Shown here piece after piece: positions 1-47,876 of a stretch of DNA of 47,876 bases. How positions within the stretch are numbered: position 1 is the first letter of the stretch; each line of letters starts with the position of its first letter. Source of the DNA: an uncultured Verrucomicrobiota bacterium (GTDB lineage Bacteria > Verrucomicrobiota > Kiritimatiellia > RFP12 > UBA1067). The stretch lies in the NCBI GenBank assembly GCA_946544115.1, contig CAMNLW010000003.1, positions 1 through 47,876 of the forward strand. Reading direction: 5' to 3'. The notes beneath the pieces are model-generated. The model searched no databases and was not told the origin of the DNA. It saw nothing but the letters and a program-made list of their open reading frames with translations. Both the position numbers and the translations under genes were made by a program.

Positions 1-2
1 GC

Positions 3-320
3 GACGACGCCGTCCGCCGCGCCGTGGAGCGGATAAGCCGCGACGCCTGCGCCGGCCTTACCGCCGCCGAGGTGTGCCGTGTGATCGGCGGCAGCCGCAG
101 ACGTGCCGAAGGGCGTTTCAAGGCGCTTACCGGAAGGTCCATAGGCGCCGCGATAATAGAGGCGCGCGTGGAGCGCGCGAAAGCGCTGCTGCTCAAGCGG
201 GCCATGCCGATAGAGACGATATTCTCCGAATGCGGCTGGGAGAGCGACGCGTCGCTGAGGCGGGCGTTCAAGAAAGTCGCCGGCCTCTCGCCGCGCGAGT
301 GGCGCGCCAGGTGCGGCTAG
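3..320 (+). CDS. AraC/XylS-family transcriptional regulator, C-terminal HTH (5'-truncated by window edge)
   Basis: Frame is open from the window start. It shows the AraC double-HTH signature (SRRRAEGRFKALTGRS...RVERAKALL...ETIFSECGWESDASLRRAFKKVAGLSPREWR). Confidence 0.85.
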   Translation, partial: DDAVRRAVERISRDACAGLTAAEVCRVIGGSRRRAEGRFKALTGRSIGAAIIEARVERAKALLLKRAMPIETIFSECGWESDASLRRAFKKVAGLSPREWRARCG

Positions 321-328
321 CGGCGGGC

Positions 329-366
329 GTGCGCAATGCGCACGATTGTTTTTGCGCAATGTGCGC
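329..366. promoter_or_regulatory. Two tandem TGCGCAATG(C/T)GC motifs, candidate operator
   Basis: GTGCGCA-A-TGCGCAC perfect inverted repeat at 329-343 and a related copy TGCGCAATGTGCGC at 353-366, directly upstream of an extended -10. Confidence 0.4.
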
Positions 367-384
367 GTTTGTCTCGTGCGGTTA

Positions 385-393
385 TGGTATACT
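385..393 (+). promoter_or_regulatory. Extended -10 promoter element (TGG-TATACT)
   Basis: TG-n-TATACT upstream of the 444 start; AAAGGGA RBS-like motif before the ATG; no recognisable -35. Confidence 0.55.
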
Positions 394-443
394 TCAAAGT
401 GTCGAGGCAAAGGCCCGGCGCAACATAACGAAAGGGAACGCTC

Positions 444-2951
444 ATGAGAAAGCAGGTTCGGTTCGGTATAGTCACCGCGTTTTGCGCGGTTGCATCGCTC
501 GTCGCACACGCGGATACCGTCGCGTGGTGGCGCTTCGAAGAGAAAGCCCCGGGCGAAAAAGCCGCCGCCGGTACGGTGAAGGATTCCGTGAACGATAAGA
601 TTGTCGCCCTTCCTGAAGTAAGCGAAGGAGCCACTGTTTACGAGGCAGGAACATCCACGTATGAATCTTCTGCCTATGCGCCCGTGTATGCGAGCCCGTT
701 TGCGGGGCGCAAGGTGGTCGATCCCGTCTCGGGCGCGACCTGCGTCAACAATGCCGCCATGAAGTTCTCCACTGCCAAGGGAGGCTCGGGCGATCTCCCC
801 GCGTACTACGGCGGCTGCCTTAAAGTGGCGAACACCCAAACGCTCCTCAAGGATTGCTCGTCAAATATCACCATCGAGGCGTTCATCTGCACGACCGGCG
901 GCTTGGACTGCGCGTACAACTTCGCCCCGATTGTCGCGTCAATCGACGGCACGAGCTGGGCCGGCGAGCGCTGGGCGCTCTACCTCGATACCGAGTCGAA
1001 AGGTCTTGGCCGTTTTGCAATGCGCATCAACACTAGAAAGGGTGTTGTGAAATATCAAGGCAACGCGCCGGCGAAAACGATCAACGACGGCGTCTGGCAT
1101 CATATCGCCTATGTGTATCATGGAACAGCCCAGAAACCCAACGTGAAACTTTATATCGACTACGTCTGTGTCGCGACTTATACCGATGCTGACATTGAGT
1201 CATCCATTCCTTACGGCGAGAACAATGCCATCTATATCGGCGGATATGACAAATATTCCAATAACGCCGGATATCGCCGATTCCCGGGCCTTATCGACGA
1301 GGTGCGAATCTCCGACGCCGTGCTTGAACCGGCGCAGTTCCTGCACCTCGTCTCGACGGGCGGCGATGACAAGGATGTGATTCTGCACATTCCGTTTGAA
1401 GGGTCGTCGTCGCCCGCCCTCACGGAAGGCGCGGTGCTCGGCGGCACGGTCGGCGGAGTCCAGGCTGTCTACCACGCGACCAAGGCCGCGGCGGGAGCTT
1501 CGGCGGCCTTCGACACGACCGAAAAGGCGGGCGCGTCCGTCGGCTCGGGGCTCTACGCCGATTCGACGGTCGCCGACGCCTCGTCGCTCTGCCTCGTTTC
1601 GGCCGATGACGGCGCGAAGGGCTGTTTCGTGCAGGCGCCCGCAGTGACCAGCGGGTTGTGGACGGAAGACCCCGGCCTGCCGGTCACGAACTTCAACTAC
1701 ACTGTGGAATGTTTCGCCAAGGCCGCCGTCAAAGGTCAGGTGCGCCGGACGATTCTCAAGATAGGCGCCTCCGGGTCATACATCCCCGCGCATTTCGTCA
1801 CGGGCGATTCCAACCATTCCAGCGAGGCCGAATTCTGCTGCGCCTTGAACGCAGGCCTTAAATGGACGTCCCTGGGCAGGTCGTCGGCCGACTTCGACGA
1901 CGGCGAATGGCACCACCTCGCGCTCGTGAGCGACGCGACGAACAAGGCCGTTCGCGTCTACTTCGACTACAGGCTCGTGGCGACGGAGAGCAACGCATAT
2001 CTGCCCGTCGCTCCCGGTTTCGGCCTGTATATCGGCTGCATGGAGCGCGGCGAGGGACAGTTCTTCGACGGCTGGATCGACGACGTGCGCGTGACGAAGC
2101 GCGCGCTCGATCCAGAGGAGTTCCTTACGACCCACGCCGTCGGCTCGGCTACGCAGCCTCTCCTCGCGGCGATGCTTGAGCGGAACTACGAATTTACCGG
2201 CGTGGCGGACTCCTATTGGACCTTGACCGGCACCGGCGCGGCGCGCACGGGCGGCACGGCTCCGGTCTTCGAGCAGGCTTCGCGCGGCGCGCTTCTCCTG
2301 GACGGCGCGAACGGCTCCAGTAGGGCGGTGAATGAATGGTCGGCCAAGATGGACCGCAGCAACATCACGTTCCCCGTGAGCCCGCTCTACGAGCAGGACG
2401 CCTACACGGTCGAGTTCTGGGCCAAGTTCGACGGCTACAAGGTGGGCGGTGAAGAAAAGGCCGCCGACGCCAAATTGGGCGGCAACAATCACGCCGGCGT
2501 CCTCCGTTTCGTGCGTGCCGATTCGACCACGTTCGACTGGTATCTCTTTCGCATTGCGGACAACCCGAGCGGCTTCCAGATCGCCATTCGCAACGCCAAG
2601 GGCACCATCGAATACAAGAGCTTCCTGCTTGAGAACCGGCTCGTGGCCGACGGCGAATGGCACCATTACGCCGTCCAGATCGCGCGGAATGCGGACAACA
2701 CGCAGTGCTCCGTGATGCTCTACGCAGACTACGAACCGCTCGCCTTTTCGTCCACCGCCCCCAAAGAGCCGCAGACGGTCGCCGGACTCTTCAAGTCGGC
2801 GACGGGCCACCGCCTGATGGTCTGCGAATCGACGAGCGCGGACTACAACATCCTCGGCAATATAGACGCGGTGCGCTTCTGGCGCGGAACGCCCGACCCG
2901 TCGCAGTTCCTCGGCCGCGCGCCGAACGGCCTTATGCTTATCGTCCGCTAG
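444..2951 (+). CDS. Secreted protein with three LamG-like (concanavalin A-like jellyroll) domains
   Basis: Signal peptide (..ASLVAHA/D). Three repeats with LamG_3 hallmarks: TIEAF/TVECF/TVEFW; DGVWHHIA/DGEWHHLA/DGEWHHYA; GLIDEVRIS/GWIDDVRVT/GNIDAVRFW. Ends in PNGLMLIVR. Confidence 0.85.
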   Translation: MRKQVRFGIVTAFCAVASLVAHADTVAWWRFEEKAPGEKAAAGTVKDSVNDKIVALPEVSEGATVYEAGTSTYESSAYAPVYASPFAGRKVVDPVSGATCVNNAAMKFSTAKGGSGDLPAYYGGCLKVANTQTLLKDCSSNITIEAFICTTGGLDCAYNFAPIVASIDGTSWAGERWALYLDTESKGLGRFAMRINTRKGVVKYQGNAPAKTINDGVWHHIAYVYHGTAQKPNVKLYIDYVCVATYTDADIESSIPYGENNAIYIGGYDKYSNNAGYRRFPGLIDEVRISDAVLEPAQFLHLVSTGGDDKDVILHIPFEGSSSPALTEGAVLGGTVGGVQAVYHATKAAAGASAAFDTTEKAGASVGSGLYADSTVADASSLCLVSADDGAKGCFVQAPAVTSGLWTEDPGLPVTNFNYTVECFAKAAVKGQVRRTILKIGASGSYIPAHFVTGDSNHSSEAEFCCALNAGLKWTSLGRSSADFDDGEWHHLALVSDATNKAVRVYFDYRLVATESNAYLPVAPGFGLYIGCMERGEGQFFDGWIDDVRVTKRALDPEEFLTTHAVGSATQPLLAAMLERNYEFTGVADSYWTLTGTGAARTGGTAPVFEQASRGALLLDGANGSSRAVNEWSAKMDRSNITFPVSPLYEQDAYTVEFWAKFDGYKVGGEEKAADAKLGGNNHAGVLRFVRADSTTFDWYLFRIADNPSGFQIAIRNAKGTIEYKSFLLENRLVADGEWHHYAVQIARNADNTQCSVMLYADYEPLAFSSTAPKEPQTVAGLFKSATGHRLMVCESTSADYNILGNIDAVRFWRGTPDPSQFLGRAPNGLMLIVR

Positions 2952-3793
2952 CCGCGCGCCGCCGGCGCGAGGGTGACGGTGTGGCGGCAGGTGCGGGGGA
3001 GGGTGTCGCCGCGGGCGGCTTCTTCGCGCGTCCCGAAAGTCTCGACGACGAATGTGATGCGCCCGTCGGCAGGCGTCGCGTCAAGCCTCATCCGCGCCTT
3101 TACCACCGTGTCGTTCGACATGACAACCTCGCAGTCGCCGATCTTTTCTCCGCCCGTCGATTCGATCCACACGCGCCCCTTCGCCGGCGCGTCGCCGCCT
3201 GCAGGCGCGACGTAGATCGCGCGTCCGTCGATCGTCACCTCGTCGCCGGGCGCGACCTCGCCGTACGTGTTGGCGGTTGAGCCGAGAATGTGGAGTATCG
3301 CAGATTGCGCGCCCGCCGCGTTGACAAGCTTCATGTTGGAGAGGGCGTACCTCATTGAAGGGCTCACCGTCGCGCGTATCTCAAGATGGTTCTCGGGCGG
3401 CGTCGCGGGGTCGTTGCTGTGGGCGATGGAGCCGGTGGCGAACAGCTTCAAAGTGACGAGATTGCCGATTCGCACACTGCGGCCGGTGCGCGCCATGTAG
3501 CGAGGCAGAATGTTGCAGAGCGTGTTGATCATGCCCTCGACCGCATCGGCGTGAAGGTTGAGACCGGCGGTGCGCAGTTCGTCATCGAGCGCGCCAAGGC
3601 CGACGATCTGGTCGTTGTCGCCCTCAAGCTGCAGACGAAAGCGCTGCACGCCCTTCATGGGGTTCACCGGAACCGCCGTAAACAGCATGCCGCCTTCAAG
3701 AGCGGTGTCGCGGCGGTCGACGACGGCGTCGAAGCGCGACTGCGCGGGCCTGAGGCTCGTTCTTCTGGGAGAGATAAGATCTGGTTTGTTCAT
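2948..3793 (-). CDS. Putative HU-like DNA-binding protein with C-terminal Ig-like (DUF4469-like) domain
   Basis: 281-aa ORF with its own promoter and RBS-like GAAAGGCGG. Central segment (LDDEL...VEGMINTL...GRSVRIGNLVTLKLFATG...LEIRATVSPSMRYAL) resembles Bacteroidetes-type HU-like domains, followed by a beta-rich module (GDEVTIDGRAIYV...VVMSNDTVVKARM). Confidence 0.6.
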   Translation of the reverse strand: MNKPDLISPRRTSLRPAQSRFDAVVDRRDTALEGGMLFTAVPVNPMKGVQRFRLQLEGDNDQIVGLGALDDELRTAGLNLHADAVEGMINTLCNILPRYMARTGRSVRIGNLVTLKLFATGSIAHSNDPATPPENHLEIRATVSPSMRYALSNMKLVNAAGAQSAILHILGSTANTYGEVAPGDEVTIDGRAIYVAPAGGDAPAKGRVWIESTGGEKIGDCEVVMSNDTVVKARMRLDATPADGRITFVVETFGTREEAARGDTLPRTCRHTVTLAPAARG

Positions 3794-3827
3794 GAGATAC
3801 CGCCTTTCTTTGTGGTTACGAGGGGGT

Positions 3828-3857
3828 ATTATAGCATATCCCGGGGAGGCTTGACAA
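3828..3857 (-). promoter_or_regulatory. Sigma70-type promoter for the HU-like gene
   Basis: Minus strand reads TTGTCA-N18-TATAAT, with an extended TG-C before the -10. Confidence 0.65.
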
Positions 3858-3863
3858 GGGGGT

Positions 3864-4050
3864 TGCCGGGGCGCGCTACAAAATACCTAATATTTTTGAT
3901 CAAAAGTATTAGGTATTTTTGATCAAAAGTATTAGGTATTTTTGATCAAAAGTATTAGGTATTTTTGGCCAAAAGTATTAGGTATTTTTGATCAAAAGTA
4001 TTAGGTATTTTTGATCAAAAATACCAGGTATTTTGTAGCGCGCCCCGGCA
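3864..4050. repeat. 187-bp foldback (MITE-like) element: 25-bp perfect terminal inverted repeats enclosing a 23-bp tandem array
   Basis: TGCCGGGGCGCGCTACAAAATACCT (3864-3888) is the exact reverse complement of 4026-4050. Five full units plus one partial unit of TATTTTTGATCAAAAGTATTAGG start at 3891, 3914, 3937, 3960, 3983 and 4006. Confidence 0.9.
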
Positions 4051-4065
4051 GGGGGCGAGGTTTAG

Positions 4066-4290
4066 TGTCTAGAGGCGCTGGCGGCGCTAGTCGTTCTAGA
4101 GCGTCTGGAGGGTCCAGTCTTCCTGGAATCTCTAGCGTCGGTAGTTGTTCTAGAACTTCTAGGCTAGCCTTTCTAGCTAGCGCTTCTAGTTCCTCTAACT
4201 CCTCTCGCCTCTCTAGCCCCTCTCGCGCTTCTAGCCCCTCTTGCTCCTCTAGTTCCTCTAGCCCCTCTCGCGCTTCTAGCCCCTCCCGCC
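4066..4290. repeat. CTAG-rich 9-bp-phased, pyrimidine-skewed repeat tract
   Basis: 15 CTAG tetramers between 4069 and 4279, 13 of them in the same phase modulo 9. Includes an exact 30-bp direct repeat at 4211-4240 and 4256-4285. Confidence 0.85.
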
Positions 4291-4337
4291 CCGCCTTTAC
4301 CCCCTCGGGTGACAAAAACTTTTTTTAATTTTCCCCC

Positions 4338-4366
4338 TTGCGCTCTGCCGAGAATTATGGTATGAT
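4338..4366 (+). promoter_or_regulatory. Sigma70-type promoter for the 850-aa surface protein operon
   Basis: TTGCGC-N17-TATGAT with extended TG-G; AAGGAG RBS at 4377-4382. Confidence 0.7.
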
Positions 4367-4390
4367 ACAACTCGTCAAGGAGTTAACAGA

Positions 4391-6943
4391 ATGAAAAAAC
4401 TATTAATTCTCGCGCTAGCAAGCGCAGTTGCCGCCGCGTCAAACGCGGCCGATTGGTTCAGCGTAGCCGTCAGCGGCTCTACACAAACAACGACTGGCGC
4501 ATCATGGTCGACAACGCCTGCGGCCGCAGATGTTGCCAACAACGTCATCAGCATTGATGCCGATGAAGCGATCACGCTCTCGCCTACCGCGACAAAGCCG
4601 TCGCCCGAGGTGAAGACAGTCGTGGAGGTTCAGGCGGCGTTCACGGCGGCCAGCGACTACAGCTCGCTCGAGCCGCTTAAAGACGCCAAGACCGCGCTCA
4701 CCGTCGCGAAGGACGGCAATACGCTCAAGTACTATTACTGGGATTCGGCAGAGTCCGATCCTAATGTTAACAAGTGGAAGGCTATCACGGACTTGACGCC
4801 GACGCTCAGCGAAACGCCCGTCACCGTCACGTTTGAGCTCGATAACAGCTCGACTGCGGCGACCACGGCCAAAATTACGATTGGCAATAAGACTGTTACG
4901 GTCGGGTTGGCGGCAGATACCACGCTCGGCGCCCTCGCCTTTGCCGGCACCGGCACCTTGAAGAGCGTTGACGCGACCGTCACCCCCGCGTATGCGACAT
5001 ATAACAACACGCGCTATGAGACGATGGCCAACGCTGTTACGGCAAGGGATGGCGGCAATGGCGTGATTACCGTTCACAATCCTACGGGAAGTTACCCGGG
5101 TGGCATCATTCAAAATTCGACCACCCATGAACTGTACTTCCCCCGTACAACGACTGCCGATCAGGACGGCTCGACGGTTCCTTACGAAATCGCCGATGCT
5201 GACGACCTCAAGGCCCTCGCGGATGCTGTTAATGCAGGCAATACTTGCTCTGGCAAGTGCTTTGTCCAGACCGCCGACATTGATATGACTGGCACTAGTG
5301 CGTTCGCCGGTGTCGGTACATATGCGGAGAACCCGACCGGAGGAACTCCTTTCGCCGGTACTTACGATGGCGGCAACTTCAAGATTTCAAATGTCACGAT
5401 GACCGCTCGCAACTATGGAGGCATCTTCAATCAGGTCAACGGCGGTACAATCAAGAATCTGACGGTCGAGAACATTTCGACTGCCGCGACATCGGTGGAG
5501 TTTGGCTATGCCATCGTTGGTAATGCCGGTAATGGTGCGACGCTCGAAAATCTTACTGCGGCTGGCGCTTTCCTCTCGACTGAGAAGCCTGGAACCCACA
5601 ATATGGCCGGTATCGTCGTTCGCGCGTGCGGCGGTGGTGTGAGTGGTACGCTGATTACGAGCTGCACGAACAACGCAACCATCTACGGCGACTATACGAA
5701 ATTGGGCGGAATCTGCGCGCTTACCCAGTATAAGGTGTCTGGCGGCGGTTCGGTCACGTTTGATGGTTGCGTTAACAATGGTACGCTTGTCTCTGCAAGA
5801 ACTGCTGAGGAGAATGCTTCAAAACAGATTACTGGCATTGCCGGTATTGTAGGCTATACGGCTGATGCGACCGTGTTGAAGGACTGCGTGAACAATGGTA
5901 CAATTACGGTTGCGCTTGCTGATCAGACGGTTGGAGAGTTGGTCGGAAGTGGTGGTGTTGAGACCCATGGCTCCCTTACTGACGCAGGTGGCAACAAGGC
6001 CGACGCGACGAAGAAGATGGTCCATACTCGTGGCGTTGTAACCGGCTTCCAGTATGCGACGGTCGCCAAGGATGTTGCAACGACTGTGACATCTCTCACG
6101 AAGGACACCACCTATCTCCTTGAGGGCAATGTCGCGGCTTCTGAAACGCCCGTCTTCACCCTCGCGGCCAATGGCGACAAAATTATGTTTGACACCGCGC
6201 TTGGCTATACCTTCAACGGCACGGTTGGTTCTTCCGTTCTTGGATGGTCGGCTAAGCCGACCTCTGACGGCACCGTAAAGACCTATTCGCTTGAGCAGAC
6301 GGCGACGCCGGTTGTTTCCGAAGCTGTGACGACGCTCGTTGCTGTTCCTCGCGACTGCAAGGCAGCAGAACTGATCGATCTCAGCAACCGCGCGGCTGGT
6401 GATGTGCTCAAGGTCTACAGCAAGGCCGACAGTGACAAGTGCTACTATACTTGGACGCTCTCCAGTGGAAAGGAGTGGACGCCTGCCACGACCTACAAGG
6501 TCAGCGAGGCAAGTGCCACATCGCACGAAAAGCCTGCTTCTGAAGTTCAGCTGTACGCTGGTCAGGCGGCGTGGCTGACGCGTGTAAACCCGAACGAGGC
6601 GATTACACTCGCCGTTGTGGCCGAAAGCGACACAATCAATGTGACTGTCGATAATGGCTGGAACATGATTGCTCCTCTGCCGAAGGGCAATGAGTCGACG
6701 GTTGCGCTCAACGCTGTTGTGTCTGCGGGTGCTGCAGGCGACGAGATTAAGATTCCGACTGCAGGCGCACCTATCACCTGCACGTACGATTCCAAGACAG
6801 AGAAGTGGGGCTATTGGTCGTTCATCAAGAACGACAAGGGCCGCATTACTGGCAAGACATGGGTTTCTGATGTGACCATTCCTGCAGGTACGGGTCTTTG
6901 GTACATCAATGGAGGCAGCAGCAAGTCTGTCGAACTCAAGTAA
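4391..6943 (+). CDS. Large secreted/surface protein, Thr/Ala/Gly-rich, with GLUG-type region
   Basis: Signal peptide MKKLLILALASAVAAASNA. The motifs YEIADADDLKALADAVNAG...QTADIDM...FAGTYDGGNFKISNV...GGIFNQVNGGTIKNLTV and repeated CxNNGT are typical of GLUG-motif surface proteins. Distinct C-terminal domain (GWNMIAP...IPAGTGLWY). Confidence 0.7.
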   Translation: MKKLLILALASAVAAASNAADWFSVAVSGSTQTTTGASWSTTPAAADVANNVISIDADEAITLSPTATKPSPEVKTVVEVQAAFTAASDYSSLEPLKDAKTALTVAKDGNTLKYYYWDSAESDPNVNKWKAITDLTPTLSETPVTVTFELDNSSTAATTAKITIGNKTVTVGLAADTTLGALAFAGTGTLKSVDATVTPAYATYNNTRYETMANAVTARDGGNGVITVHNPTGSYPGGIIQNSTTHELYFPRTTTADQDGSTVPYEIADADDLKALADAVNAGNTCSGKCFVQTADIDMTGTSAFAGVGTYAENPTGGTPFAGTYDGGNFKISNVTMTARNYGGIFNQVNGGTIKNLTVENISTAATSVEFGYAIVGNAGNGATLENLTAAGAFLSTEKPGTHNMAGIVVRACGGGVSGTLITSCTNNATIYGDYTKLGGICALTQYKVSGGGSVTFDGCVNNGTLVSARTAEENASKQITGIAGIVGYTADATVLKDCVNNGTITVALADQTVGELVGSGGVETHGSLTDAGGNKADATKKMVHTRGVVTGFQYATVAKDVATTVTSLTKDTTYLLEGNVAASETPVFTLAANGDKIMFDTALGYTFNGTVGSSVLGWSAKPTSDGTVKTYSLEQTATPVVSEAVTTLVAVPRDCKAAELIDLSNRAAGDVLKVYSKADSDKCYYTWTLSSGKEWTPATTYKVSEASATSHEKPASEVQLYAGQAAWLTRVNPNEAITLAVVAESDTINVTVDNGWNMIAPLPKGNESTVALNAVVSAGAAGDEIKIPTAGAPITCTYDSKTEKWGYWSFIKNDKGRITGKTWVSDVTIPAGTGLWYINGGSSKSVELK

Positions 6944-6953
6944 AAGCAGATAC

Positions 6954-6984
6954 GGTCGGGTTCTCCGCCTGGGAGGGCCCGACC
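6954..6984 (+). other. Intergenic stem-loop (13-bp stem with two G-U pairs, no U-tract)
   Basis: GGTCGGGTTCTCC-gcctg-GGAGGGCCCGACC; more likely an mRNA stability or processing hairpin than an intrinsic terminator. Confidence 0.5.
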
Positions 6985-7015
6985 ACAACAAGCACTTAAA
7001 CTAAGGAAAACTCAA

Positions 7016-7513
7016 ATGAAAACACTGGCACAAAAGGCTATGATTGTTCTGGCTCTTGCTTTGGCGGCGAATGTCGCTTCTGCTGCGGCCGACAGCTACC
7101 TCTACTGGATGCTTGGCGACAACATCAAGAACAACCTCGGAGGTGATTCCGTTACATACAATTACGCAACGGTCAAGCTTGATGGTACTTACTTGAACCT
7201 GTATGATGGGGCTACACCCATGGGGACGGAGGTAGACTCCTCTTTGGCGGATACCGCCGGCTATTGGGGCAAGTTCGATGCAAGCGAGTCCCATTCCACG
7301 TTCCTGTTTGAACTGTGGAACGATGGAGCGACCGATCCTGTCGGCTGGCTCACGATGAAATATTCCGACATGCAGAACTTCATCTCGAACGGCACGACTC
7401 CGCACGGCACCTTCAACGTCGCTTCCTACGGCGTCGTTCCCGAGCCGACGAGCGGGCTGCTGTCGCTCTTCGGCCTCGCGGCCCTCGCCCTCCGCAGGAG
7501 GAAAAGGGTGTAA
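7016..7513 (+). CDS. PEP-CTERM sorting-domain protein
   Basis: N-terminal signal peptide; C-terminus VPEPTSGLLSLFGLAALALRRRKRV (PEP motif, TM helix, basic tail); AAGGA RBS. Confidence 0.95.
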   Translation: MKTLAQKAMIVLALALAANVASAAADSYLYWMLGDNIKNNLGGDSVTYNYATVKLDGTYLNLYDGATPMGTEVDSSLADTAGYWGKFDASESHSTFLFELWNDGATDPVGWLTMKYSDMQNFISNGTTPHGTFNVASYGVVPEPTSGLLSLFGLAALALRRRKRV

Positions 7514-7541
7514 TCGTGTCTGGTCAACTTAGAAAGGAATC

Positions 7542-8264
7542 ATGACAATGAAGAAGACAATGCTTTCGATGTTCGCGGCCATGGCTGCGACTGCCGCGTT
7601 CGCCGCCGCGAACGATGTGCTGATTACGTTCTCCACCCCAGGCCCAGACAAGTATGCCGACGGCACTACGGTTCTGGACGGCGAGCGCTATGCGCTCTGC
7701 TGGTCGAAGGATTTTAGCCAGTTCAAGATCAACCCCGACGGCTCCGCCGAGGGCGGCGCGATCGTGATCTCCGTCCCCGTCGCGAAGAACGGGTGCTGCC
7801 CGACGATGATGTTCGAGGTTGACGCCGATCTTGTCGCCAAGAAGTACACCGGCGGCGAATGGGCCGTCTACATGCTCGACACCCGCAAGTTCGGCGCGAC
7901 GGGCGCCGTCGCTTCGGTCGGCTCGATGGACGCCGTCAACACCTTCGGCGCCGTCGGCAACTCGGTCGCCGTCGCCACTGGTTCCGCCGGCGGACTCCTC
8001 GCGGGCGTCTCCGGCGCGGCCAAGACCGCCACCGGCGATGTCGCCGCGCCGCAGATCACCGGCATCCGCGTCTTCGAGGGCAATGTTTACGTCACCGTGA
8101 AGGGTGCGCCCTATCTCGGCTACGGCCTCACCGCCGGCGACACCCCCGCCAAGGTCGATGCCGACGTCGCGAACGCCACCGCCGGCGCCACCGGCGCGGA
8201 CGAAGTGACGATCGTCACCCCCGTGAAGGACGGCGGACAGTTCTTCAAGGTCAACCGCAAGTAA
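7542..8264 (+). CDS. Secreted hypothetical protein
   Basis: GAAAGGA RBS; signal peptide (MKKTMLSMFAAMAATAAFA); coding-like codon usage; ends with a beta-strand motif GQFFKVNRK. Confidence 0.75.
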   Translation: MTMKKTMLSMFAAMAATAAFAAANDVLITFSTPGPDKYADGTTVLDGERYALCWSKDFSQFKINPDGSAEGGAIVISVPVAKNGCCPTMMFEVDADLVAKKYTGGEWAVYMLDTRKFGATGAVASVGSMDAVNTFGAVGNSVAVATGSAGGLLAGVSGAAKTATGDVAAPQITGIRVFEGNVYVTVKGAPYLGYGLTAGDTPAKVDADVANATAGATGADEVTIVTPVKDGGQFFKVNRK

Positions 8265-8273
8265 GGGAGGCCT

Positions 8274-10529
8274 TTGCGCGATACCGTAACAATACGGAGC
8301 AGGCTTGACGGACGGGACTGGCTTCTTGCGACAATCGCGGGGCTGGTCTCGTTCGCGGCGTTTTCATACTTCTCCGTCCCCGGCCTCGACCCGTCCCAGT
8401 GGGGCGAGGTCGCTGTGGCCGCGCGGCTGCGTCCGCCGCAGTATATCTTCCCGGGCCTCTGGCGCATTCTCGTCGCGGGGCTTTTTTCGGCTTTCGGCAT
8501 AGCGCGCTCGGTAGCCGCGCTTGCGTGGATGGGCGCGGCGCTCGGCGGCGTTGTCGTGGCGCTGAGCTATCTCGTCACGCGGCAGATTCTCGCGTTCCTC
8601 ACGCGCTTCGCCGACGAGCAGCCGGTGTGGACCCGGCTCATATGCCCGATGTTTGCGCTCTTCGCGGCGCTCTTTGTGGCGGTGGCGGACCCGGTCTGGC
8701 GCGTCGTGCAGACCTTTTCGCCCGAGGAGCTTCGCCTCCTGTTGCTCCTCGCGGCGGTTTACCTCTACCTTCGCTGGCTCACGCTCGGCGGCGACTGGCG
8801 GCTCTATCCGCTGGTCGCGCTGATAGGCGTGATGGCTGCCGAGACGCCCTTAGGCTTTCTTCTGCCGCCCCTTTTCGTGATGGGGTATTTCCGCCTGTGG
8901 CGTCACGTTATGGACGGCAGCTTTTACGCGCCCGACGCCCTGCCCGACCCCGACCGTCTGCCGCGCTGGCGCATGTTCTTCCTCTTCCTCGGCGCGCTGG
9001 GCGCGGCCGTGTGGCTGAACTCCTGGTTCTTCACCGCCCTCGGCGGACTAGAAGCCAACGGGTGGCGTTCGAGCGACATATACTTCCGCTACGGCGCGGG
9101 CTACTGGCACACCCTCGCCGACGCCTCCACCATGGCGGGCTGGGCGCTCGGCCTCGGTTTCGGGCTTTTCCCGCTCGTCGTCGCGCAGAGGCTCTTCCCC
9201 TCGGCGATCCATGAAGACCGGCCAATGCGCTTCCAGCGCGGCGTGATTCTCGTCTTCGTCTGTGCGCTCGCGGCCATGCAGACGGGCGCTTTCCCGGCGG
9301 CGCGGTTCTGGGTTTTCATGAAGGATTCCGTCGCGGTGTCGAGCGGCTTCCTCCTTTCTTTCTATGTAATGTGCTCGGCTCTCACCGTGGCGCTTGTCGG
9401 CGCGGCGTTCGCGTTCGAGTGCCGCCGCGTGTATCTGCCCGACGGCGCGAAGACGCCCGGCCCGCTTCTGCGCCATCTGGTGCCGGCGATCGCGCTAGGG
9501 GTTCTGGCTCTGGCGGCGGTCAACGTCCCGCGCGGGGCGACGTGCGAGATGAAGCGCATCGTCCGCGACGCGCTTGAAGAGACGGTGAGAGAGTGCGGCG
9601 GGGCGAAGTGGATCTTTACCGACGGACGTCTCGACGACGGGCTTGAACTCGTCGCGGCGTCGATGGGGTCGCCGCTCAGGGCGCTGAACATGATGGGCGG
9701 CCCGAGCCGCTGGGCCGAGTCGGTCCGCACGAGGGGCTTCGAGAAGGGGTCCGCCGATTACGACAACGCCTCGATCGGCGTGCCTATGCTTTTGAGGGTG
9801 TGGGCCGGCGAAAAGCCGGGCGGTATGGACGAGGCCGCGATACAGCTGGGCTTCGAATTCTGGAAGCGCGAGGGGAAGCCTCTGCCGACGGCGTCGGGCC
9901 TTGTCGCCCGCACGACCGGGCTTGACGAGGCCGGGGCGGCGCGCGGCGTCGAGGCGGCGAACGCCCTCGCCGGGCGGATCATCGCGCTTGACGGCTCGGC
10001 GTTCGTGAACGCCTCGCCCTCGCTCGTGGAGGCGCTTTCGTCCGTATCGTGGCGGATTTCGCGCTTCGCGCGCCTGCGGAACGATGAAAAGCTCGCCGAC
10101 ACGCTCGACCGCAGCAACACGGCCCTGCGGCGCATGCTTTCCATAGTGGAGTACGAGCGCCAGCGCACGTTCATGCAGATGACTCCGCGCGAGGGTCTGC
10201 AGCTCGCCTTGAGGCGGGCCGACTTCGTGGAGGCGCGCCACTACGCGGCGGCGGTCCTCAGGAGCGACGAGGACGACCCCGAGGCCAATTTCGGAATGGG
10301 GATGAGCTATTTGAGGGAAGGGCGGATGGATGACGCCGAGTTCTATCTGAGGCGCTGCCTCAAGCGCCGCCCCGACGAACCGGCGGTGTTGAACAATCTT
10401 TCGATAATCTGCCGCAAGGCGCGGCGGTACGACGAGGCGCTGGAGTTCGCGCAGCACGCGATAAAGATGCTCCCGGATTCGCCCGAGGTTCGGCAGACTC
10501 TCAAGGACGCGCAGGAAAGAAAGCAGTAG
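8274..10529 (+). CDS. Polytopic membrane protein, DUF2723/TMEM260-like N-terminal region plus C-terminal TPR
   Basis: GGAGG RBS and TTG start. About 11 hydrophobic segments; PGLDPSQWGEVAVAARLRPPQYIFPGLWRIL resembles the DUF2723 DSGE...HPPGYPL region. C-terminal TPRs (DPEANFGMG, EPAVLNNL, PDSPEV). Confidence 0.6.
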   Translation: MRDTVTIRSRLDGRDWLLATIAGLVSFAAFSYFSVPGLDPSQWGEVAVAARLRPPQYIFPGLWRILVAGLFSAFGIARSVAALAWMGAALGGVVVALSYLVTRQILAFLTRFADEQPVWTRLICPMFALFAALFVAVADPVWRVVQTFSPEELRLLLLLAAVYLYLRWLTLGGDWRLYPLVALIGVMAAETPLGFLLPPLFVMGYFRLWRHVMDGSFYAPDALPDPDRLPRWRMFFLFLGALGAAVWLNSWFFTALGGLEANGWRSSDIYFRYGAGYWHTLADASTMAGWALGLGFGLFPLVVAQRLFPSAIHEDRPMRFQRGVILVFVCALAAMQTGAFPAARFWVFMKDSVAVSSGFLLSFYVMCSALTVALVGAAFAFECRRVYLPDGAKTPGPLLRHLVPAIALGVLALAAVNVPRGATCEMKRIVRDALEETVRECGGAKWIFTDGRLDDGLELVAASMGSPLRALNMMGGPSRWAESVRTRGFEKGSADYDNASIGVPMLLRVWAGEKPGGMDEAAIQLGFEFWKREGKPLPTASGLVARTTGLDEAGAARGVEAANALAGRIIALDGSAFVNASPSLVEALSSVSWRISRFARLRNDEKLADTLDRSNTALRRMLSIVEYERQRTFMQMTPREGLQLALRRADFVEARHYAAAVLRSDEDDPEANFGMGMSYLREGRMDDAEFYLRRCLKRRPDEPAVLNNLSIICRKARRYDEALEFAQHAIKMLPDSPEVRQTLKDAQERKQ

Positions 10530-10538
10530 CGGGTCGGG

Positions 10539-11351
10539 ATGAGGGTCGAGGTCATATCACCGCACGGCTTCTGCGCGGGCGTGGAAAGTGCAGTCAAAAA
10601 GGCGCTGGCGCTCGGGAGCGGGGCTTTCTGCCTGCATGAGCCGGTGCACAACGATATGGTGACGGCGGCTCTGCGGCGCAGAGGCGCGGGCATTGCGGAC
10701 GACCCGGGGGAGGTTCCGCCGGGCGCGACGATGATCCTGCCGGCCCACGGCGTCGCGCCGCGCGTAAGGAGGGAGGCCGAGGCGCGGGGCGTGAAGATCG
10801 TCGATGCGACGTGTCCGTTTGTCGAGCGCGTCCATCGCGCGGCGCGCGCCTTCGCCGAAAAGGGGCTTCCCGTCGTCGTCATCGGCGACGCCGGTCATGA
10901 CGAAGTGGCGGGGATCGTCGGCGAGGTGGAAGACTGCGGGGGGCGTGCTTTCGTCTACCCCGATCTTCCCCCGTCCGGCGGCATAGGCGTGGTCTGCCAG
11001 ACCACCGCCGACGTCGACTGTGTCGCGCGGACGGTCAGCGAGCTTCGCGGGAGATACGCGGTCGAGGTGATGGCCGAAGTGTGCGGCGTGACGCGCGAGC
11101 GCCAGCGGGCGGTCAAGGAGTTCAAAGGCGACGCGCTTCTTGTTCTCGGGAGCGCGAGGTCGGCGAATTCGCGGCGGCTCTGCGAAATCGCGCCGTGCAG
11201 GGCGTTCATGGCGTCGGACATGGCAGAGGTGAGGCGGCTCGACCTCTCGGGGGTTGAGACCCTGGGCGTGACGAGCGGGGCGTCCACGCCCGAGGACTTC
11301 TTCAACGAGGCCGTGGAATTTCTTAAAGAAGGATGTAAAGAGGAGAGATAG
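10539..11351 (+). CDS. ispH: 4-hydroxy-3-methylbut-2-enyl diphosphate reductase
   Basis: GFCAGV, VHN, AHG, DATCPFV, H-D-E-V, QTT, C..T.ERQ, SANS and GVTSGASTPE motifs. Confidence 0.93.
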   Translation: MRVEVISPHGFCAGVESAVKKALALGSGAFCLHEPVHNDMVTAALRRRGAGIADDPGEVPPGATMILPAHGVAPRVRREAEARGVKIVDATCPFVERVHRAARAFAEKGLPVVVIGDAGHDEVAGIVGEVEDCGGRAFVYPDLPPSGGIGVVCQTTADVDCVARTVSELRGRYAVEVMAEVCGVTRERQRAVKEFKGDALLVLGSARSANSRRLCEIAPCRAFMASDMAEVRRLDLSGVETLGVTSGASTPEDFFNEAVEFLKEGCKEER

Positions 11352-11357
11352 AACAAC

Positions 11358-12560
11358 ATGAAAAAGATACTGGCGGTCATTGCGCTTGCGGCGGCGTTCG
11401 CGGCGAACGGCGACGAGATAAAGGTGATAGACGGGGTGAAGTACATCTGCACCGACGACGGCATGTGCATGCCGGTCGACGACGTGCAGGGGGAGACTGC
11501 GCCTGCGTGGGTGGACGGCGCGCGGCTTGCGCAGGGCTACATGGAGCCTGCCGAGCTGATATCGTTCATCAACGGCGAGGACGGCGGCGCCGGGGCGCTT
11601 GCAGGGAAGGGGATGTGGATCGTCCTTCTTATAGCGCTTCTCGGGGGGCTCGCGATGAACCTAACGCCGTGTGTTCTGCCTATGGTGCCGATAAACCTCA
11701 TGGTCATAGGCAAGTCGGCCGTGCGCGGAGTATGGTACGGCGCGGGGATAGCAGTCGCCTACGGCGTCATGGGCGTGATGGCGGCGGTCGGCGGGATGGC
11801 CTTCGGCGAGATACAGGGGAGCGCGTGGTTCAACGCGCTTGTGGCGGCGGTGTTCGTGGTGCTGGCGCTCGCGCTCTTCGACGTGTTCTTCATCGATCTG
11901 TCGAAGTTCCGCAAGGTTGACGGCGCGGCGGAGCGCCGGGCGAAGGCGCCGCTGTTCTTCGCGTTTTCAATGGGCGCGTTGAGCGCGGTTCTGGCGGGCG
12001 CGTGCGTCGCACCGATACTCATATCGGTTCTGCTCCTCACGGCCGACCTCTTCGCGAAGGGCAGCTGGGCGGCGCTGGCGCTTCCTTTCGTGCTGGGGCT
12101 GGGCATGGCGCTTCCCTGGCCGTTCGTCGGCGCGGGGATGCAGGTTCTCCCCAAACCCGGCGCATGGATGAAGAAGGTGAACCGCGTGTTCGGCGTGGTT
12201 GTGCTGTGCTTCGCGGCGTGGTACGCCCACCTCGCATACGTCGCGTTCAAGTCCGGCCGCGCGGTGCAGGGCGACGCCCCTGCGGAGAGCGCGCGGTCCG
12301 GCGGCGCGGTCGAGGCGACGCCCGCGACGTTCGCCGCGGCGCTTGAGGCGGCGCAGAGGCCGGTGTTCGTCGACTGCTGGGCGAGCTGGTGCAAGAACTG
12401 CGCGGCGATGGAGCGCGGCACTTTTCAGGATGAGCGCGTGAAGGAGGCGCTCAAGGGCTGGACGGTGATCCGCCTGCAGGCCGAGGACATTCGCGAGCTC
12501 AAGACTTTGAAGGGCTTCGAGGGGGTGATCGGCCTCCCGGCGTTCGTGATCTTCAAGTAG
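11358..12560 (+). CDS. dsbD: DsbD/CcdA-family thiol:disulfide interchange protein (TM domain plus thioredoxin)
   Basis: Signal peptide; TM domain with NLTPCVLPM and GACVAP; C-terminal thioredoxin WASWCKNC...GLP. Confidence 0.85.
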   Translation: MKKILAVIALAAAFAANGDEIKVIDGVKYICTDDGMCMPVDDVQGETAPAWVDGARLAQGYMEPAELISFINGEDGGAGALAGKGMWIVLLIALLGGLAMNLTPCVLPMVPINLMVIGKSAVRGVWYGAGIAVAYGVMGVMAAVGGMAFGEIQGSAWFNALVAAVFVVLALALFDVFFIDLSKFRKVDGAAERRAKAPLFFAFSMGALSAVLAGACVAPILISVLLLTADLFAKGSWAALALPFVLGLGMALPWPFVGAGMQVLPKPGAWMKKVNRVFGVVVLCFAAWYAHLAYVAFKSGRAVQGDAPAESARSGGAVEATPATFAAALEAAQRPVFVDCWASWCKNCAAMERGTFQDERVKEALKGWTVIRLQAEDIRELKTLKGFEGVIGLPAFVIFK

Positions 12561-12574
12561 GGGAGGGCGGCGCT

Positions 12575-14074
12575 TTGGGACGGTTTTTCCTTGCATTGCT
12601 TGCGGCGGCGGCCTGGGCGGAGGGTTCCGCCGGCGCGACTTTCACGCGTTCGCTGGAGCGCGTGACGACGATGGACCCCGCCATGAGCCAGTCCATATAC
12701 GACGCGCGCGCGACGATGCTCGTATATAAAAGCGTTCTCTCGATAGACTACGAGGCGCGGCCGTATGCGCTCGCGCCCGGGGCGTGCGAACTGCCGGAGG
12801 TGTCGGCGGACGGACTTCTTTACCGCTTCCGCGTGATAGACGCCGAGCTTACGGCGCATGATGTCGTGCGGTCGCTCTCGCGCCTCGCGTCCGCAGACCT
12901 CGTTTCGCCGAACGGCTGGATGATGAAGGGCGTCGAGTCGATGAAAGCCGTTGACGACAGGACGGTGGAGATTCGCCTTGAGGCGAGGCGCCACTACTTC
13001 CCGTGGCTTATGGCCATGCCCGGTGCCGCCGTGATGAAGCCGGACGGCGAGGGAACAGGCCCCTACCGGCTAGCGAAGTGGTGGAAGAACCACGAGATGA
13101 CGTTCGAGCGGCGCGTCCCCGCGCCGGGGATGTTCGATACTGTGAAATTCCTCGTCGTGGACGACGCTTCGACGCAGTGGCTCATGTTTCTCAAGGGGGA
13201 GATTGACTTCCTCGGCGAGATATCGCGCGACAACTGGGACGCCGTCGTCGGGCTGGACGGCCGCCTCGACAGGTCGCTTGTCGAGCAGGGGATAGTGATG
13301 CACTCCATTCCGACGATGGACACGATGTATATCGGCTTCAACATGAGGGACGCGGTGGTGGGCCGCAACAGGAAGCTGCGCCAGGCGCTCAACGCGGCTT
13401 TCGACTATCCTGCATGGGAGAAGTTCTACGCCGGGCGCATAACAGCGGCTGGAGGGCCGGTGCCGCCCGGGATCGACGGCTATCTGGAGACGCCATTCCA
13501 GTACGGGTTCGACCTTGAGAAGGCGCGGCGGCTCATCGCCGAGGCCGGCTACCCGGGGGGGATAGACCCCGCGACGGGCCGCCGGCTGGTCCTCACGCTT
13601 ACGATCGGGCGCGCCTCGCAGGACAGCCGTGAGTCGGGCGAGCTGGTGGCGGCGTTCTTCGAGCGCATAGGGGTGAAGCTTGAACTGGCGTTCCAGACGT
13701 GGGACGCGTTCTTGAAGTCCGTAAACGAGGGTCGCGTGCAGCTCTTCCGCATGGGGTGGGTGGGCGATTATCCCGACGCGCAGAACTTTCTGCAGCTGTT
13801 CCACTCCAGGAACAAGAGCCCCGGGCCGAACCATTCCGACTACGAAAGCGCTGCTTTCGACGAGGAATACGACCTCGCCCTCAAGGAGAGCACCGCCGAA
13901 GGGCGCAACGCGCGCTGGCGCAGGTGCCAGGAGATACTGCGCGAGGACTGTCCCTGGATATTCACCCATTTCAACAAGTCGAATTCGCTCGTCCGGCCGA
14001 CCGTCGGCAACTACCTGCCGAGCGTGTTCTCGTATGGAAACGAGCAGTTCTACAAGGCAAACGCAGTAAAATGA
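12575..14074 (+). CDS. ABC transporter substrate-binding protein, family 5 (peptide/nickel type)
   Basis: TMDPA, PGACELPEVSADGLLYRF, GTGPYRL, YIGFNM, RQALNAAFD, GWVGDYPDAQNFLQLF; signal peptide; TTG start uncertain. Confidence 0.9.
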   Translation: MGRFFLALLAAAAWAEGSAGATFTRSLERVTTMDPAMSQSIYDARATMLVYKSVLSIDYEARPYALAPGACELPEVSADGLLYRFRVIDAELTAHDVVRSLSRLASADLVSPNGWMMKGVESMKAVDDRTVEIRLEARRHYFPWLMAMPGAAVMKPDGEGTGPYRLAKWWKNHEMTFERRVPAPGMFDTVKFLVVDDASTQWLMFLKGEIDFLGEISRDNWDAVVGLDGRLDRSLVEQGIVMHSIPTMDTMYIGFNMRDAVVGRNRKLRQALNAAFDYPAWEKFYAGRITAAGGPVPPGIDGYLETPFQYGFDLEKARRLIAEAGYPGGIDPATGRRLVLTLTIGRASQDSRESGELVAAFFERIGVKLELAFQTWDAFLKSVNEGRVQLFRMGWVGDYPDAQNFLQLFHSRNKSPGPNHSDYESAAFDEEYDLALKESTAEGRNARWRRCQEILREDCPWIFTHFNKSNSLVRPTVGNYLPSVFSYGNEQFYKANAVK

Positions 14075-14604
14075 AGACGCTTTACATAGAAAGATCGACC
14101 GGCGAGTGCAGGTCGGGCGAGTGGGTCGAGCGGCTGGATCTTTCAGTCCCGCCGGACCGTATCGTGGTGGGGACAGGCCCCGGTTCATTCGCGGGAATCC
14201 GTTCGGCGCTGGCCTTCGCGCAGGGGTATGCGATTGGAAGCGGGTGTGAAGTCCTCGGCCTGCCGTCGGCGTGCGCGCTGGCGAAGGAAGGCGAGCGCAG
14301 GGCGGTTGTAGGCGATGCGCGGCGGGGAAAACTGTGGGTAGCGCTATTTGACGGGTTTAAGCTCGTCCGCGACATTTTCCAGGTGGAATCAGGCGAAATA
14401 GCGGGGACTGTCCCCGCAGGCTGGAGCGTGGTCACGCCCGACGCGGCGCGCATAGGAACGCTGCTGGCGGAGGTCTTCGGCGGTCGTTACATCGGGGGAC
14501 AGTCCCCGACGGAGGCGGGGCTTGAGGCGTTCGCCGAGGCCAACCCGGCCATCCTCTGCAGGGAGCCTCTGCCGATATATCTCAACCCCGCCGTTCGCGA
14601 CTGA
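14071..14604 (+). CDS. tsaB: tRNA threonylcarbamoyladenosine biosynthesis protein TsaB (short N-terminus)
   Basis: [15 protein letters not shown] and DARRG motifs, P.Y.. C-terminus. ATGA overlap with the upstream stop gives the start at 14071. Confidence 0.85.
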
Positions 14605-14614
14605 CCGCAGAGTA

Positions 14615-14623
14615 TGGTATAAT
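14615..14623 (+). promoter_or_regulatory. Extended -10 (TGGTATAAT) directly before EF-G paralogue
   Basis: Consensus TG-n-TATAAT; ATG only 10 nt downstream; no Shine-Dalgarno. Confidence 0.65.
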
Positions 14624-14633
14624 ATACCCCGTC

Positions 14634-16706
14634 ATGAGCGCAGAGCTATCGAAAGTACGAAACATCGGAATCGTCGCCCACATCGATGCGGGCAAGACGA
14701 CGACTACCGAACGCATACTCTTTTACACCGGGAAGATACACAAGCACGGCGACGTGCATGACGGCAACACGACGACCGACTTCATGGTGCAGGAGCGCGA
14801 ACGCGGCATCACCATACAGTCCGCCGCGATCTCCTGCGAGTGGAAGGGCCACTCGATCAACATAATCGACACGCCCGGACACGTCGACTTCACGATGGAG
14901 GTCGAGCGGTCGCTGCGCGTTCTGGACGGTGCGGTGTGTGTGTTCTGCGCGGTGGGCGGCGTCCAGCCGCAGAGCGAGACCGTGTGGCGCCAGGCCGACC
15001 GGTACAACGTGCCGCGAATCGCGTTCGTGAACAAGATGGACCGCATGGGCGCCAACTTCGCCCGCGTCGTGGATGAGCTGCGCGGCAAGCTGCGGGCCGA
15101 CGCCTGCCCGGTGGAGCTTCCCATCGGACGCGAAGAGGGCTTCAAGGGCGTCGTGGACCTTATAAGGATGAAAGGGATCGTCTACGACGAGGCGAGCGAG
15201 GGCAGGCAGTTCACCGTCGGCGAGATCCCCGCCGAGATGAAGGACGACGCCGAGCTGGCGCGCGCCGAGCTGGTGGAGAAGGTCGCCGACCTCGACGAAG
15301 GGGTGATGGAGGCGTTTCTGGAGAAGGGCGACCTCTCGGAGGCGGAGCTTGTCCCGGCGATACGCCGGCTCGTCGTGGCCGGCAGGTTCGTGCCGGTCCT
15401 CTGCGGCACGTCTCTGCGCGACAAGGGCGTGCAGCCGCTTCTGGACGCCGTCGTTGATTATCTTCCTTCACCGGAGGACCGTCCTCCGGTGAAGGCTACC
15501 GACCTCAAGAGCGGCGAAAAAGTGTCGCGCCGCCAGGACGCGTCGGAACTTCTCACGTCGCTCGTCTTCAAGATCGCGACCGATCCGTACGTCGGGAGGC
15601 TCTTCTTCGTGAGGGTCTACGGCGGCGTTCTCAAGAAGGGCGCCAACGCCTACAACCCGAGGACAAAGAAGCGCGAGCGCATAATGAAGATAGTGCGCCT
15701 TTTCGCCGACGACCAGATAGAGGTCGACGAGCTTTCGGCGGGCGACATAGGGGCGGTCGTCGGCCTCAAGGAGTGCACGACGGGCGACACGCTGTGCAGC
15801 GAGATGAAGCCGTGCTATCTGGAGCGCATAACCGCGCCGCAGCCTGTGATGTTCATGGCGATCGAACCCAGGTCCAGCGCAGACAAAGACAAGCTCGTGG
15901 AGTCCATGAAGGCGCTCGCCGCCGAAGACCCGACGTGCCAGTTCCGTGAAGACGACGAGACGGGGCAGACGATCCTCTCGGGCATGGGCGAGCTTCATCT
16001 GGAGATTCTCGTCGACCGCCTCAAGCGCGAGTTCAAGTGCGCCGCAAACACCGGCAAGCCGATGGTGAGCTATGTCGAAACGATCACGAAGCCCGCGCTC
16101 ACGAACTTCTCGTTCGACCGCGAAATCGGCGGCAAGCGCCACGCCGTTGAGTTGAAGATAGAGGTGAAGCCTCTCGAACGCGGCAAAGGGCGCGTCATCT
16201 CGCTCTCGCGGGATTTCAGGAACACGGTGGCCGACAAGCACCTGCAGGAGTGCGTCGAGCAGGGGCTGGAGGACGGCGTCGCGACAGGCGTTCTCGCGCG
16301 GTATCCGATGACGGACATCTCGGTGGAGTGCCTTTCGGCGACGATCATCGACCCCGAGGTGTCGGACGAAGTCGCGTTCAGATCCGCCGCGATGATGGGC
16401 TTCAGGGAGGCCGCCGAGTCCGCCGCGCCCGAGTTTCTGGAGCCGATCATGAAGCTTGAGATCACGACGCCGCCGGAGAGCGTCGGCGAGGTTCTGGGCG
16501 ATTTGAACGCGCGTCGCGGCAACGTGCTCGACATGGACATGCGCGGCGACCTGCAGATCATCCACGCGCGCGTCCCGATGGCGCAGATGTTCGGCTACGC
16601 GACGGCTATACGCTCGCTCACGAAGGGCAGGGCGTCATATTCGATGGAACCCGATATGTTCGAGCTCGCGCCGAAGAGCGTGCGCGACGACATCTTGAGC
16701 AGGTGA
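14634..16706 (+). CDS. fusA: Elongation factor G paralogue (stand-alone, EF-G2-like)
   Basis: [31 protein letters not shown] and NKMD motifs; full five-domain length; not in an rpsL-rpsG-tuf context. Confidence 0.92.
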
Positions 16707-16734
16707 CAATCCATTTTTCCAGGAGGTATACGCA

Positions 16735-18399
16735 ATGACGATTCGCATGCTGATGGACAGGAACGCCGAGCGCTTCGGCGCGAGGAAAGTCATGACGTGG
16801 TGCCAGGACAAGGTCTGGCAGACGCGCACATGGACCGAGCTGAGGGCGCGGGTGCGCGATCTCGCCGAGGGCTACGGCACCCGCTTCGGCATCGAGGGCG
16901 GCCGCGACAACACGGCCATAATCCTCGGCAACTCGCCGGAGTGGGTCGAGAGCTACCTCGCGCAGGCCGGCGCGGGCGTCGCGGTGGTGCCGCTCGACCC
17001 CAAACTCCACGAGAGCGAGGTCGAGTACATCCTCAAGGACGCCGAGGTGACGGTCGTCACGACCGACAAGGCCCACCTGCGGATGATGATGAACCTCGCG
17101 CCGAAACTCCCGAAGCTGCGCGGAGTGGTCGTAGTCGACGGCATCATATTCGAGGGGCAGAAGATCGGCGAGTCGGTCGCGGTCGTCGGCTACGACAAGC
17201 TGCGCGTGTCGGGCGGCGGCGCCTGGTACGACGCCCATCAGCCCGCGCCGGACGACATCTCCTCGATCATCTACACGTCGGGCACGACCGGCAGGCCCAA
17301 AGGCGCGATGCTCACCCACCGCAACTTCATAAGCGACATAGAGGGCGCCATCGACACTTTCGGCGTGCCGATAAGCGAGAACGATTCACTGCTGGTGGTG
17401 CTGCCTCTCTTCCATGCGTTCAGCTTCTCGACGAACTTCATGGTGGCGATGTGCATCGGCGCCGAGCTCAAATTCGTAGAATCGCTGCGGACCGTCGGGC
17501 GCGACATATCCATTCTCAAGCCGACGGCCATCATGGCGGTTCCGCTTCTCGCGGAGAAGCTTCACGACAAGCTGGAGGAGGGTGTCAAGAAGTCGGTCGC
17601 GGCGAGTCTGCTCATCAAGCTCGGGCTCAGGGGGCCTGTGTGGCACATGGTGCGGCGCAAGCTCGGCGGCAACCTGCGCTTTGTAATCACCGGCGGCGCG
17701 CCTTGCCCGAAGCACGTGCTGGAAGGCTTCCGCCGCATCCACGTCAAGTTCATCGAGGGCTACGGCCTTACTGAATGCGCGCCGATCGTATCCGTCACGG
17801 ACTACCGCTCGAACCGCATCGGGACGATAGGGCGGCCGTGCAAAGGCGTGGAGGTGCGTCTGGCCGACAAGAACGACGCAGGCGTCGGCGAGCTGCAGGT
17901 CAAGGGCCCGAACGTCATGAAGGGCTACTTCCATAACGAGAAGGCGACGAAGGAGTCGTTCGACGGCGACTGGTTCGCGACGGGCGACCTCGCCTCCATG
18001 GATGAAGAGGGATATATAACGATACGCGGCCGCAAGAAGGCGTTGATCGTCAACCGCGAGGGGAAGAACATCTATCCCGAAGAGGTCGAGAACGTCATCG
18101 CCAAGGATCCTGCGGTGCAGGATATCATCGTCGTCGGCTACACGCAGGGAGGCGTCCCCGGCGAGCGCGTCGGCGCGATAGTGTATCCCAACGTGGACTG
18201 GTTCACGGCGGAGAACGGCGGCAAGGCGCCCGAGTGGGAGGAGATGGAGAAGGTCGTCTCCAAGCGCGTGCAGGAGCGCAGCGCCGAACTCGCCGACTAC
18301 AAACGCGTGCGCAAGGTGGAGGTGTACCGCGAACCGCTCGAACGCACGTCGGTCGGGAAGGTGCGCCGCGTTGCATACAAGGGCAGGCTCGACGAGTGA
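16735..18399 (+). CDS. Long-chain fatty acid-CoA ligase (AMP-binding family)
   Basis: IIYTSGTTGRPKG, EGYGLTEC, WFATGDL, RKK...GKNIYPEEVE; AGGAGG RBS. Confidence 0.9.
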   Translation: MTIRMLMDRNAERFGARKVMTWCQDKVWQTRTWTELRARVRDLAEGYGTRFGIEGGRDNTAIILGNSPEWVESYLAQAGAGVAVVPLDPKLHESEVEYILKDAEVTVVTTDKAHLRMMMNLAPKLPKLRGVVVVDGIIFEGQKIGESVAVVGYDKLRVSGGGAWYDAHQPAPDDISSIIYTSGTTGRPKGAMLTHRNFISDIEGAIDTFGVPISENDSLLVVLPLFHAFSFSTNFMVAMCIGAELKFVESLRTVGRDISILKPTAIMAVPLLAEKLHDKLEEGVKKSVAASLLIKLGLRGPVWHMVRRKLGGNLRFVITGGAPCPKHVLEGFRRIHVKFIEGYGLTECAPIVSVTDYRSNRIGTIGRPCKGVEVRLADKNDAGVGELQVKGPNVMKGYFHNEKATKESFDGDWFATGDLASMDEEGYITIRGRKKALIVNREGKNIYPEEVENVIAKDPAVQDIIVVGYTQGGVPGERVGAIVYPNVDWFTAENGGKAPEWEEMEKVVSKRVQERSAELADYKRVRKVEVYREPLERTSVGKVRRVAYKGRLDE

Positions 18400-19280
18400 A
18401 CACCTGCCTGATATGGCTTGAGTGGCCCGAGAAGTGCTTCCGTACAAGTGCGGAGGCGCTTTCCACGTTGCGTTCGCTTGCGCCGGCCGGGAGCAGAATC
18501 GTGCGGGCGCGCAGCGAGAGGGGGTTTCTCAAGGCCCTGCCTTCGGCGACGCACGTTCTTACATGGCACTTCCGCAGCGAGTGGTTCGCCCGTGCGCCGA
18601 AGCTGAGGCTGCTCGCTACGCCTGCCGCCGGACGTGAGCTTGTGCCTCAGAAGGGTCCGCCCGGCGTGACGATCCATTTCGGCGGTTTCCATGGCGGCGT
18701 GATGGCCGAGAGCGTCCTTGCGATGATGCTCGCCTGGTGCCGTGGCGTCGTCGCGGCAGAGAGGCTCGGACCCTGGCCGAAGATTGCGCTTTCCGAAAGA
18801 TGCTACCGTCTGGCGGGGACGCGCGCTGTCATTCTCGGCTACGGCAGGATAGGCCGCGTCGTGGGCGAAAGGCTGTCGGCGCTCGGCGTCGAGGTCGTCG
18901 GCATCACGCGCAGAAACGCGTCGATCCTGCGCGACGAGGCGAAGAAGGCCGACTGGCTCATATGCGCGCTGCCGTCCGACACTGGAACGACCGATATCGT
19001 CGACGCGCGTCTCATCTCGGCGCTGCCGAGGAGGTGCGTCGTGGTGAACGTCGGCCGCGGCAATGCGATAGACGAAGAGGCTCTGGCGAAGGCGCTCAAG
19101 AAGGGGCGTGTCGCGGCCGCGCTTCTCGACGTGTGGAAGAAGGAGCCGCTGCCGCCGGACTCGCCGCTCGCCGCGGCGGACGTCCCGAACATCGTGCGCA
19201 TGCCTCATGCCGCCGCGTTCCATCCGGGATATGTTTCGGACGCGATCCGCGAGCTCGCTTCGGAGGGTCTGCTCAAATGA
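18396..19280 (+). CDS. D-isomer-specific 2-hydroxyacid dehydrogenase family protein
   Basis: GYGRIG Rossmann motif, [27 protein letters not shown] start inferred from GTGA overlap. Confidence 0.85.
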
Positions 19281-19747
19281 CGCGGGAAGTGCACAGCGTC
19301 GAGGAGACGTGGGCGCTTGCGCGCGAGGTCGCGGCGACGCTGAAGCCCGGCGACGTGGTATGCCTAGAGGGGGATCTCGGTGCGGGGAAGACCACTTTCA
19401 CGCAGGGGCTCGCGAAGGCGCTCGGCGTCCAGGGGCGCGTCACCAGTCCGACGTTCTGCATAGTCCAGGAGCATCGCGCCGAACGCGCGGCCCCTGGCGC
19501 GCCGTCGCTGCTGGTCCACATGGATCTCTACCGGCTGCACGGTGAAGACGACGTCCTGGCGATCGGCTGGGAGGACTATCTTGAAGAGGGCGCGGTCGCC
19601 GTTGTGGAGTGGCCGGAGCGCGCCGGCTCTCTCATCCCGACGGACGCTCTGCACATAGAGTTCCGCCATGCGGAGGGGGATGAAAGCCGTTCCGTGAGAC
19701 TCCACGGCGGGAAATTTGGTATAATGGGCGGTGTCAATGAAGCTTGA
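19277..19747 (+). CDS. tsaE: tRNA threonylcarbamoyladenosine biosynthesis ATPase TsaE
   Basis: [30 protein letters not shown]; ATGA overlap start. Confidence 0.93.
19717..19725 (+). promoter_or_regulatory. Extended -10 (TGGTATAAT) before rpe, inside tsaE 3' end
   Basis: Consensus motif; ATG 11 nt downstream. Confidence 0.55.
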
Positions 19748-20390
19748 GATCCTTCCATCGCTGCTGGCGGCCGACTACGGACGGCTTGCGGACGAGATAC
19801 TTCGCGCCGAGGCGTCGGGCGCAGACGCGCTGCATCTCGACATAATGGATTCGCACTTCGTCCCGAACCTTTCGTTCGGGCCGGACTTCGTGGCGCTTTC
19901 GCGCCGCGTGGCGCCGTCGTTCTACCGCAACGTCCACCTCATGATGTCGCGGCCCGATCTGTATATAGACGTGTTCGCGGCGGCCGGCGCGCAGACGCTG
20001 CAGATACATGTCGAGGCCGACTGCGACCTTCACGCCGAACTTGCGCACATCCGCGCGGCGGGGATGAAGGCGGCGGTGGCTCTCAACCCCGAGACGCCGG
20101 TAGAGAGGATCGCGCCGTATCTCGACGAGGTCGGGGAGGTGCTTGTCATGACCGTGCACCCCGGCTACGGCGGGCAGAAGTTCATCAAGGAGTGTCTGCC
20201 CAAGCTGGAGTGGCTTCGTGCGCGCAGACCCGCGCTGGATTTGATGGTCGACGGGGGAGTGAACGCCGAAACCGCGGTGGAGGCTGTCCGTGCGGGCGCG
20301 AACCAGCTTGTCGCCGGCAGTTATCTTTTCGGGCGGCCCGACATGTCGGCGGCGGTCGCGGATATGCGGGAACGATGCGGCTGCGGTTGA
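19737..20390 (+). CDS. rpe: Ribulose-phosphate 3-epimerase
   Basis: PSLLAAD, HLDIMDSHFVPNLSFG, VHLM, MTVHPGYGGQKF, MVDGG, LVAGS. Confidence 0.95.
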   Translation: MKLEILPSLLAADYGRLADEILRAEASGADALHLDIMDSHFVPNLSFGPDFVALSRRVAPSFYRNVHLMMSRPDLYIDVFAAAGAQTLQIHVEADCDLHAELAHIRAAGMKAAVALNPETPVERIAPYLDEVGEVLVMTVHPGYGGQKFIKECLPKLEWLRARRPALDLMVDGGVNAETAVEAVRAGANQLVAGSYLFGRPDMSAAVADMRERCGCG

Positions 20391-20415
20391 CGCAACCGGC
20401 CAAATTCGGTATAAT
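20387..20415 (+). promoter_or_regulatory. Sigma70 promoter for galK
   Basis: TTGACG-N17-TATAAT; GAAAGGAAG RBS upstream of ATG 20453. Confidence 0.75.
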
Positions 20416-20452
20416 TTCACCAATAATCTACCTAGAAGAAAGGAAGAACGCC

Positions 20453-21625
20453 ATGTTGAACCAGGAAGTCTACGATGAACTTGTCGCAAAGTTCGAGAAG
20501 ATGTACGGCGAGAAGCCGCAGGTCGTCGCCTATGCGCCGGGGCGCATAGAGGTGCTCGGGAACCATACCGACTACAACGAGGGCTATGTTTTTTCGGCGG
20601 CCATCGACAAGGGAACGTTCTTCGCGGCGTCGCCGACGGCCGATGACAGGTGCGAGCTTACGGCCGGCGATTTCATGGAGACGGCGAAGTTCACGCTCTC
20701 GACTGTCGCGCCCGCCAAGGAGATGACATGGCAGAACTATGTCACGGGAACTTTCAACTGGCTCTTCGACGGCAGGCCGGCGGAAGCGAAACACGGCTGG
20801 AAAGGCATGTTCCTCGGCAACATCCCGCTCGGTGCGGGCCTCAGCTCGTCCGCCGCGCTCGAGATGTGCACGGCTCTCGCGCTTTCAAAGATATACGGGA
20901 TCGAGAAGGACAGGACGACTCTCGCCAAGATCGGCCAGAAGGCCGAGCACACCTTCGCAGGCTGCCCGTGCGGGCTGCTCGACCAGGCCTCCTCGATGTA
21001 CGGCAAGGCGGGCGCTCTCGTGAAGAGCGACTTCCGCAGCAACACTTTCGAGACTGTCGACCTCGGGCCTACGGTTGCGTTCATGATGGTGAAGTCCAAC
21101 GCCAAGCACGCGCTTGTCGACGGCGCCTACGCGAGCCGTCGCCAGGCCTGCGAAGACGCCGCCAAGTATTTCGCAGGCGTTCTGCGCAAGCCGGTGACCC
21201 ATCTAAGAGACGTCACGATGGCCGAATGGGTCCTCTACCGCGGCGGGCTTGCCGAGACGACGGCGCGACGCGCGGTGCACCCGATCGGCGAGGACGAGCG
21301 CGTGCTGCAGGGCGCGGCGCTTCTCGAAAAAGGCGACCTCGCGGCTTTCGGCGCGCTGATGTACGACTCCCACGAGTCCAGCCGCAACTGGTTCGAGAAC
21401 TCCTGCGAGGAGCTCGATACTATAGTCGACGCCGCGAAGGCGATTCCCGAAGTGTACGGCGCGCGTCTCTCCGGCGGCGGTTTCGGCGGCAGCTGCTGCC
21501 TTCTCGTCGACCCGGCGGCGGCCGACAAGATCGCCGGGCAGATCAAGAAGGTGTATAAGGACAAGCATGGCGACGAGCCGTCGGTGAGCCTTATCAAGCC
21601 GTCCGACGGCGCCCATCTCGTCTAA
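20453..21625 (+). CDS. galK: Galactokinase (GHMP kinase)
   Basis: APGRIEVLGNHTDYNEG, IPLGAGLSSSAA, CGLLDQ, GARLSGGGFGG. Confidence 0.92.
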   Translation: MLNQEVYDELVAKFEKMYGEKPQVVAYAPGRIEVLGNHTDYNEGYVFSAAIDKGTFFAASPTADDRCELTAGDFMETAKFTLSTVAPAKEMTWQNYVTGTFNWLFDGRPAEAKHGWKGMFLGNIPLGAGLSSSAALEMCTALALSKIYGIEKDRTTLAKIGQKAEHTFAGCPCGLLDQASSMYGKAGALVKSDFRSNTFETVDLGPTVAFMMVKSNAKHALVDGAYASRRQACEDAAKYFAGVLRKPVTHLRDVTMAEWVLYRGGLAETTARRAVHPIGEDERVLQGAALLEKGDLAAFGALMYDSHESSRNWFENSCEELDTIVDAAKAIPEVYGARLSGGGFGGSCCLLVDPAAADKIAGQIKKVYKDKHGDEPSVSLIKPSDGAHLV

Positions 21626-21639
21626 TGGAGGCAGATGTC

Positions 21640-22779
21640 ATGAACAAGATCGTCAAAACGCTTGTATGCGCCACTGCCGTGGCGGCTGCGGCGTCGGCCG
21701 ACGCGCAGTTCGGCGAGCCGGCCGCGGATGCGGATGAAACGGTTGAGACGGCCGCCGGCGAGCCGGCCGCCGAGGAGGAAGAGACCGTCGCGGAAGACGG
21801 CGATGCCGCGGCAAAGCCCGCGGTCAAGGCGCCCGACGGCAAGCCTTTCCATCTTATGCCTCTCTGCCGCATCGCCGAGGGCCGTTGCGAATGCAGGCTT
21901 CCGGGCGCCGCCGGATGGACCGAGATCGAGGAAGGCCGGTTCTATCCGCTGGGCACTTCGTTCCGCGCCGTCGGCGCAGAGTCCAGCATGGCGGTCCAGT
22001 TCGGCTACGAGAGCGAAGTCGTTGTCTACGGCGGCGCGGCGTTCGGCGCCATGCCCGCCCCTCTGGGCGACAGGCATCGCACGATCGCCCTGATGTCGGG
22101 CAAAATAACGGTCAAGCTGCCGCGCAATCTCGAGCCAGGTCTGTTCACTGTTACGGCACCGGGCTTCACAGCCTGCGATCTCGCCGGCGAGTCCCGCTAC
22201 TCATACGCGACGACGGGTGACGGCGACGAGGCGGTGGTGCGCTGCGTCACCGGCGTGATGGCTCTCAAGGGCCGTCACTTCGACATCCCCAGGATGACGG
22301 TCGCTAACGAACTGCGCATACGCACTTCGCAGGATCTTCTCTTCACGGGGCTTTACGGCAACAGCGGCGACTTCGAGGTCCGTCTCGATCAGGGCGTCGT
22401 CTCGGTCGTGGATTTCGAGACCAAGGAGGAGCGTGTCGAGCCCAAGACGCTCATCTGGCGTCTTTCGCCCAAGACGGCGGTGCGAATCCACCGCGCGAAG
22501 CCTTCGATCGGCGAGAGGATGTCCGTCACGGTCATGACCTTCGACGCTAACGGCGAGCTCAAGAACCGCTGCGCGTTCGCCGAGGGCCGCCCCGAGATCA
22601 ACACCGGGGAGCAGGGCGTGGGCGCGCTTGCCGAGCAGGACGCGGAGCGTCAGCGCAAGGCGGCCGAGGCTGCGGACGCGGTCTCCGAGGAAGAGGGTGA
22701 CGAGGAGGAAGAATCCTCCGAGGAGGCTCCTGCCGAAGAAGAGGCCGGGTCTTCCGGTGACGGCGACGACGTTTTCTGA
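21640..22779 (+). CDS. Secreted protein with FecR-like beta domain and acidic termini
   Basis: GGAGG RBS; signal peptide; segment (GTSFRAVGAESSMAVQF...IALMSGKITV...FTVTAP...VRCVTGVMAL) resembling FecR; Glu/Asp-rich ends. Confidence 0.55.
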   Translation: MNKIVKTLVCATAVAAAASADAQFGEPAADADETVETAAGEPAAEEEETVAEDGDAAAKPAVKAPDGKPFHLMPLCRIAEGRCECRLPGAAGWTEIEEGRFYPLGTSFRAVGAESSMAVQFGYESEVVVYGGAAFGAMPAPLGDRHRTIALMSGKITVKLPRNLEPGLFTVTAPGFTACDLAGESRYSYATTGDGDEAVVRCVTGVMALKGRHFDIPRMTVANELRIRTSQDLLFTGLYGNSGDFEVRLDQGVVSVVDFETKEERVEPKTLIWRLSPKTAVRIHRAKPSIGERMSVTVMTFDANGELKNRCAFAEGRPEINTGEQGVGALAEQDAERQRKAAEAADAVSEEEGDEEEESSEEAPAEEEAGSSGDGDDVF

Positions 22780-22824
22780 CAACAAACACTGAAAGCAACA
22801 TCATAGAGGCCAAACGGCAATACA

Positions 22825-24468
22825 ATGGTTATTCTGCAGTTCAACAAGCTGATCCGCAACAAGTGGGTCTGGGGTGCGTTCGCGGTGGTCATATCCGCTG
22901 CGTTCTGCTTTGACGATCTTTTCACGACGCGCGAGCGCGAAGAGCGTTCCGGCGGCGATGCGGGCGTTCTCGCCGGCGAGCCGGTGAAGGCTTCTGTCTT
23001 CAACGCCGTGGCTGACGATGTGCGCGGCATCGGCCGCAACCGCGACTGGCGCCGCAAGACTTCGGAGGTCAACCGCGTCGCGTGGGAGACGCTCGCAACG
23101 CTTCTCGTGGCCGACCGCAACGGAATCGCGGCGACCGACGCCGAAGTTCGCGATACGATCCGCCGCGACCGCTCGTTCGAGGCCAACGGGCAGTTCAGCT
23201 TCGCCCTCTACCAGCGTCTTCTGAGGGAGAACTCCGTGACGCCCGAGAGGTTCGAGGAGTTTCTCAAGCGCCGCCTTACTACGTCCCGTATCGAGGACCG
23301 CATGCTGGAGGCGGCCGCGTGGGTCTCGCCCATGGAGATCGACCGCGCCGTAGCCGACATGACCGACAGCTTCACCGTCCGCGTGGCACGCTTCCGCCAG
23401 ACGCAGGCCGAGGTCGACGCCGTGAGCCTCGACGACGAGGGCTTGAAGAAGTGGTATGAGGACAACAAGTCTTCGCTCGCCCTGCCCGACCGCATCAAGG
23501 TTCGCCTCGTGAAGTTCGACGCGACGAAGGAGGACGTCCTCGCGAAGATGTCCGTCACCGAGGACGAGATGCGCGACCACTATGACGCGACGATCGACAA
23601 GTATACTTCGACCGACACCAACGGGGTCGAGGTCGTAAAGGCTTTCGACGACGTGAAGGGCGATATCGAGAAGGAGCTGCGCCGCATCGCGGCCGTCCAG
23701 TTCTTCGAGACGAACCTCAACCGGCGCGTCTACGCCGAGCAGGCCGGGGCCGGGGCTTCGCGCCTCGACGCCATAGCCAAAGAGGACGGTCTTGAGGTTG
23801 TGACGAGCGACTGGTTCACGCTTGACGGCGGCTATGTCGAGGGCTTCATGAAGCGTGCGACGTCCATCTGCCCCGGCGCGAACGGATTCGCCGAGGCGGT
23901 CGCCGAGCTTGATCCTTCCAGCGAGGATCTGCGCTACTGCGTCGTGAGCTCCGACAGGGCCGTGTGGCTCGTCGAGACCGCCGAGACCAGCCCTGCGCAC
24001 ACGCCTGATTTCGACGAGGCCAAGAATGTGGTGCGCCCGCGTGCGCTGCGCGACGCCCAGGCGGAGGCGTTCAAGGCGTCCGTCGAGGCCATCGCGGCCA
24101 AGGGCGCCGAGGCGGTTCTCGCGACGGCGAACGTTTCAACCAACATCACTTTCGCGGTGTGCGACCTCCAGCAGGGCGACTTCCCCGACCAGCGCGTGAT
24201 AGCTTCTGCCGCACGCAAGCTCGCGAAGGGCGAAGTCTCCGAGTTCGCCAGGACCGGTTCGCGTTCGGGGCTTCTGGTCGTCTGCGAAGACCGCCAGAGC
24301 GGTGACGCGGCCAAGGCCACGCTGCTTTCCGCTCAGGTTCGCGACGAGGTCGCCCGCCTCCAGGCCGGGCAGCTTCCCGAGGCGTGGCGCAGGTGGAATC
24401 TCGAGAGGCTCGGTTTCGAGCCTGGCGAGGGCGCTTCGGTCGATGAGGCCGAGGACGTTGAAGAGTGA
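22825..24468 (+). CDS. PpiD-like periplasmic chaperone (SurA N-terminal domain, membrane-anchored)
   Basis: N-terminal TM anchor; [13 protein letters not shown]...F..NGQFS..LY..LL; [12 protein letters not shown]...F..P..; P.FDEAK..V pattern of PpiD. Confidence 0.7.
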
Positions 24469-24475
24469 CGCGGTC

Positions 24476-24904
24476 ATGACGGTCAGGTTCAAGCGCATCC
24501 ATCCTGCGGCGACGCTTCCTGCCTATGCGCACGAAGATGATGCGGGTATGGATATAAGGAGCGTCGAGGACGTTGAAATCGCCCCCGGCGCCCGCGCGCT
24601 TGTCCATACAGGTCTTGTGATGGCGCTGCCTCCAGGGTGGGAGGCTCAGGTGAGACCGAGGAGCGGCCTTGCCCTGAAGAACGGCGTTACGGTTCTCAAC
24701 ACGCCCGGCACGATCGACGCTGGCTATCGCGGGGAGGTCGGCGTGATACTGGCCAATTTCGGCGATGCGCCTTTCCGCGTGGCGCCGGGTGACAAGATAG
24801 CGCAGATAGTTGTCGCGCCGGTCGTCCGCGCCGGTATCGCCGAGGCGGACGAAGTCGACGCGACTGAGCGCGGCGCGGGCGGTTTCGGCTCGACGGGAGT
24901 CTGA
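24476..24904 (+). CDS. dut: dUTP diphosphatase
   Basis: [35 protein letters not shown] (all five dUTPase motifs). Confidence 0.97.
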
Positions 24905-24906
24905 AC

Positions 24907-25452
24907 ATGGTTCTCAAAGTCTGCAAGTACGGTGAGAAGGTTCTTCGCGAGAAAGCGTCTCCGGTCGCGGTAGTGACCGACGATCTGCGCAAGACCGCCG
25001 GCGACATGCTGGAGACGATGCACAAGGCGAAGGGCGTGGGCCTCGCCGCGCAGCAGGTCGGGCGCACCGAGCGCATGTGCGTCATCGACATTCCAGAGGG
25101 ATGCGACGAACCCGAGGACGAGCTTTTCAACGCGCCTATCGCGATGCCTTTGATGTTGTGGAATCCCGAGATCGTCATGCAGGAGGGGGCGGTCTGCGAC
25201 AAGGAAGGGTGTCTCAGCTTCCCGGGCGTGGGCGGTTCGCTCACTCGCGCCGCGCAGGTGACGGTTCGCTACCTCGACGCCGAGAACAACCCCCAGACGA
25301 TCACGGCCCGCGGATATCTGGCGCGCGCGCTCCAGCACGAGATAGACCATCTTGACGGGATTCTCTACATCGACCGCATGTCGGCGGTGGAGCGTCTCAA
25401 GTACGCCGCGAAGCTCAAGAAGCTCGCTAAGTCGAACGGCGGTGCGCGCTGA
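24907..25452 (+). CDS. def: Peptide deformylase
   Basis: GVGLAAQQVG, EGCLSFP, QHEIDHLDG. Confidence 0.97.
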   Translation: MVLKVCKYGEKVLREKASPVAVVTDDLRKTAGDMLETMHKAKGVGLAAQQVGRTERMCVIDIPEGCDEPEDELFNAPIAMPLMLWNPEIVMQEGAVCDKEGCLSFPGVGGSLTRAAQVTVRYLDAENNPQTITARGYLARALQHEIDHLDGILYIDRMSAVERLKYAAKLKKLAKSNGGAR

Positions 25453-25511
25453 AGGCCCGGCCGGCCCGAGCGCGTCTTCGCACATATCTTTAGAATGAAA
25501 GAAGGATAGAA

Positions 25512-26792
25512 ATGATAGACATAAAGAAACTCAGGGACGAATTCGACGCGACGGCCGCCGCTCTTGCGCGCCGCGGGGTCGAAAAGTCCGTGCTCGAAAA
25601 GGCGCGCGATCTGGACGCGAAGCGCCGCGCGCTCGTCGGCGAGACCGAGACTCTCAAGGCCAGGCGCAACGCGGCGTCGAAGGAGATCGGCAAGATAGCC
25701 AAGGAGGGTGGCGACATCGCCGCCGCCAAGGAGGAGATGCGCAAGGTGGGCGACAGGATCGCGGAGATCGACCGCGAGCTCGCGACGGTCGAGCACGACC
25801 TGCGCGAGACGCTTCTCATGATTCCAAACATACCCGCCCCCGAGATTCCGACGGGCATGGACAGCTCCGCCAACGTCGTCGTGCGCAAGGTGGGCGAGTG
25901 GAAAGACCCGGACTTCAAGATTCTCGACCACATGAGCGTCGGCGAGAAGCTCGGGATATTCGACTTCCCGCGCGGCGTGAAGCTCACAGGCACCGGCTTC
26001 CCCATAATCCTCGGCCAGGGCGCGAAGCTGCAGCGAGCCCTCATCCAATACATGCTGGACGTCCACTGCCAGACGCAGGGCTACACCGAGATGCTGCCGC
26101 CTTTTGTCGTCAACAGCGATTCGATGACGGGAACCGGCCAGCTGCCGAAGTTCGCCGAAGATCTCTACCACTGCCAGATCGACGATTTCTGGCTCATCCC
26201 GACTGCAGAGGTCCCGGTTACCAACTACTACCGCGACGACATTCTGCAGGCGAAGGACCTGCCGATCAAGCTCACGGCCTACACGCCGTGCTTCCGCCGC
26301 GAGGCGGGGTCCGCCGGGAAGATGACCCGCGGCATGCTGCGCGTGCACCAGTTCGACAAGGTGGAGATGGTGAATTTCGTCCATCCCGACACGTCCTTCC
26401 AGCAGCTTGAGATACTTGTCAAGGAGGCCGAGGCGATTCTCACAGGTCTTGGGCTGCACTTCCGGGTGCTCTTGCTCTGCTCGGGCGACATGGGCTTTTC
26501 GGCCGCGAAGTGCTACGACCTCGAACTCTGGGCTCCCGGAGAACAGCAGTGGCTTGAAGTGAGCTCGTGCAGCTGCTTCACCGATTATCAGGCGCGCCGC
26601 CTCAACTGCCGCTTCAAGGACGCCGACGGCAAGACGCGTCTCGTCCACACGCTTAACGGATCCGGCGTGGCTCTGCCGCGCCTCATGGTGGCGCTCCTCG
26701 AGCAGCACCAGAACGCCGACGGCTCGGTTACGATACCCGAGGTTCTGCGTCCTTACATGAACGGACAGGAGAAGCTTCTCCCCGTGAAGTGA
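25512..26792 (+). CDS. serS: Serine--tRNA ligase
   Basis: N-terminal coiled-coil arm; [37 protein letters not shown]. Confidence 0.97.
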
Positions 26793-26823
26793 TTTTCCAC
26801 CAAACCACGAAAGGAACCAAACG

Positions 26824-27375
26824 ATGAAAAGATGGGTCTGCCCGGTCTGCGGGTATGTCTACGAAGGTGACGTTGCTCCAGAGAAATGCCCCCAGTGCGG
26901 CGTTCCTGGCAGCAAGTTCAAGGAAGAGGCCGTCCAGGCCGGCAAGAAGGTCTGGGCGTGCGAGCACACGGTCGGCGCCGGCAAGGTCGACGACGCCGAG
27001 GTGACGCAGGGTCTCAAGGACCACTTCAACGGCGAGTGCGCCGAGGTCGGCATGTATCTCGCGATGTCGCGCCAGGCCGAACGCGAGGGCTATCCCGAGA
27101 TCGCCGAGGCGTTCAAGCGCTATGCGTTCGAAGAGGCCGAGCACGCGGCGAAGTTCGCCGAGCTTCTCGGCGAGGTTCTCACCGACTCCACGAAGAAGAA
27201 CGTCGCCATGCGCGCCGACGCCGAGCAGGGCGCCTGCGCCGCCAAGCTCGCCATCGCCAAGCGCGCGAAGGAGCTCGGCTACGACGCGATCCACGACACG
27301 GTGCATGAGATGGCCAAGGACGAGGCCCGCCACGGCGCAGGCTTCGAAGGCCTCCTGAACCGCTACTTCAAGTAA
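26824..27375 (+). CDS. Reverse rubrerythrin (N-terminal rubredoxin-like domain plus ferritin-like domain)
   Basis: WVCPVCGY...CPQCG, followed by GECAEVGMY...EEAEHA...DEARHG diiron ligands. Confidence 0.9.
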
Positions 27376-27378
27376 GCA

Positions 27379-28236
27379 GTGGAAATAAGTTCTCCCAGCA
27401 ACCCCAGGCTCAAGCATGTCGTGAAGCTTCGCAGCTGCGCGGCGCGCGAAGAGTTCGGCGAGATGATCGTCGAGGGTTACAGGGAGTGCCGTCGCGCGCT
27501 GGACAACGGCTATCGTCCGCGCGCGATGTTCCACTGTCCGGATTTCTATCTAAAGAACGAGAACGAGCCCGCGCTTGTCGAAGAGTGTGCGAGGCTCGGC
27601 GCGGAGGTCTACACGTGCTCAAAGACCTGTTTCGCGAAGATAGCCTACAAGGAGCGTCCCGACGGGCTGCTGATGATCGGCCCGCACGTGTCGATCGGCC
27701 TGGACGCCCTCAAACTGCCCGAGAACGCGCTCGTAATAGTGACCGAGGCCATCGAGAAACCGGGCAACCTCGGGACGATTCTCCGTTCGGCCGACGCCGC
27801 GAAGGTCGCGGCGGTTATCGTGTGCGACCGCACGACCGACATACACAACCCGAACGTGGTGCGCGCTTCTACCGGGACTATGTTCTCGGTGCCGATCGTC
27901 GAGGCGACGGGTGAAGAGGCTCTCGCCTGGCTCAAGGCGCGCGGCTTCAAGATACTGGCCGCAACGCCTCACGCCGAAAAACTGCACTTCGAGGTCGATC
28001 TCACAGGCAACGTCGCGATTGCTCTCGGCGCCGAGCAGTACGGCCTCACCGCGAAGTGGATGGACGGCGCGGAGCTTCGCGTGAGAATCCCCATGCTCGG
28101 CCTCGCCGATTCGCTCAACGTCTCGGCCGCCGCGACGATCCTCGTCTACGAGGCTGTGCGCCAGCGCATAGCCGCCGGAATCGACCGTGTGCCGGATTTC
28201 GTCCCGTGGCACGGCGAGGGCCGCCACGACCATTGA
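27379..28236 (+). CDS. TrmH/SpoU-family RNA 2'-O-methyltransferase
   Basis: ISSPSNPRLK, EKPGNLGTILRSADA, GAEQYGL, IPM.G..DSLNVS; GTG start. Confidence 0.92.
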   Translation: MEISSPSNPRLKHVVKLRSCAAREEFGEMIVEGYRECRRALDNGYRPRAMFHCPDFYLKNENEPALVEECARLGAEVYTCSKTCFAKIAYKERPDGLLMIGPHVSIGLDALKLPENALVIVTEAIEKPGNLGTILRSADAAKVAAVIVCDRTTDIHNPNVVRASTGTMFSVPIVEATGEEALAWLKARGFKILAATPHAEKLHFEVDLTGNVAIALGAEQYGLTAKWMDGAELRVRIPMLGLADSLNVSAAATILVYEAVRQRIAAGIDRVPDFVPWHGEGRHDH

Positions 28237-28245
28237 CGAAAAAAA

Positions 28246-28254
28246 TGGTATAAT
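28246..28254 (+). promoter_or_regulatory. Extended -10 (TGGTATAAT) before aminotransferase
   Basis: Consensus motif; ATG 10 nt downstream; no SD. Confidence 0.6.
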
Positions 28255-28264
28255 ACTTTCTCCA

Positions 28265-29548
28265 ATGAACAGACTAGCTAGACAGCTCAATGAAACGCTA
28301 GGCGACGCCTCGGCGTTTCTTTCTGCACCGGGCCGCCGCATGTATTTCCCCTACGGCGGAATACTTGGCCAGGGCGCGGAGGCCAAGGCGTGCGAAATCA
28401 ACGCGACCATCGGCATGGCTTTCGAGGAGGACGGCTCCCCGCTCGTCATGGATTGCTTCAAGAAGAACGTCGGTCTTGACAAGAAGGCGTTCCTCTACGC
28501 GGGAAGCTTCGGCCTGCCGAAACTGCGCGAAGTGTGGAGGGCGATGGAGTTCAAGAAGAACCCGTCGCTCAAGGGAAAAACATTCTCCAACCCCGTCGTG
28601 ACGAACGCGCTCACCCACGGCCTCAGGGTCGCGGCGGAGCTTTTCGCCGGCCCGCGCGACGAGCTCGTCATCCCCGACCTCTACTGGGACAACTACGAGC
28701 TCATATTCAAGGAGGCCGTCGGCTGCAAGGTGCGCAAGTTCAACACTTTCAAGAACGGGGCGTTCGACGCCGATGCGCTTCGCGCCGCGCTTCTCGCGCC
28801 CGGCGAAAAGAAGCTTCTCGTGCTCAACTTCCCGAACAACCCGACGGGCTACACCGCGACGCTCGAGGACGCGCCGCGTATCGTCGCCGCCGTGAAAGCC
28901 GCTGCGGAGAAGGGCCGGCGCATAGTCGTCATCCTGGACGACGCGTATTTCGGGCTCGTCTATGAAAAGGGCGTGCACAACGAATCTCTCTTCGCCGAAT
29001 TCTGCGACCTCGACGAACGCGTCCTCGCCGTGAAGCTCGACGGCACGACAAAAGAGGATTACGTGTGGGGGCTTCGCGTCGGCTTCATGTCGTTCGCGTT
29101 CAAGGGCGCGACCGAGGCGCAGCTCAAGGCGCTCGAGGCGAAGGCCGCGGGCGACGTTCGAAGTTCGATCTCCAACTCCTCGTCGCTCGGCGAGCATCTT
29201 GCGATCGCCGCATACGCCGACCCTGGATACGCGCGCCAGAAGCGTGAAAAATACAGCGTGCTCAAGAGCCGCTACTGCGAGATAAAACGCGTGCTCAAGA
29301 GCCACCCCGAATATGAAGGCCTCTTCAAGGCGATGCCGTTCAACTCGGGCTACTTCATGTGCGTGAAGCCGGTCGGCGTCGATGCCGAGAGGTTGCGCCG
29401 CCACCTGATAGAGAAGTATTCAACGGGGACGATAGTGCTCTCCGGCCTTTTGCGCCTCGCTTTCTCAACCGTTCCGAAGGCCAGGCTCGCGAAGCTTTTC
29501 GCGAATATCGCCGCCGCAGTTGAAGACCTCAGAGACAGAACCGCCTGA
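28265..29548 (+). CDS. PLP-dependent aminotransferase class I/II
   Basis: LNFPNNPTGY, LDDAY, K.DG.TKE..VWGLRVG, FNSGYF. Confidence 0.9.
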   Translation: MNRLARQLNETLGDASAFLSAPGRRMYFPYGGILGQGAEAKACEINATIGMAFEEDGSPLVMDCFKKNVGLDKKAFLYAGSFGLPKLREVWRAMEFKKNPSLKGKTFSNPVVTNALTHGLRVAAELFAGPRDELVIPDLYWDNYELIFKEAVGCKVRKFNTFKNGAFDADALRAALLAPGEKKLLVLNFPNNPTGYTATLEDAPRIVAAVKAAAEKGRRIVVILDDAYFGLVYEKGVHNESLFAEFCDLDERVLAVKLDGTTKEDYVWGLRVGFMSFAFKGATEAQLKALEAKAAGDVRSSISNSSSLGEHLAIAAYADPGYARQKREKYSVLKSRYCEIKRVLKSHPEYEGLFKAMPFNSGYFMCVKPVGVDAERLRRHLIEKYSTGTIVLSGLLRLAFSTVPKARLAKLFANIAAAVEDLRDRTA

Positions 29549-29572
29549 ACAGGCAGAAAGGAACCCCCCGCC

Positions 29573-31180
29573 ATGAAGAAACTCACGACAGCCCTCGCCT
29601 GCGCGGTCGCGCTTGCGTCTTCGGCCGCCACATGGGAGCGCGTCGGCTCGCTGCAGGTCGCCGGGACCGACGGCCTCGTCGCCGCGGTCGCCAAGATAGG
29701 CGAGATAAGCGGCAACCAGATGTTCGGCGTTATGGCCGCGTCGCAGGTCCCTCAGTTGCCGGGAAGCGATTTCTTCGGTCCGATGCGCCAGGGCGCGTCG
29801 ATGTCGTTCGCCCTCTTTCTTGACGCAGAGGCGCTCGGCAAGGCCGCGGGCGGCGGTGAAAAGGAACTGGACGGTCTCGACGACGTTCTAGAATACGCGC
29901 TCGTGTACCCGATGGCGCTCCCGAAGGAGGAGTTCGTCAAGATGCACGAAGGTGCGATCGAGACGAACGGGATGGTGCGTGTGAAAGGGTCGCCGTTCGA
30001 TGCCGGCGACGACAGCTTCACATACATCGCCTTCTCGAAGAACGGCAGGTGGGCCGCGGCCAGCGACAAGCCCGGGCAGGTCGCGCTCGCGCTGGCGGAT
30101 GTTTCACAGCTCGTGAAGCCCATGAAGGGCGATGTCGTGCGCTTCGAGATGCTTCCCAGGGCGATGGAACTCCTCTCGCCTGTTTTTGACGCGGCGGTGA
30201 AGAAGCTTGCCGCAGAAAAGGGAGAATGCCCTTTGAGCGCAGAGGATATAGAACTCGCAAAAGGCCTTTCGTCTGCGAAGGGCGCGATTCGCGTCGGCGA
30301 TGCAGGAATCGACATGTATGGCGAGTACAAGGCTCTGCCGGGTTCGGCGCTGGCCAGGCTCGGCACGGCTCCTTTCGGCGCGGCGCCTTTCGCCGGCGCT
30401 GCGGCGGACGAACTCGTCTCCTCGGAGAGCGTCTTCCAGAAGATCGACGCAGAGAGCGTCTGGAAGGCTGTTTCGGCGGTTCTTGCGAAGTACAAGATCG
30501 ATACGTCGTCGTTCCTGAAGCTTACGTTCGGCAGAGCCTCGCGCCTTGAGCTGGACCCTGCCGCCCTCGTCGCGTGGAGTAGGTCCGCCGCGACAAACGA
30601 ACTCGCTGGCGTGGACTTCGACAATCTTGACGACGACCTCGCCGCTGCGCTCTCGGCGCAGAAGAGCCGCCGCCTCCCTGCGACGGAGAAGGAGAGCGTC
30701 GGCGTCGCGATCACCGGCTTCAAGCCGCAGTTCACCCCGTCGCAGCGTTTCGCCGCGACGCTTCCCGAAACCGTCGGCGCTAACTTCGTCGCGGCGTCGG
30801 TCATGTCGCTTTCGGGCATCGTGCAGGCGACAACCCCGGCGATTCTCTCTTCGCTCGACGAAGCGGCGCGCGCGTCGGTCGCGCCTGTCGCGCCGCTTCT
30901 GCCGCAACCCGCGCGCAATGTTGAGCGGCGTCTGGCCGCGTCGGTCGCGCCGCTTCTGCCAAAGGAGACAAAAGGCGGGCTCGCCTCGGCCTACATGCGC
31001 GTCGATGACGTGACGGTCAAGGGCATATGCCGCATTTCGGCGGACGAGATAAAGAGCGTCGGCGTGAGCATCGGCGCAATCGCAGCCATGGCGATGATGA
31101 ACGGCGGCGCCTCGACAGGCGGTTCGGTAGAGATAGACGAAGACGAGGACGGCGAAGACGACGACAAGGATGAAGATTGA
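29573..31180 (+). CDS. Secreted hypothetical protein with acidic C-terminal tail
   Basis: GAAAGGAA RBS; signal peptide MKKLTTALACAVALASSA; host-like codon usage; no family recognised. Confidence 0.7.
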   Translation: MKKLTTALACAVALASSAATWERVGSLQVAGTDGLVAAVAKIGEISGNQMFGVMAASQVPQLPGSDFFGPMRQGASMSFALFLDAEALGKAAGGGEKELDGLDDVLEYALVYPMALPKEEFVKMHEGAIETNGMVRVKGSPFDAGDDSFTYIAFSKNGRWAAASDKPGQVALALADVSQLVKPMKGDVVRFEMLPRAMELLSPVFDAAVKKLAAEKGECPLSAEDIELAKGLSSAKGAIRVGDAGIDMYGEYKALPGSALARLGTAPFGAAPFAGAAADELVSSESVFQKIDAESVWKAVSAVLAKYKIDTSSFLKLTFGRASRLELDPAALVAWSRSAATNELAGVDFDNLDDDLAAALSAQKSRRLPATEKESVGVAITGFKPQFTPSQRFAATLPETVGANFVAASVMSLSGIVQATTPAILSSLDEAARASVAPVAPLLPQPARNVERRLAASVAPLLPKETKGGLASAYMRVDDVTVKGICRISADEIKSVGVSIGAIAAMAMMNGGASTGGSVEIDEDEDGEDDDKDED

Positions 31181-31997
31181 GGCGTTCGCCAAAGTCAACC
31201 TCACCCTTGAGGTGCTCGGAGTGCGTGAAGACGGTTTTCACGCGCTCCGTTCCATTGTCGCGCCGGTGTCTCTTTCGGATACCGTCCGCGTGGAGCCTGC
31301 GGAGGCTCTTTCGAGCGACGCAGGTTTTGCCGACGACCTCTGTCTCAAGGCGGCCCGCGCTCTCGACCCGTCTCGCGGCGCGGCGATAAGCGTCGTCAAG
31401 CGCATACCCGTCGGCGGAGGGCTTGGCGGCGGCAGCTCCGACGCCGCCGCGACGCTTCTCGCGCTTAACGGAGTATGGAATCTCGGTTTGTCGCGCGAAG
31501 AGCTCGCGGCCGTCGGCGCGACGGTCGGCTCTGATGTGCCGGCGCTTGTCTTCGGCGGCCCGGTCCTCATGGAAGGACGTGGCGAAAAGGTTTCGCCGTT
31601 TCGCTTGGATGGCGCGTCTTTCCCGCGACTCGACCTCGTTCTGTGCAATCCGGGCGTCCCCAGTTCGACGCGTGAAGTCTACGCAGGCTGCATGTCGCGC
31701 GTGACAAGCGGCCCCTCAATAGTGTATAATATGCGCAAAGCCCTTGAAAGCGGCGACCTCGAAAGGATCGCCGCGTCGATGGTGAACGACCTGCAGGAAA
31801 GCGCGGTTCGTCTTCACCCGGAGATCGGCGGCGCGCTGGAACTCTTGAAAAAGTCTGGCGCGGTCGGTTCGGCGGTGAGCGGCAGCGGCTCGACTGTGTT
31901 CGGTCTCGTCCCGGATGAAGCGCGGGGACGTGAAATAGCGGCGTTTCTGGAAAGCCAGGGCCTGGCGGCCTGGACGGTCCACACGATTGTCCCGTGA
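31170..31997 (+). CDS. ispE: 4-(cytidine 5'-diphospho)-2-C-methyl-D-erythritol kinase
   Basis: AKVNLTL, KRIPVGGGLGGGSSDAA, GSDVP, NDL, SGSGSTVFG. Confidence 0.95.
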   Translation: MKIEAFAKVNLTLEVLGVREDGFHALRSIVAPVSLSDTVRVEPAEALSSDAGFADDLCLKAARALDPSRGAAISVVKRIPVGGGLGGGSSDAAATLLALNGVWNLGLSREELAAVGATVGSDVPALVFGGPVLMEGRGEKVSPFRLDGASFPRLDLVLCNPGVPSSTREVYAGCMSRVTSGPSIVYNMRKALESGDLERIAASMVNDLQESAVRLHPEIGGALELLKKSGAVGSAVSGSGSTVFGLVPDEARGREIAAFLESQGLAAWTVHTIVP

Positions 31998-32061
31998 TGT
32001 AATGGCAGCATAGGAGGTTTTGATCCTCTTCGAGGTGGTTCGAATCCACCCGGGACAACCA
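31988..32061 (+). tRNA. tRNA-Gln (anticodon TTG)
   Basis: Acceptor stem TGTCCCG/CGGGACA, discriminator A, encoded CCA; anticodon arm GGAGG-TT TTG AT-CCTCT; T arm GGTGG-TTCGAAT-CCACC. Confidence 0.95.
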
Positions 32062-32084
32062 GTCCGTCGCGAAAGCCGCAGGAC

Positions 32085-33218
32085 ATGACAGACGAAAAGG
32101 AAAGAGAGATGATTCGCAGCATGACAGGCGATGACAGAGGAATGTGCGTGAGCAGAGTCTTTACCGCCTGCGCGGCGGCGATGCTGGCGCTCGGCGGATG
32201 GGCGGCGGTTCCGCCGGGAGCGGTGAACATCGCGGAATTCGTGGCGGCGGACGGGAAGACCGATGTCGCCGACGCCCTGCAGCGCGTCATCGACGGCAAT
32301 CCAAACCGGACGCTCTACTTCCCCGACGGCGTATATCTCATCTCTAAGCCTGTCTGCACACCGGCGCATCCCAGTCGCAGCGTGGACCTGCAGCTGTCGA
32401 ACTACGCCGTCATAAAGGCCGCGCCCGGCTGGTCCCACAGCGAGGCTATGATTCGTCTGGGCGGAATCCACCCCGCTAACGACATCCGCACCGTCGGCAG
32501 CTGCTACTCTCTCACAGGCGGCGTCATCGACGGGTGCGGCGTCGCGAACGGCGTGTCGATAGACTCTGGCCGCGAGACAAAGGTTCGCAATGTGTCGATG
32601 AAAGGCGTCCACGTCGGTCTGCACATCAAGCACGGCGCGAACAACAATTCGTCCGATTGCGACATAGCCGACGTCAACATCGTCGGCGACCGCAAGCCCG
32701 GCTCGACGGGCGTTTTCATAGAGTCGTGCGACAACACATTGACGAATATGCGCATCGCCGACGTGCAGACCGGCGTGAAGATAACGCGCAGCGGCGGCGG
32801 CAATCTCATGTCGAATATCCACCCGCTCTGCACAGTCCCTGGCGACCAGTACGACGAGAGCGTAGGCTTTGCGGACGACTCCTGGAACAGCGTCTATCAC
32901 ATGTGCTACAGCGACCACTTCTCGACCGGATTTCTGTTCGGCAGGAATGCGAACGGAACGGTGATGGACGCGTGCATAGTGTACTGGTATTCTCCGTCGA
33001 AGGGGCGCCGCCACACTGCGGTGCGGTGCGACGGCCGGTTCCGTGCGCAGATAGCGAACATGATGATAGGGTTCAACGGAACCGAAGCCGTGAACACGGT
33101 GCTCGCCGTCGGCGAGACCGGCGGCAAGGGCTATCTGCGCGATCCTCGCCTAAACGGCAGGCTCCTTCGCGCCGACGACCTCACCTTTCGCGAATACCTC
33201 CAAGGCGAGATACACTGA
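32085..33218 (+). CDS. Secreted right-handed beta-helix protein (pectate lyase 3 / GH28-like fold); start uncertain (32085-32142)
   Basis: VNIAEF.AADGKTDVADALQRVID....TLYFPDGVYLISKP N-terminal motif, followed by beta-helix-type repeats; signal-peptide-like segment. Confidence 0.75.
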   Translation: MTDEKEREMIRSMTGDDRGMCVSRVFTACAAAMLALGGWAAVPPGAVNIAEFVAADGKTDVADALQRVIDGNPNRTLYFPDGVYLISKPVCTPAHPSRSVDLQLSNYAVIKAAPGWSHSEAMIRLGGIHPANDIRTVGSCYSLTGGVIDGCGVANGVSIDSGRETKVRNVSMKGVHVGLHIKHGANNNSSDCDIADVNIVGDRKPGSTGVFIESCDNTLTNMRIADVQTGVKITRSGGGNLMSNIHPLCTVPGDQYDESVGFADDSWNSVYHMCYSDHFSTGFLFGRNANGTVMDACIVYWYSPSKGRRHTAVRCDGRFRAQIANMMIGFNGTEAVNTVLAVGETGGKGYLRDPRLNGRLLRADDLTFREYLQGEIH

Positions 33219-33280
33219 CTCCACACCCCTGGAATCCATCAGCCATTGCCCAGACTTTGGCAACATTCAACGCCGATATT

Positions 33281-33289
33281 TGGTATAAT
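33281..33289 (+). promoter_or_regulatory. Extended -10 (TGGTATAAT) before proS
   Basis: Consensus motif; ATG 8 nt downstream; no SD. Confidence 0.65.
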
Positions 33290-33297
33290 ATTCCATC

Positions 33298-35016
33298 ATG
33301 AAATGGACTAAGACTCTTGTACAGACGCTCAGGGAGGACCCGGGCGACGCTGAAATCGATTCTCACAAGCTGCTCGTCAGGGCCGGCCTTGTCCGCAAGG
33401 TCGCAGGCGGGTTGTATGCCTATCTGCCGCTCGGGATGCGCACTCTGCGCAAGATACAGCAGATCGTCCGCGAGGAGATGGACCGCGCTGGCGCGCTTGA
33501 AGTCGTGACGCCCGTTCTGCAGCCCTCCGAGCTGTGGCGCACAACGGGGCGGTGGGACACGATGGGTCCGAACATGTTCAAGGTCAAGGACCGCGGCGAG
33601 CACGATTTCGCGCTCGGACCCACCGCCGAGGAGGTGTTCACCGACCTCGCCAAGGGCGTCGTGAGCTCCTACCGTCAGCTGCCGCTCACGATATACCAGA
33701 TACAGTGGAAGTTCCGCGACGAGACGCGTCCGCGCTTCGGGCTCATGCGCTCGAAGGAGTTTCTCATGAAGGACGCGTATTCGTTCGATGTCGACGCGGA
33801 AGGGGCGGACAGGAGCTACTGGAACATGTATCACGCCTACGAGCGCATATTTTCGCGCTGCGGGCTCAAGGCCGTGCCTGTCCAGGCGGACGGCGGCGAC
33901 ATGGGCGACAGCCTCACTCACGAGTTCCACGTTCTCGCCGACGCCGGCGAGGACGGTATTGCATGGTGCGAAGGGTGCGGCTACGCGGCGAACCTCGAAA
34001 AGGCCGAGCGCAGGGCTGATGGCGCGGCGGCGTGTGCGCCGCAGTGCGCGGCGTTCTCCGAGGTGGCGACGCCCGGCGCGAAGACGATAGAGCAGGTCGC
34101 GGCGTTCATGAATCTGCCGCCGGAGGCGTTCGTGAAGTCGCTCGTCTACGTCGCCGACGGCAGGCCGGTGATGGTGTGTGTGCCCGGCGACCGCGACGTG
34201 AACGATGTCAAACTCAAGCGTTTCCTTGGCGCGAAGACGCTCGCACTCGCCGATTTCGACACAGTTCTCGCGGCGACAGGCGCGAACGCGGGATCCGTCG
34301 GGCCGGTCAAGCCTGCGGATGCGTCGCTGCGCATCGTGGCCGACGCGTCGCTCAAGGGCGCGACGGGCCGCATCGTCGGCGCGAACAAAGACGGCTTCCA
34401 CCTGCGCGACGTCGATCTCGCGCGCGACACGTTCCTGAAGGACGGCGACTTCGCCGATCTCATCGTGGTCAAGGAAGGCGACACCTGCCCGCACTGCGGG
34501 AAGCCTATCGTCATCAAGCGCGGCATCGAGGTGGGCCAGGTCTTCAAACTCGGCACCAAGTATTCCGGCGCGTTCAAGGCGAACTACAAGAACGACAGGC
34601 TTGAAGAGAAGACGATGATCATGGGATGCTACGGCGTGGGCGTGAGCCGCACGCTGCAGGCGATCATAGAGCAGAGCCACGACGCGAACGGGATCGTGTG
34701 GCCTGCCGCGGTCGCTCCCTACCAGGTCGTCATAGAACTTCTCGACCCTGCCGACGCATCGGTCGCGAAGGTCGCGGACGATCTGGAAGCCGCGCTGGAG
34801 GCCGCCGGGGTGGACGTGATCGTCGACGATCGCGCCGAGCGCCCCGGCGTCAAATTCAAGGATGCGGACCTCATCGGCTTCCCTGTGCGCGTCGTCGCGG
34901 GCGCGAAAGGGCTTGCAAACGGCGGGGTCGAAGTGAAGCGCCGCAGCGAGGACAAGTCGATGACCCGGGTCGTCGCGCCGGAGGCGGCGGTCGAGACGGT
35001 GATGTCGCTTCTCTGA
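33298..35016 (+). CDS. proS: Proline--tRNA ligase (bacterial type with editing insertion)
   Basis: SHKLLVRAG, LGPTAEE, KFRDETRPRFGLMRSKEFLMKDAYSF, GIEVGQVFKLGTKYS, MGCYGVGVSR, DDR.ERPGVKFKDADLIGFP. Confidence 0.97.
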   Translation: MKWTKTLVQTLREDPGDAEIDSHKLLVRAGLVRKVAGGLYAYLPLGMRTLRKIQQIVREEMDRAGALEVVTPVLQPSELWRTTGRWDTMGPNMFKVKDRGEHDFALGPTAEEVFTDLAKGVVSSYRQLPLTIYQIQWKFRDETRPRFGLMRSKEFLMKDAYSFDVDAEGADRSYWNMYHAYERIFSRCGLKAVPVQADGGDMGDSLTHEFHVLADAGEDGIAWCEGCGYAANLEKAERRADGAAACAPQCAAFSEVATPGAKTIEQVAAFMNLPPEAFVKSLVYVADGRPVMVCVPGDRDVNDVKLKRFLGAKTLALADFDTVLAATGANAGSVGPVKPADASLRIVADASLKGATGRIVGANKDGFHLRDVDLARDTFLKDGDFADLIVVKEGDTCPHCGKPIVIKRGIEVGQVFKLGTKYSGAFKANYKNDRLEEKTMIMGCYGVGVSRTLQAIIEQSHDANGIVWPAAVAPYQVVIELLDPADASVAKVADDLEAALEAAGVDVIVDDRAERPGVKFKDADLIGFPVRVVAGAKGLANGGVEVKRRSEDKSMTRVVAPEAAVETVMSLL

Positions 35017-35025
35017 CCCGGCCGC

Positions 35026-35054
35026 TTGCGGGTTTTCGGATTTTATTGTATACT
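35026..35054 (+). promoter_or_regulatory. Sigma70-type promoter for the TPR-ExbB-ExbD operon
   Basis: TTGCGG-N17-TATACT; ATG at 35064. Confidence 0.65.
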
Positions 35055-35063
35055 TACCTCACC

Positions 35064-38000
35064 ATGAGTTCCAAGATTTCATACATTCTGTGTTGCGCGG
35101 CCGTCGCCGCGGCGTCCTTCGCGGCGCTCGCGCAGGAGGCCGGGCCCGCCGCCGAAGAGCCTAAAGTCGACGAGGCGCTTGAAGCCGAAATCGCCTATGT
35201 GGAGGCTCTCATCCAGTTTGGCTACCCCGATTTCGCGGAGCCTGTGATCGCCGCGACGAAGGCCAGGTGGCCGGAGTCGGAGGCGAGGTTCTTCGCGATC
35301 GAGATACGCGGCATGCTGTCGCTCGGCAGGTTCGACGAGGCCGAGCGCAAGATCGCCGCGCTGCCCGACCGCAAGGGCGTGAAGTACTGGGCGGCGAGGC
35401 TTGAGGTGGCCAACAACTACTACGGCCGCGGCTCGGACGGCAAGGCGGAGTGCATGAAGATCTACGACGAGTTCTTCAAGGTGTTCCCCAAGCCTCCCAA
35501 GGAGATTCGCGCGTTCCATTTGAACGCCAGCTACCAGTACGGCCAGCTCCTCTTCCTCGCGAAGCAGTACGCGAAGGCCGCGCAGATATACGAGAACCTT
35601 CTAAAAGAAGTCAAGGACGAAGACTGGTGCGGGGTCGCTTCCGAGACCGTGAAGATATACCTCAAATATGCCGACGAGCTCGCCGATCCCAAGCAGGCCA
35701 AGGAGCGCGGGAAGAACCTCGACGCCGCCGAGAAGATCGTCGACAAGCTTCTTTGGCGTCTCGATCAGCCTGTCTACTTCGGCCAGGCGGTCTCGATGAA
35801 GGCCCATATAGAGGTTATGCGCGGGCAGGTCGCGCGTGCGCAGGAGATCGTAGAGGAGTTCAAGCCCCAGCTTCAGGAGATCCACGACCAGATCGTCAAG
35901 GCCGACCCCGACGGCAAGCTGGGGCTTCTCAAGATTTCACCGCTTCCCGAATGTCTCTACCTCCAGGCGAAGATGCTGTGGGACGAGGCGCAGGCTGAGG
36001 CGAAGAAGCCGAAACCCGACGACGAGCGCATCAAGGGCCTCATGTTCGGCGAGCGCGACAAGCCGGGCGGCAAGCGGAACGGCAAAGGCGCGTTCAACCT
36101 CGCGGTCACCGTGTTTCTCAACTACGAGACCAGCCCGTGGGCCGCGCCGGCGGGCGATCTTTCGGAGGAGGTCAAGGCCTTCGCCGAGCAGAAGTACGGC
36201 GCGAAGATCAAGACCAAGGTCACGCCCGAGCAGATCGCCAAGGTGCGCGCGGCGCAGTTCAAGAACGCCGACGAGAAGCTCGCCTCGGGCGACAGCCTCG
36301 GCGCGATCGCCGACTACTATGCGGTTCTCGCGAAGTATCCCGAGATCGTCGAGTCGGTAGGGGCGATCGCCAACATAGCTTCGACCCTGCAGGATCTCTA
36401 CGCCGAGGAGAAGAACGCCGCCAAGAAGGAGGAGTACCGCACCGACGCCGACGCGATCGAGGGATATCTCGCGGAGCGTTTCGCGGGCAATGCCAACAAG
36501 GTGATCATGACAGAGGCCGGAAACGCGGTGTTCCGTCTGGCGAGCCGCGAGCAGGAGCGTGGCCAGATCGCCCGCGCCGACTGGCTCTACAAGGAGTTCA
36601 TAAGAAACTACACCGCCCATGTCAACGCAGCGGTGCTCGCCGCGAACAAGGCGATGGAGAACCAGAAGGCAGAAAAGTGGCAGGACGCGATAGAGTACTG
36701 GAAGCTCATCGAGGAGAACTACACCAACTCGGCCTCCTACGCGACCGCGCTTTCGCAGATGTCCTACTGCTACGGCAAGCTGGGCGACACGACGAACGAG
36801 ATTGCCTACATAACGAAGTATCTGCCGCTTGAGACTGTGAAGATACGCCGTCTGCAGGCGCAGTTCCAGCTTGCGCAGATGTACAAGAACGACGGCCTTG
36901 CGGTGCTCGACGCGCTCAACAGGGGCGACGAGGGCGCGCCGGTCGAACCCGAGGCGGTGGCTGCCGAGGAGAAGCGCGGCTCGGCCCAGATCATCCGCGC
37001 CATCCAGCAGTTCACCAAGTTCTCCGCCGAGGCCGAGGCCGCCATGAAGGATCCCGCGACCCAGAAGGCCGACGCCGAGAAGTATGCCGAGCTGAGGGAG
37101 GGCGCGATGTTCCTCGTCGGCGCGTGCTGGAGCCGCATCAACCGGCCCGAGGAGAACCTTCCGAAGTACCGCGAGCGCGCGGCGCAGAGCTACGAGGCGT
37201 ATGTCGCGGCGTATCCGAACGGGAACGAGAAATATCTCAAGTCGGCCTACGTGAGCCTCGGCACGATCTACACGGCGCTCGGCGACATGGCGAAGTCCAA
37301 GGACGCGCTCGACCGCCTCTCCCGTCAGTTCCCCGATTCCGACGAGGCCAAGAACGCCAAGCCGCGTCTCGCCAAGAGCCTTATCGAGATGGGGCTAAAG
37401 CGCGAGGGTACCGAGATCTACGCCGAGATGCTGCGCACCGACGGCGCATACACCCCCCAGCAGTTCCTCGCCGCGGGCGAGGCTTTGATAGACGCGAAGA
37501 GCTGGGACTATGCCAACCAGGCGTTCGAGAGGGCGATAAGGCTCGCCGGCACGAACTATCCGACGACCGTCGCGCGTTCGCGTCTCGGCATTGCCAGGAG
37601 CGCCTACAAGCAGGGTTCGCTCGCCGAGGCGCGCGAGGCTCTCGACCAGTTCCTCGCCGATCCCAAGATGTCCAAGATGCTCATCGCGGCGGACGCGAAC
37701 TTCCTGCTCGTGCAGGTCGCGAGCGACCAGGGCCGCACCGAAAAGGACGCGACCATGCGCGGCAAATGCTTCGGCGCGGCGATCGGCGCGCTCAAGAAGG
37801 TGCGCACCTACTGGGCCAAGAAGGAGCCGTGGGAGCAGGCGACGCTCGACCTTCTCTCGGGTGACGTGCTGGTGGACCGCATGAAGGCCGAAGAGTCGAT
37901 GGGGCTTGTCGAGGAGGCGAAGGAGACGTGCGGGCGCGCCGCCGCGACGTTCCAGGTGTTCATCCAGGCGCACGGCGTGATCGAGAGCCACCCGGCCGAC

Positions 38001-38222
38001 AAGATGTCCGCCGGCGAGCTCGCCAACCTAGAGCGCGCCTATGCGTCGATGCTGCCGCTCTTTGTGAAGCAGGGCGCGGTGCAGGCCGACAACGTTCTCA
38101 AGTTCGGCCAAGAGTATCTCGACCTCTTCCCGAACGGAAAGTCGCGCACGGAAGTCGTAAACTGCATGAACGCGGCGCGCGCCGAAGCAACCTCGGCGGC
38201 CCGGCCGCCTGCGGCGGAGTGA
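35064..38222 (+). CDS. Large periplasmic TPR/alpha-solenoid protein (1052 aa)
   Basis: Signal peptide begins at 35064, just after the promoter; all-helical with TPR/outer-membrane-assembly-like repeats (YYAVLAKYP, YEAYVAAYP, LDRLSRQFPDSDEA, YLDLFPNGKSR). Confidence 0.8.
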   Translation: MSSKISYILCCAAVAAASFAALAQEAGPAAEEPKVDEALEAEIAYVEALIQFGYPDFAEPVIAATKARWPESEARFFAIEIRGMLSLGRFDEAERKIAALPDRKGVKYWAARLEVANNYYGRGSDGKAECMKIYDEFFKVFPKPPKEIRAFHLNASYQYGQLLFLAKQYAKAAQIYENLLKEVKDEDWCGVASETVKIYLKYADELADPKQAKERGKNLDAAEKIVDKLLWRLDQPVYFGQAVSMKAHIEVMRGQVARAQEIVEEFKPQLQEIHDQIVKADPDGKLGLLKISPLPECLYLQAKMLWDEAQAEAKKPKPDDERIKGLMFGERDKPGGKRNGKGAFNLAVTVFLNYETSPWAAPAGDLSEEVKAFAEQKYGAKIKTKVTPEQIAKVRAAQFKNADEKLASGDSLGAIADYYAVLAKYPEIVESVGAIANIASTLQDLYAEEKNAAKKEEYRTDADAIEGYLAERFAGNANKVIMTEAGNAVFRLASREQERGQIARADWLYKEFIRNYTAHVNAAVLAANKAMENQKAEKWQDAIEYWKLIEENYTNSASYATALSQMSYCYGKLGDTTNEIAYITKYLPLETVKIRRLQAQFQLAQMYKNDGLAVLDALNRGDEGAPVEPEAVAAEEKRGSAQIIRAIQQFTKFSAEAEAAMKDPATQKADAEKYAELREGAMFLVGACWSRINRPEENLPKYRERAAQSYEAYVAAYPNGNEKYLKSAYVSLGTIYTALGDMAKSKDALDRLSRQFPDSDEAKNAKPRLAKSLIEMGLKREGTEIYAEMLRTDGAYTPQQFLAAGEALIDAKSWDYANQAFERAIRLAGTNYPTTVARSRLGIARSAYKQGSLAEAREALDQFLADPKMSKMLIAADANFLLVQVASDQGRTEKDATMRGKCFGAAIGALKKVRTYWAKKEPWEQATLDLLSGDVLVDRMKAEESMGLVEEAKETCGRAAATFQVFIQAHGVIESHPADKMSAGELANLERAYASMLPLFVKQGAVQADNVLKFGQEYLDLFPNGKSRTEVVNCMNAARAEATSAARPPAAE

Positions 38223-38277
38223 GCGGACGGACGGGACTGAAACAGAAACCTCAAACACATTTCAAGGAGAAAACACA

Positions 38278-39048
38278 ATGCGCAAAACGATGATTACGGT
38301 TCTCGCGGCCCTCGCGGCCACCGAGCTGATGGCAATACAGGGGACGATCTTCACCGAGACCGACTCCAAGACCGGCGACATAAAATGGCAGCCGCGCACG
38401 AAGTCGTATTCGCTCACCTACAAGAAGGGCAAGACCGACCTCCAGATGGAGTTCCCCCTGGCGGACGTCACCAAAATCGACGTCGCCAAGCCCGCCGGAT
38501 ACGACAAAGCCGTCTCGATGGTCGAGGGCGGCCAGGGCGCGGGGGCGATCGCCTCGCTCGCCAAGATCGTAGCCGACTACCGCATGCTCAACTGGGACAA
38601 GCAGGCCGGCCGCTATCTCGCGCTCGCCTACATCGCCGCGAACCAGCCCCAGAAGGCGCTCGACGCGTGCCAGGCGATAATCAACGAGGACAAGTCGGCC
38701 GCGTGGAGCGGCGATCTCGCGGCGGCCTACTGGCAGGCGCTTTTGAAACTCGGCAAGACAAACCAGCTTGAAGGGCTCCTCAAGAAGGCGGCCTCCAGCG
38801 GCAGCCGTCAGGCCTCCGCAGCGGCGCTCAATCTGCGCGGCGACATGATAGTGGCCGCAGGCAACGACTCGCCCGACTCGCTCAAGACCGCTCTTCGCGA
38901 CGGGTATCTGCGCGTCGTGCTCATGTATATCGACCCCGAGTGCTCGCGCGAGCGCGCCGAGGCGATGCTCAAGGCGGCGCAGTGCTTCGACAAGCTCGGG
39001 CAGGTCGCCAGGGCCGAGCATCTCAGGTCGCAGGCCAAGTCGCTCTGA
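38278..39048 (+). CDS. Secreted TPR-like protein
   Basis: AAGGAG RBS; signal peptide; short beta region followed by helical repeats (YLRVVLMY...AEAMLKAAQCFDKLG). Confidence 0.7.
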   Translation: MRKTMITVLAALAATELMAIQGTIFTETDSKTGDIKWQPRTKSYSLTYKKGKTDLQMEFPLADVTKIDVAKPAGYDKAVSMVEGGQGAGAIASLAKIVADYRMLNWDKQAGRYLALAYIAANQPQKALDACQAIINEDKSAAWSGDLAAAYWQALLKLGKTNQLEGLLKKAASSGSRQASAAALNLRGDMIVAAGNDSPDSLKTALRDGYLRVVLMYIDPECSRERAEAMLKAAQCFDKLGQVARAEHLRSQAKSL

Positions 39049-39107
39049 ACCCTCTTCAATTTCCATCCAACCACAAGTCTTAAACAAACACCGAAGGAAA
39101 AACAACA

Positions 39108-39920
39108 ATGCACAAGATCAGAAAGTCGTTCATGGCAGCCGCGGTTCTCGTCGGCTCATGCATCGCGCCTGTCGCGGCGCTCAACTCGTTCGGCCAGGAG
39201 CTCATCGACGCCGAGGGCAACGTCGTCTCGGACAACGCGGCCAAGCCCCCCCAGAGCAAGGGCGGCGGGTTTTACGAGATCGTCTTCGGTTCGGGAATCG
39301 TCGGCACGATCCTCTGGTTCGCCCTGTTCGGCGACGGCGCTCTCGCCATCTACTTCTCGATCGACAGCGCGATCCTCATCAAGCCCGAGCGTCTCATGCC
39401 CAAGAAGCTTATCGACAACGTCCAGGCCGCGATGGCCGAGGGCGACGTGGTGAAGGCCATGCAGACGTGCGAGCAGAATCCGTCGGCGATGAGCTCCATC
39501 GTGATGGCTGCCTTCCAGCACATCGAAGAGGGCTTCGAGGCCATCCAGGAGGCCGTGACCGCCGCCTCCGATCTTGAGCAGGAGAAGATTCAGCAGCGCC
39601 TCAACTGGATTTCGGTCTGCGGAAACCTCGGCCCGTCGCTCGGACTTCTCGGCACGGTGCAGGGCATGATTCTTACGTTCCAGGCGCTCGCTTCCGGCGG
39701 CGCGGGCGATGCTTCGGCGCTCGCGAACTCCATCGGCCAGGCGCTGTGGACCACCGCAGGCGGCCTTATCGTGTCGATTCCCTCGATCACGGTGTTCTAC
39801 TCGCTGAGAAACAAGGCCAACCGCCTCATTCTCCGCATGACCGCCGTCACGATGGAGCTTCTCAACGGGCTCCGCAACGTGTCGGTCGACGAAGGCGCCG
39901 CAGAGGAAACGCCAGCCTGA
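39108..39920 (+). CDS. exbB: MotA/TolQ/ExbB proton-channel family protein
   Basis: LNWISVCGNLGPSLGLLGTVQGMILTF...IGQALWTTAGGLIVSIP; N-terminal signal-like extension. Confidence 0.92.
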   Translation: MHKIRKSFMAAAVLVGSCIAPVAALNSFGQELIDAEGNVVSDNAAKPPQSKGGGFYEIVFGSGIVGTILWFALFGDGALAIYFSIDSAILIKPERLMPKKLIDNVQAAMAEGDVVKAMQTCEQNPSAMSSIVMAAFQHIEEGFEAIQEAVTAASDLEQEKIQQRLNWISVCGNLGPSLGLLGTVQGMILTFQALASGGAGDASALANSIGQALWTTAGGLIVSIPSITVFYSLRNKANRLILRMTAVTMELLNGLRNVSVDEGAAEETPA

Positions 39921-39933
39921 GGAATTCCAGCCA

Positions 39934-40431
39934 ATGGCAAGAAAGTCACAGGAAAACCCCGCGCTCGACATGACGCCGATGATCGACGTCGTGTTCGAAC
40001 TCATCATCTTCTTCGTGGTGACCCTCACAGAGGCCCAGAGGAAGGATGAGACGATCGAGCTCGAGGACGGACAGCACGGAATAGTGCTTGTGCCGGAGAA
40101 CCTGCCGCCGACGCACATGCAGATCGACATCGCGAGCCGCGACAAGGATGGTCGCCCGCTCAAGAAGGGCCGGATCTCCATGGGCGACCGCGAGATTACT
40201 CCGGACGAAATCGGCCGCCGCGTCAAGGAGAAATACCGCAAGATCGGCGAATTCCCGATTCTCATTCGCGCCGACTACGACGTGAAGCACGAGGTTGTGG
40301 CGAGGGTGATGAACGCCTGCACGGAAAACGGCATCTGGAAGATATCCTTCATGGCTGTGGCCGAGGACAAGACTTCCAAGCCGGGGAGACCGGGCCGCCC
40401 CCACCTGAGCCGCGTAAGGAAGGCGAGGTAG
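39934..40431 (+). CDS. exbD: ExbD/TolR family protein (copy 1)
   Basis: DMTPMIDVVF..IIFFVV TM motif; ILIRADYDVKHEVVARVMNAC periplasmic motif. Confidence 0.9.
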   Translation: MARKSQENPALDMTPMIDVVFELIIFFVVTLTEAQRKDETIELEDGQHGIVLVPENLPPTHMQIDIASRDKDGRPLKKGRISMGDREITPDEIGRRVKEKYRKIGEFPILIRADYDVKHEVVARVMNACTENGIWKISFMAVAEDKTSKPGRPGRPHLSRVRKAR

Positions 40432-40435
40432 ATCG

Positions 40436-40852
40436 ATGGCACGCAAACCGCAGGAAAACCCCGCGCTCGACATGACGCCGATGATCGACGTCGTGTTCGA
40501 ACTCATCATCTTCTTCGTGGTCACGATCAAGCAGGAGGACCTGTTCTCCCAGCTCAACGCGAACCGCCCCGCGCCGGCGACCGGCAAGTCGGAGTCTTCC
40601 GAGTCCGACACGACGGTCACTATTGCCATCGGCGCGAGCGGCGACCGAAGCGCCAACGGCGTTCTCGTGTACAACAGCCGCGAAATCACGCGCAAGGAAC
40701 TTGACGCCAACCTCAGGGACGTCGCCCGCACTTCCACGAAGACGCCGATCATCGTGCGATGCGCCGGGAACTCGCCCCACAAGGCCCTTGTGGATGTGCT
40801 GGACATATGCTACAAGCACAAGCTGTTCAGCGTGAGCATATTCACCATGTAG
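40436..40852 (+). CDS. exbD: ExbD/TolR family protein (copy 2)
   Basis: Same TM motif; PIIVRCAGNSPHKALVDVLDIC. Confidence 0.88.
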   Translation: MARKPQENPALDMTPMIDVVFELIIFFVVTIKQEDLFSQLNANRPAPATGKSESSESDTTVTIAIGASGDRSANGVLVYNSREITRKELDANLRDVARTSTKTPIIVRCAGNSPHKALVDVLDICYKHKLFSVSIFTM

Positions 40853-40874
40853 GCCGGAAAGGTGCAGTGGATAC

Positions 40875-42590
40875 ATGAGCGAAGAACTTGAAAACGAAGT
40901 AGAGGAGATCGTCGAGGAGCTTACCCCCGAGGAGATCTTCGAGCAGCACCGGCAGGAGATAGCCGAGCGTTTCGAGGAGAAGGGCTTTTTCAAGCGCCTC
41001 GTCGAGATGTTCTCCGGCCTCTCCAAGCCTAAGAACTCGCGCGAATACAAGCTGGCGGTCGTCGATCTCCAGCGCCTCGCCGCGCCGCTTATGGCGGTTC
41101 TCCTGCCTACGCTTGGCGTGATAGCCCTCATCGTCATCACGGCGGTGACCGGCCAGTCCAAGGACGTGGTGCAGATCGAGGTCGCCCGCGCGCAGACCGA
41201 CCAGGACGAGCTCACCGATGAGCAGGAACCCGAGCCCGAGATCGAGCCCGAGACCCCGCCGGACGAGATGATCGACATCCAGGTCGACACCCCGACCATC
41301 AACCAGGTCGATTTCGCCGACAGCACTCCCGCGCCCTCGAACGAGCCGGTTTCCGTGAAGCCTGCCGCGCAGGACTCTGTCGCGATCATCAAGTCGGTGG
41401 TGACGATGCCGTCGATAGCCGGCTCGCGAAACCCCGGCATGATCGGGGTTATGACGGACGGTCGCAGAGGCTATGGCGACGCCAATACCGAGGCGACAGT
41501 GCTCAAGGTTCTGTGGTGGCTCAAGGCCACGCAGAGCGCCGACGGCAGCTGGCCTACAAAGTCAGGCACCAAGAGCCCGCTCGCCAACACAGGCTTCGCG
41601 GTTCTTACGTACCTCGCCCACGGCGAGACGCCGTCGTCCTCCGAGAACTTCGGCGAAACGGTCCAGAAGGCCATGCAGTACCTCATCGACTCGCAGTATG
41701 TCGACAATTCGGGGACTGTGCGGTTCAAGGGGGTGGACGGCAACGAATATGCGTTCCTCATCGCCACCTACGCTCTCTGCGAGACGTACGGCATGACGAA
41801 AAACCCCAATACCAAGACCGCCGCGATGAAGGCGCTTCAGCGTATAGTCGACAGCCAGTCCCCGACGGGCGGCTGGGACTACAAGATGAACAAGGCCTCC
41901 ACGCGCGACGACCTTTCGTATGCGGGCTGGGCTCTTCAGGCGCTGAAGGCCGGCAAGATGGCCGGCATGCACCCGAAGGGACTCGACGAGTGCATCAAGA
42001 AGGCCATCAAGTGCCTCAAGACGCGCAGCTTCGACAAGGGCAGCTTCACATATTGCGCCAACGCGCGCTACCATCGCGGGCTCACCGCCACGGGGTGTCT
42101 CGCGATGCAGCTCCTGGGCTTCGCCGACCAGCCTGAGGTTCGTCAGGCGCTTGAGTACATGAAGGACTGGCGCCCGTCGTTCGACGCGGAGGGTATGAAC
42201 ACCGCTACGCCCAAGGACTGCGCCTGCCCGCAGTACTACAGCTACTACGCGGCGCAGTGCAAGTACCAGGCGGGCATGAGGCAGGGTGCGATCACGTCCG
42301 ACCAGAAGATATGGCAGACGTGGAACGAAGCCATGAAGAAGCTCTACCCTTCCAGCATCAAGACCCTCACCGAAAAGGTAAAGGGGCCGGACGGCAAGGA
42401 GCATGCGCAGGGTTATTTCGAGAACAAGGACAGTTTCACCACGCGTCCCGTGATGGATTCGTGCCTTGCGGCTCTGCAGCTCATGGTGTACTACCGCTAC
42501 CTGCCCACTACGCAGACCAAGGCGACCGAGGTCGAGCCCGAGCCCGCGACCAAGGGCGTAAGCGAGGTTGATGTGGAAGTCGACATCTGA
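40875..42590 (+). CDS. Membrane-anchored prenyltransferase/squalene-oxidase-repeat (alpha/alpha barrel) protein
   Basis: Cytoplasmic N-terminus, one TM helix, Glu/Pro-rich linker, then QW-like repeats (WLKATQSADGSW, IVDSQSPTGGWDY, GSFTY, YYSYY). Confidence 0.8.
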   Translation: MSEELENEVEEIVEELTPEEIFEQHRQEIAERFEEKGFFKRLVEMFSGLSKPKNSREYKLAVVDLQRLAAPLMAVLLPTLGVIALIVITAVTGQSKDVVQIEVARAQTDQDELTDEQEPEPEIEPETPPDEMIDIQVDTPTINQVDFADSTPAPSNEPVSVKPAAQDSVAIIKSVVTMPSIAGSRNPGMIGVMTDGRRGYGDANTEATVLKVLWWLKATQSADGSWPTKSGTKSPLANTGFAVLTYLAHGETPSSSENFGETVQKAMQYLIDSQYVDNSGTVRFKGVDGNEYAFLIATYALCETYGMTKNPNTKTAAMKALQRIVDSQSPTGGWDYKMNKASTRDDLSYAGWALQALKAGKMAGMHPKGLDECIKKAIKCLKTRSFDKGSFTYCANARYHRGLTATGCLAMQLLGFADQPEVRQALEYMKDWRPSFDAEGMNTATPKDCACPQYYSYYAAQCKYQAGMRQGAITSDQKIWQTWNEAMKKLYPSSIKTLTEKVKGPDGKEHAQGYFENKDSFTTRPVMDSCLAALQLMVYYRYLPTTQTKATEVEPEPATKGVSEVDVEVDI

Positions 42591-43816
42591 TGACGAACTT
42601 CCCTCTCTTTCTTGCACTCAAATACCTGCGGCCGAAGCGATCCGTCGCTTCGGTCATTACTTGCGTCTCGGTTCTCGGCGTGATGCTTGGCGTCGCGGTC
42701 GTGATAATCGTCCGAAGCGTCATGACCGGTTTCGGCGACATCTGGGAGGAGAAGATTCTCGACTTCAAGCCCCACGTCTCGCTCGTGCCGTATGCAGGGA
42801 CGGTTCTCACTGGTGAAGACGCCCTGGCGAAGAAGATAGGCGCCATCCCGGGCGTGACGTGTGTCACGCCCGAGATCGACACGCGCGTCCTGCTTTCGAG
42901 CAGGGGACGTGTGCTCGCGCCGGTGCTCATAGGCGTGGACGGCGACGAATTCGTGCGCGCCTACAAGGTGGGCGCGCCTGTCGCCGGGACGTATTCGCTC
43001 GACGGCGACTCGCTCGTGCTCGGCGTCAATGCGGCGCGTCAGCTCGGCGTGCGGGTGGGCGACGAGGTCGTCGTCTACTCCCCGAAGACGATGGTGTCGC
43101 AGGATGAAGTGTTCCTTCCTCTCAAGTGGAAGGTCGCCGGGATATTCTCCTCCGGCCAGCACCAGTACGACTCGGGCTATGCGATAGCGTCGCTCAACAA
43201 CGTCCGCGACATCATGGGGCTTGAGCACGGCGTGTTTGCCGTGCACGTGAAGACCGACTGCCCGACCGACCCTCGTAAGTTCGGCGCGGTGGAGTCTGCG
43301 ATAGCGGCGGCCGCCCCCGGACTGCGGCAGATAAGCTGGCGCGAGGCCGACCGCGAGATATTCAACGCGCTCGCCGTGGAGAAGAACATGATGGCGCTGC
43401 TGCTTATGCTCATTTCGCTCGTCGCCGTGTTCTGCGTAATGAACACTCTTCTCGTTCTTGCGGTCCAGAAGACTCCCGAAATCGGTCTTCTCAAGGCGCT
43501 CGGTTTCACAAAGAGGCAGATCATGTCGGTGTTCATGGTCCACGGCATGATCCAGTGTGCGGCGGGCGTCGTGCTCGGCCTTCTCGCGAGCTGGGCCGTT
43601 CTCGCCAATCTGCAGCACATAGTGGAGTGGCTGGCGCGGATGGGGCTCGATGTATTCCCGGCCTCGGTATACGGCCTTGAGGGAATCCCCCACCGGCTTA
43701 TCGTCTCGGACATCTTCTGGACGAGCGCGCTCGTCTTCGTCTTCGGCCTGGCCGCGTCGTTCGTGCCGGCGCTCGCCGCTGCTTCAAAGGATCCGGTAAA
43801 GGCCCTCAACTCATGA
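42590..43816 (+). CDS. lolE: Lipoprotein-releasing ABC transporter permease (LolC/E/F family)
   Basis: LALKYLRPKR, SVLGVMLGVAVVIIVRSVMTGF, W...N..IFNALAVEKNMM, EIGLLKALG, PA..A....PVKAL. Confidence 0.88.
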   Translation: MTNFPLFLALKYLRPKRSVASVITCVSVLGVMLGVAVVIIVRSVMTGFGDIWEEKILDFKPHVSLVPYAGTVLTGEDALAKKIGAIPGVTCVTPEIDTRVLLSSRGRVLAPVLIGVDGDEFVRAYKVGAPVAGTYSLDGDSLVLGVNAARQLGVRVGDEVVVYSPKTMVSQDEVFLPLKWKVAGIFSSGQHQYDSGYAIASLNNVRDIMGLEHGVFAVHVKTDCPTDPRKFGAVESAIAAAAPGLRQISWREADREIFNALAVEKNMMALLLMLISLVAVFCVMNTLLVLAVQKTPEIGLLKALGFTKRQIMSVFMVHGMIQCAAGVVLGLLASWAVLANLQHIVEWLARMGLDVFPASVYGLEGIPHRLIVSDIFWTSALVFVFGLAASFVPALAAASKDPVKALNS

Positions 43817-44448
43817 TAGCGCTCGGTACAATAGATATATGCAAGCGCTTCCGCGTGCCCGGGCAGAAGCCGATCGAGGTTCTGCGCGGCGTGAACCTGT
43901 CGGTCAAGCCCGGCGAGAAAGTCGCGATAATCGGGCGGTCGGGCGCGGGGAAGTCGACTCTGCTCAACATCCTTGGCGGACTCGAAAAGCCCACCTCAGG
44001 AACTGTCACGCGCCCCGGAAACATCGGCTTCGTCTTCCAGAGCTACCATCTCATGCCCGAGCTGACGGTTCTCGAGAACGTGTTTCTGCCGACGATGGCA
44101 AAGCGCTTCAAGGGCCGCGCGCTTCTGCCCGGCGCGTCGCGCCGCCGCGCCGAGGAGCTTGTCGCGAAGGTCGGCCTCGCAGACCGCATGCACCATCTGC
44201 CCGCGGAGCTTTCGGGCGGCGAGATGCAGCGCGTCGCGCTCGCCCGCGCGCTCGTTACCGAACCCGATCTCGTCCTTGCCGACGAGCCGACGGGGAACCT
44301 GGACGCGCTTACAGGGGCGGAGATCCTGAAGATACTTTCGGATCTCTCTGCGGGGAAAGAGGTCGCGCTGGTGATGGTGACCCACTCGCCCGAGGCCGCT
44401 GCAATCTGCGACAGGGTTCTCACGCTCGAAGGCGGGGTTCTTCGCTGA
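43813..44448 (+). CDS. lolD: Lipoprotein-releasing ABC transporter ATP-binding protein
   Basis: GRSGAGKST, GFVFQSYHL, LSGGEMQRVALARAL, LADEPTGNLD, VTH. Confidence 0.9.
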   Translation: MIALGTIDICKRFRVPGQKPIEVLRGVNLSVKPGEKVAIIGRSGAGKSTLLNILGGLEKPTSGTVTRPGNIGFVFQSYHLMPELTVLENVFLPTMAKRFKGRALLPGASRRRAEELVAKVGLADRMHHLPAELSGGEMQRVALARALVTEPDLVLADEPTGNLDALTGAEILKILSDLSAGKEVALVMVTHSPEAAAICDRVLTLEGGVLR

Positions 44449-44467
44449 CGGCTCCGGAGCGCGCAAG

Positions 44468-44809
44468 ATGGCGTTCGAGAACGGAGTCAACTGGAAGCCG
44501 AAAGCCCCGCATCTGCGCGGACGCCACGAGACGTTCAACTCGGCGCTCGAAGCGGCCTTCCGCGATCTCACGACGGAACGCAACGACTTCTTCGACTCCA
44601 TCGCCGACGAATGGAAGCGCCTCTTTCCGAACATGCCGGCGCGCCCCGGCCGCTACGAGGACGGCAAGATAATCCTCTACGTCAAAAACCCGCCTACGCT
44701 CTATATGATGCGCATGAAGCTTGGCGTGATACGCAAGGCTCTCGCCGCGCTCCCCGGTGCGCCGCGCGTGATAAACCTCAGACTGGAGGTCCATTCTTCG
44801 GGCTCATGA
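44468..44809 (+). CDS. DciA/DUF721-like protein
   Basis: 113 aa; W..LF...A.P....DG.I.LYV..P...Y.MRM....I...L pattern resembling DUF721. Confidence 0.5.
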   Translation: MAFENGVNWKPKAPHLRGRHETFNSALEAAFRDLTTERNDFFDSIADEWKRLFPNMPARPGRYEDGKIILYVKNPPTLYMMRMKLGVIRKALAALPGAPRVINLRLEVHSSGS

Positions 44810-45933
44810 AGACGCTCGCGAGGCTCTTCTTCGAAATGTTCCGCATCGCGCTTTTCGTTGTGGGCGGCGGATACGCGATAATCGCCGTCGCCGACGACGT
44901 CTTTTCCCGGAAGCTCAAGTGGACGCGCGAAGGCGAGCTTGTGGAGGGACTGTCCCTCTTTCAGACGTTCCCCGGGATAATGGCCGGCCACTGCGCCGTC
45001 TATGTAGGGCGCAAGGTCGCCGGACCTCTCGGCTCGGCGGTGGCGCTCGCCGCCGTCGCTCTGCCGAGCCTCGTCATATTCCTCTTCGTGTCGATGGGCT
45101 ACGGCGCGATCCCTCTCGACAACCAGTGGCTTGTCGCGGCGTTCGGCGGCTTGCGCGCCGCGCTCACAGGCGTCATCGCGGGCATGATCGTCCGCGGCTG
45201 GACAAAGAGCGTTCGCGGCGTATACGGTTATTCCGCGGCGGCGGTCGCGTTCGCGCTTCTCGCGGCGGGGGTGAATCCTGCACTGGTGCTCGTCGCGGCG
45301 ATGGTCGCGGGAGTCGTCGCCGGGTTCGCTCCTCGCGCCGGCGCGACGCGGCGCTTCAACTCGCTCGGGATGGTGGCGCTCGTGTTCCTCAAGTACGGGG
45401 CGCTCGCCTTCGGCGGCGGATATGTGCTGGTGCCGATGTACATAAGGGACTTCGTCGGCGCGGGCGCGCCGTTTCTGCAGCTTCCGTCAGAAGAGTTCGC
45501 CAACCTCATGGCGCTTACCCAGATGACGCCCGGGCCGATCGGCATAAACGCGGCGACGTTCTTCGGCTACAGGCTCGGCGGCGTCGCGGGCGCTGCGGTG
45601 GCGACGGCGGCGCTCGTTCTGCCGGGGGCCGTGCTCCTCTCGCTGGCGCTCGCGTCGCTCGAAAGGTTCAGCGGCAGCAGGGTCGTGAAGGGAATTCTCG
45701 CGGGAGTCAGGCCGGCGACGATGGCGCTCATGCTTTCCGCCGCGATTTCATTCGCCGGCATGTCTGTCTGGAGCGTCGGCGAAGACGGAGGGCTTTCATT
45801 CCACTTCGACGCAATCGGACTCGCGGCCTTCGCGTGCTTTGCGACGGTAAGCCGCTGCCTCGGAGTGATGCAGACGATTTTCGTCTGCGCCGCCGCGTCA
45901 CTGATCATCCACCTCTCCATGCTCCTGTTCTAG
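44806..45933 (+). CDS. chrA: Chromate transporter, long-chain ChrA family (two homologous halves)
   Basis: F..IALFVVGGGYA...QTFPG in the first half and FLKYGALAFGGGY...QMTPGPIGINAATFFGY in the second; ATGA overlap start. Confidence 0.9.
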   Translation: MKTLARLFFEMFRIALFVVGGGYAIIAVADDVFSRKLKWTREGELVEGLSLFQTFPGIMAGHCAVYVGRKVAGPLGSAVALAAVALPSLVIFLFVSMGYGAIPLDNQWLVAAFGGLRAALTGVIAGMIVRGWTKSVRGVYGYSAAAVAFALLAAGVNPALVLVAAMVAGVVAGFAPRAGATRRFNSLGMVALVFLKYGALAFGGGYVLVPMYIRDFVGAGAPFLQLPSEEFANLMALTQMTPGPIGINAATFFGYRLGGVAGAAVATAALVLPGAVLLSLALASLERFSGSRVVKGILAGVRPATMALMLSAAISFAGMSVWSVGEDGGLSFHFDAIGLAAFACFATVSRCLGVMQTIFVCAAASLIIHLSMLLF

Positions 45934-46012
45934 ACCGCCGACACCCGCCATTGCGGGGGTTTGTCCCCTTTATCCGCAGGGATGGTGTCCCCGGGTTGCG
46001 GGGTAGATGTAT

Positions 46013-46162
46013 TTACGGTCAGACCTTTTATATAAAAAGGTCTGACCTTTTGCACAAAAAGGTCTGACGATATTAACAAAAAGGTCTGACCATTTGCATA
46101 AAAAGGTCTGACCTTTTTCATCAAAAGGTCAGACGATATTGTATAAAAGGTCAGACCTTTTT
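46013..46162. repeat. Seven-copy 22-bp-period palindromic array (AAAA-GGTCWGACS-TTTT)
   Basis: Cores GGTC(A/T)GAC(C/G) start at 46017, 46039, 46061, 46083, 46105, 46127 and 46149 (exact 22-bp period), separated by variable AT-rich linkers. Confidence 0.9.
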
Positions 46163-46309
46163 GTCATGTACTCGGCAGGGCGAAGACGGCTACTCCCTGG
46201 GGACGACCGCGACAGTCGGGCGGTTCACGCTTGCGTGTCGCATGGTTCAAGAGCTAGACCAACCGGGGACATTCCCTCGTTTATTCTGTTGTGTTATCGT
46301 CAGAACGCA

Positions 46310-46400
46310 GGATTCGTTCATAAAAGTGTTGATGTAGGAACTAAGTACGTTCATGAAAATGTTGCGAACAAGGTTAAGTTCGTTCATAAAAGTGTGGATG
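46310..46400. repeat. Three-copy 33-bp-period direct repeat upstream of the ATPase promoter
   Basis: CGTTCAT starts at 46315, 46348 and 46381; copies 1 and 3 share 21/22 nt (46313-46334 vs 46379-46400). Confidence 0.8.
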
Positions 46401-46404
46401 CCAG

Positions 46405-46433
46405 TTGCGGTGTGCGCTGATTTATGGTAATAT
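46405..46433 (+). promoter_or_regulatory. Sigma70-type promoter for the AAA ATPase gene
   Basis: TTGCGG-N17-TAATAT with extended TG-G; ATG 7 nt after the -10. Confidence 0.6.
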
Positions 46434-46440
46434 ATGCGTC

Positions 46441-47814
46441 ATGAAATCTAAGAAGCCAGAGATTTACGTTGAGCGAAAATTTGACAAGACATTATTGTCG
46501 TGGAAAAGCCGTGACAATCGTCTTCCGCTTATTGTTGAAGGAGCCAGGCAGGTTGGAAAGTCTGAGTGCATCGAACACTTTGCCGAGGGTCGGTACTCTT
46601 CTCTTGTTGAAATCAATTTTGTGGAAAGACCGGAATTCAAAGATGTAGTGCGGGATGGATATTCCGTAGAGAACATAATACGCAACATATCCCAAATCGA
46701 TCCTCGTTTTCACTTTGAGCCTTGGAGCACCCTTGTTTTCTTTGACGAGATACAGGAGTTTCCGGATATTGCGACATCGCTCAAGTTCTTTGCGCAAGAT
46801 GGTCGGTTCGATGTCATTTGCAGCGGCTCTTTGCTTGGTCTTAATGTCAAGTGCATAAGAAGCCTGAGCGTGGGTTATCAAGAACACGAGAAGATGTTCT
46901 CGCTTGATTTTGAGGAATTTCTAAAGGCCAAGGGGTACTCTGGCAGTCAGATAGAGGATGTCTATGAACACCTTGTGGAGGCAAAGCCGCTGAACGAGGC
47001 TGTGGCAAATTCATATGCCCGGCTGTTTCTTGACTACTGTGCGCTTGGCGGAATGCCGGAAGTCGTAGCAAACTATATTGCAAGAGGAACTTTCGAGCAG
47101 ACGACGTCTATTCAGCGACGCATAGTGTCCGACTACAGGGTCGACATACAGAAATACAACGAAGGGCTTGATCCTGTTCGTATTTTGAGCGTATTTGACT
47201 CCATCGCCCCGCAGCTTGCGAAAGAAAACAAGAAGTTTCAGTTTTCAAAAGTGGCGCGCGGTGCAAGGAGGAAGGATTACTGGGGATGCGTTGAGTGGCT
47301 TTTGCAGGCGGGAGTCGTCAATCTCTGCAACAGGCTTGACTTTCCGGAACTGCCCTTGGCGGCCCATTCGGAGAGCGACTTCTATAAGATGTACATGGGT
47401 GACACTGGGATTTTGGTGGCTATGCTGGACAGAGAGTCGCAAGAGGATGTCCGAATCCGCCGTAATCTCGGAACTTGGAAGGGCGGGCTTTTCGAGAATA
47501 TAGTAGGAGAGGCGCTTGTGAAGTCAGGAGAACGTCTTGTATATTACAAGCGTGACAACTCTCCGCTGGAGATGGACTTTTTCCTTCGTGCGGGCGATGA
47601 TCTTGTTCCGATAGAGGTAAAGGCCGAGAATTCCAGGGGAAAGTCGCTTCGGACATTGATAGACAGCGAGCATTATCCGGAAATCCGATGGGGCGTTAAG
47701 GTCGTCAACGGTAATGTTGGTTTTGAGCGAGATGTCCTCACCGTTCCGCAATGGTGTGCGTTTTTGCTTCCCAGGCTGGTACGTGATTTTGGTGCACGGC
47801 ATTCGTTGGATTGA
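46441..47814 (+). CDS. AAA+ ATPase (AAA_14-like) with C-terminal DUF4143 / PD-(D/E)XK-like domain
   Basis: Walker A GARQVGKS, Walker B FFDEIQ, CSGS, GGMPEV, K.Y..D.G, EMDF...VPIEVK. Clearly more AT-rich than the housekeeping genes. Start placed at 46441 from promoter geometry. Confidence 0.88.
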   Translation: MKSKKPEIYVERKFDKTLLSWKSRDNRLPLIVEGARQVGKSECIEHFAEGRYSSLVEINFVERPEFKDVVRDGYSVENIIRNISQIDPRFHFEPWSTLVFFDEIQEFPDIATSLKFFAQDGRFDVICSGSLLGLNVKCIRSLSVGYQEHEKMFSLDFEEFLKAKGYSGSQIEDVYEHLVEAKPLNEAVANSYARLFLDYCALGGMPEVVANYIARGTFEQTTSIQRRIVSDYRVDIQKYNEGLDPVRILSVFDSIAPQLAKENKKFQFSKVARGARRKDYWGCVEWLLQAGVVNLCNRLDFPELPLAAHSESDFYKMYMGDTGILVAMLDRESQEDVRIRRNLGTWKGGLFENIVGEALVKSGERLVYYKRDNSPLEMDFFLRAGDDLVPIEVKAENSRGKSLRTLIDSEHYPEIRWGVKVVNGNVGFERDVLTVPQWCAFLLPRLVRDFGARHSLD

Positions 47815-47876
47815 CCCGGGGCCCCTGCATCTGGGGCGCTTACGCGCAACCACGAAAACCGGCGGGCGGCAGGTCG

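Follow-up and report, generated by a model that had tools for sequence, protein, structure and literature searches.

Does the 187-bp foldback structure at positions 3864-4050 of the window (the whole 47,876-nucleotide stretch of DNA analysed here, from an uncultured Verrucomicrobiota bacterium) serve the locus in which it stands, or is it one copy of a repeat found at many loci? The first-pass annotation offered two readings: a non-autonomous element carrying an 'iterated binding-site array', and a variable-number, invertible regulatory module specific to the locus. The element (here called family A) was first bounded, without strand, by perfect terminal inverted repeats of 25 nt, T-GCCGGGGCGCGCTACAAAATACCT at 3864-3888 and its exact reverse complement at 4026-4050. 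Both these repeats and their extension to 42 nt with two mismatches (AA against GG) were reproduced. A repeat finder returned an inverted pair of 91 nt, 79% complementary, which spans the whole element, and TRF placed a tandem repeat with a period of 23 bp at 3891-4034 (6.3 copies, 94% matches, score 253). Six 12-nt palindromes follow the same 23-bp spacing, starting at 3894, 3917, 3940, 3963, 3986 and 4009. The claim that all units share one palindrome thus stands for the period and for the six palindromes, but not for their sequence: five read TTTTGATCAAAA, and the fourth, at 3963, is the GGCC variant TTTTGGCCAAAA.

Alignment of nine complete copies showed that conservation reaches slightly beyond the first bounds, from about 3858 to about 4057. 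On the plus strand the element begins with a 'type-2' outer end, GGGGGTT (3858-3864), followed by the left GC clamp GCCGGGGCGCGCTAC (3865-3879), in which CTAC at 3876-3879 is GTAG on the minus strand when read outward. The AT-rich interior (3880-4034, plus strand) holds seven 21-nt hairpins of the form CAAAA-RTAY-TRG-GTAT-TTTTG joined by 2-nt linkers, the first inverted and the last a variant, with a GC content of about 25% compared with about 62% for the window and the genome. The right end (4035-4057, plus strand) opens with GTAG at 4035-4038 and continues as a GC hairpin made of CGCCCC (4041-4046), a GGCA loop and GGGGCG (4052-4057). Folding of the element as single-stranded DNA gave -65.5 kcal/mol (z -17.6), and RNA folds of the two strands gave -114.9 and -88.4 kcal/mol (z -19.7 and -17.3); none of 200 shuffles folded as well as the element.

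When the unit is cut from the C of one GATC to the G of the next, it is a 21-nt hairpin with a 9-bp stem, a 3-nt loop and an AT linker. Read in this way, the TTTTGATCAAAA palindrome is the junction where the feet of two adjoining hairpins meet. The 'iterated binding-site array' is iterated as proposed, but its members are better described as short hairpins. The left-arm segment AAAATACCTAATA is, as had been noted, the reverse complement of TATTAGGTATTTT in the unit. The further claim that the array was derived from the terminal repeat is not borne out by the data; the extended 42-nt match is explained by the self-complementarity of the units. The units run head-to-tail and only the first is inverted; the array looks inverted because each unit is self-complementary.

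The units are highly uniform. Among 97 internal units drawn from 23 arrays or array fragments, with the metagenome-assembled genome (MAG) and metagenome contigs pooled, only 12 variants occur and the stem is preserved; the MAG alone contains exact TTTTGATCAAAA 51 times. Stem positions 6 (A/G), 9 (C/T) and 15 (A/G, once) vary, and all of these changes allow G.T pairing on one and the same strand, an asymmetry that is not significant (about 0.25) because there are only three transition sites. A T>A change at unit position 19 breaks a pair in 13 units. Read outward, family-A ends carry GTAG (30 of 31 ends) and then CGCGCCCC-GGCA-GGGG(CG). About half of the ends form a stable GC hairpin, with a dG of -11 to -18 kcal/mol, and the remainder belong to a second end type, ...GSCAACCCCC. 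Neither GTAG nor CGTC tags the internal units, GTAG being confined to the two GC-rich end hairpins, and its presence there could be a chance coincidence, roughly 1 in 25 when judged post hoc.

The genome provided a clear answer on copy number. In the MAG (2.28 Mb, 161 contigs, 79% complete), a 23-nt end pattern with up to three mismatches gave 25 matches, compared with none for the reversed control, and a 16-nt end core identified 26 ends. These ends belong to nine complete copies, namely the window copy (C3) and those on contigs C17, C20, C22, C59, C62, C100, C126 and C137, and to eight copies truncated by contig ends. A metagenome contig, L138, links two of the cut ends (C142 and C46), and after this join the genome holds about 13-16 family-A loci. 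The first-pass annotation had taken a single copy genome-wide as an argument against mobility; the search found many, which clearly favours a repeat family. In an oriented alignment, similarity begins at about (G)CCGGGG or (G)CCGGGGCGCGC and ceases at about CCCCGGCAGGG(G) or GCGCGCCCCGGCAGGG(G), and the flanks are otherwise unrelated. Copies occur in both orientations, are 90-98% identical to the window copy and measure 150-196 bp between end cores. Most have six units, with five in C22 and seven in C59. The end sequences are retained in every copy; uncompensated changes accumulate in them among copies, and no family-A motif or solitary hairpin was found outside arrays in the MAG. The fragmentation of the MAG is itself explained by the position of hairpin-array repeats at contig ends, where 8 of the 17 family-A copies and many copies of two sibling families, B and C, are found.

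The outer boundaries are less regular. GGGGG lies on both sides of the element (3858-3862 and 4051-4055), which had been read as a hint of target duplication. The runs are present, but they are not uniform across the 12 independent loci: six have G-run direct repeats just outside the ends (GGGGG...GGGGG in the window, GGGTGG...GGGTGG at C22), with a G-run and T(T/C) before the clamp as in the type-2 end, and six have an inverted CCCCT...AGGGG that reads as a prolonged inverted repeat. No uniform target-site duplication was found across the 12 loci. The first-pass annotation had suggested a search for a transposase or recombinase with the same ends; no such transposase was found, and no insertion sequence (IS) with family-A ends is present in the assembly, which is 79% complete. 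Self-BLAST of the genome revealed no repeat of IS size in more than a few copies; it gave 97 repeat families, nearly all of 50-300 bp. To the right of the element lies a CTAG tract; it is unique in the genome, and its inclusion in a composite repeat was rejected on that ground.

Alleles of the same loci indicate that the arrays turn over. Metagenome contig L131 is the sister-strain orthologue of the window locus and carries an element of the same length at the identical site, with 90.6% identity across the element and 96-98% in the flanks. The window array is homogenised (GTATTAGGTAT x5) in the same pattern as C62, whereas the sister-strain array has mixed units in the pattern seen at C100, C126 and C137, a difference that speaks for concerted evolution or gene conversion among the copies. 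Alleles with four, six and seven units occur at the C17 locus, and alleles with five and six at the C137 locus. Differences in unit number between short-read assemblies can be collapse artefacts, and L138, with one palindrome, is suspect in this respect; alleles that differ also in unit sequence are not simple collapses. Since both unit number and pattern change between copies and alleles, the arrays expand, contract and are overwritten. This turnover would proceed by slippage or unequal exchange, together with gene conversion between copies. Comparison of strains for an empty site, as the first-pass annotation had advised, yielded none: the sister strain is filled at the identical site, and every contig that encodes exactly the neighbouring protein carries the element. 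Likewise, no empty site was recovered at other loci; in relatives another gene directly follows panB, so that synteny breaks at the C17 copy. We infer mobility from the distribution of the copies.

This distribution is narrow. BLASTN found family A in none of 40 related species genomes (24 of the same genus and 16 of the same order), and a specific 33-nt pattern had no match among viral contigs or 185,579 species genomes. The element likewise had no match among plasmids. In metagenomes the 33-nt pattern identified 11 contigs, nine of which belong to the same or the sister strain and two (L133 and L136) match no MAG contig. For the guaA gene next to the C100 copy, the best matches that carry a name are MAGs of Verrucomicrobia, Kiritimatiellae and Lentisphaerae, several of them from rumen or gut. 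The 16-nt end core is uninformative at this scale, as it gave at least 104 single chance matches in unrelated phyla within a broad set of genome contigs.

Family A has siblings in the same genome. Whole-genome TRF identified about 60 arrays with a period of 22-23. Family B, with about 10 copies or arrays, is represented in the window by a 282-bp dispersed repeat (45974-46255, plus strand) that contains a 22-bp hairpin array with the unit AAAAGGTCWGACCTTTT. Family C comprises 31 arrays of a 22-bp unit, AAAGTCT-GGGCA-AGACTT plus a linker. All three families have short hairpins as units, 4-9 per array, and are essentially private to the species among 40 relatives, with two faint matches for family B. 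The terminal inverted repeats of families B and C are different or absent. An outward CSGCAGGG motif lies 10-11 nt beyond the array in 13 of 23 family-A flanks and 5 of 18 family-B flanks, against a background of about 0.1 per kb per strand, and was not found in family-C flanks. The period of 22-23 nt is common to the three sequence-unrelated families, as are similar array lengths, and could reflect enzyme-driven amplification unit by unit.

Several other identities were considered for the array. Readings as a replication origin, iteron set, centromere or Dam-dependent switch were rejected given about 15 dispersed copies, an ordinary density of GATC (4.05 per kb genome-wide, which is not unusual) and sibling families free of GATC. 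A CRISPR array was rejected as the units abut without spacers. Rfam searches of the element returned only spurious sub-threshold matches to plant and animal miRNA precursors, as is expected of any AT-rich hairpin; the gathering score was reached only by one tRNA elsewhere in the window.

The description as a non-autonomous element is borne out: family A is multi-copy, has sharp ends and unrelated flanks, does not code for protein, is confined to one species and varies in unit number. The variable-number, invertible module specific to the locus is at odds with a family of about 15 copies whose contexts are unrelated and most of which lie downstream of genes. Family A is probably a species-restricted, gene-less, selfish or neutral dispersed repeat of the REP/BIME/BOX/MITE kind, and not a locus-specific device. 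Bacterial repeats of this kind are known; family A adds a new family to them and is unusual in form, with a regular tandem array of hairpins held between GC clamps.

The closest architecture is that of the pneumococcal BOX, and the closest mechanism that of REP/REPIN-RAYT and TIRtron systems. BOX elements of Streptococcus pneumoniae and S. suis consist of boxA, variable tandem boxB modules and boxC (PMC3049150). Like family A, they are small, gene-less and dispersed, have partly complementary ends around variable tandem middle modules, and are strongly folded, intergenic, often co-transcribed and useful as variable-number tandem repeats (VNTRs); the mobilising enzyme is unproven in either. The likeness is one of architecture only; the phylum differs and no relationship in sequence is apparent. 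Where BOX has a boxB of about 45 nt, family A has a self-complementary hairpin module of 23 nt; its ends are genuine inverted repeats rich in GC, and three families share the 22-23-nt period. REP, BIME and REPIN repeats with their RAYTs, and the TIRYT/TIRtron systems (PMC3733652; PMC6006769), are likewise short extragenic hairpins in many copies and often in tandem. The likeness to REPs includes the lineage-specific distribution and a 21-nt hairpin unit, within the 20-40 nt of REP palindromes, that is extragenic and present in many copies; GTAG stands at the base of the GC-rich end hairpins. In the manner of a REPIN, family A has two inverted GTAG-tagged end hairpins and folds back over the whole element, with a spacer that is unusually long and repetitive. 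Y1/HUH genes are present in this genome, and homologues in relatives are bracketed by A/T-clamped hairpins or 23-nt terminal inverted repeats. The Y1 genes here, unlike those of REPtrons, have no family-A repeats in their flanks. The internal units also depart from REPs in being AT-rich, only 21 nt long and free of GTAG and CGTC, and from BIMEs in running head-to-tail with a 2-nt linker instead of alternating in orientation. The Y1 proteins here, of about 350 aa with a large C-terminal domain, are of a type reported without REP partners.

Miniature inverted-repeat elements (MITEs) such as Correia of Neisseria, RUP and Nezha resemble family A in having terminal inverted repeats of about 25 nt, a length of 100-200 bp and an AT-rich interior, and in being intergenic, strongly folded, multi-copy and able to abut or create promoters. 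They differ in that neither a uniform target duplication nor a parent IS was found for family A, whose interior is a regular tandem array of hairpins. PATE-like elements derived from IS200/IS605 have different left and right subterminal hairpins, no terminal inverted repeat and no duplication, and insert 3' of a fixed tetra- or pentanucleotide. Family A shows no uniform duplication and has two end types, but its terminal inverted repeats are clear. The FB elements of Drosophila also carry repetitive sequence inside an inverted structure, yet they consist of two opposed tandem arrays of hundreds of bp, whereas family A is one head-to-tail array in a bacterial host and at a different scale. As no cognate gene flanked by the repeat, no uniform duplication and no parent IS was found, family A is better described as working like such elements than classed with any of them.

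As the mechanism we tentatively propose, with slightly less than even confidence, that a Y1/HUH enzyme (IS200/RAYT-like) mobilises family A in trans by way of single-stranded hairpins. The inverted GC-rich end pieces clamp 4-7 head-to-tail units of 23 nt (each a 21-nt hairpin with an A-run/T-run stem and a 2-nt linker), and a Y1/HUH enzyme that recognises folded hairpins would move or create copies, as RAYTs handle REPs. Any effects on neighbouring genes would be by-products, arising from an RNA or DNA hairpin in 3' regions or, in the window, from an AT-rich foldback whose near edge is 7 bp upstream of a strong -35 box. In the known systems, the RAYT cleaves a GTAG motif on single-stranded REP DNA and REPs cluster in tandem, and TIRYT/TIRtrons have terminal inverted repeats that make up dispersed families (PMC3733652). 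The ends of family A carry GTAG as well, in 30 of 31 cases. For Y1 subclasses in which the C-terminal domain is large no REP partner is known, and in Planctomycetes and Acidobacteria Y1 class 3 is associated with high-copy hairpins of an atypical kind (PMC6006769).

Three Y1/HUH-like ORFs of about 350 aa with HUH-type motifs were found in the genome. Two lie on contig C31 and score above the Pfam Y1_Tnp cut-off: Y1-a (C31:20273-21376), which has a winged-helix-like C-terminus, and a second ORF (C31:18778-19866). The third (C29:17572-18609) scores 16.8 bits for Y1_Tnp against a cut-off of 23. Neither family-A sequence nor inverted repeats of the family-A type were found around the Y1 genes on C31 and C29; a family-B-like hairpin, AAAGGGTCTGACCCTTTT, lies directly 3' of Y1-a. 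Contig C31 ends 20 bp upstream of Y1-a and no overlap partner was found for this end. Given this break near Y1-a and a MAG that is only 79% complete, a partner could be missing. No transposase-like small ORFs occur on the extra metagenome loci L133 and L136.

Related genomes link Y1 genes with hairpins of a similar kind. Y1-like genes occur in 33 of 41 relatives, in up to 33 copies per genome; since they are common in relatives without families A-C, the enzyme is no predictor of the repeat. Multi-copy Y1 elements were inspected in two relatives, G032 and G038, whose Y1 transposases share 31-39% identity with Y1-a (E 1e-32 to 1e-46). The Y1 element of G032 is about 1.5 kb long and has at its bounds a 23-nt inverted repeat with a GTCAGAC core. 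One group in G038 has the same hairpin at both ends of the Y1 element, and a second group is flanked on both sides by reiterated AAAACGGGG-ACACA-CCCCGTTTT hairpins. This hairpin occurs in 118 copies in G038, compared with 0-1 for the control, and some copies are spaced only 21-36 bp apart.

A bolder version of this mechanism, which we consider a long shot, treats the 22-23-nt hairpin unit as the minimal Y1/HUH substrate. Working beside an existing unit, the enzyme would insert or take out single-stranded circles one unit in length and produce quantised 'REP satellites' with an enzyme-set period, a molecular ruler common to families A, B and C, and the GC clamp would package the array into a transposable foldback. 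Each unit would then carry its own foot or target. The family-A unit ends in TTGAT, which is also the target of ISDra2 and may have a bearing here. If true, tandem arrays would be built unit by unit by an enzyme and not by replication slippage, in a PVC bacterium for whose Y1 subclass no repeat partner is known.

An unlikely alternative is that family A is a classical MITE, in which the DDE transposase of a full-length IS would bind the double-stranded 25-nt terminal inverted repeats and move the element by cut-and-paste, with the 23-bp array as a passenger minisatellite and the IS either unassembled (in the missing 21%) or lost. The perfect inverted ends, AT-rich interior, strong folding and small size fit the description of such elements (PMC3049150). 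The G-rich direct repeats outside the ends at 6 of 12 loci could be a short DDE duplication, and multi-copy IS elements are often lost from MAGs. However, the duplication is not uniform, with the inverted CCCCT...AGGGG at the other six loci, and the end sequence occurs only in short elements in a genome with no multi-copy repeat of IS size. The uncompensated changes accumulating in the ends and the two sibling families, in which hairpin arrays exist with different inverted ends or none, also argue against this alternative.

The genes around the copies bear on a further alternative, in which the element is a functional module of the host, whether as phased binding sites, as a supercoil-sensitive cruciform or as an mRNA-stabilising or terminating hairpin, with copy number as a tuning knob. 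None of 55 arrays of hairpin type overlaps an ORF. As the first-pass annotation stated, no transposase lies among the genes flanking the window copy. These are, both outside the element, a leftward ORF of 281 aa (2948-3793, minus strand) and a rightward ORF of 850 aa with a signal peptide (4391-6943, plus strand), which is hypervariable between strains; neither has a Pfam family. The leftward gene has a near-consensus sigma-70-type promoter (3828-3857, minus strand; 11/12 matches), with the -35 box TTGTCA at 3852-3857, an 18-nt spacer and a TG-extended -10 box TATAAT at 3828-3833. This promoter is not part of the conserved element; 7 bp separate its -35 box from the clamp, which is on the upstream side. 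This proximity favours a host function, as do the maintained occupancy of the site in the sister strain and a period of 22-23 bp, or about two helical turns, common to three families. In addition, of the 14 family-A copies that could be placed, 9 follow a stop codon at a distance of 35-145 bp, and it is in 3' regions that REP and BOX affect transcripts (PMC3049150). Several copies adjoin GC-rich, terminator-like hairpins.

Even so, a host function is improbable. The contexts are mixed: the genes next to copies include panB-like, transporter, ClC channel and phosphodiesterase-like genes, with copies 3' of the panB-like, transporter and channel genes and 5' of a sulfatase gene, and two copies in divergent 5' gaps, namely those of the window and of C100, upstream of guaA. 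Orientation relative to the upstream mRNA shows no bias (5 against 4), no relative carries the element, and the element changes faster than the sequence on either side of it. The clamp is not followed by a T-run, and the element is thus not a canonical intrinsic terminator. The stem transitions, all compatible with G.T pairing on one strand, led to a strand-specific RNA function being weighed; with only three variable positions the asymmetry is not significant and, given the lack of an orientation bias, this function was rejected.

A chimeric foldback made in assembly at a low-complexity region, to which the eight copies at contig ends and a Logan contig of another run that breaks inside the array might point, is a negligible explanation, as it is excluded for the element by an independent ENA assembly with the identical sequence and by the same end and flank in the Logan assembly, and as the nine complete copies differ in the order of variant units amid unrelated flanks and metagenome contigs hold a differing allele at the same locus.

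As a gene-less dispersed repeat, family A carries a caution for annotation, since an AT-rich, GATC-studded array of this kind should not be taken for an origin, an iteron set or a phase switch. The arrays are usable as VNTR markers for strain tracking of this uncultured organism. The shared 22-23-nt unit, and the long Y1/HUH proteins linked with A/T-clamped hairpins in relatives, are worth pursuing; together, the unit period and the link between Y1 and hairpins offer a possible tractable system for the tandem amplification of REP-type repeats. With these families, Kiritimatiellia-like gut bacteria join the lineages that have bursts of species-specific hairpin repeats.

The window also carries, at positions 45974-46255, a member of family B, a dispersed repeat 282 bp long that contains an array of 22-bp hairpin units (AAAAGGTCWGACCTTTT). 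There are approximately ten copies of family B in the genome, many near contig ends, and it has an end motif in common with family A, the dispersed repeat of 23-bp hairpin units. A third family, C, comprises 31 arrays of 3.5-8.7 units, in which each 22-bp unit consists of an AAAGTCT-GGGCA-AGACTT hairpin plus a linker. These arrays are all intergenic (e.g., at C5:6232-6356, C82:9686-9872, C1:61092-61208, and C11:14386-14558, on contigs of the same assembly), and family C was absent from the 40 genomes of relatives searched. A few arrays use a different unit, GTCAGGCAGGCTTAAGGCATAA (C29:22048, C39:10831, and C80:9356). Near the right end of the window, a 33-bp tandem repeat (CGTTCATAAAAGTGTTGATG...; 2.6 copies, 46315-46400) lies just upstream of an ORF (MKSKKPEIYVERKFDK...) that starts at approximately 46442. 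The final 49 bases (47828-47876) are found again at, or close to, the termini of no fewer than seven other contigs (C140, C120, C20, C61, C1, C158, and C116) and are a further short dispersed repeat at which the assembly breaks.

Three Y1/HUH-like genes of approximately 350 aa each were identified in this genome, two at C31:18778-21376 and one at C29:17572-18609. The C31 genes form a tandem pair, and the contig extends just 20 bp beyond the upstream side of the first. There is one copy of the palindrome GGCGGACTTCAGTCCGCC within the second gene and another in the spacer separating the pair. Homologous genes are present in two relatives (G032 and G038) in 22-33 copies, as elements of 1.0-1.5 kb (L167-L171 and L160-L166, respectively). 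Those of G032 possess a 23-nt terminal inverted repeat (AGTGTCAGACTATTACACTTGACA) that is doubled at one end. Those of G038 have either the hairpin CTTAAATAGTCTGTCCCTTTAAG at each end or AAAACGGGGACACACCCCGTTTT hairpins as flanks, the latter hairpin being found in 118 copies across that genome.

Several family-A copies are adjoined by a GC-rich hairpin module, GGGGCGGGGAC-TGT-CCCCGCCC, followed by GGGGGCGGTTTTC (C126:322-360, C100:1365-1400, and a further sequence, L135). Thus, some copies hold additional shared modules, and the organisation is mosaic. At 3850-3864 in the window, the minus-strand sequence at the element's type-2 end (…AACCCCCTT) leads straight into TTGTCA, the -35 hexamer of the predicted leftward promoter, and the element end may supply the first bases of this box. 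The copies on C62 and C150 contain AACCCCCTT and lack the hexamer.

Directly right of the same element is a CTAG-rich tract with 9-bp periodicity (4060-4292), positioned upstream of the promoter for a gene at 4391-6943. This gene encodes an 850-aa protein with a signal peptide and no Pfam family. Beyond the signal peptide, it shares only approximately 61% DNA identity with the sister-strain allele (L131), against 96-98% for the surrounding DNA; this is a hypervariable gene for a surface or secreted protein. The tract occurs once in the genome. It has 15 CTAG sites within 246 bp, approximately 160-fold the genome-wide density of 0.38 per kb, and the sister strains differ by a 45-bp (5 x 9) indel within it. 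The tract may represent a regulator-binding array or a second VNTR.

Follow-up and report, generated by a model that had tools for sequence, protein, structure and literature searches.

The 47,876-nucleotide stretch of DNA analysed here (the window) encodes a 400-residue DsbD-family disulfide reductase with six transmembrane (TM) helices, which is probably a reductant exporter in which the alpha domain is reduced to a Cys-bearing hairpin and the gamma (thioredoxin) domain is split around the membrane domain. DsbD is the textbook case of electron transfer through a cascade of three folded domains. The window protein belongs to the DsbD superfamily (DsbD/CcdA/ScsB), having a DsbD_TM core with one conserved Cys each in TM1 and TM4. 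A Pfam scan matched PF02683 (DsbD_TM) to residues 87-289 (E 7.9e-33) and Thioredoxin_7 to residues 327-399 (E 1e-8), phmmer matched the CcdA structure 5vkv to residues 89-281, and 3726 of the 8000 candidates scored were homologues with E<=0.001. As the original prediction held, the protein is a DsbD relative with three Cys pairs (C31/C37, C105/C216 and C345/C348), and the stretch between signal peptide and TM1 is short, at ~68 residues (DsbD_TM starts at 87). The motif YICTDDGMCMP (C-x5-C-x-P) is present at 11448-11474, and the E. coli alpha motif to which it had been compared was found in the K-12 gene (...TYQGCADAGFCYPPE). The signal peptide, apparently of Sec type, is modelled by AF2 as a helix at residues 2-16, with equivalent hydrophobic N-termini in homologues. 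The features of the locus are listed in Table 1.

Table 1. Features of the dsbD-like locus, in window coordinates
Feature	Residues	Position	Strand	Basis or remark
Upstream ispH (LytB)		10539..11351	+	Pfam LYTB 5.5e-62; 6 bp before dsbD-like start
Whole gene, six-TM DsbD-family disulfide reductase	1-400	11358..12560	+	ORF translation; stop codon 12558-12560
Signal peptide, MKKILAVIALAAAFA followed by ANG	1-17	11358..11408	+	sequence reading; predicted cleavage site
Cys-hairpin module (putative mini-alpha)	20-41	11415..11480	+	AF2 strands; Cys conservation
C31 codon	31	11448-11450	+
C37 codon	37	11466-11468	+
P39 codon	39	11472-11474	+
Variable acidic/Pro-Ala linker	42-51	11481..11510	+	pLDDT <50 at 42-47 (AF2)
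N-seg (...ARLAQGYMEPAELISFINGE...), apparent displaced last beta-strand and alpha-helix of gamma	52-76	11511..11585	+	conservation, AF2, re-joined profile
Beta domain, six TM helices	86-303	11613..12266	+	Pfam DsbD_TM 87-289; AF2 helices
Redox Cys C105 (TM1, LTPCVLP)	105	11670-11672	+	invariant in 117 aligned homologues
Redox Cys C216 (TM4, GACVAP)	216	12003-12005	+	invariant in 117 aligned homologues
Gamma domain, N-terminal four-fifths of thioredoxin fold	316-400	12303..12557	+	Thioredoxin_7 327-399
Gamma active site, W-C345-K-N-C348	345-348	12390-12401	+

The gene is probably co-transcribed with ispH. The gap between the two was searched for a promoter-like site and none was seen, and a public gene call, P0252 (659 aa), in which LytB is fused to a hairpin-type DsbD, indicates that this gene order also occurs elsewhere. 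The next ORF begins 15 bp downstream and has its own signal peptide, which rules out a truncated gene, a frameshift or an assembly artefact as the source of the short C-terminal end; the same ending, GLPAFVIF[EK] followed by the stop, in more than 100 independent homologues likewise excludes an artefact. Within this gut/rumen Kiritimatiellia genome, a MAG that is 79% complete, the gene is the only DsbD/CcdA-type reductant exporter found.

In the AF2 model of the full-length protein, the N-terminal Cys pair lies in a three-stranded beta meander of ~20 residues (strands 21-24, 27-31 and 37-39), with C31 and C37 flanking the last turn. The same strands were obtained when the N-terminal fragment was folded alone (pLDDT 76-84), the MSAs having a depth of 117 sequences for the full protein and 24 for the fragment. 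Of 118 close homologues, which all come from gut or rumen Kiritimatiellia/Lentisphaerae MAGs, 117 retain both Cys; the exception, P0041, has lost the first. Across the 117 aligned homologues, G26 and C37 are invariant and C31 and D34 are at least 90% conserved. Because the pair is conserved beside a linker that is free to vary in length and sequence, and which is probably a flexible tether, it is more than a chance occurrence. The conservation of this pair bears out the original prediction. Moreover, the hairpin occurs in one to three tandem copies: 26 homologues carry two or three, every copy with both Cys. Spacing is a different matter. Among 144 hairpins, 133 have C-x4-C and 11 have C-x5-C, with a Pro at +2 in 62, and C-x4-C is also usual in the alpha-bearing sister clade described below; C-x4-C is thus the norm, and the C-x5-C-x-P spacing is a quirk of the window protein's subclade. 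The expected lack of an Ig-type DsbD_N domain was confirmed, as PF11412 gave no match in the protein at E<=1 or in the genome (79% complete) at E<=0.001. N-terminal fragments searched alone had no Pfam match at E<=10, PF11412 included, and a search for ESM Atlas look-alikes of residues 18-80 returned no usable match. A metal-binding role for the Cys/Met-rich DGMCM was considered and set aside, since the Met residues vary among homologues, which have L, V, I, Y or R in their place.

In relatives that are 42-50% identical to the window protein, the place of the hairpin is taken by a complete DsbD_N domain (Pfam) whose Cys pair lies in YQG-C-x4-C-[YF]-x-P, and the same conserved segment before TM1 (N-seg) comes next. 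A FastTree topology, rooted with a distant, alpha-bearing outgroup of E. coli-type DsbD, places the hairpin clade as sister of this alpha-bearing clade, with a support of 99. The N-terminal Cys pair is missing altogether from six rows of the sister clade, which retain N-seg, TM domain and gamma. Given such alpha-less variants, gamma can presumably serve clients directly, and a relay through the hairpin is not necessarily required. Such variants open the way to a reading in which C31-C37 carries no electrons and is a structural disulfide, a vestige or a peptide for docking or recognition, the gamma CxxC reducing clients directly, as in CcdA plus ResA or alpha-less DsbD. In E. coli, moreover, the alpha active site is shielded by a cap loop and an Ig scaffold, both missing from the hairpin, whose profile link to alpha is weak, and P0041 has dispensed with the first Cys. 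We nevertheless consider this reading doubtful. The pair is strictly conserved in all homologues except P0041 while the adjacent linker drifts, the duplicated copies always retain it, its position and the C-x4-C spacing are those of the catalytic pair in the sister clade's DsbD_N, and a structural disulfide would be hard to keep oxidised beside a dedicated reductase domain. A redox-active hairpin is the reading that we prefer.

Outgroup and sister clade alike possess alpha, so that the hairpin is most parsimoniously explained as a reduced alpha. On the same comparisons, the form of the window protein looks derived from a full alpha-beta-gamma ancestor, and its earlier description as 'intermediate between CcdA and full DsbD' is therefore misleading as evolution. 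Two members of the hairpin clade, P0259 and P0314, carry N-terminal domains of ~100 residues that resemble diverged alpha domains and end in ...VTVRG-C-x5-C-WAP, and the BLASTP and NCBIfam DsbD profile alignments both begin exactly at C31, corresponding to C122 of the E. coli precursor. Profile evidence for homology between hairpin and alpha is weak: hhalign gave P values of 1e-3 to 4e-3 and probabilities of 8-22% over 10-12 columns, in a comparison that is partly circular, both alignments being anchored on their Cys pairs. These low probabilities, the failure of Pfam DsbD_N to detect the hairpin and the ease with which the module duplicates, like a simple repeat, would also suit a working mini-alpha of independent origin, its aromatic-x-x-C-x4-C-hydrophobic likeness to DsbD_N being convergent; the root, in addition, depends on a distant outgroup and the FastTree topology. 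We judge an independent origin to be unlikely in view of the parsimony argument, the alpha-like N-terminal domains of P0259 and P0314 and the identical position of the hairpin relative to N-seg, and retain reduction of alpha as the working explanation.

The original prediction had treated the interval 11412-11600 as one miniaturised alpha domain. That description fits the hairpin at 11415-11480, which accounts for residues 20-41 (~22 of 65); the remainder consists of the linker and a second conserved segment, at 11511-11585, which is a separate element and appears to belong to gamma. The C-terminal gamma domain, in which C345 and C348 are invariant across the 117 aligned homologues, ends early. 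Its chain stops five residues after the cis-Pro strand (G392-L-P394), as it does in essentially all of the 268 family members inspected, Pfam Thioredoxin covers only positions 3-80 of 103, and the phmmer alignment to DsbD gamma chains breaks off at chain residue 99 of 137. VIA-align, whose alignments are sequential only and blind to a split, matched the model of residues 313-400 to DsbD gamma 427-517 (Z 9.2) and to E. coli Trx 1-82 of 108. All matching DsbD gamma/thioredoxin chains carry a last strand and helix that are missing here, and that are likewise missing from the C-terminal domain in nearly all of ~350 sequences inspected.

The missing pieces appear to lie in N-seg, which is conserved in 268 of 268 family members and in the 79 genome loci inspected, and which persists in variants without alpha or hairpin. 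In the full protein, AF2 predicts a strand at 55-59 and a helix at 64-71 (pLDDT 79-93). When the N-terminus was folded alone, the hairpin remained and a helix at 64-72 was still confident, but strand 55-59 vanished, which implies that its partner is not the hairpin; by elimination, the models suggest pairing with strand 395-399. N-seg alone matches the gamma C-terminal helix (hhalign P 2e-4) and has the motif G-[FY]-M-D-A-E-x-F-x-x-x-L in common with E. coli gamma. Re-joining N-seg extended the profile alignment from 78 to 101 columns and raised the score by 14.5, the added columns falling on gamma's last strand and helix. The re-joined profile aligned to E. coli DsbD gamma residues 26-135 of 136 with a score of 116.7, ~19 SD above 60 shuffled controls (103.1+-0.7), none of which reached it. 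In a DCA on a gap-free alignment, the coupling density between N-seg and Trx equalled that within Trx and was 2-4 times that between N-seg and TM, a noisy result (Meff ~170; Y61 a hub; NT vs NM p 0.02-0.3) that lends weak support only; an initial set of top couplings came from shared gaps in fragmentary sequences and was discarded. Residues 52-76 thus appear to be the last strand and helix of gamma, which in comparison with E. coli DsbD would be naturally circularly permuted, and the two gamma pieces would dock physically. That these residues instead form an interfacial amphipathic helix packing on or gating the membrane domain, beside a minimal, C-terminally shortened thioredoxin, is quite improbable: although the segment directly precedes TM1, its helix is confident even in the isolated fragment and several DCA pairs join it to TM columns, such a helix would leave unexplained the 23 columns gained on gamma's last strand and helix beyond all shuffles, the common motif, a strand predicted only with the Trx domain present, and the matching chains that own exactly the elements missing here.

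From sequence comparison, the split gamma seems to be common to the six-TM DsbDs of a large clade with members in many phyla. This clade was defined by G-[YF]-[ML]-x3-[EF]-F-x2-F-L before TM1 together with a Thioredoxin_7 domain ending within 10-25 residues of the cis-Pro. The window protein shows both features, as do the 79 genome loci inspected and a large majority of the 150 representatives; a few sequences have longer C-terminal tails or are fragments.

All redox steps, among them the activity of the hairpin and the choice of its clients, are inferred, as follows. Cytoplasmic thioredoxin, for which the TrxA gene present in the genome is a candidate, would reduce C105/C216 of the six-helix membrane core; these would reduce the WCKNC site (C345/C348) of periplasmic gamma, which would in turn reduce the C31-C37 disulfide of the ~20-residue hairpin on its flexible acidic tether, and the hairpin would hand the electrons to exported client proteins. 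The Ig-fold alpha, usually a folded adaptor of 120 residues, would have been cut down to its last, Cys-bearing hairpin, with up to three repeats in relatives, and the gamma pieces before (52-76) and after (316-400) the membrane domain would assemble in the periplasm, as they can because both chain ends are periplasmic. As regards clients, Cytochrom_C_asm, Redoxin, AhpC-TSA and DSBA were not found in this MAG, absences that are provisional at 79% completeness, and no Cytochrom_C_asm turned up in 18 genomes of the same genus. A role in cytochrome c maturation was rejected on the lack of a Cytochrom_C_asm match in both sets. Candidate clients are the exported WCxWC Trx_7 modules, which occur widely in the genus and include a Trx-NhaC fusion. 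We hold it about evenly balanced that a Trx fold completed across a six-helix domain and a beaded disulfide peptide together serve exported Trx-like modules, rather than cytochrome c maturation or DsbC.

A widespread gut/rumen lineage thus keeps only alpha's Cys hairpin, sometimes in two or three copies. Should this hairpin be active, the relay itself could do without Ig scaffold and cap loop, which would rather serve partner selection or protection from oxidation. The split gamma concerns many more organisms, namely almost every inspected member of the six-TM clade, in hundreds of species genomes from at least 10 phyla. If true, it would account for the end of the Pfam Thioredoxin_7 match at the cis-Pro strand of six-TM DsbDs, and would shift domain boundaries for constructs and annotation. 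Gamma would also be tethered to both TM1 and TM6, which would restrict its movement from the membrane cysteines to alpha and back, a point that bears on the mechanics of DsbD. The classical clients were not found in the genus.

A literature search, which was not exhaustive, found a classification of DsbD, CcdA and ScsB and alpha-less forms, and nothing on a hairpin-only alpha or a permuted gamma. Like E. coli DsbD (PDB 1vrs, 2fwe, 1jpe), the window protein has three Cys pairs in the same chain order, with the TM-core Cys in TM1 (TPCVLP) and TM4. E. coli gamma is its best structural (Z 9.2, 26-28% identity) and best sequence match, and its N-terminal pair aligns to C103/C109 of the mature E. 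coli protein (C122/C128 of the precursor). In contrast, E. coli DsbD has an Ig-fold alpha, eight TM helices and a contiguous gamma, whereas the window protein has only the ~20-aa hairpin in place of DsbD_N, six TM helices (AF2) and the last strand and helix of gamma before TM1. In BLASTP, ~70 E. coli residues (TM7-8) between TM6 and gamma are unmatched, and against NCBIfam NF001419 (DsbD) the protein scores 144.1 bits, compared to a cut-off of 330. A further comparison is with six-TM DsbDs carrying a full DsbD_N, which are 42-50% identical to the window protein over N-seg, the six TMs and a truncated Thioredoxin_7, and which have the same N-seg motif, GYMxxxEFxxFL, and C-x4-C as the commonest spacing; they possess an Ig domain of 100-150 aa (Pfam E 1e-7 to 1e-19) where the window protein has only the hairpin. 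Their hosts include Hydrogenedentota, Acidobacteriota (Vicinamibacterales), Cloacimonadota, Victivallales, Pedosphaera, Phycisphaerales, Kiritimatiellales and others, and they may correspond to the 'distinct branch' that Cho et al. (2012; PMC3322552) describe for DsbD of Bacteroides and Leptospira. CcdA (PDB 5vkv) has the same six-TM core with two membrane Cys, but no fused periplasmic redox domains, whereas the window protein adds a split gamma (Thioredoxin_7) and the hairpin. Across the superfamily the alpha module is evolutionarily labile: some members have none, and ScsB has another in its place (Cho et al., 2012; PMC3322552). ScsB combines eight TMs with an unrelated and larger alpha (COG4233) of two subdomains (PMC3322552), for which the N-terminus of the six-TM window protein is too short. 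The alpha-less DsbD/ScsB forms, finally, have no N-terminal Cys pair, whereas the window protein keeps this pair on a module the size of a peptide.

The dsbD-like gene of the window encodes a six-TM protein in which Pfam recognizes DsbD_TM (residues 87-289, E 7.9e-33) and Thioredoxin_7 (residues 327-399). The NCBIfam DsbD model scored it at 144 bits, far under the 330-bit cut-off, with the alignment beginning at residue 31 (profile position 122). The N-terminus comprises the signal peptide MKKILAVIALAAAFA and the mature start ANGDEIKVIDGVKYICTDDGMCMPVDD, and its C-x5-C-x-P motif lies exactly where the original prediction had placed it. The proposed E. coli likeness was also borne out: the E. 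coli K-12 dsbD gene, fetched for comparison, has the active-site region TYQGCADAGFCYPPE, and BLASTP pairs C31-TDDGM-C37-MP with C122-ADAGF-C128-YP of the E. coli DsbD precursor.

Coordinates of the dsbD-like gene, its neighbours and related features
Feature	Position	Strand	Remarks
ispH (LytB)	10539-11351	+	6-bp gap to the dsbD-like start at 11358
dsbD-like ORF	11358-12560	+	translation of 400 residues
C-x5-C-x-P motif	11448-11474		
C340 codon	12375-12377		extra Cys five residues before CxxC (VD-C-WASWCKNC)
SBP_bac_5 solute-binding protein gene	12575-14074		Pfam 4.5e-55; starts 15 bp past the dsbD-like stop; TTG start; own signal peptide
Trx-NhaC fusion	contig 18 of the same MAG, 7234-9513 (= locus L006:1235-3514), outside the window	-	760 aa

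A search of 5.8 billion proteins yielded 3726 relatives, of which the best 120 served as close set. These are 54-99% identical, measure 383-465 aa where the N-terminus is not visibly truncated, and belong to Kiritimatiellae, Lentisphaerae and 'Verrucomicrobia' MAGs from gut and rumen. In an alignment of 117 close homologues C37 never changes and conservation of C31 and D34 reaches at least 90%, while both the length and the composition of the linker downstream of the hairpin motif drift freely, a pattern that shows the Cys pair to be under selection and bears out its expected conservation among orthologues. Among 118 proteins, 91 carry one hairpin, 25 two and one three; in the remaining one the first Cys is lost. 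C-x4-C spacing (n=133) prevails over C-x5-C (n=11, all within the immediate clade of the window protein), and Pro occurs at +2 after the second Cys in 62 of 144 hairpins; the E. coli-like C-x5-C-x-P match, to which significance had been attached, is therefore a local accident. Tandem copies (two in homologues among P0043-P0097, three in P0078) are separated by Pro/Ala/Glu-rich spacers of ~25-35 residues, with both Cys kept in every copy.

When 1.84 billion cluster representatives were searched exhaustively with HMMER, 407 proteins reached E<=1e-30. Among the 150 best of these, most measure 500-560 aa, and their alignment with the window protein begins only near residue 55. Pfam DsbD_N was genuine in seven of eight alpha-type proteins scanned (E 1e-6 to 2e-19); in such relatives the Cys pair sits inside V-x-YQG-C-x4-C-[YF]-x-P, with KYE-C-KDGM-C-MP as its counterpart in the short family. 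FastTree, run on 184 cores with E. coli-type DsbD as root, divides the six-TM proteins into a hairpin clade (49 rows) and a DsbD_N-bearing clade (130 rows, 99% local support). Because the outgroup, too, has DsbD_N, the parsimonious reading is that alpha was reduced once, in the stem lineage of the hairpin clade. By hhalign, the hairpin profile falls on the alpha Cys hairpin of E. coli (P 4e-3) and of the sister clade (P 1e-3, a partly circular test, both sets being anchored on Cys pairs). These matches span 10-12 columns and are weak direct evidence of homology, so convergence, in which the hairpin would not derive from alpha, remains a minor rival to reduction. The idea of a miniaturised alpha thus survives in spirit, given the conserved Cys pair and DsbD_N in sister clade and outgroup, but not in its extent, residues 52-76 being read as a piece of gamma. 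A subclade (P0034-P0041, P0049, P0064, P0079, P0084, P0090, P0099, P0244; loci L014, L016, L018) has a longer four-strand module, consensus DVYI[VI]xGxR[IV]EGEVHExxGxKT[IL]-C-TDxx-C-xxxPxDAVKVE, which could be an intermediate in alpha reduction or else an elaborated hairpin. Part of the DsbD_N-bearing clade has C-x10-C spacing, for example CRATTPESSGIC (representatives P0266, P0269, P0282, P0288, P0298, P0300, P0303 and P0305), and others C-x3-C; the loop between the catalytic Cys is therefore very plastic across six-TM DsbDs.

The full-length AF2 model (117-sequence MSA, mean pLDDT 81.7) predicts the hairpin as a three-stranded meander (21-24, 27-31, 37-39) whose last turn is flanked by both Cys. 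Downstream of it the model has a disordered tether (42-47), a beta-strand (55-59) and a helix (64-71), the latter two at pLDDT 79-93. When residues 18-86 were folded alone (24-sequence MSA), hairpin strands and helix persisted while strand 55-59 was gone, and the hairpin is therefore not its partner in the full model. With the hairpin ruled out and the membrane domain all-helical, the partner should, by elimination, be a strand of the thioredoxin sheet, most simply its free edge 395-399.

The thioredoxin domain stops five residues past the cis-Pro strand (GLPAFVIFK-stop). Pfam Thioredoxin covers just positions 3-80 of 103, and a phmmer match to the DsbD gamma chain in the PDB halts at residue 99 of 137. 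Structural alignment matches residues 313-400 of the AF2 model to DsbD gamma 427-517 (Z 9.2) as well as to positions 1-82 of the 108-residue E. coli thioredoxin, and leaves the last strand and helix of both unpaired. Most of the best 150 of the 407 representatives likewise end just past the cis-Pro strand. A truncation artefact was rejected, as the short C-end recurs in close homologues, nearly all of these 150 and 79 genome loci. All 117 aligned close homologues have C340; the aligned residue is aromatic (Phe/Tyr) in the alpha-bearing clade consensus and E. coli DsbD gamma, and the position corresponds to Phe27 in the core of E. coli thioredoxin.

N-seg is the name used here for residues 52-76 (ARLAQGYMEPAELISFINGE; family consensus R-L-A-Q-G-Y-M-x-A-D-E-F-x-A-F-L). 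This stretch, the most conserved of the N-terminus, is retained in the DsbD_N-bearing clade and even in members lacking both alpha and hairpin. The N-seg profile falls on the terminal helix of E. coli DsbD (hhalign, P 2e-4). In a stricter test, the family alignment was re-joined as 316-400 then 54-76 and aligned to E. coli-type gamma: aligned columns rose from 78 to 101 (gamma 26-135 of 136) and the score from 102.2 to 116.7, against 103.1 ± 0.7 (max 105.5) for 60 shuffled N-seg column sets and 105.0 for the reversed segment. Gap-free mean-field DCA is noisy and dominated by Y61; in the full set and in each of the two subclades it gives N-seg/Trx pairs the same coupling density as Trx/Trx pairs, 2-4 times that of N-seg/TM. 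Given the signal peptide at one end and six TM helices after it, N- and C-terminus both lie outside, so topology permits N-seg to join gamma. Alignments and model thus suggest that N-seg provides the missing last strand and helix of gamma. The short C-end and the conserved residues 52-76 do not fit the original assignment of ~65 residues to a mini-alpha; the displaced gamma piece, which it missed, is a more general feature than the mini-alpha.

In the electron path that we propose, cytoplasmic thioredoxin (trxA is present on contig 67 of the MAG) would reduce C105/C216, these would reduce C345/C348 in gamma, gamma would reduce C31-C37 on its tether, and the hairpin would reduce clients. The 79%-complete MAG has one DsbD_TM gene and no match for DsbD_N, Redoxin (TlpA/ResA/CcmG type), AhpC-TSA, DSBA or the cytochrome c assembly family, and Cytochrom_C_asm is found in 0 of 18 same-genus genomes. 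Judged from gene content, the clients are probably other than the classical ones. The best candidates come from a set of exported, thioredoxin_7-like modules that bear a WCxWC site and that the genus has on diverse proteins. The Trx-NhaC fusion consists of a signal peptide, a complete exported Thioredoxin_7/Thioredoxin_2 domain (WCYWC) and an NhaC-type Na+/H+ antiporter (Pfam Na_H_antiporter 2.5e-47). The complete fusion recurs in only one further same-genus genome, and elsewhere its Trx module (40-47% identical) is carried by other exported proteins, 270-1000 aa long. No promoter-like site was found between ispH and the dsbD-like gene; P0252 (659 aa), a gene call in public data, joins LytB and a hairpin-type DsbD in one protein, so this gene order is conserved.

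In the classification of Cho et al. 2012 (PMC3322552) the superfamily comprises DsbD, CcdA and ScsB; that paper mentions members without alpha and notes separate branching of the DsbDs from Bacteroides and Leptospira. In the literature searched, neither a hairpin-only alpha nor a gamma domain divided by the membrane core is described. Compared with E. coli DsbD, the window protein amounts to a circular permutation of beta-gamma, which duplication and truncation, the classic route, would produce. Four defining features of classical DsbD are missing from it: DsbD_N, eight TMs, a gamma contiguous in sequence and a score over the curated cut-off. It most likely functions like DsbD nonetheless.
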